Both the position numbers and the translations under genes were made by a program. The notes beneath the pieces were generated by a model. It ran no database searches. It worked only from the letters and a program-made list of their open reading frames with translations, and was not told the origin of the DNA. DNA of 64,000 bases from Klebsormidium nitens (Eukaryota > Plantae > Klebsormidiophyceae): contig DF237012.1 in NCBI GenBank assembly GCA_000708835.1, positions 124,001-188,000 on the forward strand. Reading direction: 5' to 3'. Below are positions 1 through 64,000 of this stretch, piece after piece (the first letter of the stretch is position 1; every line of letters begins with the position of its first letter).

Positions 1-95
1 TGGGATGTTCAATCCGCTGTCTCGCCCTTTATGGTGTTTGCCTTCCGGCAAGAAGTAACTCGCCTTTTGTATCGACGTCAGCCTTGCTCTTGCAG

Positions 96-688
96 GACCA
101 CTACCCCGAACGCTTGAAAACAGCGTTTATTGTGGACGCTCCGTCCATCTTCTCGTTTCTTTGGAAGGTGGGGTTTGATCAACCTTCATTCCAATCCCGC
201 TGTAGGAAAGTGCTTTCAGCAACGGGTGGTATATTTATCTGTTGGTCACACAAATGAGCAAGTAGCCTCTTCCAATTCCATCAAACGGAGGGAGCAGATT
301 CTTCGCAGTAAAGACGACAGATTTCAGGTCGGGGCGGTCCACGAGAGCCAGTTCTTGGCAGCCTGGACTTTCAGCTTTTGTGAAACTTCAAGCGTTGACT
401 TCAGTCAGCAAGAAAAACTCCTTGTCTGACATACAGGCGTTGGCCTCGTTCATTGACCCCGTCACCAAAGAGAAGGTCAAGTTTGTTTACTCCAAGGATC
501 TCCGACCTGCCGAAGCTCCCGAAGATGCGTCAGGGGTTGCGCGGGAAGAGGCACCTGCGACTAAGCCAGTCGAACCCTCGAAACCTGAGAGCAAGTCTGT
601 AGACGATGCTTTCAGCCCTTACGCTTCTTTTTATCGGACACCCTATGATGAAGCAGCATATCGGACTTTTTTGACGAAACGTTCTTAG
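96..688 (+). CDS. CRAL-TRIO/Sec14-like lipid-binding protein, last two exons (96-167, 437-688); 5' part lies outside the window
   Basis: Spliced translation is DHYPERLKTAFIVDAPSIFSFLWK|ALASFIDPVTKEKVKFVYSKD...*. This matches the conserved CRAL-TRIO C-terminal motifs (HYPERL..., F.DP.T..K..F). Junctions are canonical ag/gt, phase 0. Confidence 0.85.
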
Positions 689-1383
689 AGTAAGACGGAA
701 CTGTTGCATTAGTGCCGAGACAGATCGGCCAGTGCAGGATATATAAACTCCTACTTTGTATGACGATCGCGACTCAAAGGCCCGGCCCATGCAAAGCAGG
801 CATTATCACATGCATGGACTATTAATACCGTCGATATGGCAGTTCTGCCTTAACCCTCGGGTAATATCAGTCAGGATATCCCTATGAATTGATCGATCAT
901 CTAGTATACCACTGTCATGTACTGCGCCGGTACGTCAATACCGTATTAGGTGAATGATTGCATGTACGTAGTTTTGAGAGCCAATGATGTCGATCAACCA
1001 TCCCGTAATTCTGAGCCACTGTGTTGCTTCAATCTGGTGCCTAATACCGCACCCGTTAGGCTTTGTTTGCCAATTGCACCCAATCATTCGTGACTGGCCA
1101 TGATGCATGTACAACGGTAGATTACATCATGTAGGTATGTTGAGGGGCCTGTAAGCGGTTGCTGTGACATTGGACCATTGCATGCATTTCAAAGTTGCAC
1201 CACAGGGCTGTAAGTTATCCTAACAGACGTCAACAGTCCTCCGAAGCTGGTTGCTTCGAAAAACGTGATTTGAAGATCAGGCACCTGGCGGATCCCAGTT
1301 GTGATTTTGGACAACGTTGGACGATCCATTGGTCACCCGTCTCTACCTGGATTTTCCATGCGAGAGCCAAGCTGAACAGCTTA

Positions 1384-4300
1384 TCAATGTTGACCCGCTT
1401 TACTTGCACCGTCTTGTACCACATGCCTGACGCGGGCGATGTGCTTGACTGTGTTGAGATCGACATCTGCTGGTGGGTCTGCCACAATCTCCACGAGCTT
1501 CTGCCGGGGGGCGGATAGGCAAACCTGCAAAAAGATGGGTGAAAGACTACATACAGGCTACCTACCGCGTTCAGGAGTATACCTTGCAGACCGGAGGGCA
1601 AATACCCCAAAAAATCCGCGGCAATGACGGGTGTCAAAACACCAGCACCGAGTGGATCGTAATCAAGAGGACAGTGGAAAGCAGAGTAGACGGACAAATC
1701 TGAAGTAGGACACGTTTTTCGGCAGTCGTGTTGTCGGAGATGAGGTCTCCTGAAAAAGAAGCTCAAAACTATGGTTTCTGAAAGAATCACTGAGAAGGCT
1801 TTGCAACTAGATGCATCACCTTGCACCACCGGCAAGGCAGATGCTGTCTTGCTTGCGCACTGCTTTGAATGGAGGCTTATAGAGCGTACTGTGGCCACGT
1901 TGTATTGTGCTGACGATACTTACTTAAATGGCAGCTGTGGTGAGTATTTTCATCCCATATTTTACCTGGAAAGTGGCCAGCACCGGAGGAGTCGTGACGC
2001 TCAGCGCGCCGAGCACGTTCCCCAGGTACTCAATGTCGGCCGCGAGCTGCTGTGCCCCCTTGTCGCTGATGCTCGGGATCGAACGCAACTGGTCGATGTA
2101 AAGGTTGGTGGCGCCTTCGGCGATCTGGAAGGAAGAGTACACTGACTCAGAGGTGGCACAGCATTTTCCCGAGAGTAAGGAACCTGAATCATTAGCGGCC
2201 TTTCCCATCTCATATTCCGCCCGCTTTGACAAGAGGGGTGAGGGCCCCGGCATATACCGGAAGACTAAGTATAACTGAACACTTCTTACCAGTTTGAACC
2301 CGTCACCTCAAGCATTCCACCGCCTAACCACAATCATGCAACATCAGAATCCAGCCACAAACGCCAGAGATGCAGCCGGTAAGATACTGTCACGTCTTAC
2401 CTGGACCACTTTGGCGCTCCTCAACCCCTTTACCCGAGTCGTTGCAAGCGCTTCCAGTCGTCAGAAGCCATAATTTCAAACCCTTAAATCCAGCTTCTGA
2501 GTCAAGAACTACTGACGTCTTGCCTCGCAGCTCACCTGGGACCCCTTCTCAATTGTTAGGCAGCTCTCCACACCCGGGTCGTGCTTCCCCCTCGCCCCAG
2601 CCACCGACCCTTGAAACAACTGGAATTTATAAGTGGACAATGTGCTCAGAGCCTACAAGACGCTGTCAGCTTGCTCACCTGGAATAACCACTCCGTGGCC
2701 AGGACGCTCTCCCTTGTCCGTCTCGCCCTGGCTCACTGCGGGCGGCTCCAATCCAAAAGTTCCATTACCTCAGATTCTTCACCTCAAAATCTGTCAGATA
2801 CTGCCACGTGGTTCACTTGGAACACTCACAACGTCGCCAGGAAGCTCTTCTCGCCGTCTTCCCCCCTCCGCCTCGCCCTGGCTCACCGCAAACGGCTCCA
2901 ACCCAGACTCTTATACCCTCAGATCCCTGAATCCCGAACCATACTTTAAAAAGCCTGCAGGAACCTGCCACGTGGCCCACCTGGAACACCCACTCCGTCG
3001 CCAAAAAGCTCTCCTCGCCCTCCTCCCCCTGGCTCACCGCGAGCGGCTCCAACCCAAAGTTTCATAACCTTAAACTCCTGAACCCCAAACCATACTAAAA
3101 AACCTGTAAGGTACTGCCACGTGGCTCACCTGGAACACCCACTCCGTCGCCAGGAAGCTCTCCTCGCCCTCCTCGCCCTCCGCGTCGCCCTGGCTCACCG
3201 CGAGCGGCTCCAGCTGCTGCGGGAGCGTCAGCAGATACTCGCCGACGGAACGGATGTACGGCAGCGGATACGCGCTGAAGCTGGGCAGGTCGAACGCGTT
3301 CTCTTCCTCGGCGGCCGCCCACTGCGGCAGCGTACCGACGCCCTCCAGGCGCTGGCGCACCTTGAAGATGAGCACGTCGTAAACAAGATCGTGCACCGCG
3401 TCCTGTATGGCAAAAGGAGTAAAATCTGGGCCTTTCGAATATTTCGCATTTTGGAATATAGAAGAAAATTCCAGTAATGAGGTGAGTTGGTCGTAAACAA
3501 GATCGTGCACTGCGTCCTGGATGGCAAAGGGAGTAAAATTCTGGGCTTTTTCAATGTTTCGCTTTTTAGAATATAGAACGAAATTCCAGTAATGAGGTGA
3601 GCACGTCGTACACCAGGTCGTGCACCGCGTCATGTATGGCAAAGGGGTAAGATTCTGGGCTTTTCAAACATTTCGCATTTTAGAATATAGAACAAAATTC
3701 CAAGAATGAGGTGAGCACGTCGTGCACCGCGTCCTGTATGGCAGAAGGGGCTCAAGATTTTTTCTCCTTTGCCTTCAGGTAATTCGTGAGCAGAGTAGTT
3801 GAAGTCCTGAGGGTGAGCACGTCGTATACCTTGTCTTGGGGAGAAGAGAAGAGACGGGCCTGACAGCCTAGAACACCCTTCACACTGCCAGAAAGTCCAA
3901 ATGTGCAACTCACTTTTGAAGTCCTTCTCTCGTCTTTCTTCGAAAGCACTGCATACGTCTTGGTTAGTTTTGCTGAGATCACTTTTGGACATTCAAGGGA
4001 TGCGAAACACCGACTACCAGAACCTTTGAGATCCCACCCGCTCCTTGTATGTGATTACTTTTCCGTCTTTATAAAGTCAAGCACCTTTTACACGCATTTG
4101 CCACTCTTTTGGTCGCCAAAAGAACTTACACCTGCAACTTTCTTTGTAGCAAGTTCGAAGCTCCATTCACGTCCTTGAAAGCGCCGCAACAGTACGTCAA
4201 TACATCCAAGGCATCCACCCTGGCAATTCCTGCAAGTACTGACCTGGAAGGACTGCACTCGTTGCGCCGTGTGCGGCAGCGCATGAAAGCGCGGATCCTT

Positions 4301-7300
4301 GGCTTGCTCCAGCAGAACCGCCAGCCGCCTGGCCTTCTCCGGAGCGTCGATCAGCCGGAGCACGGCGACATCCAACGGCTGATCGCGCGCCGACGTTCCG
4401 GGGGTTCCCTCGCCGGGGCTTTCGACCCCCCCGATGTGCAATTTGTGGCTGAGGGTGCTGAGGGTGTTCCGGAGAGTGGTCTCGAAGACGGCGGTGCGGC
4501 TGCCGAGGCTCTCGCTGACGGTCAGCAGTTGCAGGGCGCCCTGTAAGTGACAGTTCGAGCTTGTCAAAGAAGCTCCCAGCTTTGCGCAAACTCGCTTCCT
4601 TATCTCTTCCTTTCTGCACTCCCGTCATCTCCCCACCGTTCGTCCGCTACACTATTCCCTCTGCGCCACTTCTCTATCTTAGTCCCCCTTCTACCGTCGT
4701 TTTAGTACGTCGCTCTTTACGACCGCTTCAAATGCAAAAGAAACGCCCGCTTCGCTCGACGGCTGCATTAGACATACCGTGCACAAGACGTGCAGTCCGA
4801 AAAGAGACCCGTAGCTCCTGGGGAGCTGTCTTCTGACATTGCCTTGCAGCAGATTAACGAATCGGTCTCATTGCAAATATGACCTCACGAGTCGGTCAAA
4901 TCAAGAACGCCACAAATTGGCATGGGTCGAGAGGTCAGCCTCCTCGCCTGCACAGCAGACCACTGTTTCTTCCGCATACAGATCGGTGTCGCTACCACAT
5001 AACCCCATGAATTTGTCCAACAAGAAAGCAACAAGACGGCTTGCGTCAGGACTTCGGTTTTCTCGCCCGCACAGAGGACCAGTCTTCCTCCTTCGCTACG
5101 ATATGACCGCACTACTGGGTCAAGCGATGAACTTTACCAAAGATGGCACTGAAGATTTTGTTTTTCTTGCCTGCACGGTTGACCAATCTTCCTCGCCCGC
5201 GTCATCGTGGCTCGTGGTGGGAGCGCCGCTGACGCTGCCGTCGACCCCGCACACCGCCCGCAGCGACTTGAGCACCTCGAACAGCGCCGCCACGTAGGAC
5301 AGGATGACGTCATCCAGCGTCCGGACCAGGGCCCCCGCTTCGCTGCCGCCCGTGAATCCGAGACACCTGGAAGTGCAAAGCGTAAGCGTCTTAGGCTCGG
5401 ATGGACAATATGCTTCTCGAGGTGCATTACTGGCGGAGCGGAAGGAATCTTGAATCACACACGCCCCGGAAATAATATGAACAACAGCAGTTAAGGACAA
5501 AGGGTGCGCTTTCGTGTGAAGCTATCTCGAGTGCATGCCTCGGATGACAAGGAGGGGATCGCCTGGGTGCCCTTTGTCGAGCTTTCGGTGTTCGTTCACC
5601 GGCCCATCAGCATGAACGAAAGGCCGAATTGAGTGACCCTCGGTAGCCAGCCAGCAATGAGTATACAAAACTCCTAGCCTTCTGCAGCTAACGAAGGTCT
5701 GCCGTTTCTCCAGCAGCTTCTTTATTCGTACTTTCATGTGTATTCGACGGCCGAGATAAGACATCTGTGTTCCAGCTATACACAAAATCACAGGTGAGAA
5801 AAGGCGCTCAAGGTCACCACGCTAACGACGAAGCATTTTGCCAGAAAACAAAGTGCGATTGACGACCAAACTCGCGCCTTCGCGTCCTGTTGAAGGCAGC
5901 CTCCATCGAAACCATGACCGCTGTCACCAAGACCTCCCAACAAAGATCAGACAAGAGGAAGGCCACACACGTCACCACCATTAGAGTCGAGCACATTCCG
6001 CAAATCGCAAGAAACGAAGGCCTTCGATACCTCTCGATGGCAGCCTCCAGCGAGACCATGACCGCCGGCACCGACGCCTCCATTCGCCGGACGGTTTCGC
6101 TGAGCTCCACCGCGCGCGCGCCGAGGCTGCGCTGCACGGCGCCACGCAGGTCCAGCTGGGCGACCTCTGACGTCAGCTGCATCTTCTCGAGCTCGCCGTA
6201 CCTGCAAGGGATTCATGTTTTGAGCGATGTGTAGGAGGCGATTGAGACGGAGTCTGAATGGAAACCGTTTTCCCTGCGTTCTGTAGGATAGCAAAATTTG
6301 GTGAACGCAGTGTCATGCAAGAAACGTGACACGTTATCCGGTTTCTGGCGATCTAGGACGATGGATGTTCTTTTTGCAAATGAGGAGGCATCTGACTCAG
6401 GGTAGTCTTCGAGCGATAATCGTGACCGACTTAACGCCTCTAGTCTCACAGGTCCGTCAAGCAAGCAAAAGTTCCTGCAATGGCTACACACTGCACCGTG
6501 TGGTTCTTCGATGGAAGCACACACCCCGCACACTCTTCTTACATTCGTCCCCAAGACCGATCCTCTTCCCGACAGGTCGAAATGAAATCAAGATCTCATA
6601 AGCAAGCACTCTTGAGAAACTGACCCACCTTGCTTTGTGCCCCTCAAACGGCGAGTACACCGCTCTGAGCACCTTCCCCAGCTCCTCCCCTTCCACTGCC
6701 GCCAGCACGTGTTGCACGTTCCGCGCAAACGCGCCCGTCATCCCGTGCAGAGTCAGCAGCGTCGCGAGTTTCGACCCGCCCCTAGTTTCCGCGCCGGTAG
6801 GCGCGTTCCCACCAGTGCCCTGGTGTAAATCGGCGCCCGCCTCGGAGGCCGCTGCCTCGATGCGCGCGGTGAAGGAGGAGGAGATGGCGGACATGGTTTC
6901 CATAAGGAGCCGGGGGACGAGCAGGTGGGACTCGGAGGGAAAAGTGAGGGCGCACCATTTGGTCTCCTAGAGAGAAAGACGAACGATTGAGAATGTTTCA
7001 AGCTTCCGCACTTTTATATAAAAAGGGAACGGTCTCCATGAGGAGCCGGGGGACGAGCAGGTGGGACTCGGAGGGGAAGATGAGAGGGCACCACTTGGTC
7101 TCCTGGAAAAAGAGACGAACATGCAATCTTTCAGAAGCTTCAAACCCTCTGGAAGCAGCCGAGATTTTCGACAATGACAAAGATGTCACGTTACTGAGGA
7201 GAGGTCTCCATGAGGAGCCGCAAGACGAGTAAGTAGGACTCGGAGGGGAAGGTGAGGGCGATTGAGAATGTTTCAGGCTTCCGCAGTTTGAACTAACTGA

Positions 7301-10300
7301 GAGAACGATCTCCATAAGGAGCTGGGGCACGAGCAGGTGCAAGTCGGTGGGGAGATGTGAGGGCGCACCACTTGGTCGCCCTGGAAAGAGTGACAGATAC
7401 GCGCATTTTCAGAACCATCAAAACGTTTGGAGACAATTGGGTCTTTTCACTAATTTGAAGATGTCAATCATTAAGGAGAGGTCTCAATGAGGAGCCGCAA
7501 GACGAGTAAGTACGACTCGGAGGGGAAGGTGAGAGCGCATCGCTTGGTCTCCCGGAAAGAACGACGAGCAAACGAGATCTCCACAACTACTGATTTCACG
7601 ATAAGCGAAGGGATGGTACTCATGAGGAGGCGGGGAGCGAGAAGATGGGACTGGGAGGGGAAGGTGAGGGCGCACTACTGGATCTTCTGTACACGGGGTT
7701 GCGGGGGATTTGAAAACATGAATCTTACAAGCTGTAGGGGTCAAAGGATTTCAAGTATCCGTAACCGGTGTTAACGAACGTGAAAAGAGGAGGGGGAGGT
7801 GACTTGGCTCCTGGAAAGGAATGCGAATATCCATGACTCTCGATGGAATTTGTGGATTAATACCACCAAGAGGCGAGGGACGAGCATGTGGGACTGAAAG
7901 AAAGAGTGAGGGCACAGAACTTGGTCGCCGAAGAAGGAGGTCGAACAAAGAGAATTGCGGGACCTACGGACTTCGAGAGATTGTCTTGACAGCCTTGTGT
8001 GGCTATCGTTTTTGTACTGTTGACATAGTACCTCACCTCAGCATTCTGTCCATGCCACAAGCACTGGCAGCATGGTACGTATAATCAATCCCACGATTGC
8101 TCACCTTTTCCCAAGGACAAGCTATTTAAACACCAAGGCACCTTGATCCTTTTCATGAAGCTGATCCTTAGTTCCACGCACCAACAGAACGCCAAGACGG
8201 TCGGGCTTCCAGTCGGATGGCCTCACCTGCTCAAGAACGAGCAAGACCTTGTCGTAGAAGCGGGGCAACCACTCCCCGAAAGATGCGCCGGTGACTGCTC
8301 CATCCTCCTGCGAAGCGACGTTTGCAGTAGAGCCGGTACCCTTCCCAACGTCGAACTCCTCCCACGCCTGCAAATCCTGATTCTCGATTTCAGGGCTAAT
8401 TTTCAATAACAGTAAGCTCCCAGCCAACACTAGAAACCTATATTCGAGAGATGACCTGTTCCACAGCCGTACGCATCTCAAATCCCCAAATGTGCCCCTT
8501 CCGTCCCAGGAAGTTAGCCTACTGTTCTTGCAGGCTGCGATTCCTGAAATCGACATCCATCTGCAAGCCATACAAAAAGCGTAGTTGCGCAGCCTATTCA
8601 ACTTCCACTGCTCACCAGAATAAAGATTCTGTGCTTGGACAAATAGATCAGGGCTCTGCTTTCAACATCGAAGGCAGTATCGACTCCAAGCAGATTGCGG
8701 CTCAGAAAGCGATCAATGTTCAAGCAAAAACGGCAGGCGTGTAAGATCGATTGCAACAGTGTAAAGCGAGTTTTCTCTAAGCAAGCAAAGTCTGCTTGTC
8801 ACAAGATGCTCGGGGGGTGAAACTAGAGAAAGTGTCTGAACGAAGGAAGCAGTGAAACAGATTCTGAATAACCTCGGCCACATCAGCCCCTTCCTTTCGC
8901 GCCATAATCTGCATGCACTCACCTTTCTGAGCGGCCGCATCCGCACTTTTGTGTACTGCTGTTCTAGGGAGGAGAAGCGGTTGATTGCAATCAGGATATT
9001 CCGCAGCTTCTGTGTGTCATCCACCTTGCGCGCGAGCAGGGCCTCTGAGAGCTTCGGCTGAACCATTCCCTCCAGCCGGTCTTCTAAAGCGCCAAGCTGT
9101 CGCTTGACATCAGCAAACTCGGGGACCTGTAGAATGAAAGAGACTCTTACTTAATAATGACATGGGGAAGGTTTAAATATAGAACGGTAAAAGAAGAGGC
9201 TCAAAAGTATCCAACATCCTAAGCACTTTGTGCCGCAACAATCAAAAGATCTGATTATTTGAGTCCACTTTCTGAGCAATGCAGAATCGGAGAGATCTTG
9301 CAGATCTGATGTAAAAGTTCAGCCTCCAGGGAAGAGCAACGCATCAAAAGAGAAACTTGGTCCAAACATTAGTGTTGCTCCCTGAGGCGGAGATCAATAT
9401 GCATCTCAGGGCAGGTCATTACTTTTGTTGTGTCAGGCCTGCTAAAAAGACTTTCAGGACTAGGCTGGCCTTGTTGCTTTCTCACTTGAATGGAGGGTCC
9501 TCGAAGCCTCAACATAAGCTTTTGAGATTCTTTTTCTTGTTCGCACCTACAATGCTGTTATCAAATTCTCCTTCCCAACTCATCAGAACGACAGGACGTG
9601 TACTGTGCCAATTCAGGCTTGCAAGTTGCAGACCGGGGTGGTGGTCCTTAAGATTGTCGAAAGATTTGGGTTGGAAGGGGGTCAACGCTCACCTCTCCGA
9701 CAACCTCCAAGCACCGTCTCATCTGCGCCAGAGTCTCGGCTACTCGTGGGAGATCCCCACTAGCGAACACGTCCTCGATGCTTGCAGATAGTTGCGCAAG
9801 TCCAGCAGCATCCTGAAAACATACACGCAGCGAAGAATGAACAGCTAGAGAAGAGCACCTAAGCAGGTGGTTCACAAGCGCTAAAGCAAGCGCCAGCCAG
9901 CCTGATGACAATCCACACACCAGGAATGCAGCCAACATAACAACATCCATATCATGCTGACAGGGGAGTTCCAGTACTTAACGAAGCGGCCGATGAAACC
10001 TTGAGCAAGGGGTAAGGCAATGGACCTCGAATGCTGGTTGATAATGCTGCCTCTGGAAAAAGTGACCAGTAGGCTAGCGCAGTGAGATCGATGGTAGGAG
10101 CCAACTGGACCGGTGGAAAACAGGGAGGGGATCTGCAGATTCATTTTGGGGCTGAAAGGGTCTTCATTCAGGGAAACTTTAGCAGCTGCCACCACTCATA
10201 CGCCGTGAGTACGATTGTGGATTAGTTCCTGTCAATCAGCATTCACCTGCAGAGTGTCTTTCGCAGCCTCCATCCTCTGCTTCACCGCATCAACCTTCGA

Positions 10301-10621
10301 CAGCGCCGCGACCGACGTCGCAGACACGCCCTCAACCTGCTCCAGCTTTTGCAGAATCCCCCCGACTGTGCCCCTCAAAGACAACGCATCATCCCTCACT
10401 CTGTCTATCTCTCTTATGGCCCTCGGGACTCTCAGAATGGCATTTCCGCTCTGCTCCTCTAGCTGTGCAGCGATGTTTTCTGCAAGCAATTGCAGCTTCA
10501 TTTCTACTTCAGACAGGTATTTGTCGATTGGCTCATCTGGGGGCTTGCTGTGACAGGCTGCATTGACCCAGTCCTTGGAGCGGAAGCCCTCCTCCGAGAA
10601 GCTTGCCAGATCCATCAACAT
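1384..10621 (-). CDS. COG7: Conserved oligomeric Golgi complex subunit 7. 11 exons, approx. 10621-10247, 9812-9693, 9126-8923, ~8367-8227, 6966-~6629, ~6200-6030, ~5367-5171, 4540-4244, 3402-3130, 2124-1966, 1524-1384
   Basis: The exon translations are MLMDLASFSEEGFRSKDWVNAAC...EMKLQ, DAAGLAQLSASIEDVFASGDL, DPRFHALP, SVGEYLLTLPQQLEPL and GAQQLAADIEYLGNVLGAL. They align colinearly with plant COG7 as I recall it, and the exon phases are compatible. Confidence 0.95.
2395..3129 (-). repeat. Degenerate ~140-160 bp tandem copies of the 3' end plus 5' splice site of COG7 exon 9
   Basis: Variants of GAGAGCTTCCTGGCGACGGAGTGGGTGTTCCAG|gtgagc recur near 2981, 2819, 2679, 2536 and 2401. Divergence increases with distance from the real exon. 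Confidence 0.85.
3403..3850 (-). repeat. Degenerate ~100-115 bp tandem copies of the 3' splice site plus 5' end of COG7 exon 9
   Basis: Variants of ttttgccatacag|GACGCGGTGCACGATCTTGTTTACGAC occur at 3402 (real), 3516, ~3630 and 3733, with a remnant at ~3835. Confidence 0.88.
5885..5935 (-). repeat. Single degenerate copy of the 3' end of COG7 exon 6 in the downstream intron
   Basis: On the + strand, GCAGCCTCCATCGAAACCATGACCGCTGTCACC resembles the exonic GCAGCCTCCAGCGAGACCATGACCGCCGGCACC at ~6040. Confidence 0.7.
6967..7930 (-). repeat. About 7 degenerate tandem copies (~110-170 bp period) of the acceptor and first ~25 codons of COG7 exon 5
   Basis: The + strand motif AGGAGCCGGGGGACGAGCAGGTGGGACTCGGAGGGGAAGATGAGAGGGCACCACTTGGTCTCC recurs at ~7040, 7210, 7320, 7490, 7625, 7790 and 7875, decaying progressively. 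Confidence 0.9.
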
Positions 10622-10961
10622 CTTGCCGAAATCTGAACAGAACAATGAAAATATTGCATTCAGAGGTGCAGCTCCCAGAAGATAAACAATTTAAGGAAAC
10701 TGGTCCTAGTCGAAGCGCTGCGGTCTTTTGGATGGCCTTTCTAATCCGTCTTAGCGCCCTTCAGGCTTTATATTGCAGCTTTCCAGAGCTTCAATGAATC
10801 AATGAAGCTGCCTAATGCCAGTAATGGATCAATGAAGCTGCCAATTGGCCTGCTTTTGCAATCTGCATCATGAGCTTCATTGCTTGCTTGGAGAATCCGC
10901 GCGCGCGTGCGCTCAGCCTGCCAAGGAGCCGGCCGCGAGCCGGCTCAAAGTTTGGGGGTTC

Positions 10962-10972
10962 TCCCGCCAAAA
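10962..10972 (-). promoter_or_regulatory. E2F-type element TTTGGCGGG in the divergent COG7/FAS1 promoter
   Basis: TCCCGCCAAAA matches the E2F consensus TTTSSCGS and lies ~300 bp upstream of the FAS1 ORF. FAS1 is an established E2F target in Arabidopsis. Confidence 0.55.
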
Positions 10973-11264
10973 TCTTCAAAACCTTTTACTAAGTTTTAGC
11001 CCCCTTTCTCAGTCTGCCCAACCTGCAGCAGCCCGCTCTGATCAACAGAGGACCGTGGTTGCAGGACGCTTGCAGCGCTGCATAGCACACCTACAGAAGG
11101 TATCGTCTACCGAAGGTCGTTCAAGGCTAGGAACAAGGGTTCCAACGCAGCGCTCTTCTCTACACTTCAGATCGACTGGTCTGAGAAGGACACCATTGCA
11201 ATGTTGGGTTTCTCCGACTGGGCTTGATTGCTTCTTTTGAGAGCTCAGCTCAATATTGACGAGA

Positions 11265-14200
11265 ATGAGTAGCAGCACCAGTCTTCAGGGCCTTTGGTCT
11301 CGGCCCAGCAAGCGGGTCCCTGGCCTTGAAGCTGGCAAGGTGGGGATGGAGGAGACACCGCCTCCAGGCAAACCGCAACCCGATACTGAACCAGCGCTTA
11401 GAGAAGAGTTGAAGCAGACGAATGAGGGTTTCAAAGCAGATGAACCAGAGAAGGATGGGAAAGCAGATGTACAGATGAAAGATGCACAAGCAGATGTACC
11501 GGCGGCCACGGTTGTGAAAGAACAGGTTCAGGGGAAGAAGAGGAAGGGCAACCCAGGGCCCCAGACTGGAGCAAAGCGCAGCAAGCAAACATCAGTATGG
11601 GCCTATCCGACCACTCCTTCTGAGGAGGACACCTTGCTGCAAGCTGCTGTACAGGAACGCCTTCTTCTGCATGAGGATCTTAAGAACGAAGGAAAGCTGT
11701 CAGTTCCTGCACAGAGCGTTCCAGACTCCCGCAGATGCATCGCTGAGCAGATTGAGGAAAGCAGCTTGCCCTATTCTGCCCTTGCGCAGTCGGTGTTTGA
11801 CAGGCTCACTTTGGGGGGGCACAGCACTACTCCTGCTGCAGTCAGGAGTAGCATTCTGTCTCTGGCAGAAAGGGTGAATTACGGGGCGCAGAATGCAGAT
11901 GCAGATGTGTTGGAAGATGATGCGGAGGACAGCTGCTGGAAGTGGGAGGTGGGTGTAATCTCGCTGCAGCCCCTTGTGATAATTTTCATGGATGGTGTAC
12001 CGTTAGGACTTTCATCTGCTGTGACATGTCAAAAAGCTTAGCAAATGTGTTGAAGGTTGTGTGTCAGAAATTTTTCTCATAGTTGATGCTGCCGTCCTCC
12101 TCACTGATCAGGCCATCAGTCAACGTTCCCAGGGTGTGGTCTTTCTGACCATCTGGACTCAAGGACTCAATTTGGAGCCCCTTATCAAAAGGTAGACGCA
12201 CCAATCAGGACAATTGACGTGATACACCTCTTTGCTTCCAGAACTTTACAAGTATGGATTTTCTGATGTCAATGTATGTTATCCATGCTGATGTGGTTTC
12301 CTGTCATACTGGTACAGGTGAGGGACACGAAGCTTTTGCCTGAAGGGGTGCGAGAAGAGGCCTTGGACCGACGGAAATGCAGGCGGAAAATGTCGGAGAG
12401 ACTGGCATCTCTTGATGGTGAGTCACGAGATGCACCACTTTGGCAGCATGAGCTGCATCCAAGGGTTGATGTGACTACGCACGACAGCTAAGTCCCTTGA
12501 ACAGGGTCACCGTTATGTTATGCCCTAGTGAGGAAGAGCTTTCTCTGCACTCTGTTTACAATGTTGTACCCTCTGCTTCCAACTGCTTCTTGTTGTTTAA
12601 GGAGGCTCCATTTGCACAGGTTTGATCGCTGTTCTGAATGACGGGGCCTCGACGCCAGCCAACCGAAAAGCGGCGTTCAATACTGTAGCTGCGTTGTTGA
12701 AGAAGCAGGAGGATCGTGCAGCGATAACCAGGCTTGCAGAGGACCTAGCTCGAAAACGGGAGGCCAAACAGTAAGTTTTCTGAGACCAATCACTTTGCTG
12801 CATTCCGTAGGAGGGGTGCTAGCGATTCCTTGCAGCAGCTCCGGATCCTTAAGGATCGGCGAAGAGCCTAAAACGAGCAATCATTGTTTAGCCTTGAGCT
12901 TCTTAGAAAGTTTAGTGAATGCAGGAGAATGCTGTCATCAGAGGCTGGTCATTACGGTCTTGCTTGAGCACCAGTGGCTGAAGCTAACAGTCAGACTCGC
13001 GAAAATAAACCCTTGGCTTGACTCCTGCAGGCAAGCAAGGGATGTAAAGAATGCTGCAAAGGATGCAGAGCGCGCCGCAAAGATGCAAGAAAAGGAGCAC
13101 CAGAAGGTGGAAAAGGACACAGAGAAGGAGAAGCAGCGGGCAGAGAAAGAAGCTGAAAGGCTAAAGTCGAAGGAGGTCAGTTCTTGTCTATGACCAAGAT
13201 GTCTTTGGCAAATACATGCTACTGACAAAACCACTTATGAATGAGGCAAATATGAGTGCACTAGGTCTGTGGCGTCTCCTTGTATGTTGAGTCAACTAGC
13301 AGCCTGACTTGCAACACATCGAGTACAGCTGCCACGTTCATGTAAAGCTGCAGAGTACCCTAATCTTGATGGCCATGATCGCACGTGCAGGAAAAGGAGC
13401 GGGAACGGGCTGAGAAAGAGGCAGAGAAGGAGCGGCTAAGGGCTGAGAAAGAGGCACAGCGCCAGGTATGTGTCAATTTGTCAAGAAGTTGCGCTGACAT
13501 TGACGCAGACACCAAGAAGTCCTTCGAGGCTTTCAAATACTGCTGCATGTCAAGGTAGTTGTTCAGGTGATAGTACTTCTCTTGTTTAGTTGTTTAGCAA
13601 AGCTGTAAGGACTTCAGCATGCATCTGTGATATGTATAGCATATCCATCTTTTCCATTCTGGTTTTAGAATCTCGAGGCTGACCAATGGAAGGAAAGAGT
13701 TCTGCTTGTCAGCTCAAGTTCAAGAACGATGGGTTTGTGTCGGCTTAAGCCTGCCGTGCTCTTCACAGGAGAAGGAAGCGGCTCGCGAGAAAGAAGAAGC
13801 CGAGAAGGAGCGGCAGCGAGCGGAGCGGGAGGCCCTGGAGCAGAAGAAGAAGGCTCAAATGAAGAAGTCTGCCAGCTTCATGGACAGATTCGTCATCAAA
13901 AAGCGGCCCAGCGAAGTAAAGCCGGAGAAGAAGTTAGACCTAGGGCCTGGCCCCATTCCGAAAGCGGAGGGAGGAAATGAGCGGAGTGCTGAAAAAGTAG
14001 GGGAGTCTGAAACTGTGAAAGCGATGGACAAGGAGTTTGCGGAGAGCATGATTCGGTCACCAACCGAGTTGAAGAGGTGAGGCAAGCAACGAACCGAGCT
14101 AATATCGAGGAGCAGGAGGAGACACCTTTGCATGAAGTAGCCTTGATATCATTCGTAAGGCAATGACTATTTGCACTCCTCCACTAGGTTGTCGAATGTT

Positions 14201-17200
14201 CTGAATATCGTGCTAGTCTCATTCTGAGGCTGGAATTGCGCCCAGGTAATATTGGCACCTACTGTGGCAGGAATGGCGACAAACCTGCTCGATAATAAAA
14301 ACGAAAACGTTCTGTTCTGTTATGGGCTCTTCCGCGCACCGTTTTGTGCGTCCTTGTTGCCTCATGCCCCAATGCATAATCCACTGCACGAGTCAAGTGC
14401 ATGACACTAACGCTTTCAAAAAAATCATCCAACATGCACGGCTCGAACGTTCCTACCTTGTGCAGGTTATATGTCAAGTCGTTCCAGGAGGCGCGCCCCG
14501 CCCTCAAGCGCCAGCCCCGCTCATACTGGGGCCTCCGACGAACCCCCAAAAAAGCAGTCCAAAACGCGATCCGGCTGGCGGGTGATCCCTTCGCCGCCAT
14601 GCGGGAGCCGAGGTCTAAGACCCCTCCGCCCCCGTCAGCGAAGGGGAAGGAGAAGCCCGTGGTCGACGTCAGCGACGATGATGACGACATGGAGGAGGAG
14701 GGTGACGTCACCCCGAGCGAGGAGAGGCCGGGGAAGGAAACCGGGGAGAAGCGGAGGGGGCGGTACAAGCTGCTGCAGCTGGGGGAGATGGGCAAGACGT
14801 GCAACCGGCCGCCGTACTACGGCACGTGGTCAAGGAAGAGGTGCGGATTACTTCTTCCTGCCTTGTTGTAGTATTTAATATACCTCCACATTGAGCAGGG
14901 GTGAGCTCGGAAGAGCTGACACATGAACGCCAAATGCAAATGGTGGGTCGGGCAACGTTCTGACAGGTGGAAAATACGTAATGTCACACGGAAAGGCTGT
15001 TGCCTGACGTGCAGTGACATTCGCGGAAGCAATGCTCTTAGCACATCCTTGTACAGTCGCTGAAGCCAATTCTTTAGGGGCAGCGATCAAGGTCCTGGTT
15101 CAAGTTCGGCCATGCGAGGCATGTCACGTTTGCCTTCGTCTACACGTTCCTAAGCACCGGTCGCAAGAGTGTCTTTTTGCTTCTCAACAAACCAACCTGT
15201 CCATGCAGCAATGCTGTCTCCGCACGCCGTCCTCTCGCGCTGGACGCCGAGATGGATTACGAAGTAGACAGCGACGAGGAGTGGGAGGAGGTGAGCGGTC
15301 CTTGATTCTGCTTTCCATAGCTCTGACTACTTTCGATCAGCCCAGCATCATGTGAAGACCCCGCAGAATGAGTTTGTAGGCCTGTCTTGGAAGCATAAGA
15401 GGCTCCAGTCAAGCAGTGGAAGCCTAGGGGTTGAGGAGTCTCAATGAGGTTGCCCTCTCTAGTTAGCAAAAGAGTCTTTCGAGCCGTTGTGTTTGACGCT
15501 CCGTGTCAGCAAAACTTGCCCTCGTCCGTATTTCTCCAATTGACAAGCTTCCAGAGGCAAGCGAAAGTACGGATGGCAATCAGCCGGTGAAAACATCGCC
15601 AGGGGGGCCTCGATCAGCGGTTTCCAGAACCTGCTGCGGAGATAGTTCCATCGATTAAGGACAGCTGGACCGACATGACCAGTTTTGAAAAAATTACCGT
15701 TCAAAGCGTCAGAGGGCGCGCACGTCCTTATCGGATCTCTTGGTGCCGAAACCCTCTTTGAGTTGCAAAACTTTCACCGTGACAATTTTGAAGCCGTTAG
15801 GCAATTCAGTATGACGCCGTCAGAACCGGACGCCCAATTCTGACAGTCGCACTGCGTTCTTTCTTGCAGGAGGATCCGGGCGAGAGCTTGTCGTCCAGCG
15901 ACAAGGAAGACAACGAGGAAGAGGACAAGCAAGGGTATGGGAGCGAGGACGAGGAAGACGGGTTCGTGGTGCCGAGTGGGTACCTGTCGCAAGACGAGGT
16001 GCGTTTAGGATTCTAGGAATATAAGGCTCTTCAACTCTTCGTAGTCTTTGGGGCTTGGGGCTTTCCAAAACTGCATCCAAGGGACATTCGTATTCCCGAA
16101 AGGTTTCTCCATCAACTGAACAGCGGACCGTGCTCGTTCAGGTCGTGAGACAGCTCCAAAGAGGGAAGACGGGCACTTACAGAAGCAGAAAGCCCCCGTG
16201 CTTGATGACCGACGTGATTGAAGTCTTCTCTGCTCATGGATTGTTCTTGATGGCCTGGGAATTTCTGGGCCATCAAGGAATGTGCGGAAGACAGATTGCT
16301 CTCAAGTGACGACAAGCAGCCACATCGTACTTCTGCGGTCCGACCGTTATATCGGGGAAAGTTTTGTTGCATTGGTTCGCCAATGTGCTCATCCTCCTTC
16401 TTAATTCAACCTGCGGCTGCTAACATTCAAAATTCCATTCTCCTCATCCGCAGGGCATCGACCTGGACAGCCCACCAACGGCTGCCCCCACCGCCGACGC
16501 GTCGCCAATCGTCGACGAACACGTGGCGACCCTCCAGAAGCTCCAGCGCAAGCTGGAGAAGGCGACCAGGGTCGCCCTCCGCACCAGCAAGCCGCTCATC
16601 GTCTCCGCCCTGCTGCCGCCCGTTTCCGGCGACCATTTCCTGGGCGATGGGGGCGTTCCGGTCGCCGGAAACGGACGTTTCATCTACGAAGGCAACCAGG
16701 CGTTTCTACAGGCGATGACGATCCAGGTTCTGCGGTCTGACGTGTGCATTGAGGTCCCCGCTGCGACGCCGACGGGATTGGAGGAAGAACCGGTCGTTAG
16801 GGTGCCCGGGGGAGAGGAAAAGAAGGGCGTGGGCCGGCCCCGGATGGTGCTGCCGGAGGAGAAAGTACCTGAGCTGGTGAGTGATGCAGTATACTTTAAA
16901 CAATGTCGACGAGTCCCATTTCAATCTCGTGGTATGCACAGTCGAGCCTCCAGGGACCTCCTCTATGACTCGCTTTTGAAGGGCTGTTCGTCGTGGTCAG
17001 GCGCGCAGGAAATCGCTTCGGTGCCGTTCCGGGCAAGCCTGTGAAATGAGCAGTTAACCTTGTACCGACCATCAGTATAGTGGCTGGCGGAAGCGCCCCT
17101 TTGCGCACTCTCAGGAATCAAGATCCATCCCAAGCCAATGTTTCCAGCGCTCACTTTGCGATTCTTTTCGGTGTGGGCTTAAGCCAGTCCAGTACGATTC

Positions 17201-18930
17201 CGGGTTGCAAAGCCTAAAACCCTAAAACCCTAAAACCCTAAACGTGGCCCGCGCAGATCGAGTTCCTGTTGGGGTCGACCCACGGGATGGCCCGGAACGT
17301 CGACGAGCTTTCGGCTAAGTTCCCGGGCGTCTCCAAGAAGCACCTGGAGCAGCGAATCCGGGAGATCGCGGAGTACGAAGGCGGGCGATGGCAGGTGCGA
17401 CATTTTTCTACCGCTCTTATGTTTTGTCGTTTTCTTCCAAGACGAAAAGCATGTTCGAAAGCGTGTTGATCTTCGTCCACCGTCCCAAGGAGGCGGTGAC
17501 GGCTACAGTGGATTCGCTCCGCTTCAACGTGGTTCACCAGTCCCCAGACGCCACCTGATGAGCCGCGCAAGGCCTGATTCTTCACAGTGAGGAAACAAAC
17601 GATTTTCAAACCTTCTAGCTAGCACGTGCGCTTGTAGCTGGGGCGTGTAAATCTGGCACATGCATCAGGGACAGAACAGGCGAGAGGATGGTGGCTTCGC
17701 GTGGCGGTGAAGGAGTGTCGGTTGGTTGCAGATTCGGTTTCCGTGGGGTCTGGTTGTGTAACCCTACGAACTCTGGCGAGCCAAGCCTACTGCTTGGTTC
17801 GGACAAAGAGCAATCTCGGTAGGCAGGAAACGACATGCGATATGCTCGGAAGTCTGGTCGTGCAATGCCTCGAGAAGTGCAGGCCTCTTCAACAAGATGG
17901 GTAGCAGGAAGGCAAGGAAAAAGGCTTCTAATGGGTTCCCTCGGAAGTTTGGGTCCATGTTCGTCCATGTTCGTCAAGATTCTCCTCTTGAGATTGTAAA
18001 TTATTTCTCCACGGCAGCTACTTTGAAAATCGAAACAAAGCAGACTACTCGTTCGTTTAGATGGTTTCCAAGTCGGTTGTTTCATCCAGGTCTCTGACTT
18101 TTGCAGGTGAAAGCCGTCGTGTTGGCGAAATACAGCATTGGTCTTCCGCAGACGACGCCTGCTGCTACAGCAGCGCCCCCTCCTGGTAAGTACGTACGAT
18201 GGAGACGCTTCGCTCAATCTGCTGGTAAAACAAGACAGGGTGGGGAGGTACAGCATGCTTCGGATCGAAAAACGCAGGACGGATGTATCTGGACGTTTAC
18301 GGTAACGCCGCTCACTGTTGCATCGGCCTACGCTCTTAGCCCTGTCTTTACTGACCTGAGTTAGCTGGACTGTGCACAATAGGGCCGGGTGCTTTGCTTT
18401 GAAATTATGTTGCTTGAGACCTCAGCTTCCACTTTGCCTCCGCACTTTGTTCGAGGAGCAGATGAGAGCAGGATGATCGCAAGTACAGTACCATGGCGAT
18501 CTTCATCGAGACCTGCTTGACTAAGTACTGAAGCCGTCAGCGGCCTAGTTCCTCTTGTCCAGGTAGAGCGTTTTAACCTCAGGCATTAGCTTTCACCCCC
18601 TGTCTAATACACTCGGCAATCTCAATCCTCTGCAATCGGCCCTTAATCTGCTCTGGCACGTTTCTCAAAAGTCCTTTCTCACCGGTTTCCTCTCACTGTT
18701 TCTTGGCAGGACAAGAGGAGACGCCGAAGTCTCGCCCGACTCCCCGAGTGCAGCCAGTGCCCATCACGAAGTTCTTCACCAAGGTCTCGAGCGGCTCCCA
18801 AAACAGCAAAGGGAGCCAGGACAACAGTAAAGGCGGGCAGAGCGAGAAGTCGCCCATGGCAATCGACAGGGAGCAGAAGGGTTCGCAAGAAGCGAAGAGT
18901 GTGATGCAGGCTGGGGTTGGCCCTGAATGA
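11265..18930 (+). CDS. FAS1: Chromatin assembly factor 1 large subunit (p150/FAS1), about 13 exons; start codon uncertain (11265 or 11346 region)
   Basis: The exons encode a KER-rich coiled coil (EKEKQRAEKEAERLK...), the PIP-like SASFMDRFV, RPPYYGTWSRK, LDYEVDSDEEWEE, an acidic ED region with DGFVVPSGYLSQDE, and a C-terminal WHD-like segment (FPGVSKKHLEQRIREIAEYEGGRWQV). Confidence 0.92.
17213..17243 (+). repeat. Interstitial telomere-type repeat (CCCTAAAA)x~3.5, equal to TTTTAGGG on the - strand
   Basis: The sequence CCTAAAACCCTAAAACCCTAAAACCCTAAAC ends ~11 nt upstream of the acceptor AG of a FAS1 intron. Confidence 0.8.
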
Positions 18931-19967
18931 AGAGACAAGAGCTAGATAATCATGGGCAGAATTCTGAATTGACTGTGTACTCGATGTGCGTTGATTGCAG
19001 ATCTCGGCGAATGCAGCTCTAAAACACGCAGCTTAATGGCAACATGTCTTCTGCCGGATGCTATACCCTTCGGCTTTATTGAGCACGACTTGCGGACTCG
19101 ATCTGTGGAATCACATTTTGAGTTGCATTGCTACATGCATGGCACCCTTGACTCCATAAAAGCGCAGAAAGATCGTCAACTTCAGACTGCTTGCTGCCCG
19201 CGCACAGAGTGACACCCTTGGAATGTTTTCTACTCAGGAATGCTGCAGCTCATACATGACGGTGGCTCTGACAGCCATACAGCTTGTCCAGCTAGCTCGC
19301 CCAGCCTGAGGCGGCCTCGGAGCAAAAGCTAGCAGCGTATAAGGTGCCGGAACATACTAAAACCTTCCGCAGTACGATGAAGTGAATTCCGCAACGATGC
19401 GCGGCATGCACTGATCCTATATTTCGGATTAACCCCGCGGAACAAATCTGCACTTGGTAGCCATGTATAGAACTCTCTATAGTCCGACGACTCCAGCCTA
19501 GCTAGGTTCAAAATTGAATCATTCAAATCAGGTCCAACGATCTAGAAATAAGTAGATCGTCAATCCGCGATCCGCGGCGCAATATCGCATGATCGACACA
19601 TACCCATCACTAACCTGAGTCCGATCGCGCCTGTCTACAGCTTGTAATCCAAAGTTGCCAGATCAATCATGACCCATCTCTAGGCACGGCATTAGTACAT
19701 GCATCATTGCAGTAATGATATCCGCAAGGAAGACGTTCCACCTGTACGAGAGCGCAGGACACTTCAAGGATGCCGCAACAAACTACAGCGCCCTTGAATA
19801 ATCAAGGATGGTGACAATGTTAACGTCTACCGAGTCCAGGCTTCCCCTTCTCATCCAAAAACACCGCGACTTTCTTAAAACTTCCTCAACCTGCAACTTC
19901 CGAATCTTTATCCGGTTGATCGTATCTTCAGGTTTTCCCGTTTCAGATCGTCTACAAGCAAGGCCCG

Positions 19968-22900
19968 CTAGCTATCTGGCGCTGATGCAGCTTCTACCCC
20001 TTTTGATGCCGCCGCTTTCGCGTCACCGTTGGCTCCGTCCTGCGCCGCTGCTGCGGGCGCCTTTGGTGCTGCGGCGCTCTTCTGCTCCTTTGACTTGGGC
20101 GGGGTGTCGGGCTTGGTGACCTTTGGGCTTGCCTGAGGAGAGCAAAGCAACTTCTGCATCAAATGATGGTCTAGTATCCGCATCAACATCTGAGCGATGG
20201 ATGCCAAGTGCGAGGGACAGAAGCAGCGCCAACTGTTTGGATGAACGAACTTCCAGGTCTGGCGCTTTGGTAAGGTGCAGGACAAAAGTTGCACGGCAAA
20301 AGTCGCTAGCTTGTCTAGGGAACCACAGAAGCCGCCTCAACTTCCCAAATAATGACCACCTTTCCCGTTGCACCCAACGGAAGGTCCTTCTGGGACTCAC
20401 ACCACACTCCACCTTTGTTAAAGCAGATAGGGACACGAGAGAACACAAAGCAGGGGAGAAACTGAACATTACCCCCAACAAACCCCCCGGATCGGTACAA
20501 CAGCCTAACCTTCTGCTTCAACCCCCCCCCATTCTGGGCTCTGAGGTCTTATGTATCCATCCTTCTTCTTGTTCCATATCGCTGAGGCCTCACCTTCTGC
20601 TTGCCCCTTCTCCTTCCCCACCTCCTTCGTCTTTACGAACGGGATGAACTCCACCCCCACCACGAAACGAAAATTAAATCCATTATGTTTCTTGCAAACC
20701 GCAAAATAACGCAGAAAAGTTTTAGACTACATTGCTCCAGCCATACCTTCTGCTCGCCCTTCTCCTTCTCCGGCTGCTTTGCGTGGACGAACGAACCAAA
20801 GTCCAGAGATCTCAGCTGAAAATTAAGACATGACAAAGTACGAAAACTGGAGAGCGAGGCACAGCTAATACCTTCTGCTTGCCCTTCTCCTTCTCGGGCT
20901 CCTTTGTCATGCCGAACGGGATGAAGTACAGCCCAACCAGTTTCAAGAAGTTCAACTTCAAACGTCCCCACAAACCGCAAAATAACGCAAAAAACTGTAG
21001 AGCACATTGCTCCAGCCTCACCTTCTGCTTGCCCTTCTCCTTTTCCGGCTCCTTCTTCTTGACGAACGGAATGAAGTCCAGCCCCACCAGCGGTTGCAGG
21101 CACGCGGGGACCTTGACGCCGTCCGGTGTCTGGTGCGTCTCCAGCAAACAGCACAGTGTGCGTTCCGTCGCGGTCAGCGTCGAGTTGAGCAGGTGCGTGT
21201 ACTGCTTCTGTGGGTCGTTCATCTGCAGACACAAGAATCATAGGAATTTGAGAGTGCGTTTCCGAAAAGATGGAGCCGATTATCCAGCAGAGAGTACGGC
21301 CGGCGGTCTGTTACAGTCAGCGTCGAGTTGAGCAGGTGCGCGTACTGCCTCTGTAGTGTCGTCAATGTGCAGAAACAGAGATTCAGAGGATTAGAAGTTA
21401 CAAACGTCTGGCAAATGAAGACCTTGTTTCTCAGCAACAAGCACAGCGGAGCGCCCTGTTGTGGCCAGTGTTGGGTTTGAGTGGGCGCATACACCACATT
21501 TGGGAAAGCTCGTAGAAGGGGCGTTAGGGAGCCTTGCCTTTCTGGGGGTTTTGCAAAGTCAGAAAGTGAAGTATTTCAAGTTCGTGTAACAACGTGACTG
21601 TACAACCTTGCTTACATGAGCGGTTCCTCTTACAAAGGATGTCCGGCAAGCAGACTCGAGAACATGTGGACAAAACACGTCACACCCAACGTCTCTGACT
21701 TGGGCCAGCACAGCGAGCAGTAGCTTGAAGAAAGACAAACCCGCGCCTTTTAACCAATCACCTTCTTTACTTCGGACTCGTCAATCAAAGTTCTCCTTCC
21801 ACAGCAGGTTCTTTTACACCGCACTGCTCCAAGTTGACTTTCTTCAATTCGGTCAAGCGGAACCTCGCCCTCACTTTGTGCGCACTTGCCGGGCCCCTCT
21901 AGCGACTACAGGGCCAGACACGCAAACGTGGTACTCAAAGTATTGATCATGGATCCCTGCAAACGGCCTGGGGCTTGTTCTCTTCTAAAACTAACACGTA
22001 ACATTGCGGTACTGGGTCGGTATGCCATCGAGACATTTGTAAACACCATAGAAACGCTCCCTGTCTGTGCAAACGCCTACTCAATCTGAAGGTGTTTCTG
22101 GCGTCAAAACGTTACCGAGGAACCAGCGACTGAAATCTCTGTGTTATGGTGTATTCAAACAGAGGGCCGACCGATGTCCAGCCTGTCGATCTCCGCGTCT
22201 TTTTCAAAGAGTCTCAACTTTGAAATAGTCACTGGGCACAAAACGCTGCTCATTATCTGCAACGGAGCAACTCAGAGTTGCAGTCTTGAGGTAAACGATT
22301 CTCAGGGTTCCCTCACCTTCTTGATCCCATATCGCGTTTCAAGCCTCCGTGACTGGTAGTCCGTGCAGTTTGAGCATGACACGAGTTCCCGGTACGCTTT
22401 GGACGCCGGGAACCACGCCTCCAGGTCGTATTTCTTCGCCGCAGCGTCGTTCAGCGCCCCTGACACGATCGCAACGACCCGGTACGGCAGCTCCAGGGCC
22501 TGCATATCACATAAAACGCTTGTCAGACGCGGTTAAAGCGCTGCTTACGCTTCAGCTTCTAGGAGTGACTGGTTCTGCAACCAGCATGCTTTGCCTTTGC
22601 GGAATCGAGCCCGTCTGCATATTAGATCGTTCCAGGATGCACACAGTTGAACCTCTCGTAGGATTCCAGAATCCCGACAAAACATCTGATGGGCCACTTC
22701 GCGAAAAGGTGCTCGTTTGCATTGATTTGTAGGGGTATTGAAGACTTGAGGTGTGGCTTTTTGAAGGGCTCAGGGAACCTGCACAGACTACGAGCCAGGC
22801 GCGCTGACTCAACATTCCTGACAACTCACCTGGACGGGCTGTGGAAAGCAACGAAAGACGGAGCTACTCTGGACCAGGGCCCGCAGATTGACGTAGAAGC

Positions 22901-25900
22901 CCGGAACAAGAGGCAATATGAACTGCCCGTATCCGGCTGTTAAACTGGGGACTGTGCTTTATTACGACCGTGTTCACACCGTTCTCACAGAGCAAAGCAG
23001 TTCTTAAGAAAAACGACACTGACCGGACAGTCGACCTGGCATGGCTCAAAGTCTTTCATTCCGAAACAGTTTAAAAGGCTGGGATTCTGCTCAAGCGGCG
23101 CCGTTTTGAGGCAACAAAAGGAACTCCCACCTGATAGAACTCCTCTGAGTTCTTGAGCATCTCCTCGTGCATCTCCCACGACGCGTTCTCCAGGGGGCTC
23201 GTCAGCACGAACTGCTCGACCTTCTCAAATTGGTGCACACGGAAGATGCCCAGCGTGTCGCGCCCGTGGCTGCCGGCCTCCTTGCGGAAGCACGTGGAGT
23301 ACCCCGCGTACCTGGCCGGGAGCATAAGCTATGTGACGCGGCTTTCGAGAGCATAAGTTATGTGAGGCATTCAAAACGCCCGTGGCTGCCGGCCTCCTTG
23401 CGGAAGCACGTCGAGCGCCCCGCGTACCTGGCGGGAGCATAACCTATGGGACGCGACATTCGAGAGCATAAGGTATGTGAGGCGACGGAAACGCCGGTTC
23501 CTTGCGTAAACAAATCAAGTAGCCCGCGTATCTAGCCCAGAGCATAAGCTATGTGAAGTGACAGACAGGGCTTCAGGCACGAGATGGAACGGAAAGAACG
23601 AGATTCGGAACACGCTTCTAGGCTTTGTTTTCTTACGTGAGATACTTGGAAGAAAGAACATAGACCAAGATGAGAGATTGAGCTATGCTCCAGAGAGCCA
23701 TAAAGATAACATCTGGAAACATCTTTTGCGGACGAAGTGTTCAGGACAGATCTGATTAATCATCATCTACAAGCCTCACAGTCCTTCAGCACTGTCGAAC
23801 GCTCTCCAAGACAAGGAGCTCAGGATTTGGCCGAAGTAGCGCGAATAGGCCCTGTGCCCGAACCAGGGAGGCGGCCGCTCGCTTACAAACACTTTCGAGA
23901 TGAAAACTTCAGCGGACTGCCTTGCTGACCTCCTCCTCAACGGATGGATGAAGTATACCTCAAATTCGCAAGCACTTGAGCATAAGAGCAGCATTTCTGA
24001 CTATACCTTTCACGAAAAAGACCTGAAGCCGTGTCAAAGGCTACATCAAGAAACCACTATGATCCTTGGTCACCTACTTGATTGGCAGGCTTTTCGCGTC
24101 CATCCAGTCCCCCCGATGGTATGCACACAACGGTTGCTCTGACGTGGCAATCAGGTACTTGTCCTCCCCCTCGCCCGACACCTGGCATGCGAAAAAGCAA
24201 GGATAGTATTGGCGGTGCTTTGAAGGATCGAGACAAGACTCCTAGCAGAAGCGCGATAGAATATTAAGTAGAAGCGCATTTTGTGGTTGCTGAGGCAGGT
24301 ACGCAGGCACACACTGTCGTCGATGCTAAGAGTGCTCAATATGACGGGATCAGGGCAACCTGCAGACGCAATGGTCGGAGACTTCCGAACTTGCGAGCTG
24401 CAAAATGCAAGCTGCAGACACATCAAGAAAGACGGAACAAAAGTCTGCTCGAGAGGGTCATCACCGTCCCTTCTTCTTTTCCTGAACGATCGCATCCGGG
24501 CGCCACCTTCTGCTTCTTCCGGAACGAGAAACAATTGGGAACAATAAACCGGAACCACAGATTCGAAAAGAATGACTATGCTCAAGCGAAGGAAGACAGG
24601 CGAAGACGAAAGCGCAGCCTCACCTTGTAGAGCTCCTCGTCAAACTGCGCGAGCTGCGCGCATTCGGCCATGACATCCTGCTTCATGAAGAAGGGCGTCT
24701 GCAGGGGCGTGAAGCCGCGCTTGACCAGGAACGCCAGCCCGAAGTTGATCAGCGCTTGATTCAGCAGGACACCCGCGCCCTTCAAGTAGTAACCCCGATT
24801 GCCAGCAACACCCGTACCTGCAAAGGGGAAAGACAAGCGTGTTCTAATTGTGTCAATGAACATGTCTTCGAAAGGTTTGGAGCAGGCAAGGGGGAAAACG
24901 ACCGGAAATCCCGGCTTCCTTGTCGAAGTCTGCAGAGGAAGAGTTGCGACTTGAAAAGAACATGCATGTTCGTTTCTGAGTTGGAGTACTTTCTTTACGA
25001 GGATCGGGTGAAGTGCGGAAAGCGCTTTAAAAAGACCACCCCATGAACCTCTAAAATAAGTGATGGTAGAAACAGAGACTACGCAAGCTTTTGTGTCAAT
25101 CTCTTCCTGCGACAACCACCCCACCATGAAGTTGCACCGTTTGTTGGAAGGCCCCGTTCTTGCGTGGAGCAGAAAGCATCGTGAAGCTGCAATAAAAGTA
25201 AGGCTATTTCCTTGAGGGGCCAGCGTCATTGAGATGGGATATTTAGCGGGAAGGGCTCCAAACCTGAAGGGTCGAAGTTTTGAAAGATTGAGGCTCCAGT
25301 GATCGTGGCGAAAGTAAATGTTCAAATACACTAAATAGGAGTCCTAGACACTGATTGGCGAAATGACACTAATGGCGAAATTCCAAGCGGCGGCTGTGGC
25401 CGGTGGGCTGTACCGGTACCATTTCTTCATGTACCGACCCATTTGTCCCTTTTCCTCAGACGTGTTACTTGCCACAGTACCGACAGGGCTAAACGTTATG
25501 GGTTCTGAACATGGTTAAGAGTCGTCAAACTCAGAGGAAGTACCCGAGCGTTCCTGAACATGCTTAAGAGTCGTCAAACTCTTGAGGAAGTACCCGAGCA
25601 TGAGACAAATGCCTGAGAGTCTGGCAATTTTCGCCAGGCCGGCGCGATACGCTTCCTGGACACTAGATGGCAGAAATCTGGCGAAAATCAGATTTGGCGA
25701 AAATGTTTAGTTTCGCCACAAACATTGGAATGAGCGTTCACCAAGACAAAATATTTGGGGCTTCGATATTTTGCAGAACACTGACCTTTTTCAACATCCG
25801 CAATGCCGAGCATTTCGACGAGATCTACGTGGTTGTAGAGCTTCTCTTCGTGCCGCTCCGTCCCCCATTTCCGCACCACCTCGTTGTTATCCTGGAAAGA

Positions 25901-27550
25901 GAAGGTTGTGATCTCAACAACGGTAACTTCTTTAACCTTGCTGAGATACACAGCGGGGCGAAATAGCACAGGATAGACGGAAAAGCAATTACATAATCCG
26001 GATCACACCAATCCCCTTTCAAGCTCTGACTTACAAAGGCTCAAGCGAGACATCCCGACGATAATCACTCAACTCCCGCATTGCATTTTTAACAAAAGAA
26101 ATCAAAGTCTCTCCATCCGCACCTCGTTGTCATCAATTGGCACTGAATCATGCACCAAGTTTCCAATCGGCACGATTGCCCTGTCCACCGCAAGCTTGCA
26201 CTCCTTCTCCTCGTCTTCCTGCTTCTTGATCCCAGCGTCCAACTCCTTGCTCTGAGCAATCAACTCCGACGCATCTTCCTTCGCCTGGGCCGCAGACAAG
26301 CATGATGTGAGGTGCCACACAAACCAGAAAGTTGCAACCACCCGAAACACATACATTTCGGATCCACTGACATCGGCGAAGATTCGTCTCCTGCTATTGC
26401 CTCTTGGATAGTAACCTGGATGCTTGATAGACGGTCCCTGCTACCATCTAGGAGCTTTCCAGAAGCGGTGAGTGGGCCAGAACTAAGCTTCCCCTCTAGA
26501 TCCAATGCTTCATCAATTCGGAGTTGGTGAGTTTAAGAAGATTCACTTTATCTGCAAAGGAAATGTTTCTAGACAGAGGAAAGCCACCTCGCTGTTCCTT
26601 CTGCCTTTAAGCGAAGGCGATTAGACAAGATCCAGACTGACTTCTGAGAAAGTTGACGCCTAGTGTCTGCAAACTTTGTTGTGACCTGTGTACCTGAAAC
26701 ATCATTTGACAGAAGGAACGGAAGCCAGCTTTCGACCACTCACTCCATTGACTCATTTCGAATTTTGCTTCCTCAAATTCTGGTACTTAAGGTGCAAACA
26801 AGCTGTCAGGAACGTCGACCAAGATGAGATGGAGTCAGACTCACAATCTTCTTGTCCCTGATCTGCTTGTTCAGCTTGTTGAACTGGGTTTTGAGCTGAT
26901 CAAGCTGGAAACGACCTGCAGTCAGTTGGTGGCGGTCTTTGTTATCATATGCGGGATGCGTGGATGCGAGGACACTTGGAACAAAAGCCTTTCGTTTGAA
27001 GGCTCTGTGAGACCCATACAACAGTCGTTCGGAGGAACCATAATCAAAAACTATGATCAATCTGCCCCCATTGAGCAACCCACATCCTGTTTTGTTACGT
27101 GTGTCTGAAGCTTATGAAAATGCCGGCTCCAGAATGGACAGCCAATGCAGGATACGAAGAGGAACAACCAGATTTCCTTGGTAGAGCAGTCCCTGTTCTG
27201 CAAATGGCAAAGATGCTTCGAGCAATCTACACGAGCTCTTCCTACCCAAGGTTCACGCAGAGAGCGGTAGTCATTTGTTACTGTGAAGCATGTTATTCCA
27301 ATCCAGACGGGACATGAATGCAAGCCAGACTAAGCCAGCAAAAGGGGTTACTTGGATGTGCAGCAAAAGGAAATCAGAAGGAACTTTGTGCCACTGCAAA
27401 AGATTGACAACACTCACTTTGCCTCCATATTTCATCCAGTCTGATGACCTCGTCAACGAGCTTCTCATCTGCAAACCGCCGCCGCTGTGACTCCCTGATG
27501 ATGTCAGGGTTGCCACCCTTCTCCGCACGGAAGAGGTTGATGTCCAACAT
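19968..27550 (-). CDS. SerRS: Cytosolic seryl-tRNA synthetase, 10 exons, with a Lys/Ala/Pro-rich C-terminal tail
   Basis: The exons read [60 protein letters not shown], motif 2 [50 protein letters not shown] and motif 3 [19 protein letters not shown]. Confidence 0.97.
20585..21021 (-). repeat. Three degenerate copies of the 3' end plus donor of the penultimate SerRS exon
   Basis: GAGAAGGAGAAGGGCAAGCAGAAG|gt occurs at the real donor (21022) and again at 20872, 20747 and 20594. Confidence 0.9.
21305..21372 (-). repeat. Degenerate copy of the acceptor side of the penultimate SerRS exon
   Basis: On the + strand, GTCAGCGTCGAGTTGAGCAGGTGCGCGTACTGCCTCTG duplicates the exonic sequence at ~21172-21210. 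Confidence 0.8.
23312..23560 (-). repeat. Two degenerate copies of the acceptor plus start of the SerRS motif-2 exon
   Basis: tatgctcccggccag|GTACGCGGGGTACTCCACGTGCTTCCGCAAGGAG is repeated at ~23428 (AG intact) and ~23532 (more decayed). Confidence 0.88.
25505..25599 (+). repeat. Two-copy ~49 bp direct tandem repeat in a SerRS intron
   Basis: CTGAACATG(G/C)TTAAGAGTCGTCAAACTC(A/TT)GAGGAAGTACCCGAGC occurs twice. Confidence 0.85.
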
Positions 27551-28356
27551 CCTGGCAGAACAAGACTTCACTTGAGTTCCAGCAGTTGGAAAAATTGGCA
27601 CTTTCGCCCAGCCCCTTCAGGTTTTGTTGCCCTTCTTAAGCACTGGCAATCTTCCTATCGCCCTTCTCAAAGCTATCTTCCTGGCCAGCAGCTGATCTGC
27701 GCTCCAGCGTGCTCAATCCTGATCGCCCTGGCCCCTGCCCTAGACTCAGAGAATATCAACCCGCAGTCACCATTGGCATTGGCATGCAGTGATTTCCAAA
27801 GACCAGTCGGTTCACCATGGTAATAGTTATCCCAGGGCCAGGCACGTCGAGCACCATCCTTTGTCGTTAAAAGTTTCCCCCTCTAGAGCAGAATCTGCTG
27901 CCACCAGCAGGCAGCTCCCCCAGGTGCTCCTAGAACTTAGTAGAAGGGCAAAAGGCGTGTGGTCGCTGCCGCATTGTTGTAGTGGTGTACATTGCAGGGC
28001 AGTGTGCTCAGTTGGTTGTTGCATAGTTTTCGAGCTTATTGAGATTGCTTCCTGCCCGTCTTCCCGCTGCGTGTCAGGCAAAGCAGTTGTCATTGATTTC
28101 AATGTGCGCACAAGCCTCCTTCAGGAACACACCAGATTGCCATTCAGGCCATTGGTGTGTTAAGCTGTTGCGGGTTGAGCCCGGCGCTTGAGCTCTGGCG
28201 CGATGGTGAGATTTAAAAATCTCCCTTTTGATTCTTCCCATCAAGCATTGCTGGAGAAATGGTTTTCTACGTGGTTTTTCAGATTGCTAGATCCAAGTGA
28301 AAGGTGCTGTGAACGCATGATGCTCAATTTGTGATCCAACCGGAGAGGGCGCAGAA

Positions 28357-31300
28357 ATGCAGCAAAGGCAGGGTTTTGATCCAGGATCGAATCTCATGCT
28401 GAAAGCAACCATGGGCACATTGTCCACCTTTGATTATGGTGAGGCAAAAGTTGCTCGACAATCGGGCCCCTAGTGCCACATGGCAATGCTGCTGACCTCG
28501 GAGGAAATCTTTCCTGTCTTTTCAGAATACTCAACTCTTGAAAGAATCTTCATCAAAGGTTTGGAAGTTGGAACCAGTTGAAACTGGCTGTTCAATCATG
28601 ATCGAAGTTCCAAAGAGTCAAGCTGGCCTTTTGCGGCATTCTGTCAACATTGCTCTGGCTTCGCTAACCAGTTTAAGCATCTTGCAAACTTGCCTGCCTG
28701 CTGTTCAATGCCCCTTGCTAAAGAGTTGTCTGCGCTCTAGGAGCCATCGAAGCAACCCAGTAACAGTCTGGCGGCCTCAATTCCAACATTGTACCTGCCC
28801 TGTAGACTGTTGTTTTACTCATCAATTCTGAGCGAGCGCTTAGCGCTTGGCAGTAGAGTCTCAATGGTATTCGCAATGCTGTCAAAGGTCAGTCTGCAAG
28901 TCTGGTTGACTTTCTTCAATTCTTCTGTGAAGAGGAATGATAGGAATTAGTGACCCAGATCCTCGATGCGGCCAGGTTGAGATACAACTTGTGTTGGAGA
29001 AAGGACACCCACAAACACAACAGCCAGTCAGGCAGCTTTGCTTCCAGTGCTGATTTGCTGGACTCGTACCGTTTGCAGGCGAGTGCAGCCAAGGATGGGC
29101 CGGTGGAAGCCTTCCTCGACCTTGTCAGGAAAGAGAAGTTCCGAGAAGCAGCGGAGGAGTTTGTGAAGCTAGTGAAAGACCTGAGGTGCTCAAAACTGAC
29201 GCTTGAGAAGGAACAGGACTTCCGGTTGCATATCAATAAGGCGTTCAAGAGGGTAAGGACTACCCTGACAGTTCATGTGCGCCCCTAGTTGTCTTTGTCT
29301 TTGTCTTGCTCAAGTTTGCAGTCTCGGGGAATGCAAGTTTGCTCTGGAGGAAGAACGAACTTCCAAGGCCTGGCTTTTCAGAATGTCAAGGTGGCGGAAA
29401 GCAATCTGACCTTGGTGATCAGTCCCCTAATCATGTCAGGAGACGAGGGGACACGAGGAGATGAAAATTGCCATCAGCCTTCTCACAGCAGCAACCAGTG
29501 TCCACATCATGGTGATTCCCCAAGCAGTCCAGTAGGCACTTAATTGCTTCGAACCTCAGTTGAGCGCACGAGCAAGCGTTGCTTCTTTAATTATCCTCCA
29601 ATTGAAAGATCCAACTTTGTTCCTGTGCAGCTCTCGAAGTTTGTGCAAAGTAAAGAGGCTGTCCGTGGACTGCTCTCCATTCTTGAGCGAAGCCCTCCTC
29701 ATGGCGCGGTGGTGATGGAAGCTCTTTCCTCAATCCTGACCTCGTCCCTTGGACATCAGGTGATGTCCTGTCACTTGCCTCCGAAACGTGCATGAGGGTG
29801 TGCAAACCAAGTCGCCATAGACTCCTTGGTGTGAGCCAATTTGGACACTGGCACTAAATCTGTTGAAGGGTGCGCCAATTGGTGATTGCTCAGCAGTGGA
29901 CGTTTTGCTCTGGCCCCGAATGGGCTTACCATCTGGTGAAGGACTAGCGTCTCGCTTTCTTCAAAAGTCGGGATCATGATCCAAGGCCTTTTGCTTTTGC
30001 TGATGACTGCTAGTTAGATTGGACCAGGAACGAATCACAAAATCTGAAAGCGCGGTTGTCAGGTCTTGAGAATGGAAACCCTGAGTTCACGCGTTGAACT
30101 AATCTGTTTATACAGATCCTATAGTTTGATTGGTAAACGTGTCAAGTCAAGGTCCACAGAGTTTTTTTGCGAGCGCTATGCACCTTCAAAACCCTGGACA
30201 TTACTTTCGCACAAAGTGCCTCGAATGTACAGGCATGAAGTCTGTGGGACCACATATTGACTTCAATCATCTGCTTCCTCTTCTCTAGGTGGCATCCTGT
30301 GAGACTGCCGCTTCCGCTTTCTGGCATTATGGGGAGTGGCTGTTTGCCCCTCTGATGTCCCCGCCCTATCAGCCAAGGCATGGGCAAGAGGAGTACACCT
30401 TCAAGCACGTGTCCGACCACCTTCTCAACTTGGCGAAGTTGATGCAAGATGGCCCCCCGAGCTTCGTCAAAGGAGCCTTGCAGCAGCGGCTCCTCCAACA
30501 AGTCATCGCCTGCTTTCCATGGGGCCAACAGCTGTCGGCGCTCAAGTACCGGGGCCAACTTGGTCCCCTCGCTTGGCTTGCTCACATGCTCGCGCTGTTG
30601 GTCGGCGAGTTTCTAAACAAGGGGGAGCGCTCGGAGGTTCCACTGGGCAAGTTGGGGTTGCAGGCCTTGGTTCCTTGGTTAGTTGCCTTCTTTGATGAGT
30701 TGCGGTGCATGGCTGAGCTCGCAGCCAAGGATGGGCCCTGGGGTCAAGAAGGTGTGCAGCATGCGGAGGTCTCGGCACAGATTCTCTTCCACCATCTGCA
30801 CGAGATGACAATCTTGAACGAGATCATGCGAACTCCTCAGGGCCCTAGCTTCGAAGCAGCCGCACGGAAGTTGCTCTCGTGTATTTCTAGTCCGGATGCG
30901 AAGTTGCAAGGAGGTGCGCTGGTGAGCAACATCCACTACCTGAGGGTCCAAAGAGGGGCTCCGACCAAGGACACGCTCAAGGACTTCGAGGGTGTTCAAG
31001 GGCTGCTGCAAAGGGTTCAACAAACCTCGGGATCTGCCCGGAGTGAGGCGCTTTGGCAACTTCTCTCGGCAATCAACGGAGGAACAGTGCCTGCCCTTCA
31101 AAACCTGATGTTGCACTGTGAGGTCGTTTCGTGCCTCACTCAAGTGTTCCAAGCGGAGTTAGAGGCGACTTTGGAAGTAGAGACCGTGGAGATTAACCGG
31201 CTAGCAAGCATATTGGAGTTGCTCTCTTTGTTCACGGGGCTTGTGGACATGAGCGACTCAGGTTCACTTCGAGGTCGACTTTGACGCAGTGGGTGCTTGC

Positions 31301-33219
31301 CTTCTTGACAACGCCGATCGTGCTTTGCAACGGCTTGGGCAGAATACGAGGTACTTCTGGGAGGTTCTCGTTTTGTCCTACAATTCGGGCAACGTGCTAC
31401 AAGAGAGAAGGAGCGAGCTGATCAGGGTGGTCGTGCGGGGGCTTGACTCGGATGCTCCGGAGCGGTGGGCCGGTGTCTTGGGCTGGCACTTTCTGACTGT
31501 GCTCACGGGCATCGTTCCAAGCTTGAGAGGCTCAGGTTTTGGCGTGCAGACTAGAGAAGCGGGAGAAAGCGAGGCTTCCTATCGTACAAGATACGGAGTC
31601 GAGTTTAGAGCAAGGCATCCGCCTGTCGAAACGAGGCACGTAGAAATCGAGCAAGAGGGAAGTAGGGTTGCTAGAATGGCGATGGTCTTGTTCCGCCAGT
31701 TCAAAATATCTCACGAGCTACATGGTGGGTGCCCCAGCAGTGCTGCACTTGTACTCGAGCTACTCTGCCGCAACAATCCGGAGCTGCTAACGGAGCAGGT
31801 TCTTCCCAAGCTCAGCCTCCTCGTCGAAGTTCTAGAGATAGCATATAGCGAGGCGTCTTCTTCGTTCAGCGATCCCCCGGCAAGCACAAGCCCCGTGCAA
31901 GCAATCGACGACGAGCAACAGGATGCTCTTTGCGCCGCCCTCGCTGGTCTTGTGGCTCAATTGCTAGCTTTGGGCGACTCGTTGGACTTGGTGATCAAGG
32001 AGGTGGCGCGCAGCAAAGGTGTTGCCTTGTGCAAGCGCGTCTTGCGGTGTAAGAGAGCGACTGGAACAGCATACCCTCCTAGATTGGCTGCCTCCAGCGC
32101 ACATGGTGACTCGCGAGCAACGGCACAAGAGCTCGAGGCACTCGTTCAAGTGTGGGAGAAGATGGCGAAGGGGTTTGATCTGAAGCCCTGCAGCAATACG
32201 GTAAGCTGTCAAGCTTGAATGCATGCGTTTTCAGATCTTTTTGCAAGGAAAGTTGCGATTGATGTCATGTATGTGTGGGAAGGTTTCAAGTTCCGGCCTT
32301 AAGTCAGACTCAATCTGTGTTGTCCTACTTATGACCAGGCTTGGAAATAGACCTGTAACGGATAGTTTTCAACTGCTTTTGGTGAACTTTTAGCTTACAG
32401 ACACTGATGTCTTCAATTTTGGTAGCCTGAGGCGGCTTTGTTCAAGATAAAGACAACATTTGTAGGGGCTTACAGTTTAGAGCGTTCGTATATCACAGAA
32501 TTCTGCAGTGCAAATACAGCTTACGAAACTATCTGGTGGTTCAATTTTTAAAACTCCAACATCAATATCACCCCTCATGGTGAACCCTAGCTGCAAGTGC
32601 TGTCTGGCTGAATTTTGGATGATTGGTTTTGCAAGCAGCTGAGATATCTCCGCTCTCCGTGTGTTTTGGTGTAGGATTGTCAAGGGGAGATTCTAGAGTC
32701 CGTAAAGAAGACCTTCAAGAAGTGCAGCGCCTGTGGGATGGTCCAATACTGTTCCCAAAGTTGCCAAGTAAGTATGAACGGTCTAACTTATTTCATTCGA
32801 AAGCCCCGTGCGTAAAATGCGAAGATATGTTGGCACCACCAAACATTTGCTTCTCTTCCTCAAATTTGGAGCTGGATGGCTACGACCCAACGAGTTTCAG
32901 GATTGCGTATTCTGGTGACTGAGCGACATTGCCGCCAAAAAATCTCAACTGTAGAAGAGGGTAGTATGTGGTTGGATCAAAGGAGTTTGAACAAGTTCTT
33001 CTGCTGAAAGATGTGCTTGCGTGCTTTCAATGATTTATGTCATCACCGGATGCTCGATGGATTTTTGAAGAATGAAAAGACGTAGTCAGTGACTTCTGGT
33101 GACTGAGCGACATCTGCATGTGTTCACTGTAATCCATCGATGTTTAACGTTTTTGCTTGCAGCGTGCACACTGGAGAAAGGAGCACAAAGTGGAATGCAA
33201 AGCAATGTCGTTGAAATAA
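28357..33219 (+). CDS. Large helical protein (possibly ARM-like) with a C-terminal MYND zinc finger; the 5' exons are uncertain
   Basis: Long coding exons lie at ~28950-29250, ~29620-29758, 30289-~31176 and 31262-32200, followed by 32675-32767 and 33163-33219. They splice in phase 0 to give PCSNT|DCQGEILESVKKTFKKCSACGMVQYCSQSCQ|RAHWRKEHKVEC...*, which is a complete MYND pattern. Confidence 0.82.
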
Positions 33220-33909
33220 AACGCTGCTTGATCTCAGTCATTGGATCGTGAACTGGTTTTGCAAGGACCCTCCATAATTGTTGCGGCACCCAATTAATGA
33301 TTGCGCCACAAGCACGACACATGTAGCGCTTGGCCGACAAGAATACTTTATGGCCGGTCGTATGCAATGGTGTCTGAGGCTTTTTCAAAGTACGCAATTT
33401 AGAAATCGTCCCGTGACTTTCGAGCATCATTGTGACGGTCCAGCCATACCACTTTAAAATATGTAAACCCGGAAGTTCTTATATGCGTATGTATCCCCCC
33501 AATGTCACATCTGATTTGAAGCCAGGAGTTACAATCCAAATTTTTCTGCATATGCATGCAATCATGCAAGTAGTAGGTAGTATGGACAAATGAACTTGCA
33601 GAACTTGTGACAAACGGTGACCTAACTCATGGTGCTATATTAATATTATGTCACTCGATTATACGGTATACAGTAGGCAAGAGTGCACGAGGACAGGTCA
33701 GAACCATTACCGAGACAATTTCGATCTGCGCGGCGAGAACCGTGAGATGTCACTGGTATTCAAGAATGTCTGGATGCAGACCTGACTCTGGTTAGCCGGT
33801 AGCGGTAACGGGGACCGGGGCCCTCACCGGAGGTAACGTACCCGCGAAGGTTACAAACTTGATCAATGGCTACCAGATTAATTGAGCAGATTTAATTGGA
33901 GAGAATGAC

Positions 33910-33981
33910 TAATAAATTAATAAATTAATTAATATATTATATATATATATATATATTAATTAATAAATTAATAAATTAATT
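33910..33981. repeat. Pure A/T island: (AT)n core with inverted arms and outer direct repeats
   Basis: TAATAAATTAATAAATTAATT occurs at 33910 and 33961. ATTAATTAATAT and ATATTAATTAAT flank the (AT)n core. Confidence 0.85.
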
Positions 33982-34123
33982 GCAGGACAGCAACCTGCCT
34001 GTAACGTCAAGCAATGACAACTTCGAGCAACGTTCAGACGCTATTCCTCCGCTAGAACTTAGAAGCTGTTCAAAGCAGATCAAAGCTATTTTCTCTAGAG
34101 CTGCCAGCTTTTTCGTGCCTGCA

Positions 34124-36955
34124 ATGGTGGACTCTGATCTTCTGAGCCAGGACGGGCACGGCAGCGCAAACTCGCTGCGGCCGCCGGATGAAGCGGTGGT
34201 GTCCATCATTCGGACCGCCGAGGAGCTGAAGGAGGCGCTGCACATCCGCCAGCGGGTATTTGTGGAAGGGCTGGGCGTGCCGCTTGATGAGGAGATTGAT
34301 GCGTATGATGGGGGAGGAGACCCGCAGAAGGTGATTAGGCTCTGGTGGATTGTGTGTTGTTGACTTCAGCTCCATTTCCTCTGTCATGTTATCAGTTTCA
34401 TTTGCAAGGTGTGCGGAAAATGGGTCTTCTGGTTCAGAGGGGAGGGAGGTGAGGTTATGCTTAGACATGCCATCGGCGGGGCCTGTCGTCGCTGCTTGTG
34501 TTGTCACTGTCATGAACCACTCCACACTTTATATTCTGAGAACAGTGTCGGAAGCTACAACTGTTGTCAATTTGAGTTAGAGAATCATCTGGCAGGCTCT
34601 CCATCATCCGAGGGTTGAGTCTAGAGAGTTTCTTTTCAATCCCTGATTGACATCTTGATGTCCTTTCGATTGCTGTGCGGGCAACTAGGCTGCCAGCGAT
34701 TCATGCAAGCCCTGTCCCCTTCTCCAATTTAAAGCCACTAGCGCCGGTAAAACGGGTGAGATTTGCATTGGTTCTTAGTTCTCATACGATCTCTCAAATC
34801 CGAAGAGAGTTTTGCGACTGCACATGTCACCGGATCTTTCAGATTTCAAGTTGCCACTTGGTTCATCAGATGCATTTGAAGTTGCTGCAAGTAAGCCTTT
34901 ACATCACCTGTCGTTTGTTCTTTCTACACCTTCTCACCAGGGCAATGCTGCGCCATTCCAGGAAGGGAGCCTTGTTTTCACTTTTGTAATCAACGATCGT
35001 GCTTTGTCCATCTTTTGAAAATATCCTACGTCGCTCCTGAGTGCTCGCTTTGTTGTCTGCTGACCTAGTGGTTTGATAGCATCTTTCCACACATGCCTGT
35101 CTGGACCTCTTACTTCTGCCAATTATCTGGTGCTGTATTTCTTAGGGCTGTGTTCGAGGGCCATTTCCCAGCAGCCTCAACTCCATCCCTAAGAGACAAA
35201 GTCTTTGTCAAGCTCCTAAGAAAGCTTGTCGTTCTCTCTTTGATGATCTCCATGTCAACCTGAGCAGCGTTTCTTGATCCGGGTGGAGTTGCGCCCGTAT
35301 CCATGCAATGAACACCTTAAAACCATTGTGATGGCTTCTGTTGCACAGGAGTGCTCGTTGTTCTGTGAGGGTGCCCAGCAGTGTTGATATTTAAATCTTT
35401 CTGATCAGAACAAGGCCGTTTTCACGACTAGCGCCAAGGCGTTGCAGGGGCTGCCAAGGCTTCTTTGCTGCTGTGCACAAAAGTCAACAACCGTTGGATG
35501 AAGAACGATACATCTCGACTTCGTCTGAGAGAGTTGCTATGTTATTTGCTCAGTGTCATCTTTCTCGAGGCCTGCAGCCAATAAGTTCTCTCTACTTACA
35601 GGTGGCACAAGATGTGGTTCACGTGTTGGCTCACATGAACGGCAAGGCGGTCGGCACGGGGCGGCTACTCATAAATCCGCCCATCCGACAACTCCCCAAG
35701 GCGCAGCGAATATCGGTGTTGGACGAGGCGCAAGGGAAGGGCGTTGGGCGGCGCATCATGCTAAGTCTGCAAGTGAGGGTGGTCACTTTCTCGATCTCGT
35801 TGTCCTTGACAGGTTGGCTCGTTTGAGTTCAGTGAGGCCCGTACGTTTTCCTAGTTCATCTGTTATCGATGATTCTGTATGAGCTACCTGTCCTTCCGGT
35901 CAAGGCAGACGTACAAACATGCTGGCATTTGTCATCCAACGGTGCAAAGCCGGAATAAACTATTGGACCTTTGAAGTGAGCCATCAATGTTTTGGCAAGG
36001 TCGATACTGAAGAATAGAAAAGAGATCAGCTGTGAAGTATGCGTTTGGGAAAGCAAGCGCACATGCTATGTTTCTCTTCAGAGCTTGAAAGACTGCTTTC
36101 CAGCGCCGTTTCTTCGCCCAGCCTTACACGCGTCTTCAAAACGTTACACGCTTTATCACGAATGGGACTTGCCTGCATGCGTCAGACCAATAATTAGCTC
36201 AGAGGTTGGTGAAACTACTAACCGTCCCTTGAGTCTGAGAATCATTGAATCCAAAGACGTTTGGTAGCCGGACCTGGCATTGGATTTAACATCTTAGTTG
36301 GTACACCAGTCCAGTCAGCCGGTCTGCTGTGGGATTTCTTCGCAACCCTCGCTTTCAATGGCGTTCCAGCAATCAAGAAGAACCGCCAAATCGAGTCGAC
36401 TTCGCATCTACCTTCAGCCGCTGTCCAGCTTCTGCGAAGCAACATTATCGTCCCGTACTTTCGCCTTGTAGCCAGAAAGCGCTGCCTTTTAGCAACACAA
36501 TTGCGCTTCCGGCCCATGATGGAACACAAGAGTTCGAGCCGCCACATTCTGTGCCGCGCAGTAGCAAGGTCGTGGGAGGCATGGCAGGCGGACAATAACT
36601 GTCAGTGCGTCGTGCAGTCCTCTGGCTGCTTCATTCTTTGTCTGACATGCATTTCCTTGCGGTCCTCGTGCGCTGCAAAGTCTTGCCACCCTGCAGCAAA
36701 GATTTTTTGGTGGTCCCAAGAAACACGTTTGGGCGACGATGGTTAGTCCCTCTGACGTCACTGTCATCATCCTCGCAGGAACAAGCATGGGCCCGGGGCT
36801 TTCGAGGAGTCATTCTCGACGCGCAGCTGAAGGCGATTCCCTTCTACGAGAAGTTGGGTTACAAGGTGAAGGGGGACGTATTCCTGGACGCGGGGATCGA
36901 GCACAAAAAGATGGAGCTTGTTTTCGGAGGCGGGGCCAGTTTAAACAACGAATGA
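34124..36955 (+). CDS. GNAT N-acetyltransferase, YjcF/ElaA-like (exons 34124-34330, 35602-35772, 36779-36955)
   Basis: The spliced protein includes IRQRVFVEGLGVPLDEEIDAYD, HVLAHMNGKAVGTGRL, the acetyl-CoA motif A RISVLDEAQGKGVGRRIM, and LDAQLKAIPFYEKLGY...FLDAGIEHKKM. Junctions are phase 0 GT-AG. Confidence 0.9.
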
Positions 36956-38281
36956 TGAAGAAATAAGCAGCGCCGCTCGAGATGGGGAAATTGTTTCAGT
37001 ATGCGTATAGGCCCTAGTTGCCTGACAGCGTTGCAAGCCGTAATGCTGATACTGCGTTTGTCGTCAGGCTTTCCGAGTTGGTTACTGCAATAGAGGAGCC
37101 GTGTGAGACGTCCACGCAGGCTGTCAGAAAGCACAATGAACCTGAATGTCAGTGTTGGCTGCTCTGTTGGCCCAAGAGGAACTGCTGTGCATAGCTTATA
37201 AACTCAACGTGTCTGCGTTTGTTTCACAATAAGGTCATTACGGTTGTCGAGTATAACAGGTTCGGGAAGCTACCAACTTGAAGTAGAGCCATAAGGAAAG
37301 CTAGTTCGTAGACTCATAGCCATCATTATATTGTCAGCTAAATCGTGTAGTAATAATTGCCGGGCCAGCATAATGACGTCAGTGCGGCCCGTTCATCTTG
37401 CACCTTATGGTTTGTAAGTCTTGTTCGTCGTACAGCCAACAGTGACCGTCACAGCTAAAACGGTACATTTGGTTAGTATGCTTGTCCTGAGTCCACAATA
37501 AATCATCAGTGCACGTACATATCGCGCACACCGTTGTACTGCTTCCATCAGCACACGAGCGAACATCCCCGCCTTACTTCTGTTGGGCAGGCCGGATTGT
37601 CTCAGTCTAGCTTGCACTTGAGAACGGTGCAATGCATGCATCTTTTTTGAGACGGGCGTTGTGATGATAGTGACACTTCGTACAGCGGCCCGAGACCTGC
37701 AGCGATACTGCAGTGCGTAACTTAAAGCGCGCCCCGCCCGTATTGCCGGCAGAAAGGGCGACCGTCTATATTGTAACGGCACACGGCACACGTTATGATC
37801 GAGACATCACGCGTCCACATATGATTGGAACAAACTCAAATTCAAGGCCGGAATAATCATGCTGCACATGACTTCAACAGACTATACGTTGTTGTTGAAG
37901 CACTGAGCCGGCCAGCACTGCAAAAACTTTTTCCTAACTCAACAAGAAGCTGCTACGCGCTGCTCGTTGATAACATATCCGCCAAAGATGCTTGCCGCTC
38001 TCGCGACTCGATTAAAATATAGCCTGAGCTCATCAAACATGCATGCAGAGCCCCGGCCGGTTTCTCTGGTTCCAAGTCTGTCGAAGTTAAATTGAGATCT
38101 TTCCGGATGCAAGTACACATATGCACGATTGATCCGATCGACAGAAGTGACAGAAGTCGACACACTGCAAGACCTAGCTGAGTTGCAAGCACACAAGGCC
38201 ACACGGACTCCAAAATAAGAAACTGAAATTAATCATATCACCGAGCGTGCAATTTAACCAACTCCGCGCCCATCGTCATAT

Positions 38282-41200
38282 CTAGAAATCGGACCCGCAT
38301 CCGTCGCCGTCAGACGATCCGCCCCCAAAGTCAGAGCTGCCGTAACTAGAGTCGCTAGAGCTGCTGTAACTAGAGTCGCTAGAGCTGCCGTAGCTAGAGC
38401 CGGTAGAGCTGCTGGAGCTGCTGCTGGAGCTCGAACTCCCGCTCCAATACGAGCCGCTGACGTAATAGTCGTCATCATACGAGGTCGGCCTCGTATACGA
38501 AGCACTTCCACTCTTTGTACTCTCTCGGCTCCCTTTTCGGCTGGTCGCCCCGGCGCTGCTCCCGGTCTTCGTGATGCTCCCGCTTTCTCTGCGGTTAGTC
38601 GCTCCAACATTACCCCCAGACGTTCCGCTTCCGCTTTGTCCGCGGCTACTCGTTCCGCCGCTGCTCTCAATCTTTGTGCTCGCACGGCTGATCGCTTTGA
38701 TTCTTGCATTCAGCTCCTCGCGGCGCTCGTTTGCGATTAGCTCCTCGAATCGCTTGCGTGCAATCTGCTCCTCGCGTCGTACCCTTGCAATCAGCTCCTC
38801 GCGCTGCTTGCTTGCAATCTCCTCCTCGAGTCGCTTGCGTTCAAGCCGGTCCTGATTGTACTGGTAAGCAGAAAAACCCGCCAGCGGCCCCAGATATAAG
38901 AGACCAACCCAGACGCTTCCATCCTCAGAGATGTCTGCAAACGAAGCGGAACAGGCTTAATTTTGGAGGAGAATGCGCAGCGACGACACATATTTTCTCA
39001 ACGATCCTACACTTAGGTCGAGGTGTGATGTTTTACAGCGATAAGAAACGACCCATCCGTGTCTCCTGCCATAGTTCTCTTGTTTGCAGCTCATCCAGCC
39101 GAGCATAAGTGAGAACCTTCATCACGCAGCGCTCTTCTCCACGTTCCACTTCTAATCCAGAGGTTTTCAAACAGTTTTTTGAAACGGAGCCAAGTCCCTC
39201 AGCGGGTACAACAACACACTGTGCTTGGCTGCTTAATTTCATTACAAAGTCTGCGGCTCAACGTTGGTCAGTGTTTTATCACTTCCTCAGAGGCGACTTA
39301 TACTTGCGCGTACTCCCTCCCCTAATTCTCTTGACGTGAGCAGTCCCGAAGGTCTAAAATCCTTTTGATATTCATGCACCTGAAGCTCGAACCAGGTGTC
39401 CTTCAAAAGCAGACAATCAGAGTACCGAAAAACACAGGCGGAGAGGAGATAATTCGAATAGAAACAAAACCAGTCAAAAACCCGACATGCAAAACTTGGA
39501 GAGATCAACCGTGATCCCATCATCAAAACCCCGGGCAGAAGTTCCTGAAGATAAGTCAACATTACTGGGCTGTTCCGGTGCCTTCTGGTGCTCCGCCGTT
39601 CCGTCGCGAACTTCTCCGTGCGCGCGCAATCCGGCGCAAAAGCCGCCGGATGCGGCGCGCTCTCCAGTCCCGATCATTAGAGGGAACCGCCCCGCTCTGC
39701 GGTTGTCCCAAACTTTGGTTCTGACCGCTCCAAAGAAACAAGGCAAAACAGAGCACGAAACACACTTGGGCGGTAAGGAGCCTTCGATAGTCAACGTCTG
39801 CAAGAAACGCACAAAGGACTGTCACAGAAGCGCTTACAGTATCAAGCCCTAAAACGTCAGACCTCTTGGGATCGAAATTAGTGCGGGAAGATTCACCATT
39901 CTCTCTCCGCAAACCTTGCCAAGTTGTTAATCGGAGAGAAGTCACACCGCAAGGAAGTAGAAAGAGCTGCGAAGAAACTCCGGCCTCGGTGTTTCTTCAG
40001 ATGGCCATGGAAACAGTAAAGCAGTCAAAAAACTTCACGGGCCAGAGAAGAGGACTGAAAGCACACTCAGGACCGACTGAGTGATTCACTAAGTAGATAT
40101 TTCTGAATTCTCAACGGCAAGATTAAAGAACCTCCAAGCTCGACAGTAAGTGGAGAAAGGGCCACTAAGTCGACCTGCCTGGAGAAGGTTTCTCGTCGGT
40201 CAATTTCTCGTTTGCTGCCGGTTTCGCTTCGACCGCCCTCAGGTTGTCCGCGAGCGCGTCCACTCCCGCAACAAGGCCTCCCCCGAAGTCATCCTTCTTC
40301 AGCAGCGGCACCATCGTTTGCTTCTGCATGCCCTTGAGCCAGGAGGCCCTGTTGAACGGCCCCTTGACGCCCCGCCCGATCTCAATCTCTAGACTGCACG
40401 TAGAAACCGATTGTCGAACTCAAGGGTTTTGGGTCCTGTGGACGACCGTCAGTGAGCGGGTAGCGGAAGCATACTGAGCAAGTTTTGCTGCTTTGCAGAA
40501 TCCTACTTTACAGCTTTACGGGTGCAGATTTTGGGGCCTGATGATGTCCTTTTTGTCACTTCCTCTTGAGAGGAGTGCGTTCAAGACCTTTCTTGTGCTA
40601 GGTTTCTCTATTAGAAGCAGACTTTGGAGCCCGGCGAATCAATCTTTCCGGCTGAATTTGACGTGTCTCTTCCTTTCACACTTTCAAAAGTGTCCTTTCC
40701 TACAACGAGCTTGCAATCCTTCTTTGTTTTCGAACGCGCAAGGAATTGCTCTTTGTAGGAATCAGTCTTCGCTTCGTTTAGTTTCTGGTGCAGAAAGTGA
40801 CGTCACAAAGAATGAGCGACACACGCAAGACATTCGTCTGGTACAAAGTTGGATATTTGAAAGGGGGAGCGAGCCGCTTGAGACCGACATATTTGAGAGA
40901 CTTACCGCCTCTGCTCCTTCACGAGCAGAACTAGAACTCCGTTGTTCCTCTCCCGGTCGCCGATACGCCACGTGTTGAAAAGCTCTGTGGCAAACGCCTT
41001 TGCGGTCGTCTTCCTCGAAAGTTGATCAACGGTCACCAGCGCTATTTCCGCACCTGTTCAGACCGGGACCGTTGTCTCAGCAGATTCGAAACAAACCGCC
41101 AACCAAACAAACCCTGACATCAAACAAACCCTAATTTCATAACACGCCCTAGCCTTACAGACCAACTCAAGGGTATAGGAAGATTGCGTTCGGCGCGGGA

Positions 41201-43242
41201 CAGGGTAGAGGTTAGAGCGACTGATGAAACTACGCCTTTTGGTCCCACGCGGCGGCCCGCTGACGTCAATCCGCCTTCCACTTATTGATAGACTCCTTGC
41301 ACTTATACCGGCAAAATAGTCTTACGCAGATGCTGCAAGTTGATCTGCCCATTTGAAGGGTGAAAACTCAAAACAACGACGTCAGCAGGAGCCAAGAAGT
41401 AACAAAAGAACTGCTAGGTTTCAAGATCAGAAGGAACGACAACTCTACCTCGCCTTTTAGTCAAGCGGAAACCGATCTCCAGTTTATTGCAGGCACGCGG
41501 AAACTTCAGAATCGTGCATATGATTGAAAGTATCATACAGATATCCCGAAGAGTGTTGGGTAGAAGATCTGTACGGCTTCCTAGGGGAGCTCCATCTTTA
41601 GGCCGTACCTGTTTCGTCCTTTACTTTCTGCGCAACGTGCTCGATGTGTCCTTTCTGGGAGTCTGACATCACGCTTGCGTCATCCACCACCCAGCCCCCA
41701 TGGCTGGTCCTCGGGTTGGGCACGTCGAACACGCTGGCGTACTCAACGAAAGCCAAGGGCCACAGCGGAACAGCGGACTGAGCGGATCTGCGGAACGGAA
41801 TTGGTCTTTGCTCAACGTTTTCGATGGACCTGAGACTCGGATCAAAAGTGTGCATCTGTGGAAGCGGAAGTAATAACGCCTTAATAACTCTTTGGGGGGC
41901 TATGCGGTTTCTTCAGTCCCGTCGAAAAATGGCACGGTATCCTGAGGAACAAGTGGAAGTCCTACATTGCGAGGAAGGGTTAGAACCCCTTCCTCGCGGC
42001 ACCAATCATCGCTTGCTTAAAGCGCAGATTGCAGGGTCCACGTGATTTTTCAGCTATTCAGCTATGGGCAGCTCTTTGCAGAAGCTTAATTGAGAGTTTT
42101 TTGCACTGAATTGACCGCATCCTACCTCACGCCCAAGCTGTGACTGGGGGGTCGAAGTGGACCGCTGAGGACGGTCACCGGAGCAGCTCCGGCTGCCGCC
42201 GGGCTGACGAAAGCCATACCGGAGGCTGACGTCAGAAACACCAGGGCCGTGCAGACCAGAGTCCTTAGAAGAGGCTGCAGGGGGGCGTCGAAAGCTGCCC
42301 TCGTGGCGGCCAGGCAAGCGCTCGATTGGGTCTGGAGAAGTGCCAATTCAGCAGCGACTCTGTCAACGTCTTTCGTTGAATACGATCTGGAGGGGAAAAA
42401 AGAGCCTTGTACGTCGAATATGTTCACAGGTGGAATGGATTGACAAGGTCAGGAAAGCTTTCTCAACGAGCAGAGAGTCCGGAGAGCCCTGAACACGTTC
42501 TGAAGCAGGGGGCTCGAGTATGCCATTGAGAGTCAACGTTGGAAGAAGGATCACATTCTTATTCACCTGAATCTCGAACCTGCCTTGGCAGCCTCAAGTA
42601 CGTGGGTCTTTCCTGATTATCTTCAACTTGTGATCCTTCCATCCTCACATATGAATCTGATGTGGCATAATGAAATAGTGTCATCTGTTTTGAAGAAGCC
42701 TTACGCAATAGAGAGGATTTAGGACAGTCTTGATTCAATTAAAGTCGATGTTGTCTTTGTGTCCAGGAATTCCGATTAAAGAAGCTGTTGTACACTGCAA
42801 TCAAAAAGCAACATGTTCTCAAGAAGCGATCACTCCGTAGACTGAAATTCCAAATCACGGAGAGTGAGACTCCTTCTGTTCCTCTTCACCTTGCATTGCC
42901 GGCAGCTGCAACTAGTGCAAGCTGCTCGTCAAACGGCTGCCGGAGAGGTTCAGACTTGGAGCTTCTCATGCTGATGTCACTCCTTGCTTTCTGCAACTTT
43001 GATGCGCATTGTCCTGCTGACGTCACCTCCCTGTGCTGCCAGCGTGTAGACTGCATACGATTCCGGGCATCACTGACGCCTTTCTGACGCAACATTCCTA
43101 AGACCTGAGACTGCCTACTGATCAGGCGCAGAGTCTTCAACACGGGTCTGGCGGGTCCCCCAAATACGCCATCAGGCTTCACGACGGGCCGCAGAATGCC
43201 GGTCGCAGGGCGTACAGCTGCGGAAGCTTGCAGCGAACCCAT
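38282..43242 (-). CDS. TPM-domain (TLP18.3/Psb32/MOLO-1; YgcG-like) protein, paralog A, 6 exons, with a predicted plastid/thylakoid presequence
   Basis: It contains VPNPRTSHGGWVVDDASVMS, EIALVTVDQL...FATELFNTWRIGDRERNNGVLVLLVKEQRRLEIEIGRG, one TM helix and an S/G-rich tail ending GGGSSDGDGCGSDF*. Confidence 0.88.
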
Positions 43243-44273
43243 ATCGCCGCTCCAGCGTCTCTGAGCCGCTTCCTCAAATCTCACGCTTTGCCAGGACTTC
43301 CTGTTACCGATACTTTCTTAGAAATTAGACGTACTATAGGACGCGTATTACGGCTGTCGAGGGTACGTTCCGAGCGCGGGTGCCCCGGCCGCTTCAGGTT
43401 TCGGGGTTTCGGTCGATGTAGGGTCACGGTCCAGACTTCGGAGTCAACGTTCTTGAATTATCGCGGGCCGGCCGCGCGCTGCCGCATGCCGCCGCGGCCA
43501 GTGGCGGGCGCGGCCCGGCCGCGGGCCGACCGCGGCTGTATGGCGCTTCATGCGCTCGTACTACGTCCAGTGTGGAGTCTGCAGTACGTCCGACCACTGA
43601 TTGACTGGCTGCGGCTCAAAAGCTCGCGATCGACGGTGTAGCTGATAAAAGCTTGAAGCAAGGCAACTCTATTGCACGGCGGCACCAGCAAATTGGCGCA
43701 CGACAGATTCGCGGTGCTCCGCCGAGTTCGTTTGCATCCCTGTCAGCTAGGTCAAGCGGCGACTATGATTATAGCAACGGCACGCCATACGACAGCATGA
43801 TGTTCACACAATATATTCACGCATTACGGAGGGCCGTGATGCAGCGCCACAAGAATATTCCTTTTTTTAACCGGCGAAGCGGCAAAACTCCCTGCTTAAG
43901 ATTTGCAGCACGGCCCTCCTGATCCGGCAGGGCTCTTTGAGAAATTGAAGTCGCTAGTTCCATGGTGCGGATCAGAAAGACGGAATTCAAATCGACACTG
44001 ACAAAATCAAAATCCGCCAGGAAAGCCTTCAGTGCTCTAGTCGCACAGCTTTCGAAAGCTCAGCATAAAGTCCCGGTTTTTCTGGTTTTTGGAACTTCTA
44101 CGTGAACCTTTTTCAAGAATGAAGTACTACACAACCTGACTTTCAGATTATAGCACAAAGCAAGGACCTGAATTCGAAGCACACAAAACAACACTGACTC
44201 TCAACATGATGGCATCGGACGTGTTCTGATCATTGATCGTGCACCTTCACTGGGGCGCACCCGCTGTCATGGC

Positions 44274-47200
44274 TCAGAAATCGGAGCCGCATCCGCCGCC
44301 GTCTGACGACCCGCCGCCATAGTCGGAGCTGCTGTAACTAGAGTCGCTAGAGCTACTGCTGCTGGAGCTCGATCCCGAGCTCCCACTCCGATACGAGCCG
44401 CCGACGTAATAGTCGTCATCATCATACGAGGTCGACCTCGTATACGACCTGCTTCCACTTCCGGTGCTTCCGCTTTTTCCGCCGCTGCTTCCTTTGACGC
44501 TAGCAGACGACTCCTTGCGTTGCTTGCGTTCACGTCGCCAGTTCTGGTAAGCACGAAAAGCAGCGAGACTCGCCAAGGGCCCGAGAAAGAGGCCAAGCCA
44601 GACGAATGTATCAGACATATCTGCAGAAGAAGCGGTATATATAAGCCACAGAGATTGAAAACGCGCTGACGCGGAATATTTTACAGTAAGTTCTGCTTTT
44701 AGTGGTCGAAGTGGTGCACTTAACACTGATACAAGAAAAGACCCAGCTTTTGAGGTGGATGGGTTCTAAGGCAAGAGCGAAAACAAACGGTAGGATTTGG
44801 TCTGATAGCACGAACAGTCTGCGCGCGCACGACTCCTGCCTTTCTAATTTGGAGCTTATCCAGAGAGTATCCGTAGATACTCCCGTATTCAATACTCTCA
44901 CACTGTAAGTTTGACATTCTAGAGCCTTAGGGGACTCACAAGGGACTTGTCCTGGCAGCATGCCCTCACTGTCCAGTCTTCCTGCTCGGAAGTTTGCCAT
45001 TATACTGGAAAAATTCTACCGTGTCGCAAGCTAAGGAAAAGGGTCTCGGATGCCCCTGACAACTCCGCTCAGTTTCCGTTCCCTGTGAATAGATCAGTGT
45101 TGGTTAAGGACAAGAAATGAAAGTGGCAGGTCAATGCACATAAGAACTGGATGGGCCAGTGAGTCGACCTGCCTTTAGCCGCTTCCGCACTGGGCGCTGC
45201 CGGCTCCGTCTCGACCGCCCTCAGTTTGTCCCCGAGCGCGTCCACTCCCGCGACAAGGCCTCCCCCGAAGTCGTTCTTCTTCAGCAACGGCACCATGCTT
45301 TGCTTCTGCATGCCCTTGAGCCAGGAGGCCTTGTTGAAGGGCGCGTTGAGGCCCCGCCCGATCTCGATCTCCAGCCTACGCGAGATGATCGATACCGTTT
45401 GTCAAAACCCAGGTCTTTTGTGCCAGTGAACGAGTACTGGTAAGCGGGGTAGAATGAGATTTGGGGCACACTCCGCTGTTTTGCAGTAGGATTCTCTTCC
45501 GCTCTCCGAAATTTGACCTTGGAACAAACTTGTTCCGTTCAAGCACGCTTTTCAAGGACAATGAAAACCGGCAATTTGAGCAACACGGGGAGTCATTGCG
45601 GCTTCTGCGTCTGGTGGAGATAGTTACAAGGGCAAGACTGGCGACTTGGATGCGACACAGTAAGAAATACTCACCGCCTCTGCTCCTTGACGAGCAAGAC
45701 CAAGACTCCGTTGTTCTTCTCTTGGTCGCCGATGCCCCACGTGTTGAAAAGCTCTGTGGCGAACGCCTTCGGGGTCGTCATCCTCGAAAGCTGATCAACG
45801 GTCACCACCGTTATTTCAGCACCTGTTGAGTAGAGACCTTGTTTTCGCAAAGGTTGTGGGACGGGTTGCGTTCGGCTAAGGGCAGCGAGATAGTTGCAGC
45901 CTGAACTGAACGCACCCAGGCTACTTGGCTTCAGATTGCCGATTTTCGGCATGCAGGGTCAGTAATTTGATGACCTAGTTTGGAAGAAAAATAAGTAACG
46001 TGAGGAGGCAGTGAGTTCAATGCTAAGCAGTGAGTTCATAGTCTCCTTTATTGTTGGCTTTCCAAAGTGATAAAGAATTATGGTCGACAGTGTAATGACT
46101 CATTCGAGGTGGAAAAAGGCTTCTGGGATGAGGCAAGGACGCGGCCAGGTTCAGAACTTGAAACCCATTTAGATCATGACAAGATCGAAGAATGGGGAAA
46201 AGGCTTATTTTTGTCCTACTTTCCAGCATTTCCGCTTGGCGGCGTACCTGTTTCGTCCTTCAGTTTCTGCGCAACCCGCTCGATGTGTTCTTTCTGGGAG
46301 TCTGACATCACGCTTGCGCCATCCACCACCCAGCCCCCATGGTCTGTCCTCGGGTTTGGGACGTCGGACACGCTGGCGTACTCAACGAAAGCCAAGCGCC
46401 ACAGCGGAACGGCGGACTGAGCGGACCTGCGGAACAAAAATGGTCGTTACTTAACTTTTTATGGCGCTGAAAATCCATACCCTTTTGTCAGACTGAGGCT
46501 TGCGGTCTGCGGACGCGAAAGTGGTTACCCCATAAATTCTCAGGCCGTTGTTACTTCGAAACCGTCCCGTTAAAGCTTCCCGGATAGCGTTTCTGTTCCA
46601 GAACTTGTCCTCGCAGCACCAAACATCGCTTGAAAGAATAGATCATAAGGTTCTCGTTGATTTTCAGCGTTTGGCAGCTCTCCGAAGCTTTAGAATCAAT
46701 ATTTTGCAGTGGATTACCTCATGCCCAAGTCGTAACTGGTGGCTTGGTTTGTACCGCTGACAACGGTCATGGGAGCAGCTCCTGCTGCCGCTGGGCTGAC
46801 GAAAGCCAGGCTGGATGCTGACGTCAGAAGCACCAGGGCCGAGCAAACCAGATTCCTCAGCAGCGGCTGTAGGCCGGCGTCGAAAGCAGCCCTCTCGGCG
46901 GCCAGGCAAGCGCTGGCTCTTGTTTGGAAGTTTGTTGTCGAACGCGATCTGGGAAACAGAAAATAGAGACAAGTCCATCAGAGATCAACACAAGTAGGAT
47001 TATCGGCTTGGAGGAGCAGGAAGTCCTGAAGTTAGAATGCACGAGCATTATGTCGCCGGTTGAACGTGGAAATACGCCACCATCTAACCCTGAGCTGTTT
47101 CCGAACTCGTATTGCCAGCAAGGTTTTCCTACCTAGTGATGCTTGACATCTAAGGCAAGGAATAAAATAAGCACTCAATCTATCAGTGTCAGATTTGCAA

Positions 47201-47831
47201 CCCGGCAATGAGAGATCAACCATTCTCCAAAATGCCCTGTCCACTCCAATACCCCTTCAGGGGAACTAAAATTTTGACTTATTCTGAGCCGAGGATTTTC
47301 ATTGTGTCAAGCAACTCTTCGAGAAATAGCGAAGTGCTGCAATCATGTATAGAGAGGCTCAATCATATACCTAGGCTTTCTTTACTTAGGCGAATTGATG
47401 CTTCTGCAACTTCAAAGATTCGAACACGGAGACCTGGTCTCCTTTGCTCCTCTTCACCTTGCTTTGGTACTGCAAGCTTCCGGTGCAAGCTGTTCTTCTG
47501 ACGGCTGATGGAGGGTTTCCAGTTTGGAACTCTTCAATCTGACGTCATTCCTTGCTTTATGCAGCTTGGAATATTGGCCTGCTGACTCAGTAAACTCTCT
47601 TTGCTGCCAGCCTGCAATCTGCACAAGTTTGTGAACTCCACTGACGCCTTTCCGATGCAACATGCAAAATACGCTCCCAGGCTCACAATGAGACTGCCTA
47701 CTTAGCAGGCGCAGCGTCTTTAGCATCGGTCTGACTGGTTCTGCAGACCTCCCATTTGTGCATGGCTTCACGGCAGCTCGTGGGATGCTCGCCGCAGGAC
47801 GTAAAGTTGCAGAAGCTTGCAGAGAACCCAT
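44274..47831 (-). CDS. TPM-domain protein, paralog B, 6 exons, same exon phases as paralog A
   Basis: It contains VPNPRTDHGGWVVDGASVMS, AEITVVTVDQL...FATELFNTWGIGDQEKNNGVLVLLVKEQRRLEIEIGRG, the TM segment FVWLGLFLGPLASLAAF and a tail ending GGGSSDGGGCGSDF*. Confidence 0.9.
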
Positions 47832-49229
47832 GCTGACGCTAAAGCCTGTTTGCGCTGCGGCAGCTTCCGTAGGAAAGCTGTGTGTCTATTTAAGTTTTGT
47901 TGGTGCCACCATGCCAGTGGCAGCAGGTGCGTCTTAGACAGATGTGGGGTACGTACCGGCCGAGCTATTGCGCGGCAACCGCGGCCGCCCGCGCTATCAG
48001 CGCGGCAGGTTTCGAGGGGGTTTCTAGTTATCATCGCGCGACTCAACGAAAACCCGCGCGCCGTACCGACCGGCCCGGGCCGCGACATCATTGCGGCCGC
48101 GACTCATGCCGGCAGTGCGGCCGCTGAACGAGTGCGCCTGATATTCTGCGGGTCGTCTTTCCTTCTTGTGCGTCAGACTCGAAGGCTCCCCAGCCTGCGC
48201 TTGTAACCTTCCTCTAGGTCCTGTGAACATGATCTGCCCAGAATGTGGATCTGGCAGTCCCGTCGAATCTTCTTCCGAGTAGCCGCACAATCAGCACAAT
48301 AAGTAGAAAAGTGGACAAAACTCAGCCTATCTTCTGGAGTCTCTTTAGAAAACCGAAATTTCCTTGTCTTTGATCCAAGAGAAAGGTTCTGGTGTCCGGA
48401 CAAGTAGTAGAAGAGGGTGATATTCAAGTGCATCCAAGTGCGAGAATCAGCATACTAAACTTGTGCAGCTTTATGTATAGCAAACTTGTTGTACTCAGCG
48501 AACCGGGAGCAAACCAGGCACGTTCTACATGGTACCGACCGCATGCCGTTCCAGCGGTTACACTTTCACGTCGTAATGGACTCTGCAAGCGGCCGGCTAA
48601 TCAAGGCCGTTGGACTGCGAAGCTGGTCTCTTGAAACCTCCTTCGAGCTGACTCGAGCATATGTCTGGACGCGTCCGAGGCTCACGACTCACGAGCAGGT
48701 CAAGATTGATGTCCAATCATTGGGGGCCTCGTGCGCACCGCCCGGGAAGGGCGACTCTGGCGACCTTTTTGGCCGGTGCGCCGGCTCAACTGTCGCCGCG
48801 CTCCCTATCTCCGCCTTCTGCGAGGAACTGCTCGGACAGGTTCATGATGCAGAAAGGACATGGTGCTCCGAAAATTCTCACAGCGTGTGTGACGGTTGGA
48901 AAAGACATACCTGCAATTACGAGACTGCGCATCACACGCGAGCTAGCTTCTGCCGGAGGTACGTGCATGGCGAAAGGCCCGCCACATTTGCCACCTTCCA
49001 ACAATAAAAGTATTGAGTTCCTTCTCTAGTCATGAGACTGTACAAAAAGATGGCAAAGTCTTCTTCGACAGCTGTATCATTCGTGACTGAGTGCAATACA
49101 CTGATGCCCTTCTCCATTTTCCGCTGCGCGCTTGAGCAGCAAGTCCTTCCGCTCGACAGCTTCCCCTTGATTTCCTAGAATCAGGAGAATCCACGCTCTT
49201 GATTTCCAGCGCTCTCCCTCCAAGTAATA

Positions 49230-50110
49230 TTTCCACAGTTTCTGTTGCTCATGCACAAGATGGCTGCTCTAAGTGGACGCTCAGCGTGCTTCACGCTCCT
49301 CTCGATGACCCTCCAGCTGGCGGCCACCCAGTTTCTCTCGTCTGGCGCTAGCTCAAAACCGCCCAATAGGACGCGCTCGGCAAGTGCTCCCTCTTCGGAG
49401 AGGCGCAGCGGTCTGGGTACGGCGGTCCCACCCAGAGACACTCCAGCCTGGGACCCATCTAGCAGCCCGGAGTCACCCCGACAGGGCACCCGGTTCCTGT
49501 GCGAGGAAATCCGAAACTGCTTTGCTGGCTTGGGTAAGGAAAATCACTCTGAGGTGCTCTTAGATCTGAACATCGCTTCTCAAAGTAGGAGAGGGCTCGA
49601 AAGTCCTTCGGAACTGTAAGCCTTCTGTACTCGGCCGTGCCCATCAGTTGATGGCAAGAAGACTACAGAAATTCACAGAAAAGATGGGTAAAACCTGAGA
49701 TGCTTCAGAAGCTATGCTGATCTGCAAAGCACTTCAAATCCACAACTGCAGGAGCAGCGGATTTGTCAAATACATGCATCCTGACCGCTGCGCTACTGAT
49801 CATAAGCCTCAAACGTTCTTCGGTTCCGACGCGAGTTCATCTAAGAACGATACTCCTGCCCCTACAAGAACAGAGGAATCTCACGTAGCGCGTGATTGTG
49901 CAGTAGACTTACATTTGCTGGAGGGGCCCAGATCGCTGCGCCTCTCAAAACAGCGGGCACTTGCCGAGTGCGTCCTGGTACTGTGCAACACTGAAGCTGG
50001 CCCCGGACGGGAGAGACTGGGTCCCCGCAAGCCGGGATGTAATGAACAATAAGGTTACGAACGCGATCCACGCAGAGCGCCAAAATAGAGCAGCCATCCC
50101 CAGCGACGAG
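49230..50110. pseudogene. Two diverged, inverted copies of an unidentified coding fragment
   Basis: The + strand at ~49925-50110 reads PDRCASQNSGHLPSASWYCATLKLAPDGRDWVPAS...HAERQNRAAI. The - strand at ~49420-49250 reads PDRCASPKREHLPSASYWAV(frameshift)FELAPDERNWVAAS...HAERPLRAAI. Confidence 0.55.
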
Positions 50111-51743
50111 CTGCGTAGGCTGTCTATTTGGTCGAAGGGAGGTCTGGACTCGCATTACCAGGACGATAAGGGCCTTGCTGTACGCACGAAGAGCAGGATC
50201 ACGAACCGCAAAAGAATTGTGTATTTCAGCAGCTGTGGGGAGGGGCAAATACGGCTATCTTTCGGCGTATACCCCCTGTTCTCCCTTGCCCAAACTTCGC
50301 AGGCCAAGATGTCGCCCGACTCGCCCTTCCGGGCGGCATGTCCGGCGCTCTTCTGCGCGCACGAGGTGGCCAATGATTGAGCATCGTTATCGACGTAATT
50401 ATCGACGTCTTAAGACGCGCAAATACGTCATGCTCGAGTCAGTTCGAAGCAGGCTTTGAGAAATGAGCACCTTTTACCAGCCTCACGAGGTGATTCCAGG
50501 CACTCTCAAATTGAACCTACTATAACTGCATATCATTCGCCGTTGAGATTCTGGGATTGTGAATCGCATTGCATCGCAAAGCATATCTCTTCGATTCATC
50601 GTTGTCCGTTTGTTTCCACTCGGTGGATTTGAAAGAATTACGGTCTCCAGCTAATCGAGATAGGAGTAGAGACCTTGCAGCTCTGTATTGTAACGTGGAA
50701 CGTGACGGCGGGGTCACGAGTACCGGTCTACAATTCCGTGAACCAGGTCAACTGGAACAATCGATTCCATCTGCTGGAGTTTCCTGAAAACAATCTTTCC
50801 AGGTGGAGGAGTGTCAGTGCATTCAAGATCGGGCCCGCTCGTCCCTGGTCGGACGGATGAGATCCAAAGTGAAGAGCGCGAAGTCTGTTTTCCGGCCTTG
50901 GAAACGCCGGGCAGCTTTACCCAGCTTCCCAGGAAACCGTCAAGGAGCTTCCAATCGTGACGTCAGCGAACTTTGTGACGAATCGGACCCAGCAGCGGCC
51001 GTCGTCCGTTTGGCATCGCAGTTGTCTTTTGTATCGCTCGTTTCGTGTCAGACTTGATTTTCAGACAATATCGTCAAAATGATGAATTGTGCACTTCAAA
51101 CAGAGTGGATAATACATGCCCTTGATGGTTCGGAAACCATCTGCCAGGGATAAGCGGTCGTTCAGATATGGAGGGTTGTGATAGAAGCTTTGAAAGAAAT
51201 TATTTTACAAAGGTTATATTTCCTGGCCAGTAGATGGAATTTTGTAAGTGCACACTACCAGTGAATGCCGATATAGACGGTGGCTACTGATTGACAGCGT
51301 CATTTGTAAAGCACGTAACTCTGTATGTAAGGAATTCATGTGACGCGAAGCTTCACTTTTGTGTCAGTTGAACAGTTGAAAATTCAGCGAGGCCAATCCC
51401 GTAATCCCGTATCCACCATCAATGGAACAATGGAAGATACATGAACCAATGAAAATGTCGATGGACTGATTGGTTTTGTAGAAGAGGGAAAAGACAAGCA
51501 TCCAAATGGTCCGTCACGTGATTCTGATTTCACAATCAGAATTGTGAGTTCGAATCGCTACATGTCTACTTTCAACTGGTCTGGTCTATTTGAACGGATC
51601 TGAGTTCGCAGTAGCTCGTAGCCGGGCTTCCCCACGCAGCTCCCAGGGGGATCCCTCCGCCACTCTCTATCCGAACGGACTCTCTCAGACAGCCGCGTGG
51701 TCCGGCTCCGCTCCGCAGCCCCCAGAGGGATCCCTCCCGCCAC

Positions 51744-54126
51744 TCAATGGCAAGCGGCCACGTCACCCGGAGCTGCGGGGCACGTCCCGGAGCAGCACAC
51801 CGACTGGGTGCCGGAGCGGTTGAAGCACTGGTGAGGCTTACTAGAGAGGGGGTCGCAGATCCGGGTTGGGTTGAAAATCGGGTTAGGATCGAGGGTGTAG
51901 GTTCCCTTGGGAAGGATGGAGGTTTGCTTGGGAAGGACGACCGGGACGCGAGGGTTAGGGTCAACGCGGAGAGTGCCTTGCGGCACGTTGCCGAAGAGTG
52001 TGCCGCACATGGCCTCCGGACCTGGTGTTGGGCACTGCGGAAAGAAGCAAGAGAACGATCAGACCATGGATGGTTGTGGGCTGATTGAAAAGTGCTTATA
52101 TCCAGACTTGGGCGATAACCAGCCCTGGAAAAAGGTAACAACCCGGTTACTTTTCAAATAACCGACGACTCGAGTCTGGTAATAGGCCCGGTTAGCAGCC
52201 AGGATCCCCCGTGAAGGCGGCGCAGTGACACTTTGTGGTCCAAGATCGCTGGCTTGAGAAGTGGTATAGACCGAGACACTTACCAGATGGTTAGAGAAAT
52301 ATCCTGTTGAAACTAGGCCAATTTTCGTACGACCCTTGTAGAGATCTCCCTCTCAGAAAGCGGAGGCGAAGCAAATCGAGCGTAAACTTCACAGCCGCCC
52401 TCCTTTTGGGGGCTTTGCTGAGCTACAAGGTCTTCCAAACCAGACTCAGCAACGAAGGGGCACTGAGCGAGACTGGGACGTCCGGTTAAAAGCTAGAAAG
52501 TGCACTGAGATTTGAAGAAAAGGGAAACTACGAAGCTTTCAGGTCTCAAGCGTCGAGCAACGAGATTAGTTGTTGAAAGACTTGCACTAATGTTGGCGGA
52601 TCACGCTGAAAGGATTTTCGGGATTGTTATGAGCTCAAGATGCTCACGACAGTGGCCGATCCGCAGCAGACGAACTTGCTCTGGTCGTTATTGAAGCACG
52701 GGGCCGGTTTGGCACTGAGCAGATCGCAGAGGGGACCGCATTCGGCCTCGCCAAAGACGGAAAAGGTGCACTGCGCAGAGTGAGACACGTGTCAGCCCAC
52801 AAGGCCAAGATGATAGGGTATACTTGCGCGCGTGCAGAGGGGACAGCATTCAATCGTCGACTTGCTCCGTGAGTGATACACGTGTCAGCAGATGGGCATG
52901 CGGATCGACGAGGAAGTCGCTGTTCAGCCGCGAAACGAAGCAGGGCAGGATCAAACCTCGTTTAGTTCCTCACATTTTAAGAGCAAACAACGTAATCTTG
53001 GACGTCCCTTGATCTATTTTTCAATTTGCAAAACGCGGAGCCCGCGTAATAATCTGAAGGAGAAGGCTAGATAAGAAAGCTAGGAGCAATTGTGAATTCA
53101 ACTGCAAGATGTTCATGCACGCAAACGGCCTTCATCAGCGCCTGTAACCAGAGTGCTTGATTTCAGTATACCGTCTCGTCCTATCTTCCACCCAACCCGA
53201 CTATGTGGTACCTTTGTTTTCCAGGTTCGAGACGCCGGTAAGTTTCCTCTGAGGCATCAAACTTCCGGCGCCTCCTTTTGAGCGTCTAAGGGATAATATA
53301 TCTCTGCGGATTTGAGGGACTCCCAGATTCGGCCAGGGCGCAAGCGCCAGGTCATGTTGCATAAGGTGACGTCAGCATGCGAAGCGGCATGAGGTCCCGG
53401 GAAAGACTTACGTATGGGCTCCGGCAGCACACGGGGTTCTGGCCCTCGGTGTCGTAGCACGTGTAAGGGTTGTCGGCCAGCTGGCAGAACTCCGTGGAGG
53501 TGCCAGTCTCCTCTGCAATGGTACGCCAAAGTCTGTTTAATGATTGATTAGTTACTTACTACAAAGCTCTTGTCTTTTTTGAAGATAGATTCCTGTAGTG
53601 CTCTCTCATTCGCAAGTTGGCGTTCGCTCGATGCGCCCATCTGGAGTCTACTATTCTGTGAAAAATTCGTGCGATCACGTACAAACGATTAAAGAAACCA
53701 GAAATCCTCGGCCAGAACATCCAGAGAGGCGACACGTTCCAATCCAGCTCATTTGTGCGGGCGTCTGATCTGATCAGCACTCTGACAGCCTCGGCCAGAG
53801 CACAACATTTGCAAAGAAGCTCACACCTCCTAAACCAAAACAAAACCGTTTCCACTGTTGGATCGCACTTCGACGACTTTGGACACAAAAGGGAAGTATA
53901 AAAGAGGATGAACACGCGCGGTCCAGCATATACGAAATCCTCATTTTGCCCAAATGGCGAGTCACCACGTAACATGATTCCCATAGCGTCACAACTTCAG
54001 CTGAATGCGAAGACGTCACGATGACGTGGGAAACTCACGCAAGAGCCGCCTCGCCCCTGAGCTGGTGACGCTCAGCAGCAGCAGGAGGACTGCGGTACGG
54101 ACCGCCATCGAAGCGACGCCCGCCAT
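51744..54126 (-). CDS. Secreted cysteine-rich protein, copy 1: signal peptide, RRLL motif and three C-C-CC-C-C repeats (exons 54126-54039, 53512-53412, 52770-52648, 52034-51744; 200 aa)
   Basis: All introns are GT-AG with matching phases (1,0,0). Protein: MAGVASMAVRTAVLLLLLSVTSSGARRLLQETGTSTEFCQLADNPYTCYDTEGQNPVCCRSPYCTFSVFGEAECGPLCDLLSAKPAPCFNNDQSKFVCCGSATVCPTPGPEAMC...ICDPLSSKPHQCFNRSGTQSVCCSGTCPAAPGDVAACH*. Confidence 0.88.
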
Positions 54127-54579
54127 TGCTGATGTCAGCTGATGTACTTGGGTCGATTGACAGCTTTTGCAGGAGAGTTCGAGCTGTGCCTCTCAAGGGA
54201 CCCGAAAAGTCACCCTTCGTACTGCTTTACTGGATGACCGAAAGCAGGCTGTTTGTCCAGATTCGGAGTGGAGAAAAATTGGAGGGTGGTTGTTTTGGGG
54301 CCTGAAAGGAGCACTGGGGAGCTTCTTCCCGGATTCGCTTGAGGAAATTTGGTCGAGGTGTGTGAATCTGAATGTGACAAAGGGAAGCGTATGGGCCGTC
54401 TTTATGGAACTGTAAAACACAGCATTGCGAGCCCCTCGAGGGTCACTCGAATTGCTGTGAGTCACTCATGTCAGCGAATTCAGTGAGCACCCAGTCAACT
54501 CATCAAGTATTGTTGAAAGTAGGTGCGGTATGCAGTCACAGTCCGACCAGTGCAATAGTACATGAGTGTGCCCCCAGTA

Positions 54580-55050
54580 CTGGTAAACTGCAAGCCGGCC
54601 AGACGTCCACGGTTTCAGTTCGCCAACAGTATGATTGGAACACGTACTCAAGGTGCTCGACCCGTGCTCGACTAGATTCCGGATGGCCCCCGGCCGTCTG
54701 GGATGATTTGCAGCTGTTGATTATGCTTTCTTAGCAGACTTCTGTCTTCCAGAGTAACTTTATTAGCGGCCGTCTCAGGTGGCTATCACTGGCAGCGGCT
54801 GTATCTTTTGAGATACTGAGAGGGAGCGCGCTGCAACTTTCCAGTGGCCCGGTCACTGTCCTGCTAAAAGGAATGGGGCAGTTCCGGGTGCGTTTATGGC
54901 CCGGCAGCCTGCAGGGGGATCATCCTGAGTCACCGGCCCGGGAGTCGGGACCCGGGCGCTTCCCTCAATTGCGACAGGATCGGCTTGGGTTGGGCGACAG
55001 GTTAAAATGGACGGCTGCATTGAAACCGAGCACGCACTGCGCACGGAATG
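54580..55050. promoter_or_regulatory. Conserved non-coding blocks upstream of Cys-rich gene copy 1
   Basis: The blocks GTCCACGGTTTCAGTTCGCCAACAG, TCCGGATGGCCCCCGGCC, GAGGGAGCGCGCTG and ACGGCTGCATT..GAAACCGAGCACGCACTG recur in the same order at ~59970-60570. Confidence 0.6.
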
Positions 55051-57186
55051 GGAAACTTGTTGCAACTGCATTATGGAGGGCCACCCGAGTACACAGTAAT
55101 TTCTGGTTACTACAGCTTCTACCTAGTAGTACCGAGCAACCTGCCAGTTTTCGTGTCGACTAAATTAGACTAATTGCAGTCAGCAGCAGACTGACTAACT
55201 TGCACTAATACTCCCACTAAAACTGGCAGGATGGTCGGAAGAAGCTGTAGTTAGCAGCTAGGTTGATGACCATCCCACCAGGCCTAATCAGTCTTAGGTA
55301 TTTATTGGACAACATCATACCGGGCTTCAACCTTGTTTCACCGCTAGACATCGCCCAAGTTTGGTTCTTGCAGGCCAGACATACTGTAACCTGTTCAAAC
55401 ATCCCGAAATAACCTCACATTGACATCGATCTTTTAGGGGCCATAAACTATTGTGGGTCATTCTCCATTATGAAGCTCTTTCTTACCACACTCGGCCCCT
55501 TGCGCGTAAGCACGTCTGTGCCAAAAGATCAGCGCCTCGATTTCTGCAAGCCAACCTGCATATGCTTGTGAATGCAGTGCTGGTTCTGAAGCAAGAAATG
55601 TAATCATGAATCATGTTAGAGATATGCCAGCACATCGGTCCTCTGAGCGGCGGAAGGTTCCAAAGCTAGGCTGCTCGTATCGGAAACATCGGAGATGGAA
55701 AGCCCAAAAGTTTGACAGCTTTCCGGCGCTTGGACGTACACGCTGGGTCCTGAGGTTTCATTTGACCTATAATTTAGGCGCGGTCGACGAGCTTTGAACT
55801 GCACGAGAGTTCTCTAAATCATCCAAAGCCACTACTGGCCCCTTTCCATTGACATTTCATCCTGTTCCTTCTCTCGCTCGTTTGGATAGGGCTCTTCATG
55901 AAGATCAGGCTTCAAGCTTATTGACTTGCAGAGCAACTTAGAGCGAGCTACTTCGCCTTGAATCGAAGGTTGATTGACATACAACAATTTGGGAGGGATT
56001 GCCGAGGTGAATTGCCGAAGGCATCCGATCAAAGCGTCCGAGCAGGAAAACCAGCAGTAGTCGGAAGGCGCATTTTTACTCAAAACGCCGTTAGTCCGTC
56101 TGAAATGTGGTTTCATCTGGCCACGAGGTGTCAAGTGAGCACAGCGTAACCGGCGGCCATTCTCGTTGATCCAAGGGTTAGGGCAGCATCATCCAGCATT
56201 GCTAAAGAGCACACTGTGGCTGCATGTGAAGGTGAATGTTAAAAGACCATCAAGCCGTGTTTCTCATGAATGAAGAAAAGTTCCTAATCTAGGAGCCCCT
56301 GGAATGCGCCGATGAATTGATTTCCAATTGATATGTCCATAGAATTGTGATATGTACTGCCTTGCTCTAAGCTTTAAGAAATACTCGGAGACTCGTCGTC
56401 TAGAACTAACACGTATCTTTTTATGGAGTCCTTTTTGCCTATTTGTACGCTTTTTGACTAGCCAGACATTCCTAATCTGTGAGAAGCGCGCGGACATTTA
56501 TATTATTGTCATCATAGGGACGCAGCAAAGGTTCGCAAAGCCGGCCACATTCGTACATCATCATATCCAGAGCTCATACAAGATTGACGGACGCACGCGG
56601 CGCACACAATGCGTCGTGGTAAGGAGAAGCTTCTGGCGGTTTGTAGAATGAGACAAGCATCAATTCATCCAGTATGATTCACGAGGGGGTGCATCTGAGT
56701 TGCCACTTCCCCTCTCGCTGGTCGCTACTGAAGCAACTATGTAGACCCAAGCGGAAAATAAATACTCTCAAATCTGTCCAGCTCGATCATGAACTAGATT
56801 CTGCGAAGCTATGCCGCTATAGAAATAGCATCATATAGGCAAACTCTACGTATGGATGTGATTTCGACCAATACTTCTGCACAAAGGAAGTTCTTTTGAC
56901 ATTTCCCCTTCTGACATTTCGGAGGGAGATGTCTAACGAAAATCTGACGCTTCTAGGGTTTCGTTACGTGGCAGAAGTGTATCTTTTGGCAGGAACGGCA
57001 CACCTCCCGGCACAGTCTACCGGCCACTCTCGAAGACGGTCCTCAAGTGCCACGCCACGGCTCTCGCGCCTTCGGGGCATCTTACCGACCGCTTACATGC
57101 CCTGGATGGCCGCGCCGGCCGATTCCGCTACGGGGGGATCCCTCCGGCCACTGCCCCGCGCAAACGCGGCCACGTCACCCGCAGTC

Positions 57187-59406
57187 TCACGCGCAGGCGG
57201 GCAGGTCACCCGGGTCCGCGGCGCAGGCCTCGGGGCAACACTTCGATGCGTCAAGGTTGCGGTTAAAGCACTGGTTAGGCTGACCCGAGCTGGGGTCGCA
57301 GGCCGGGGTTGGGTTAGGTTCGAGGAGTTGGGTGTGCAATGGAGCGAGGGTCATAGTATGGGTGTGTACTGGAGCAAGGGTTTGGGTATGGAGTGTCTTT
57401 ACTGGGATACTAAAGCACGTGGGCTCTGGACCGGGGTTCGCTGGGCACTGCGGAGAATACAAGATGGTTTGACGGGTTAAGCATAGTTGGTTACGCGCTC
57501 GTTAGCAGCTGGTTCTACGTCCAAATGACCAAAGTCGAGCAGGAACCAGACAAAAGTCTGGTTACCGAGCCTGATTAGCATTCGAACCTTTCTGAGAAAG
57601 TAACAGGCGCCAACGCAATTCTTCGGACCAGCAAGACAAGGAGACCCGCTTGCGCGCAAAGACATCAGGAAGACAACGTCAATCTCAGGCGATGACGCAT
57701 GGAGATTGAGTGAACATTTATTCATTGAACCTGCTGTTCGCTTTGCGACACCCAAAGAAAACTACTTTCGATTGAGCACGGCCTTTTGGAAAGTACGGGA
57801 GCTGCTCTTGGGTAAGAACTTAAGAGGGGCAGAGGTTAAGAGCTTTCAGATCAGTCCCGGCGCGACTCAAACCCTGTGAACTCTTATTGGCGATCTCCCT
57901 CTCAAAACGAAAACGAAGCAGACTTCATGGATCTCACAGCCGCCATTTCCTTTGGGAGCTTTACAAACAAAAAAAGGGTCACAGTCAAACTCGGCCACAA
58001 ACGGAGACTAAGCGAGGCCGGGCCGAAAGAAAGAAAGGCGAGCGAAAGGACGCTGGATCCAAAACTTAAAATGCTCACGGGATGAGCGAACGAGCAGCAG
58101 ACAAACTTCGTTTTGTCATTATTGAAGCACGCTCCGGGTGCCCTACTGAGCGGATCGCAGAGGGGACCGCATTCGGCCCTGCCGTCGGGCGCCAATTGGC
58201 ACTGCGCAGAGGGAGACACGTGTCAGCATGTGGCCATGCATGGAAGAGGAAGCTGCTGTCGAGGCGAGAGAATAGGCTCGGACCTAGTACATCCCTTCCT
58301 CTCCAAATGCGTTCATTCTTGTGGAGGCAACTGAGGGTGGTCTTTTGCAATAATTCTCTGCTTCGTGTTGTTGGGAATCTCCACTCATACAATGGACGCG
58401 GCTAAAAGGATGTGGCTAGATGAAAAAGGCCGACAAGCAGAACGGTCCGCGACAAAAAGTACAACGCAAGCAGAGAACCTTCATCTAGCCTGTACACAGA
58501 GTTTTGGGATTCAACCTCTAATCCGGCTCTAGCTTACACCCATAACTGTTTTCGGAAACTTTGGACTTTCCTTCGAACCTGGAGAATCGTCCACTTTCTT
58601 CAGCAATCGAAACTTTTGCAGTAGCTTCTGAGCGTCTGAAACATAACAACGTCTTACAGTCCGACAACTCGGAGATCCCGTGCTGCTGAATAAGCACCAG
58701 AGCAGGTTGCATAAGGTGATGTCAGCATGTAAAGGACTCATGACGTCGCATGACGGACTTACAAAGCGACTCTTGCAGCACACGGGGTTCCTGCCGTTTG
58801 CTTCGTAGCACGAGTACGGAGCCCCATACAGATCGCAAGGCTCCGCGTAGCTTCCAATATCTTCTGCAAAGGATACACGCCACGTTTTGGTCTACGTTTC
58901 TTCTCTGAATGACCCGGACTTTTGGTCTTTCATATTTGCTTTTCTGCATCCAATGCTTCCTCAATTGCTTGTCAGCCTTTTTCGCTCGGGCGCTCAGCCA
59001 GCATCGATCTACAAGGTGACTATGCGACTAGGCAAAACTGTCCGAAGTGTGAGGACATGCTAGTTCCGCATGTGGATGAGCTGATCTGAGAAACGAAAGT
59101 ACTCTCTGCTGGCAATCTCACCCTTCTGAATCGAAAACTTCGTTTTCGGGGACAATCAAGTCATCCGGACTTTGATTGATCTCAAAGGGTGTTCTTAGTA
59201 TCCAGTCTAGTTTCCCATTTGGTAATAATGACAAAGCAAGCTTCCTCCTCCGGAATCGCATTCCAGTGATGCATACCCTCACAGGCAAAGAGTCTCCAGG
59301 CGCAAGAACGTCATCATGACGTAGCAGACAGCTCACCTATGGGCCTCCTCGCCTCTGAGCAAGCCACGCCAAGCACCAGCAGGAGGACTGCGGTTCGGAC
59401 CGCCAT
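57187..59406 (-). CDS. Secreted cysteine-rich protein, copy 2 (exons 59406-59337, 58863-58763, 58201-58079, 57447-57187; 184 aa)
   Basis: Internal exon lengths (101 and 123 nt) and phases are identical to copy 1. Protein: MAVRTAVLLLVLGVACSEARRPIEDIGSYAEPCDLYGAPYSCYEANGRNPVCCKSRFCQLAPDGRAECGPLCDPLSRAPGACFNNDKTKFVCCSFAHPCPANPGPEPTC...ACDPSSGQPNQCFNRNLDASKCCPEACAADPGDLPACA*. Confidence 0.88.
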
Positions 59407-59959
59407 TGCTGACGTCAGCGGTACGTAGTAGGTCAAAGTGCAGGTCCTCTGTAGGAATTTCTAATTACGACAGCTCTTCTCACGTTGTTAAGGGCTGTTT
59501 CTTAGGACCGACCAGAAAGTGGCCCGTCAATCTGCTTCAAGATTTTATGGCCACCAAAGGGCAGGCTCTTTATGAAGAATGGGAGTAATGTAGTAATATA
59601 CACTTGTCTTTCGAGGGTGTTGATTTAGGGGGCAACAACTTGAAGACTCTTTCTTTGGATGCGCTTGCTAATCTGTTGGTGGGGGGCATTTGGATCTTCA
59701 AGGAAAGCTTCAGCAGGTCTTTCAAAGTACTGTTGTTATGATGCGCGTTGCTTGACCTCAAGAGCGCTCAAAGTAACGGCGGATCAAACACCCAACCTGC
59801 GCACTGCCAGTCAGCTCCGAGTTGTCAATTCATGGTCAAGCCAAGTTCTCGCGCTCGATCGAGAGTTTTTAAGCTTATATAGCTACAAATTAGTGGTGCA
59901 TGCAAGATGCTGTTAGGGTCCGCCCGCAGCTGTGTGCAGTGTGCCCCAAAACTACTGAC

Positions 59960-60570
59960 CTAAGATGGTCCACAAGTCCACGCTTTCACTTCGCCAACAG
60001 ATTGAGAACAGCAAATAATCAACGCGCTTTCAAAATGATCAGGCTCCGGATGGCCCCCGGCCTTCTGAGCTGAATTGTGGCAGCTTTTGACTGAAGCAAG
60101 TATTGCGAAGTTTGACTCTCGACTGTCCCAGGTGAGTCGGCGACTGAGGCGTTACAAGTTGCGTAGAGGGAGTGCGCTGACGTGAGTTCCAGTCCCCGGC
60201 CGGGCCTGCTAAGCGCGCGGGTGCGTCCGTTTGAGTGATATGCGACAAGTTCCCGGGGCGCACCGCCACTGAATTCAACAAACATCATAATAAGCCGAGA
60301 TAATAAGAAGGTAACCGCACTGGGACGGTAGGGTTAGTTTGATAGTTAGGGTGGGTACGGGTGCGGAGCATCTGGGTTAGGGCTTAATCTGAGTATTAGT
60401 CGAAGCTTGCTATCGTCTTTCTTGAGATTTATCGCGCCGCACGATAAATAACAGTACGAGTTGAAACCGAGCGGAGCCGGGCCGGCGTCTAGTGGACTCT
60501 GCTGATCAGTCACGACCGTGGAAGTTGAAGATGTGGACACGGCTGCATTATTGGAACTGAGCACGCACTG
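59960..60570. promoter_or_regulatory. Conserved non-coding blocks upstream of Cys-rich gene copy 2
   Basis: The blocks GTCCACGCTTTCACTTCGCCAACAG, TCCGGATGGCCCCCGGCC, GAGGGAGTGCGCTG and ACGGCTGCATTATTGGAACTGAGCACGCACTG match those at 54580-55050. Confidence 0.6.
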
Positions 60571-62018
60571 ATGATCGAAAGAGTCGGAAATCAGAAAGAC
60601 TAAGTACCTATTGCGGTTGCGTCACAGGCCGGTCCCCCGAGGTCCGCTGCACATTGTCAAATTTCTCCCTCTTGCTTTCCAAAGGCCAGCCTGTCAGTGG
60701 AGAGGCACCTAATTATACCTGAGTCGATGACGGTGTGCAAGCTAATCTGCATGCAGAATGCTTTAGAATTTGAATCACACAGGACGTCTACTGGCAGATA
60801 GGACCGTACTGTTTGGTTCATGTAACGCCATGCAGGAGTTTGTGAAGCTGACTGCAAAGAACCGGAGGGGACTGAGAGGAGGCAGCGAGGGCGAACTTAG
60901 CCCGTGAATAGTAGCCCTTCAGACTTGCGTCGCTCTGCTAGCCTTCTCCCACTGCAGCAGAACTCACAATGTGTCAGAAAAGAAGCCCGGCAGTGCAGCT
61001 ACAGCCAGGCCGGGTAAAACATCGGTAAACCAAGCCAACTACTAGTCACTTTCAAACTATGAGGAACCAGCCATCACAAATTGATCAAAACTGAGTGCCA
61101 GCTAGCACCTGCATGTATGGCAGCACCCGAGTTTCTATGCGGCTATCCGAGTCGCAGTAGCTCACTAAGGCAAAAAGGTAAGTGACCTGCAGTTTCAGGC
61201 TCGCCTCTGGATAGTCCATGCATGCACTCAGCTGCTTTTCTGTAATTGAAGAAGGGCACTAAACGTGAGGCTTCGCGTTGAGGTTTATAAGGTTACTTCA
61301 GCAGATTGCGATGCGTTATTTGGTGAAAGTCGTCCTTGAAAAATATTGTGGACATCGATTGCAGATGGGTGATACTTGAAGGCATTTCAGTATATAAAAA
61401 GAATCTTGACTACTTGACCTACGTACTCTTGTTGTCCGTATGCCGCTCTTGCCGCAGACGTATAACGGTTCACCGTCACGGATGAAGCACTAGAAATTCA
61501 ACTTTGAAGCCACCCCGTTCCTTCTGTCCTATTGTTATCACTTCCACTTTCAGTCTAGCATTTGGTCCGTCGCTCCAGAACTCCTCCTTACGGTTGTCAA
61601 CTCAAAATTCACAGTCAACAATAACCGTTCGTTGTCGGAACCAATTATAAAAACCCTCTCAACGTCCAAGCGCGATGGTTAAGACCCAAGCTACAATCTG
61701 TTCATTTCCATACGTGGGCTGCTACTGTCTAGTAAAAGAAGCCCTCGTTCTCGTATGTTTTGCCAGATCTGAAGTAGCTTACCCCAATTCTTCTGGTCGT
61801 ATCTCAACACTGTGATTCTTACTGCCAATCACGGTGGGCCAGCTGCGTCTTGGAGACAGGTCTCTTCGTTCTGTGATCAAACCGAGCGAAAAGGCTCGGA
61901 CTAATGCATTCGCTTTTACATTGCACGGCCCACATTTCACCCGCCCAGTCCGTTACAATTTAGGGATTACATAAGTTATCCAAGGTCGAGTGCAAATAGC
62001 AGGTGGGACAGACACCTC

Positions 62019-63900
62019 TCATACGTCCAGATGATCCGCCGGCGCCATCTCAACTTCCTCCGTAATCTCCCCACTCTCGTTCCTACTCCGCTCCCGACTC
62101 GACTCCGACACTACCAGCCCCGAGCTCAGGTCGCAGACGGGGCACGCGCGCGCGCCCCCTGCTAGCTCGCGCGTGCACTCTTTGCAGGCGACGTCGTGCT
62201 GGCAGGGCAGGTCGCTGGTCGCCGCGCGCGGCTTCGAGTGGCAGACGAGGCACAGGGGCTTGTCGCTGGAGGCTTTGGTGCGACCCAGAAGGCCTTCTTG
62301 GGACGTGGACGAGGACGCACCGGAATCGGGTTTTGAAGGGGACTGCAGGGAGAGAGTCTGCTGTGAGAATATGATGGGATGGAGACGATAGAGTGAGCGG
62401 TCTGATCCAATATTCAAGCTAGAAATTGCAGGGGATCTTTGCCTTTAGGCTGGATGGGAAGAAGTAGATGGAGCATCTATCTTTGAAGTTGATCTTTGGA
62501 TCATAAGACAGGCAAGGGTCAGAAAAGAACACATAGTCAGCGGTGACGGTAAGTCGGATCCAGTTACAAGACTCCCGCAAGACGAACCAGTTGCTTGCCG
62601 CTCAATCATCCCCGTCCAAGTAAGACACCCCGAAAGCTGCCTCTAGTTTAGGAAACGGAATAATCCCATCCGTCTTACGAAAAACAAAGCCCAACGTTCT
62701 TCAAAGTTATGATCAACCACTCACGGAGTCGGTTAGGTCGATGACCACGTGCGGGGGGATCCCCTCGTCGTCCTCCGCGAGCGGCAGCAGCGTCTCGACG
62801 ATGTCGCCCATCAGCGGCCGGTAGTCAGCCTCCGCCTGTACACACATGGCCGCGATCGCGGCGACCGTGCAGAGCGACTTGATAGGAAAGCGCCCGCCGA
62901 GCGCTGGGTCCGCCATCTCGAGGAGTTTGTCCTTGTTGCTTAGGTTGGGGCCCGCCTGGAGAGCGGAATCGGAACACGTGAGCGGAACGGCGAGATGACG
63001 TGCATACGACCAAAGTAAGTAATGCTTGAGGAGAAAATCTGCGGAGAGCTGAAGCGATGGAGATAGGCGATCCGCAAGACTCTGTCAACCAGCGGAAAAA
63101 ACTGGCAGCAAAAAGACAACGTAAGCTACTTGAACGGAATTTGTCAAAGCGGTCAATAAACGTTCTTACGCATCTCTAGTCAATAACGTAAACAACAACG
63201 GACATTCACGGAGGCAGAATCTTTGACAGTAAACGAAGCAAGTATTCTGCAAGGGAGGGACTTCGACCACTATTCTCTGAGCACTCCCTCCCAAGCCGAA
63301 ACGTGGGTTGTGAATTTTGTGATCACAACCGGTGCTTATACAGAAACAGCAATCCAATCAAAATTCTGGAAGATTTCGAACGGAAGATGCACCCGCCAAC
63401 TCACCCACGACACCAGGCTCTGTTCTTTGGGCGGTCGCCGGATGTCAACCGGGCGCCGCCCGGTGATGAGCTCCAGGAGCACGACGCCGTAGCTGTACAC
63501 GTCCGACTTCTCGGTCAAGTGCCCGGTCATCACGTACTCGGGGGCGACCTGCGAAGCGGCGCAGAGTGGGAGTGAGAGCAGAATTCGCGACCCGGGTCGC
63601 CCGCAAGATGAAACGAAGTGGATTGAAATTGACCGCTTCAAAAGAGAAGAGGCTCTGAGCGCAGATGCAGGAGTCAGACGAGGGAGTGGAAAGCGGGGAC
63701 TCAATTCCTTGTGACAAACGAAGACAAGCCTCCTACTATCCGAGCAGATTGAGCTGCTTGCGGCCCCTGAAATGTTGACTGGCTATGTACAGGGTTTCAG
63801 AATCGTTTGATCAACTTACATATCCGAAGGTACCCAATACGCGCGTGCTGATGTCGTCGTTGTGATTGGGCGCCAGTTTGGCCAGCCCAAAATCGGCGAC
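62019..63900 (-). CDS. RLK/Pelle Ser/Thr kinase, 3' part (exons 63900-63820, 63548-63405, 62955-62725, ~62360-62019), with a probable C-terminal RING-HC domain
   Basis: The exons read [27 protein letters not shown]|[35 protein letters not shown]...LVSW|[19 protein letters not shown]...[22 protein letters not shown]. The last exon has CLVC-x12-CQH-x3-CKEC-x10-CPVC. Confidence 0.9.
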
Positions 63901-64000
63901 CTGCAAGAGCCCAAGAAGTCCGTTTACTAAACTGGCCTTTCAAATTGCGCTATGGGTTTACGAGATCTGAACTGCTTGACTACACTCTGAAATATGAAAG

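Follow-up and report, generated by a model that had tools for sequence, protein, structure and literature searches.

Two neighbouring genes in a 64-kb stretch of Klebsormidium nitens DNA (the window, by which we mean the whole stretch analysed) encode small, putatively secreted proteins with three cysteine-rich repeats each, and the question raised by this locus is what such proteins might do outside the cell. A preliminary description saw in them a free-standing family of knottin-like defence peptides or peptide precursors, and mentioned surface-coating proteins among several other options; it is this last option which comes closest to the reading that we favour. In this study, we found the same repeat at the ends of unrelated secreted-type proteins; it therefore resembles a tag used for binding or anchoring outside the cell more than it does a toxin-like knottin.

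Gene structures and cysteine repeats

Gene 1 (KFL_000630260, P0012; 51744-54126, minus strand) runs from ATG to stop through four exons (54126-54039, 53512-53412, 52770-52648 and 52034-51744) and encodes a protein of 200 aa. Gene 2 (KFL_000630265, P0003; 57187-59406, minus strand) likewise runs from ATG to stop through four exons (59406-59337, 58863-58763, 58201-58079 and 57447-57187), its product being 184 aa long. Every intron of both splice models has GT..AG borders, and the models agree with the earlier proposal of two four-exon genes with a signal-peptide-like start, 18 mature cysteines and three repeats. As had also been proposed, the 18 cysteines and the sizes of the internal exons (101 and 123 nt in both genes) are kept between the paralogs, whose proteins are 48-51% identical. 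The genes had been called unrecognised, and it is correct that no named family matches them; however, identical models are already present in GenBank, where they are labelled as hypothetical proteins of K. nitens. The window aligns to K. nitens contig DF237012.1 over 16.8 kb with 0 mismatches. Transcript contigs from three runs and three studies confirmed all three introns of gene 2 exactly as modelled (joins 57447/58079, 58201/58763 and 58863/59337), but this support does not extend to gene 1, for which a comparison covering exons 1-2 gave no transcript contig in four runs.

Exon 1 of gene 1 (54039-54126, minus strand) codes for a signal-peptide-like N terminus with the core AVLLLLLSVT (maximum 10-residue Kyte-Doolittle mean 2.8) and exon 1 of gene 2 (59337-59406, minus strand) for one with the core VLLLVLGVAC (mean 3.2). 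Both exons end in phase 1, and judging from their hydrophobicity both N termini are probably signal peptides. Each mature protein contains 18 cysteines, a 19th in gene 2 lying within the putative signal peptide, and these form three C-x8/9-C-x9-CC-x3-5-C-x8/9-C repeats. The spacings in gene 1 are 8,9,0,4,9 in repeat 1, 9,9,0,5,8 in repeat 2 and 9,9,0,3,9 in repeat 3, with 3 residues between repeats 1 and 2 and 49 between repeats 2 and 3; gene 2 differs in the last spacing of repeat 2 (9) and in the second distance (38). The half-pattern C-x8/9-C-x9-CC occurs six times in a six-frame translation of the window, each time in genes 1 and 2, and 20 shuffles of the window gave one match in total.

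Repeat 1 of gene 1 (aa 39-74; 52738-53486, minus strand) is interrupted by intron 2 just before Cys5, with Cys1-4 in exon 2 (53486-53412) and Cys5-6 in exon 3 (52770-52738), and repeat 2 (aa 78-114; 52005-52728) by intron 3, again just before Cys5, with Cys1-4 in exon 3 (52728-52648) and Cys5-6 in exon 4 (52034-52005). A Pro-rich, basic linker with a repeated T-L-x-x-D-P-N-P motif (aa 115-163; 51858-52004) then leads to the uninterrupted repeat 3 (aa 164-199; 51750-51857), which is a canonical module as defined below. The same order is found on the minus strand in gene 2, where repeat 1 (aa 33-68; 58169-58837) is divided between exon 2 (58837-58763) and exon 3 (58201-58169), repeat 2 (aa 72-109; 57415-58159) between exon 3 (58159-58079) and exon 4 (57447-57415), and a linker with a repeated T-L-A-P-x-H-T motif (aa 110-147; 57301-57414) precedes an uninterrupted, canonical repeat 3 (aa 148-183; 57193-57300). 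Pairwise dN/dS between the two genes is 0.5-0.65, with 0.54 for the modules and 0.8 for the linker, which evolves near neutrality.

A module shared with other secreted-type proteins

Using exon 4 as the query, a phmmer search of 1.84 billion representatives returned eight true matches, all from K. nitens or JGI metagenomes (E-values 3.6e-32 to 2.4e-4); the family range and the list of partners given here are incomplete because they were sampled by this one single-sequence search. The module is ~36 residues long, with the consensus C-D-P-x-S-x-x-P-N-Q-C-F-N-A-x-G-x4-C-C-x3-C-P-x-N-P-G-x-x-P-x-C, and in an alignment of 30 modules the six cysteines are invariant with a spacing of 9-9-0-3-9 and the glycine of the Cys2-Cys3 turn is near-invariant. 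All three repeats of genes 1 and 2 are in register with this alignment. Since none of the six cysteines is ever missing, the alignment contains no paired losses that would indicate disulfide partners. Repeat 3 fits the spacing exactly in both proteins, with a leucine at the turn position in gene 2, and repeats 1 and 2 fit it with length changes of one or two residues. The D-P-x-S-x-x-P-N-Q-C-F-N motif in loops 1-2 (Cys1 to Cys2), conserved family-wide, is present in repeat 3 of both genes (with H for N in gene 1), partly retained in repeat 2 and mostly gone from repeat 1, and repeats 1 and 2 may therefore not share the ligand of the canonical module. Conserved aromatic residues are found at one or two positions, namely F/Y after Cys2 and often F/Y two residues before Cys3. 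These are fewer than in the aromatic platforms of CBM1 or hevein, a feature that speaks against a wall-binding reading.

No exon of genes 1 and 2 had a Pfam match at E<=10, a profile search of PDB sequences was likewise empty at E<=10, and the literature gave no match for the module, in line with the earlier statement that the genes were not recognised as a named family. Among the 30 modules the sole Pfam match was one module to Antifungal_pept (PF11410) at E 0.43, which is noise level. Judged by sequence, the module is an undescribed, unnamed family whose members have so far come to light in Klebsormidium and a few metagenome proteins only, and genes 1 and 2 are module-only members of it. The modules of P0001 and P0013 are split by a phase-0 intron between Q and Cys2, which genes 1 and 2 lack; in these two, repeats 1 and 2 are each cut by a phase-0 intron immediately ahead of Cys5 and repeat 3 has no intron, and by gene structure the two genes therefore form a sub-lineage of their own.

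In K. nitens the module occurs singly or in tandem in a terminal position, behind Pro/Ser/Thr-rich linkers, on unrelated secreted-type proteins, which does not support the idea of a free-standing peptide family. Two modules accompany a NAGPA-type glycosidase domain (NAGPA, PF09992) in P0013 and one module a dirigent domain (Dirigent, PF03018) in P0008. Three are found in the 1501-aa P0005, the N-terminal part of which resembles right-handed beta-helix/PMP-repeat proteins, and two follow an unknown 290-aa domain in P0002 and P0011, which come from K. nitens and a metagenome orthologue. P0009 has three modules, and P0001, the gene of which adjoins the NAGPA gene, is a module array on Ser/Pro/Thr linkers. 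All fusion partners begin with hydrophobic N termini that, as read off the sequences, resemble signal peptides. This reuse on unrelated secreted proteins points to a binding or anchoring module.

Predicted fold and possible functions

AlphaFold models, which we read as confidence and secondary structure rather than as coordinates, were confident for repeat 3 of gene 1 (pLDDT 92.4) and for the repeat 1-2 tandem (pLDDT 82.4). In the canonical repeat 3, the strands around Cys2 and Cys3-4 (residues 12-15 and 22-25) are the only ones predicted. For the module, a small beta-hairpin fastened by three disulfides is predicted. This sole hairpin would lie between Cys2 and Cys3-4, the Cys5-Cys6 loop being modelled as a Pro/Gly-rich coil; in the 30-module alignment this loop is Pro/Gly-rich in most family members. 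A Cys5-Cys6 hairpin is also absent from the repeat 2 model, and the model of the diverged repeat 1 has strands at Cys5 and Cys6. Neither Foldseek nor the VIA/all-against-48,161-chain search matched a solved knottin or other fold, although very small models score poorly in such searches. For the repeat 1-2 tandem, the only chain of the 48,161 with Z>=2 was zebrafish granulin AaE (6cku; Z 2.1, rmsd 2.6 A, 48 residues aligned), which is at noise level. The tandem, with 12 cysteines in 76 residues and a predicted series of short hairpins, resembles granulin, a stacked beta-hairpin module with 12 cysteines; however, granulin has four CC pairs and the tandem only two, the spacing is different and there is no sequence similarity.

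In the explanation that we favour, and to which we would give a little less than an even chance, genes 1 and 2 encode multivalent extracellular wall- or matrix-binding proteins of an undescribed-module type. Each protein has no enzyme part; behind a putative signal peptide come two diverged modules joined end to end, then a Pro-rich linker and a single canonical module, and the whole would presumably be exported and oxidatively folded. Several modules might then bind a cell wall or extracellular matrix polymer at once, and the proteins could serve as lectin-like cross-linkers, as coat proteins or as competitors for the sites of tagged enzymes. The wall enzymes of fungi and plants bear small carbohydrate-binding modules in a like arrangement, and our functional reading is based on this analogy of architecture. 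Fungal CBM1 is, like the Klebsormidium module, a disulfide-stabilised small beta structure of ~36 residues that is placed terminally behind Pro/Ser/Thr-rich linkers on unrelated secreted enzymes; however, the Klebsormidium module has six cysteines instead of four and lacks the three-aromatic flat face of CBM1. Pfam CBM_1 and Chitin_bind_1 gave no match at E<=10 with any exon of genes 1 and 2 or any of the 30 modules. The hevein domain (CBM18) is both an enzyme appendage and the sole unit of lectins such as wheat germ agglutinin and Urtica agglutinin. Like the Klebsormidium module, it is a CC-containing small disulfide domain used as an appendage and in tandem-only proteins, and genes 1 and 2 may be to the module what hevein-only lectins are to hevein. 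The Klebsormidium module differs in having six rather than eight cysteines, another spacing, no S-x-aromatic-G-aromatic-C-G and no structural match to hevein. It is possible, though we regard it as rather doubtful, that the module is a new wall-polymer (carbohydrate) binding family from the Klebsormidium lineage, corresponding in streptophyte algae to fungal CBM1 and folded unlike any solved structure, and that genes 1 and 2 are lectin-like multivalent wall cross-linkers or coat proteins.

It is unlikely, in our view, that the module instead mediates protein-protein contacts or self-assembly and oligomerises or cross-links wall glycoproteins with no polysaccharide binding, in which case genes 1 and 2 would be small matrix cross-linkers. 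In the volvocine hydroxyproline-rich glycoproteins, globular Cys-rich heads mediate oligomerisation or cross-linking. The beads-on-a-string arrangement of P0001, with modules between Ser/Pro/Thr-rich, glycoprotein-like linkers, the two to five module copies per protein and the very weak match of the tandem to the stacked hairpins of granulin would all be consistent with such a role, but single-copy tags on enzymes, like that on the dirigent protein, are explained no less well by targeting to a substrate or to the wall. Quite improbable, we think, are defence effectors with antimicrobial, anti-grazer or toxin-like knottin domains, possibly acting after release from a precursor. The C-C-CC-C-C framework, present three times per protein, and the about equal length are indeed those of inhibitor cystine knot peptides, and the Cys3Cys4-x3-Cys5 spacing is also found in plant knottin-type antimicrobial peptides (PAFP-S/Mj-AMP type); in addition, the tandem paralogs have diverged to about 50% identity with every cysteine kept, repeat 1 has modelled knottin-like strands at Cys5 and Cys6, and the noise-level match of 1/30 modules was to an antifungal family. 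However, classical knottins have their hairpin at Cys5-6 and shorter loops 1 and 2 than the 8-9 residues found here, a difference in length that had been correctly noted, and the knottin assignment finds support in the framework only, though a knot of disulfides I-IV, II-V and III-VI, with III-VI passing through the ring made by the others, might still be formed. Net charges of -5 to +1 make the modules neutral to acidic rather than cationic, and the pI of the mature proteins is about 5.6; loops 1-2 are conserved rather than hypervariable, and dN/dS is below 1. All this argues against variable-loop defence peptides, as does the use of the same module to tag enzymes. A precursor had also been suggested, but no dibasic sites or cleavage motifs were found between the repeats of genes 1 and 2, and just three residues separate repeat 1 from repeat 2.

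The lack of processing motifs, the presence of the module on large enzymes and the absence of Pfam similarity to EPF, RALF, LURE or other named families make precursors of secreted signalling peptides, comparable to the cysteine-rich peptide ligands of land plants, the least credible proposal, even if such a role would suit small, putatively secreted, Cys-rich proteins of a streptophyte alga and the expression of gene 2. Very unlikely, too, are inhibitors of proteases or other enzymes built from tandem disulfide-rich domains, like the potato type II or Kazal-type multi-domain inhibitors. The multi-domain, Cys-rich and probably secreted architecture would suit them, and tomato inhibitor II, a Nicotiana chymotrypsin inhibitor and follistatin-type domains appeared in Foldseek; however, these rows are all non-significant and at noise level (E 2-10), neither Pfam nor PDB sequences gave a match to inhibitor families, the conserved motif belongs to a hairpin region and not to a reactive-site loop, which would be exposed and variable, and it is difficult to see why an inhibitor domain should be appended to glycosidase-like and dirigent proteins.

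The wall and matrix proteins of Klebsormidium, a land-dwelling, early-branching streptophyte, are relevant to the question of how the ancestors of plants met drying and surfaces. A lineage-specific module on glycosidase-like, dirigent, beta-helix and module-only proteins would offer a simple means of finding the extracellular proteome of K. nitens, and its reuse would permit tests of enzyme targeting to the wall. Should a defined polymer prove to be its ligand, the module would represent a new family of the CBM type and provide a compact binding scaffold stabilised by disulfides; otherwise, genes 1 and 2 would simply be secreted cysteine-rich proteins of an ordinary, lineage-specific kind.

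Untranslated regions and shared upstream blocks

Contigs X1-1 and X2-6 run from 56715/56721 into exon 4 of gene 2 and give a 3' UTR of ~470 nt (56715-57186, minus strand). Contigs X1-3 and X2-6 extend 593-596 nt past 59410, where colinearity is assumed rather than directly seen, and would thus mark a probable 5' UTR of ~600 nt (59407-60006, minus strand) with three upstream ATGs, which open short ORFs of 3, 2 and 39 codons. By blastn and MAFFT of the upstream regions, two blocks at 59970-60075 (minus strand) are common to both genes, their counterparts in gene 1 lying at about 54599-54700. They are located at and just upstream of the apparent transcript start of gene 2 and are candidates for a shared promoter/TSS.

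Two tandem genes and their transcripts

Reading of the minus strand of 51000-60000 gave two co-oriented genes of four exons each, which we refer to as gene 1 (KFL_000630260, protein P0012; exons 54126-54039, 53512-53412, 52770-52648 and 52034-51744) and gene 2 (KFL_000630265, protein P0003; exons 59406-59337, 58863-58763, 58201-58079 and 57447-57187), with GT..AG ends at six of six introns. In both genes exon 1 ends in phase 1, the remaining junctions are in phase 0 with a Cys codon immediately after, and the internal exons have the same sizes (101 and 123 nt). The products, of 200 residues for gene 1 and 184 residues for gene 2, each have a hydrophobic, signal-like N-terminal segment as read from the sequence; the segment of gene 2 contains one extra Cys. 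The 18 cysteines of each protein are spaced 8,9,0,4,9 / 3 / 9,9,0,5,8-9 / 38-49 / 9,9,0,3,9, forming three C-C-CC-C-C repeats, the first two of which are separated by 3 residues only, and repeat 3 is placed after a Pro-containing linker in both proteins. A six-frame translation of the window contains six copies of the half-pattern C-x8/9-C-x9-CC, each in one of the two genes, and 20 shuffles of the window gave a single copy in total; the repeat pattern is therefore far above chance. Both the exon reading and this control bear out the preliminary description of tandem four-exon genes for three-repeat, 18-Cys proteins. Over 16.8 kb the window aligns to K. nitens contig DF237012.1 with 0 mismatches, and GenBank already annotates both genes there with identical models, as hypothetical proteins. 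The flanking genes (encoding a kinase/RING protein, a 243-aa protein without a Pfam match and a TPM phosphatase) provide no functional context.

Seventeen runs labelled K. nitens contain approximately 5-22% of sampled words from the gene-pair stretch, which is about the contribution expected of exons plus UTRs. Transcript contigs of four studies, one run each, were placed on 53411-59410. In three runs from three studies these contain the gene 2 splice joins 57447|58079, 58201|58763 and 58863|59337 (CT..AC ends on the plus strand), confirming the proposed splice model of gene 2 exactly at three of three introns. In the four-study data on this interval no contig was found for exons 1-2 of gene 1, a gap that is not proof of silence. 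The gene 2 transcript ends at 56715, giving a 3' UTR of approximately 470 nt, and extends approximately 595 nt past 59410 at its 5' side. Low-depth contigs from three runs also cover intron 3 of gene 2 (57312-58108; depth 1-5 versus 19-28 for spliced contigs), and this could reflect unspliced pre-mRNA, intron retention or carry-over of genomic DNA.

A six-cysteine module in otherwise unrelated proteins

A phmmer search with gene 1 exon 4 as the query, run in full over 1.84 billion representatives, returned 10 matches, eight of which fall on repeat 3 and come, in all eight cases, from K. nitens or JGI metagenomes. The other two, P0007 and P0010, match the linker between repeats 2 and 3 only and are spurious; by their sequences they resemble repetitive and immunoglobulin-repeat-type proteins, probably of animals. 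Gene 1, a member of the NAGPA family and two further proteins from metagenomes were added by homologue searches with P0003 and with the family protein P0001. Aligning 30 modules gave the 36-residue consensus C-D-P-x-S-x-x-P-N-Q-C-F-N-A-x-G-x4-C-C-x3-C-P-x-N-P-G-x-x-P-x-C, in which the six cysteines are invariant and the turn Gly between Cys2 and Cys3 is near-invariant. Each of the three repeats stays in register in this alignment, in both genes, at 30-57% identity with gene 1 repeat 3. Repeat 3 has the canonical form, the motif survives in part in repeat 2, and divergence is greatest in repeat 1.

No Pfam match to the module was obtained with the six exon translations (nothing at E<=10), with eight family proteins or with each of the 30 modules, and a PDB sequence-profile search with the module returned nothing, in agreement with the earlier remark that the proteins were not recognised as a named family. 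The rows for TTc_toxin_rep (P0001; 18 bits against a cutoff of 29), Keratin_B2_2 and Antifungal_pept in the Pfam scans are noise. Exon 4 gave no usable match in a feature search of the ESM Atlas. Neither a further alignment (A2) nor P0003 led to a confirmed relative when metagenome contigs and bacterial and archaeal genomes were searched; this does not imply absence, because module-bearing JGI metagenome proteins exist. Literature searches gave no paper on a module of this type in Klebsormidium, and none in which the motif is printed or either gene is named. The family, for which Pfam has no entry and we found neither a paper nor a solved relative, is an apparently lineage-restricted, small, disulfide-rich extracellular module.

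The module is found with several different partners. P0013 carries two copies with an NAGPA domain (PF09992), P0008 a single C-terminal copy with a Dirigent domain (PF03018), and P0002 and its metagenome orthologue P0011 two copies with a 290-residue domain of unknown type, for which an ESM Atlas look-up with the P0002 N-domain gave nothing useful. Three copies are present in P0005 (1501 aa), whose N-terminal 1,100 residues are right-handed beta-helix/PMP-repeat-like according to a language-model lead (score 0.95), and three in P0009, which has a Cys-containing N-part and a Thr/Pro-rich linker. P0001, the gene of which adjoins that of the NAGPA protein P0013, has no partner and carries four complete modules and one that is N-terminally truncated, on Ser/Pro/Thr linkers. 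Signal-like N-termini can be read in the full-length K. nitens proteins P0002, P0005, P0008 and P0013. From these partners, the module is a mobile element added to the termini of unrelated, probably secreted proteins through linkers that are flexible and probably glycosylated, and genes 1 and 2 carry it with no partner domain.

By gene structure, genes 1 and 2 stand apart from P0001 and P0013: in the former, repeats 1 and 2 are each interrupted by a phase-0 intron ahead of Cys5 and repeat 3 is intronless, and in the latter a phase-0 intron lies before Cys2; P0001 in addition has symmetric 192-nt exons. At its locus (KFL_001660180; 10001-14214 of L001, on DF237115.1), three equal 192-nt phase-0 exons each begin at Cys2 of a module and stop just short of Cys2 in the following one, as might be expected from tandem exon duplication. 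P0001 as annotated lacks a signal peptide and begins mid-module, and its 5' end is therefore probably mis-annotated. The Cys2 intron is not universal in the family, since P0006, from a 147-kb eukaryote-like contig of JGI metagenome 3300060285 (L002, 6001-6609), has two uninterrupted modules in one ORF.

Predicted fold and possible function

Repeat 3 of gene 1, modelled by AlphaFold2 with the 30-module alignment (mean pLDDT 92.4), is predicted as a single beta-hairpin, whose first strand (residues 12-15) lies around Cys2 and whose second (residues 22-25) ends in Cys3-Cys4; the Pro-rich Cys5-Cys6 segment is coil. In a tandem model of repeats 1 and 2 (12 two-module rows; pLDDT 82.4) both repeats contain the same hairpin, and repeat 1 only has a second one at Cys5/Cys6. 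Neither model had a significant match in Foldseek searches of the PDB, in a VIA exhaustive alignment against 48,161 PDB representatives, on re-examination of the Foldseek candidates or in an ESM Atlas shape search, and no solved knottin was among the Foldseek and VIA results. The sole row with Z of at least 2 paired the tandem model with zebrafish granulin AaE (Z 2.1, rmsd 2.6 Å, 48 residues). Blank searches of this kind do not prove a new fold, because models this small score poorly. In the predicted structure, the hairpin position and the proline-rich Cys5-Cys6 loop of the canonical module argue against a classical knottin.

We tentatively favour a reading of both gene products as secreted proteins that bind the wall or matrix multivalently. 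A small disulfide-rich domain that stands behind Pro/Ser/Thr linkers at the termini of unrelated secreted proteins, in tandem in some of them, and that also makes up multi-copy proteins by itself, follows the pattern of carbohydrate-binding or wall-anchoring modules. Known cases are CBM1, which fungal cellulases carry, and hevein (CBM18), which is part of chitinases and also makes up hevein-only lectins; the module shares with them its use as a terminal tag on secreted enzymes and, with hevein, its occurrence in tandem-only proteins. Furthermore, the 30-module alignment has a conserved motif besides the cysteines, in which F/Y always follows Cys2 and is frequent two positions ahead of Cys3, on the opposite strand; this motif fits a conserved, putative binding surface. 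That the module instead serves self-assembly of the matrix seems unlikely to us.

The preliminary description took the proteins for knottin-like effectors or precursors; a defence role of such effectors is one that we consider somewhat less likely again than matrix self-assembly. The two proteins are 48-51% identical, with a pairwise dN of approximately 0.41 and dS of approximately 0.65-0.80. By region, dN/dS is 0.54 for the modules, or 0.65 when Cys codons are left out, and 0.80 for the linker, which shows that the modules are under moderate constraint and that the linker is drifting near-neutrally; no pairwise signal of diversifying selection between the genes was seen. These values below 1, the neutral to acidic charge of the module and the lack of processing sites between the repeats in either protein speak against cationic antimicrobial or released toxin-like peptides, and, with the hairpin position and the Pro-rich loop, leave the effector reading unsupported as it was stated. 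A role as inhibitors appears improbable, and one as precursors of signalling peptides slightly more so.

Upstream, intronic and intergenic elements

Two blocks are kept between the paralogs approximately 500-660 nt 5' of each ATG (within 54599-54700 for gene 1 and 59970-60075 for gene 2, minus strand), the first with the sequence G-G-C-C-G-G-G-G-G-C-C-A-T-C-C-G-G-A and the second, of approximately 30 nt, beginning C-T-G-T-T-G-G-C-G-A-A. Gene 2 transcript contigs terminate at the second block (approximately 60003-60006), and this suggests a shared promoter/TSS with unusually long 5' UTRs of approximately 500-600 nt. If colinear, the 5' UTR of gene 2 (59407-60006, minus strand) contains three upstream ATGs with ORFs of 3, 2 and 39 codons, and the corresponding region of gene 1 contains four, making translational control possible.

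Contigs of two studies also align to 56240-56477, in the 3-kb spacer between the genes. They show four differences and an inserted 3 nt, and continue into unrelated sequence on their flanks; the stretch is probably a dispersed repeat of which another copy is transcribed.

The introns of the paralogs can be aligned only in short exon-adjacent blocks, and ACGT-core elements are kept at matching places in both genes where the remaining intron sequence is no longer alignable. These are paired A-C-G-T-C-A/T-G-A-C-G-T half-sites at the start of intron 1 (54013-54024 and 59308-59319), a block of approximately 24 nt with T-G-A-C-G-T-C-A in intron 2 (53342-53411 and 58692-58762) and C-A-C-G-T-G directly before exon 3 (52771-52796 and 58202-58227); T-G-A-C-G-T-C-A also lies directly 5' of the gene 2 ATG, at 59410. 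The ACGT-core sites are candidate bZIP-type intronic or promoter elements, and the density of TGACGT half-sites in the two loci is approximately twice that of the window overall.
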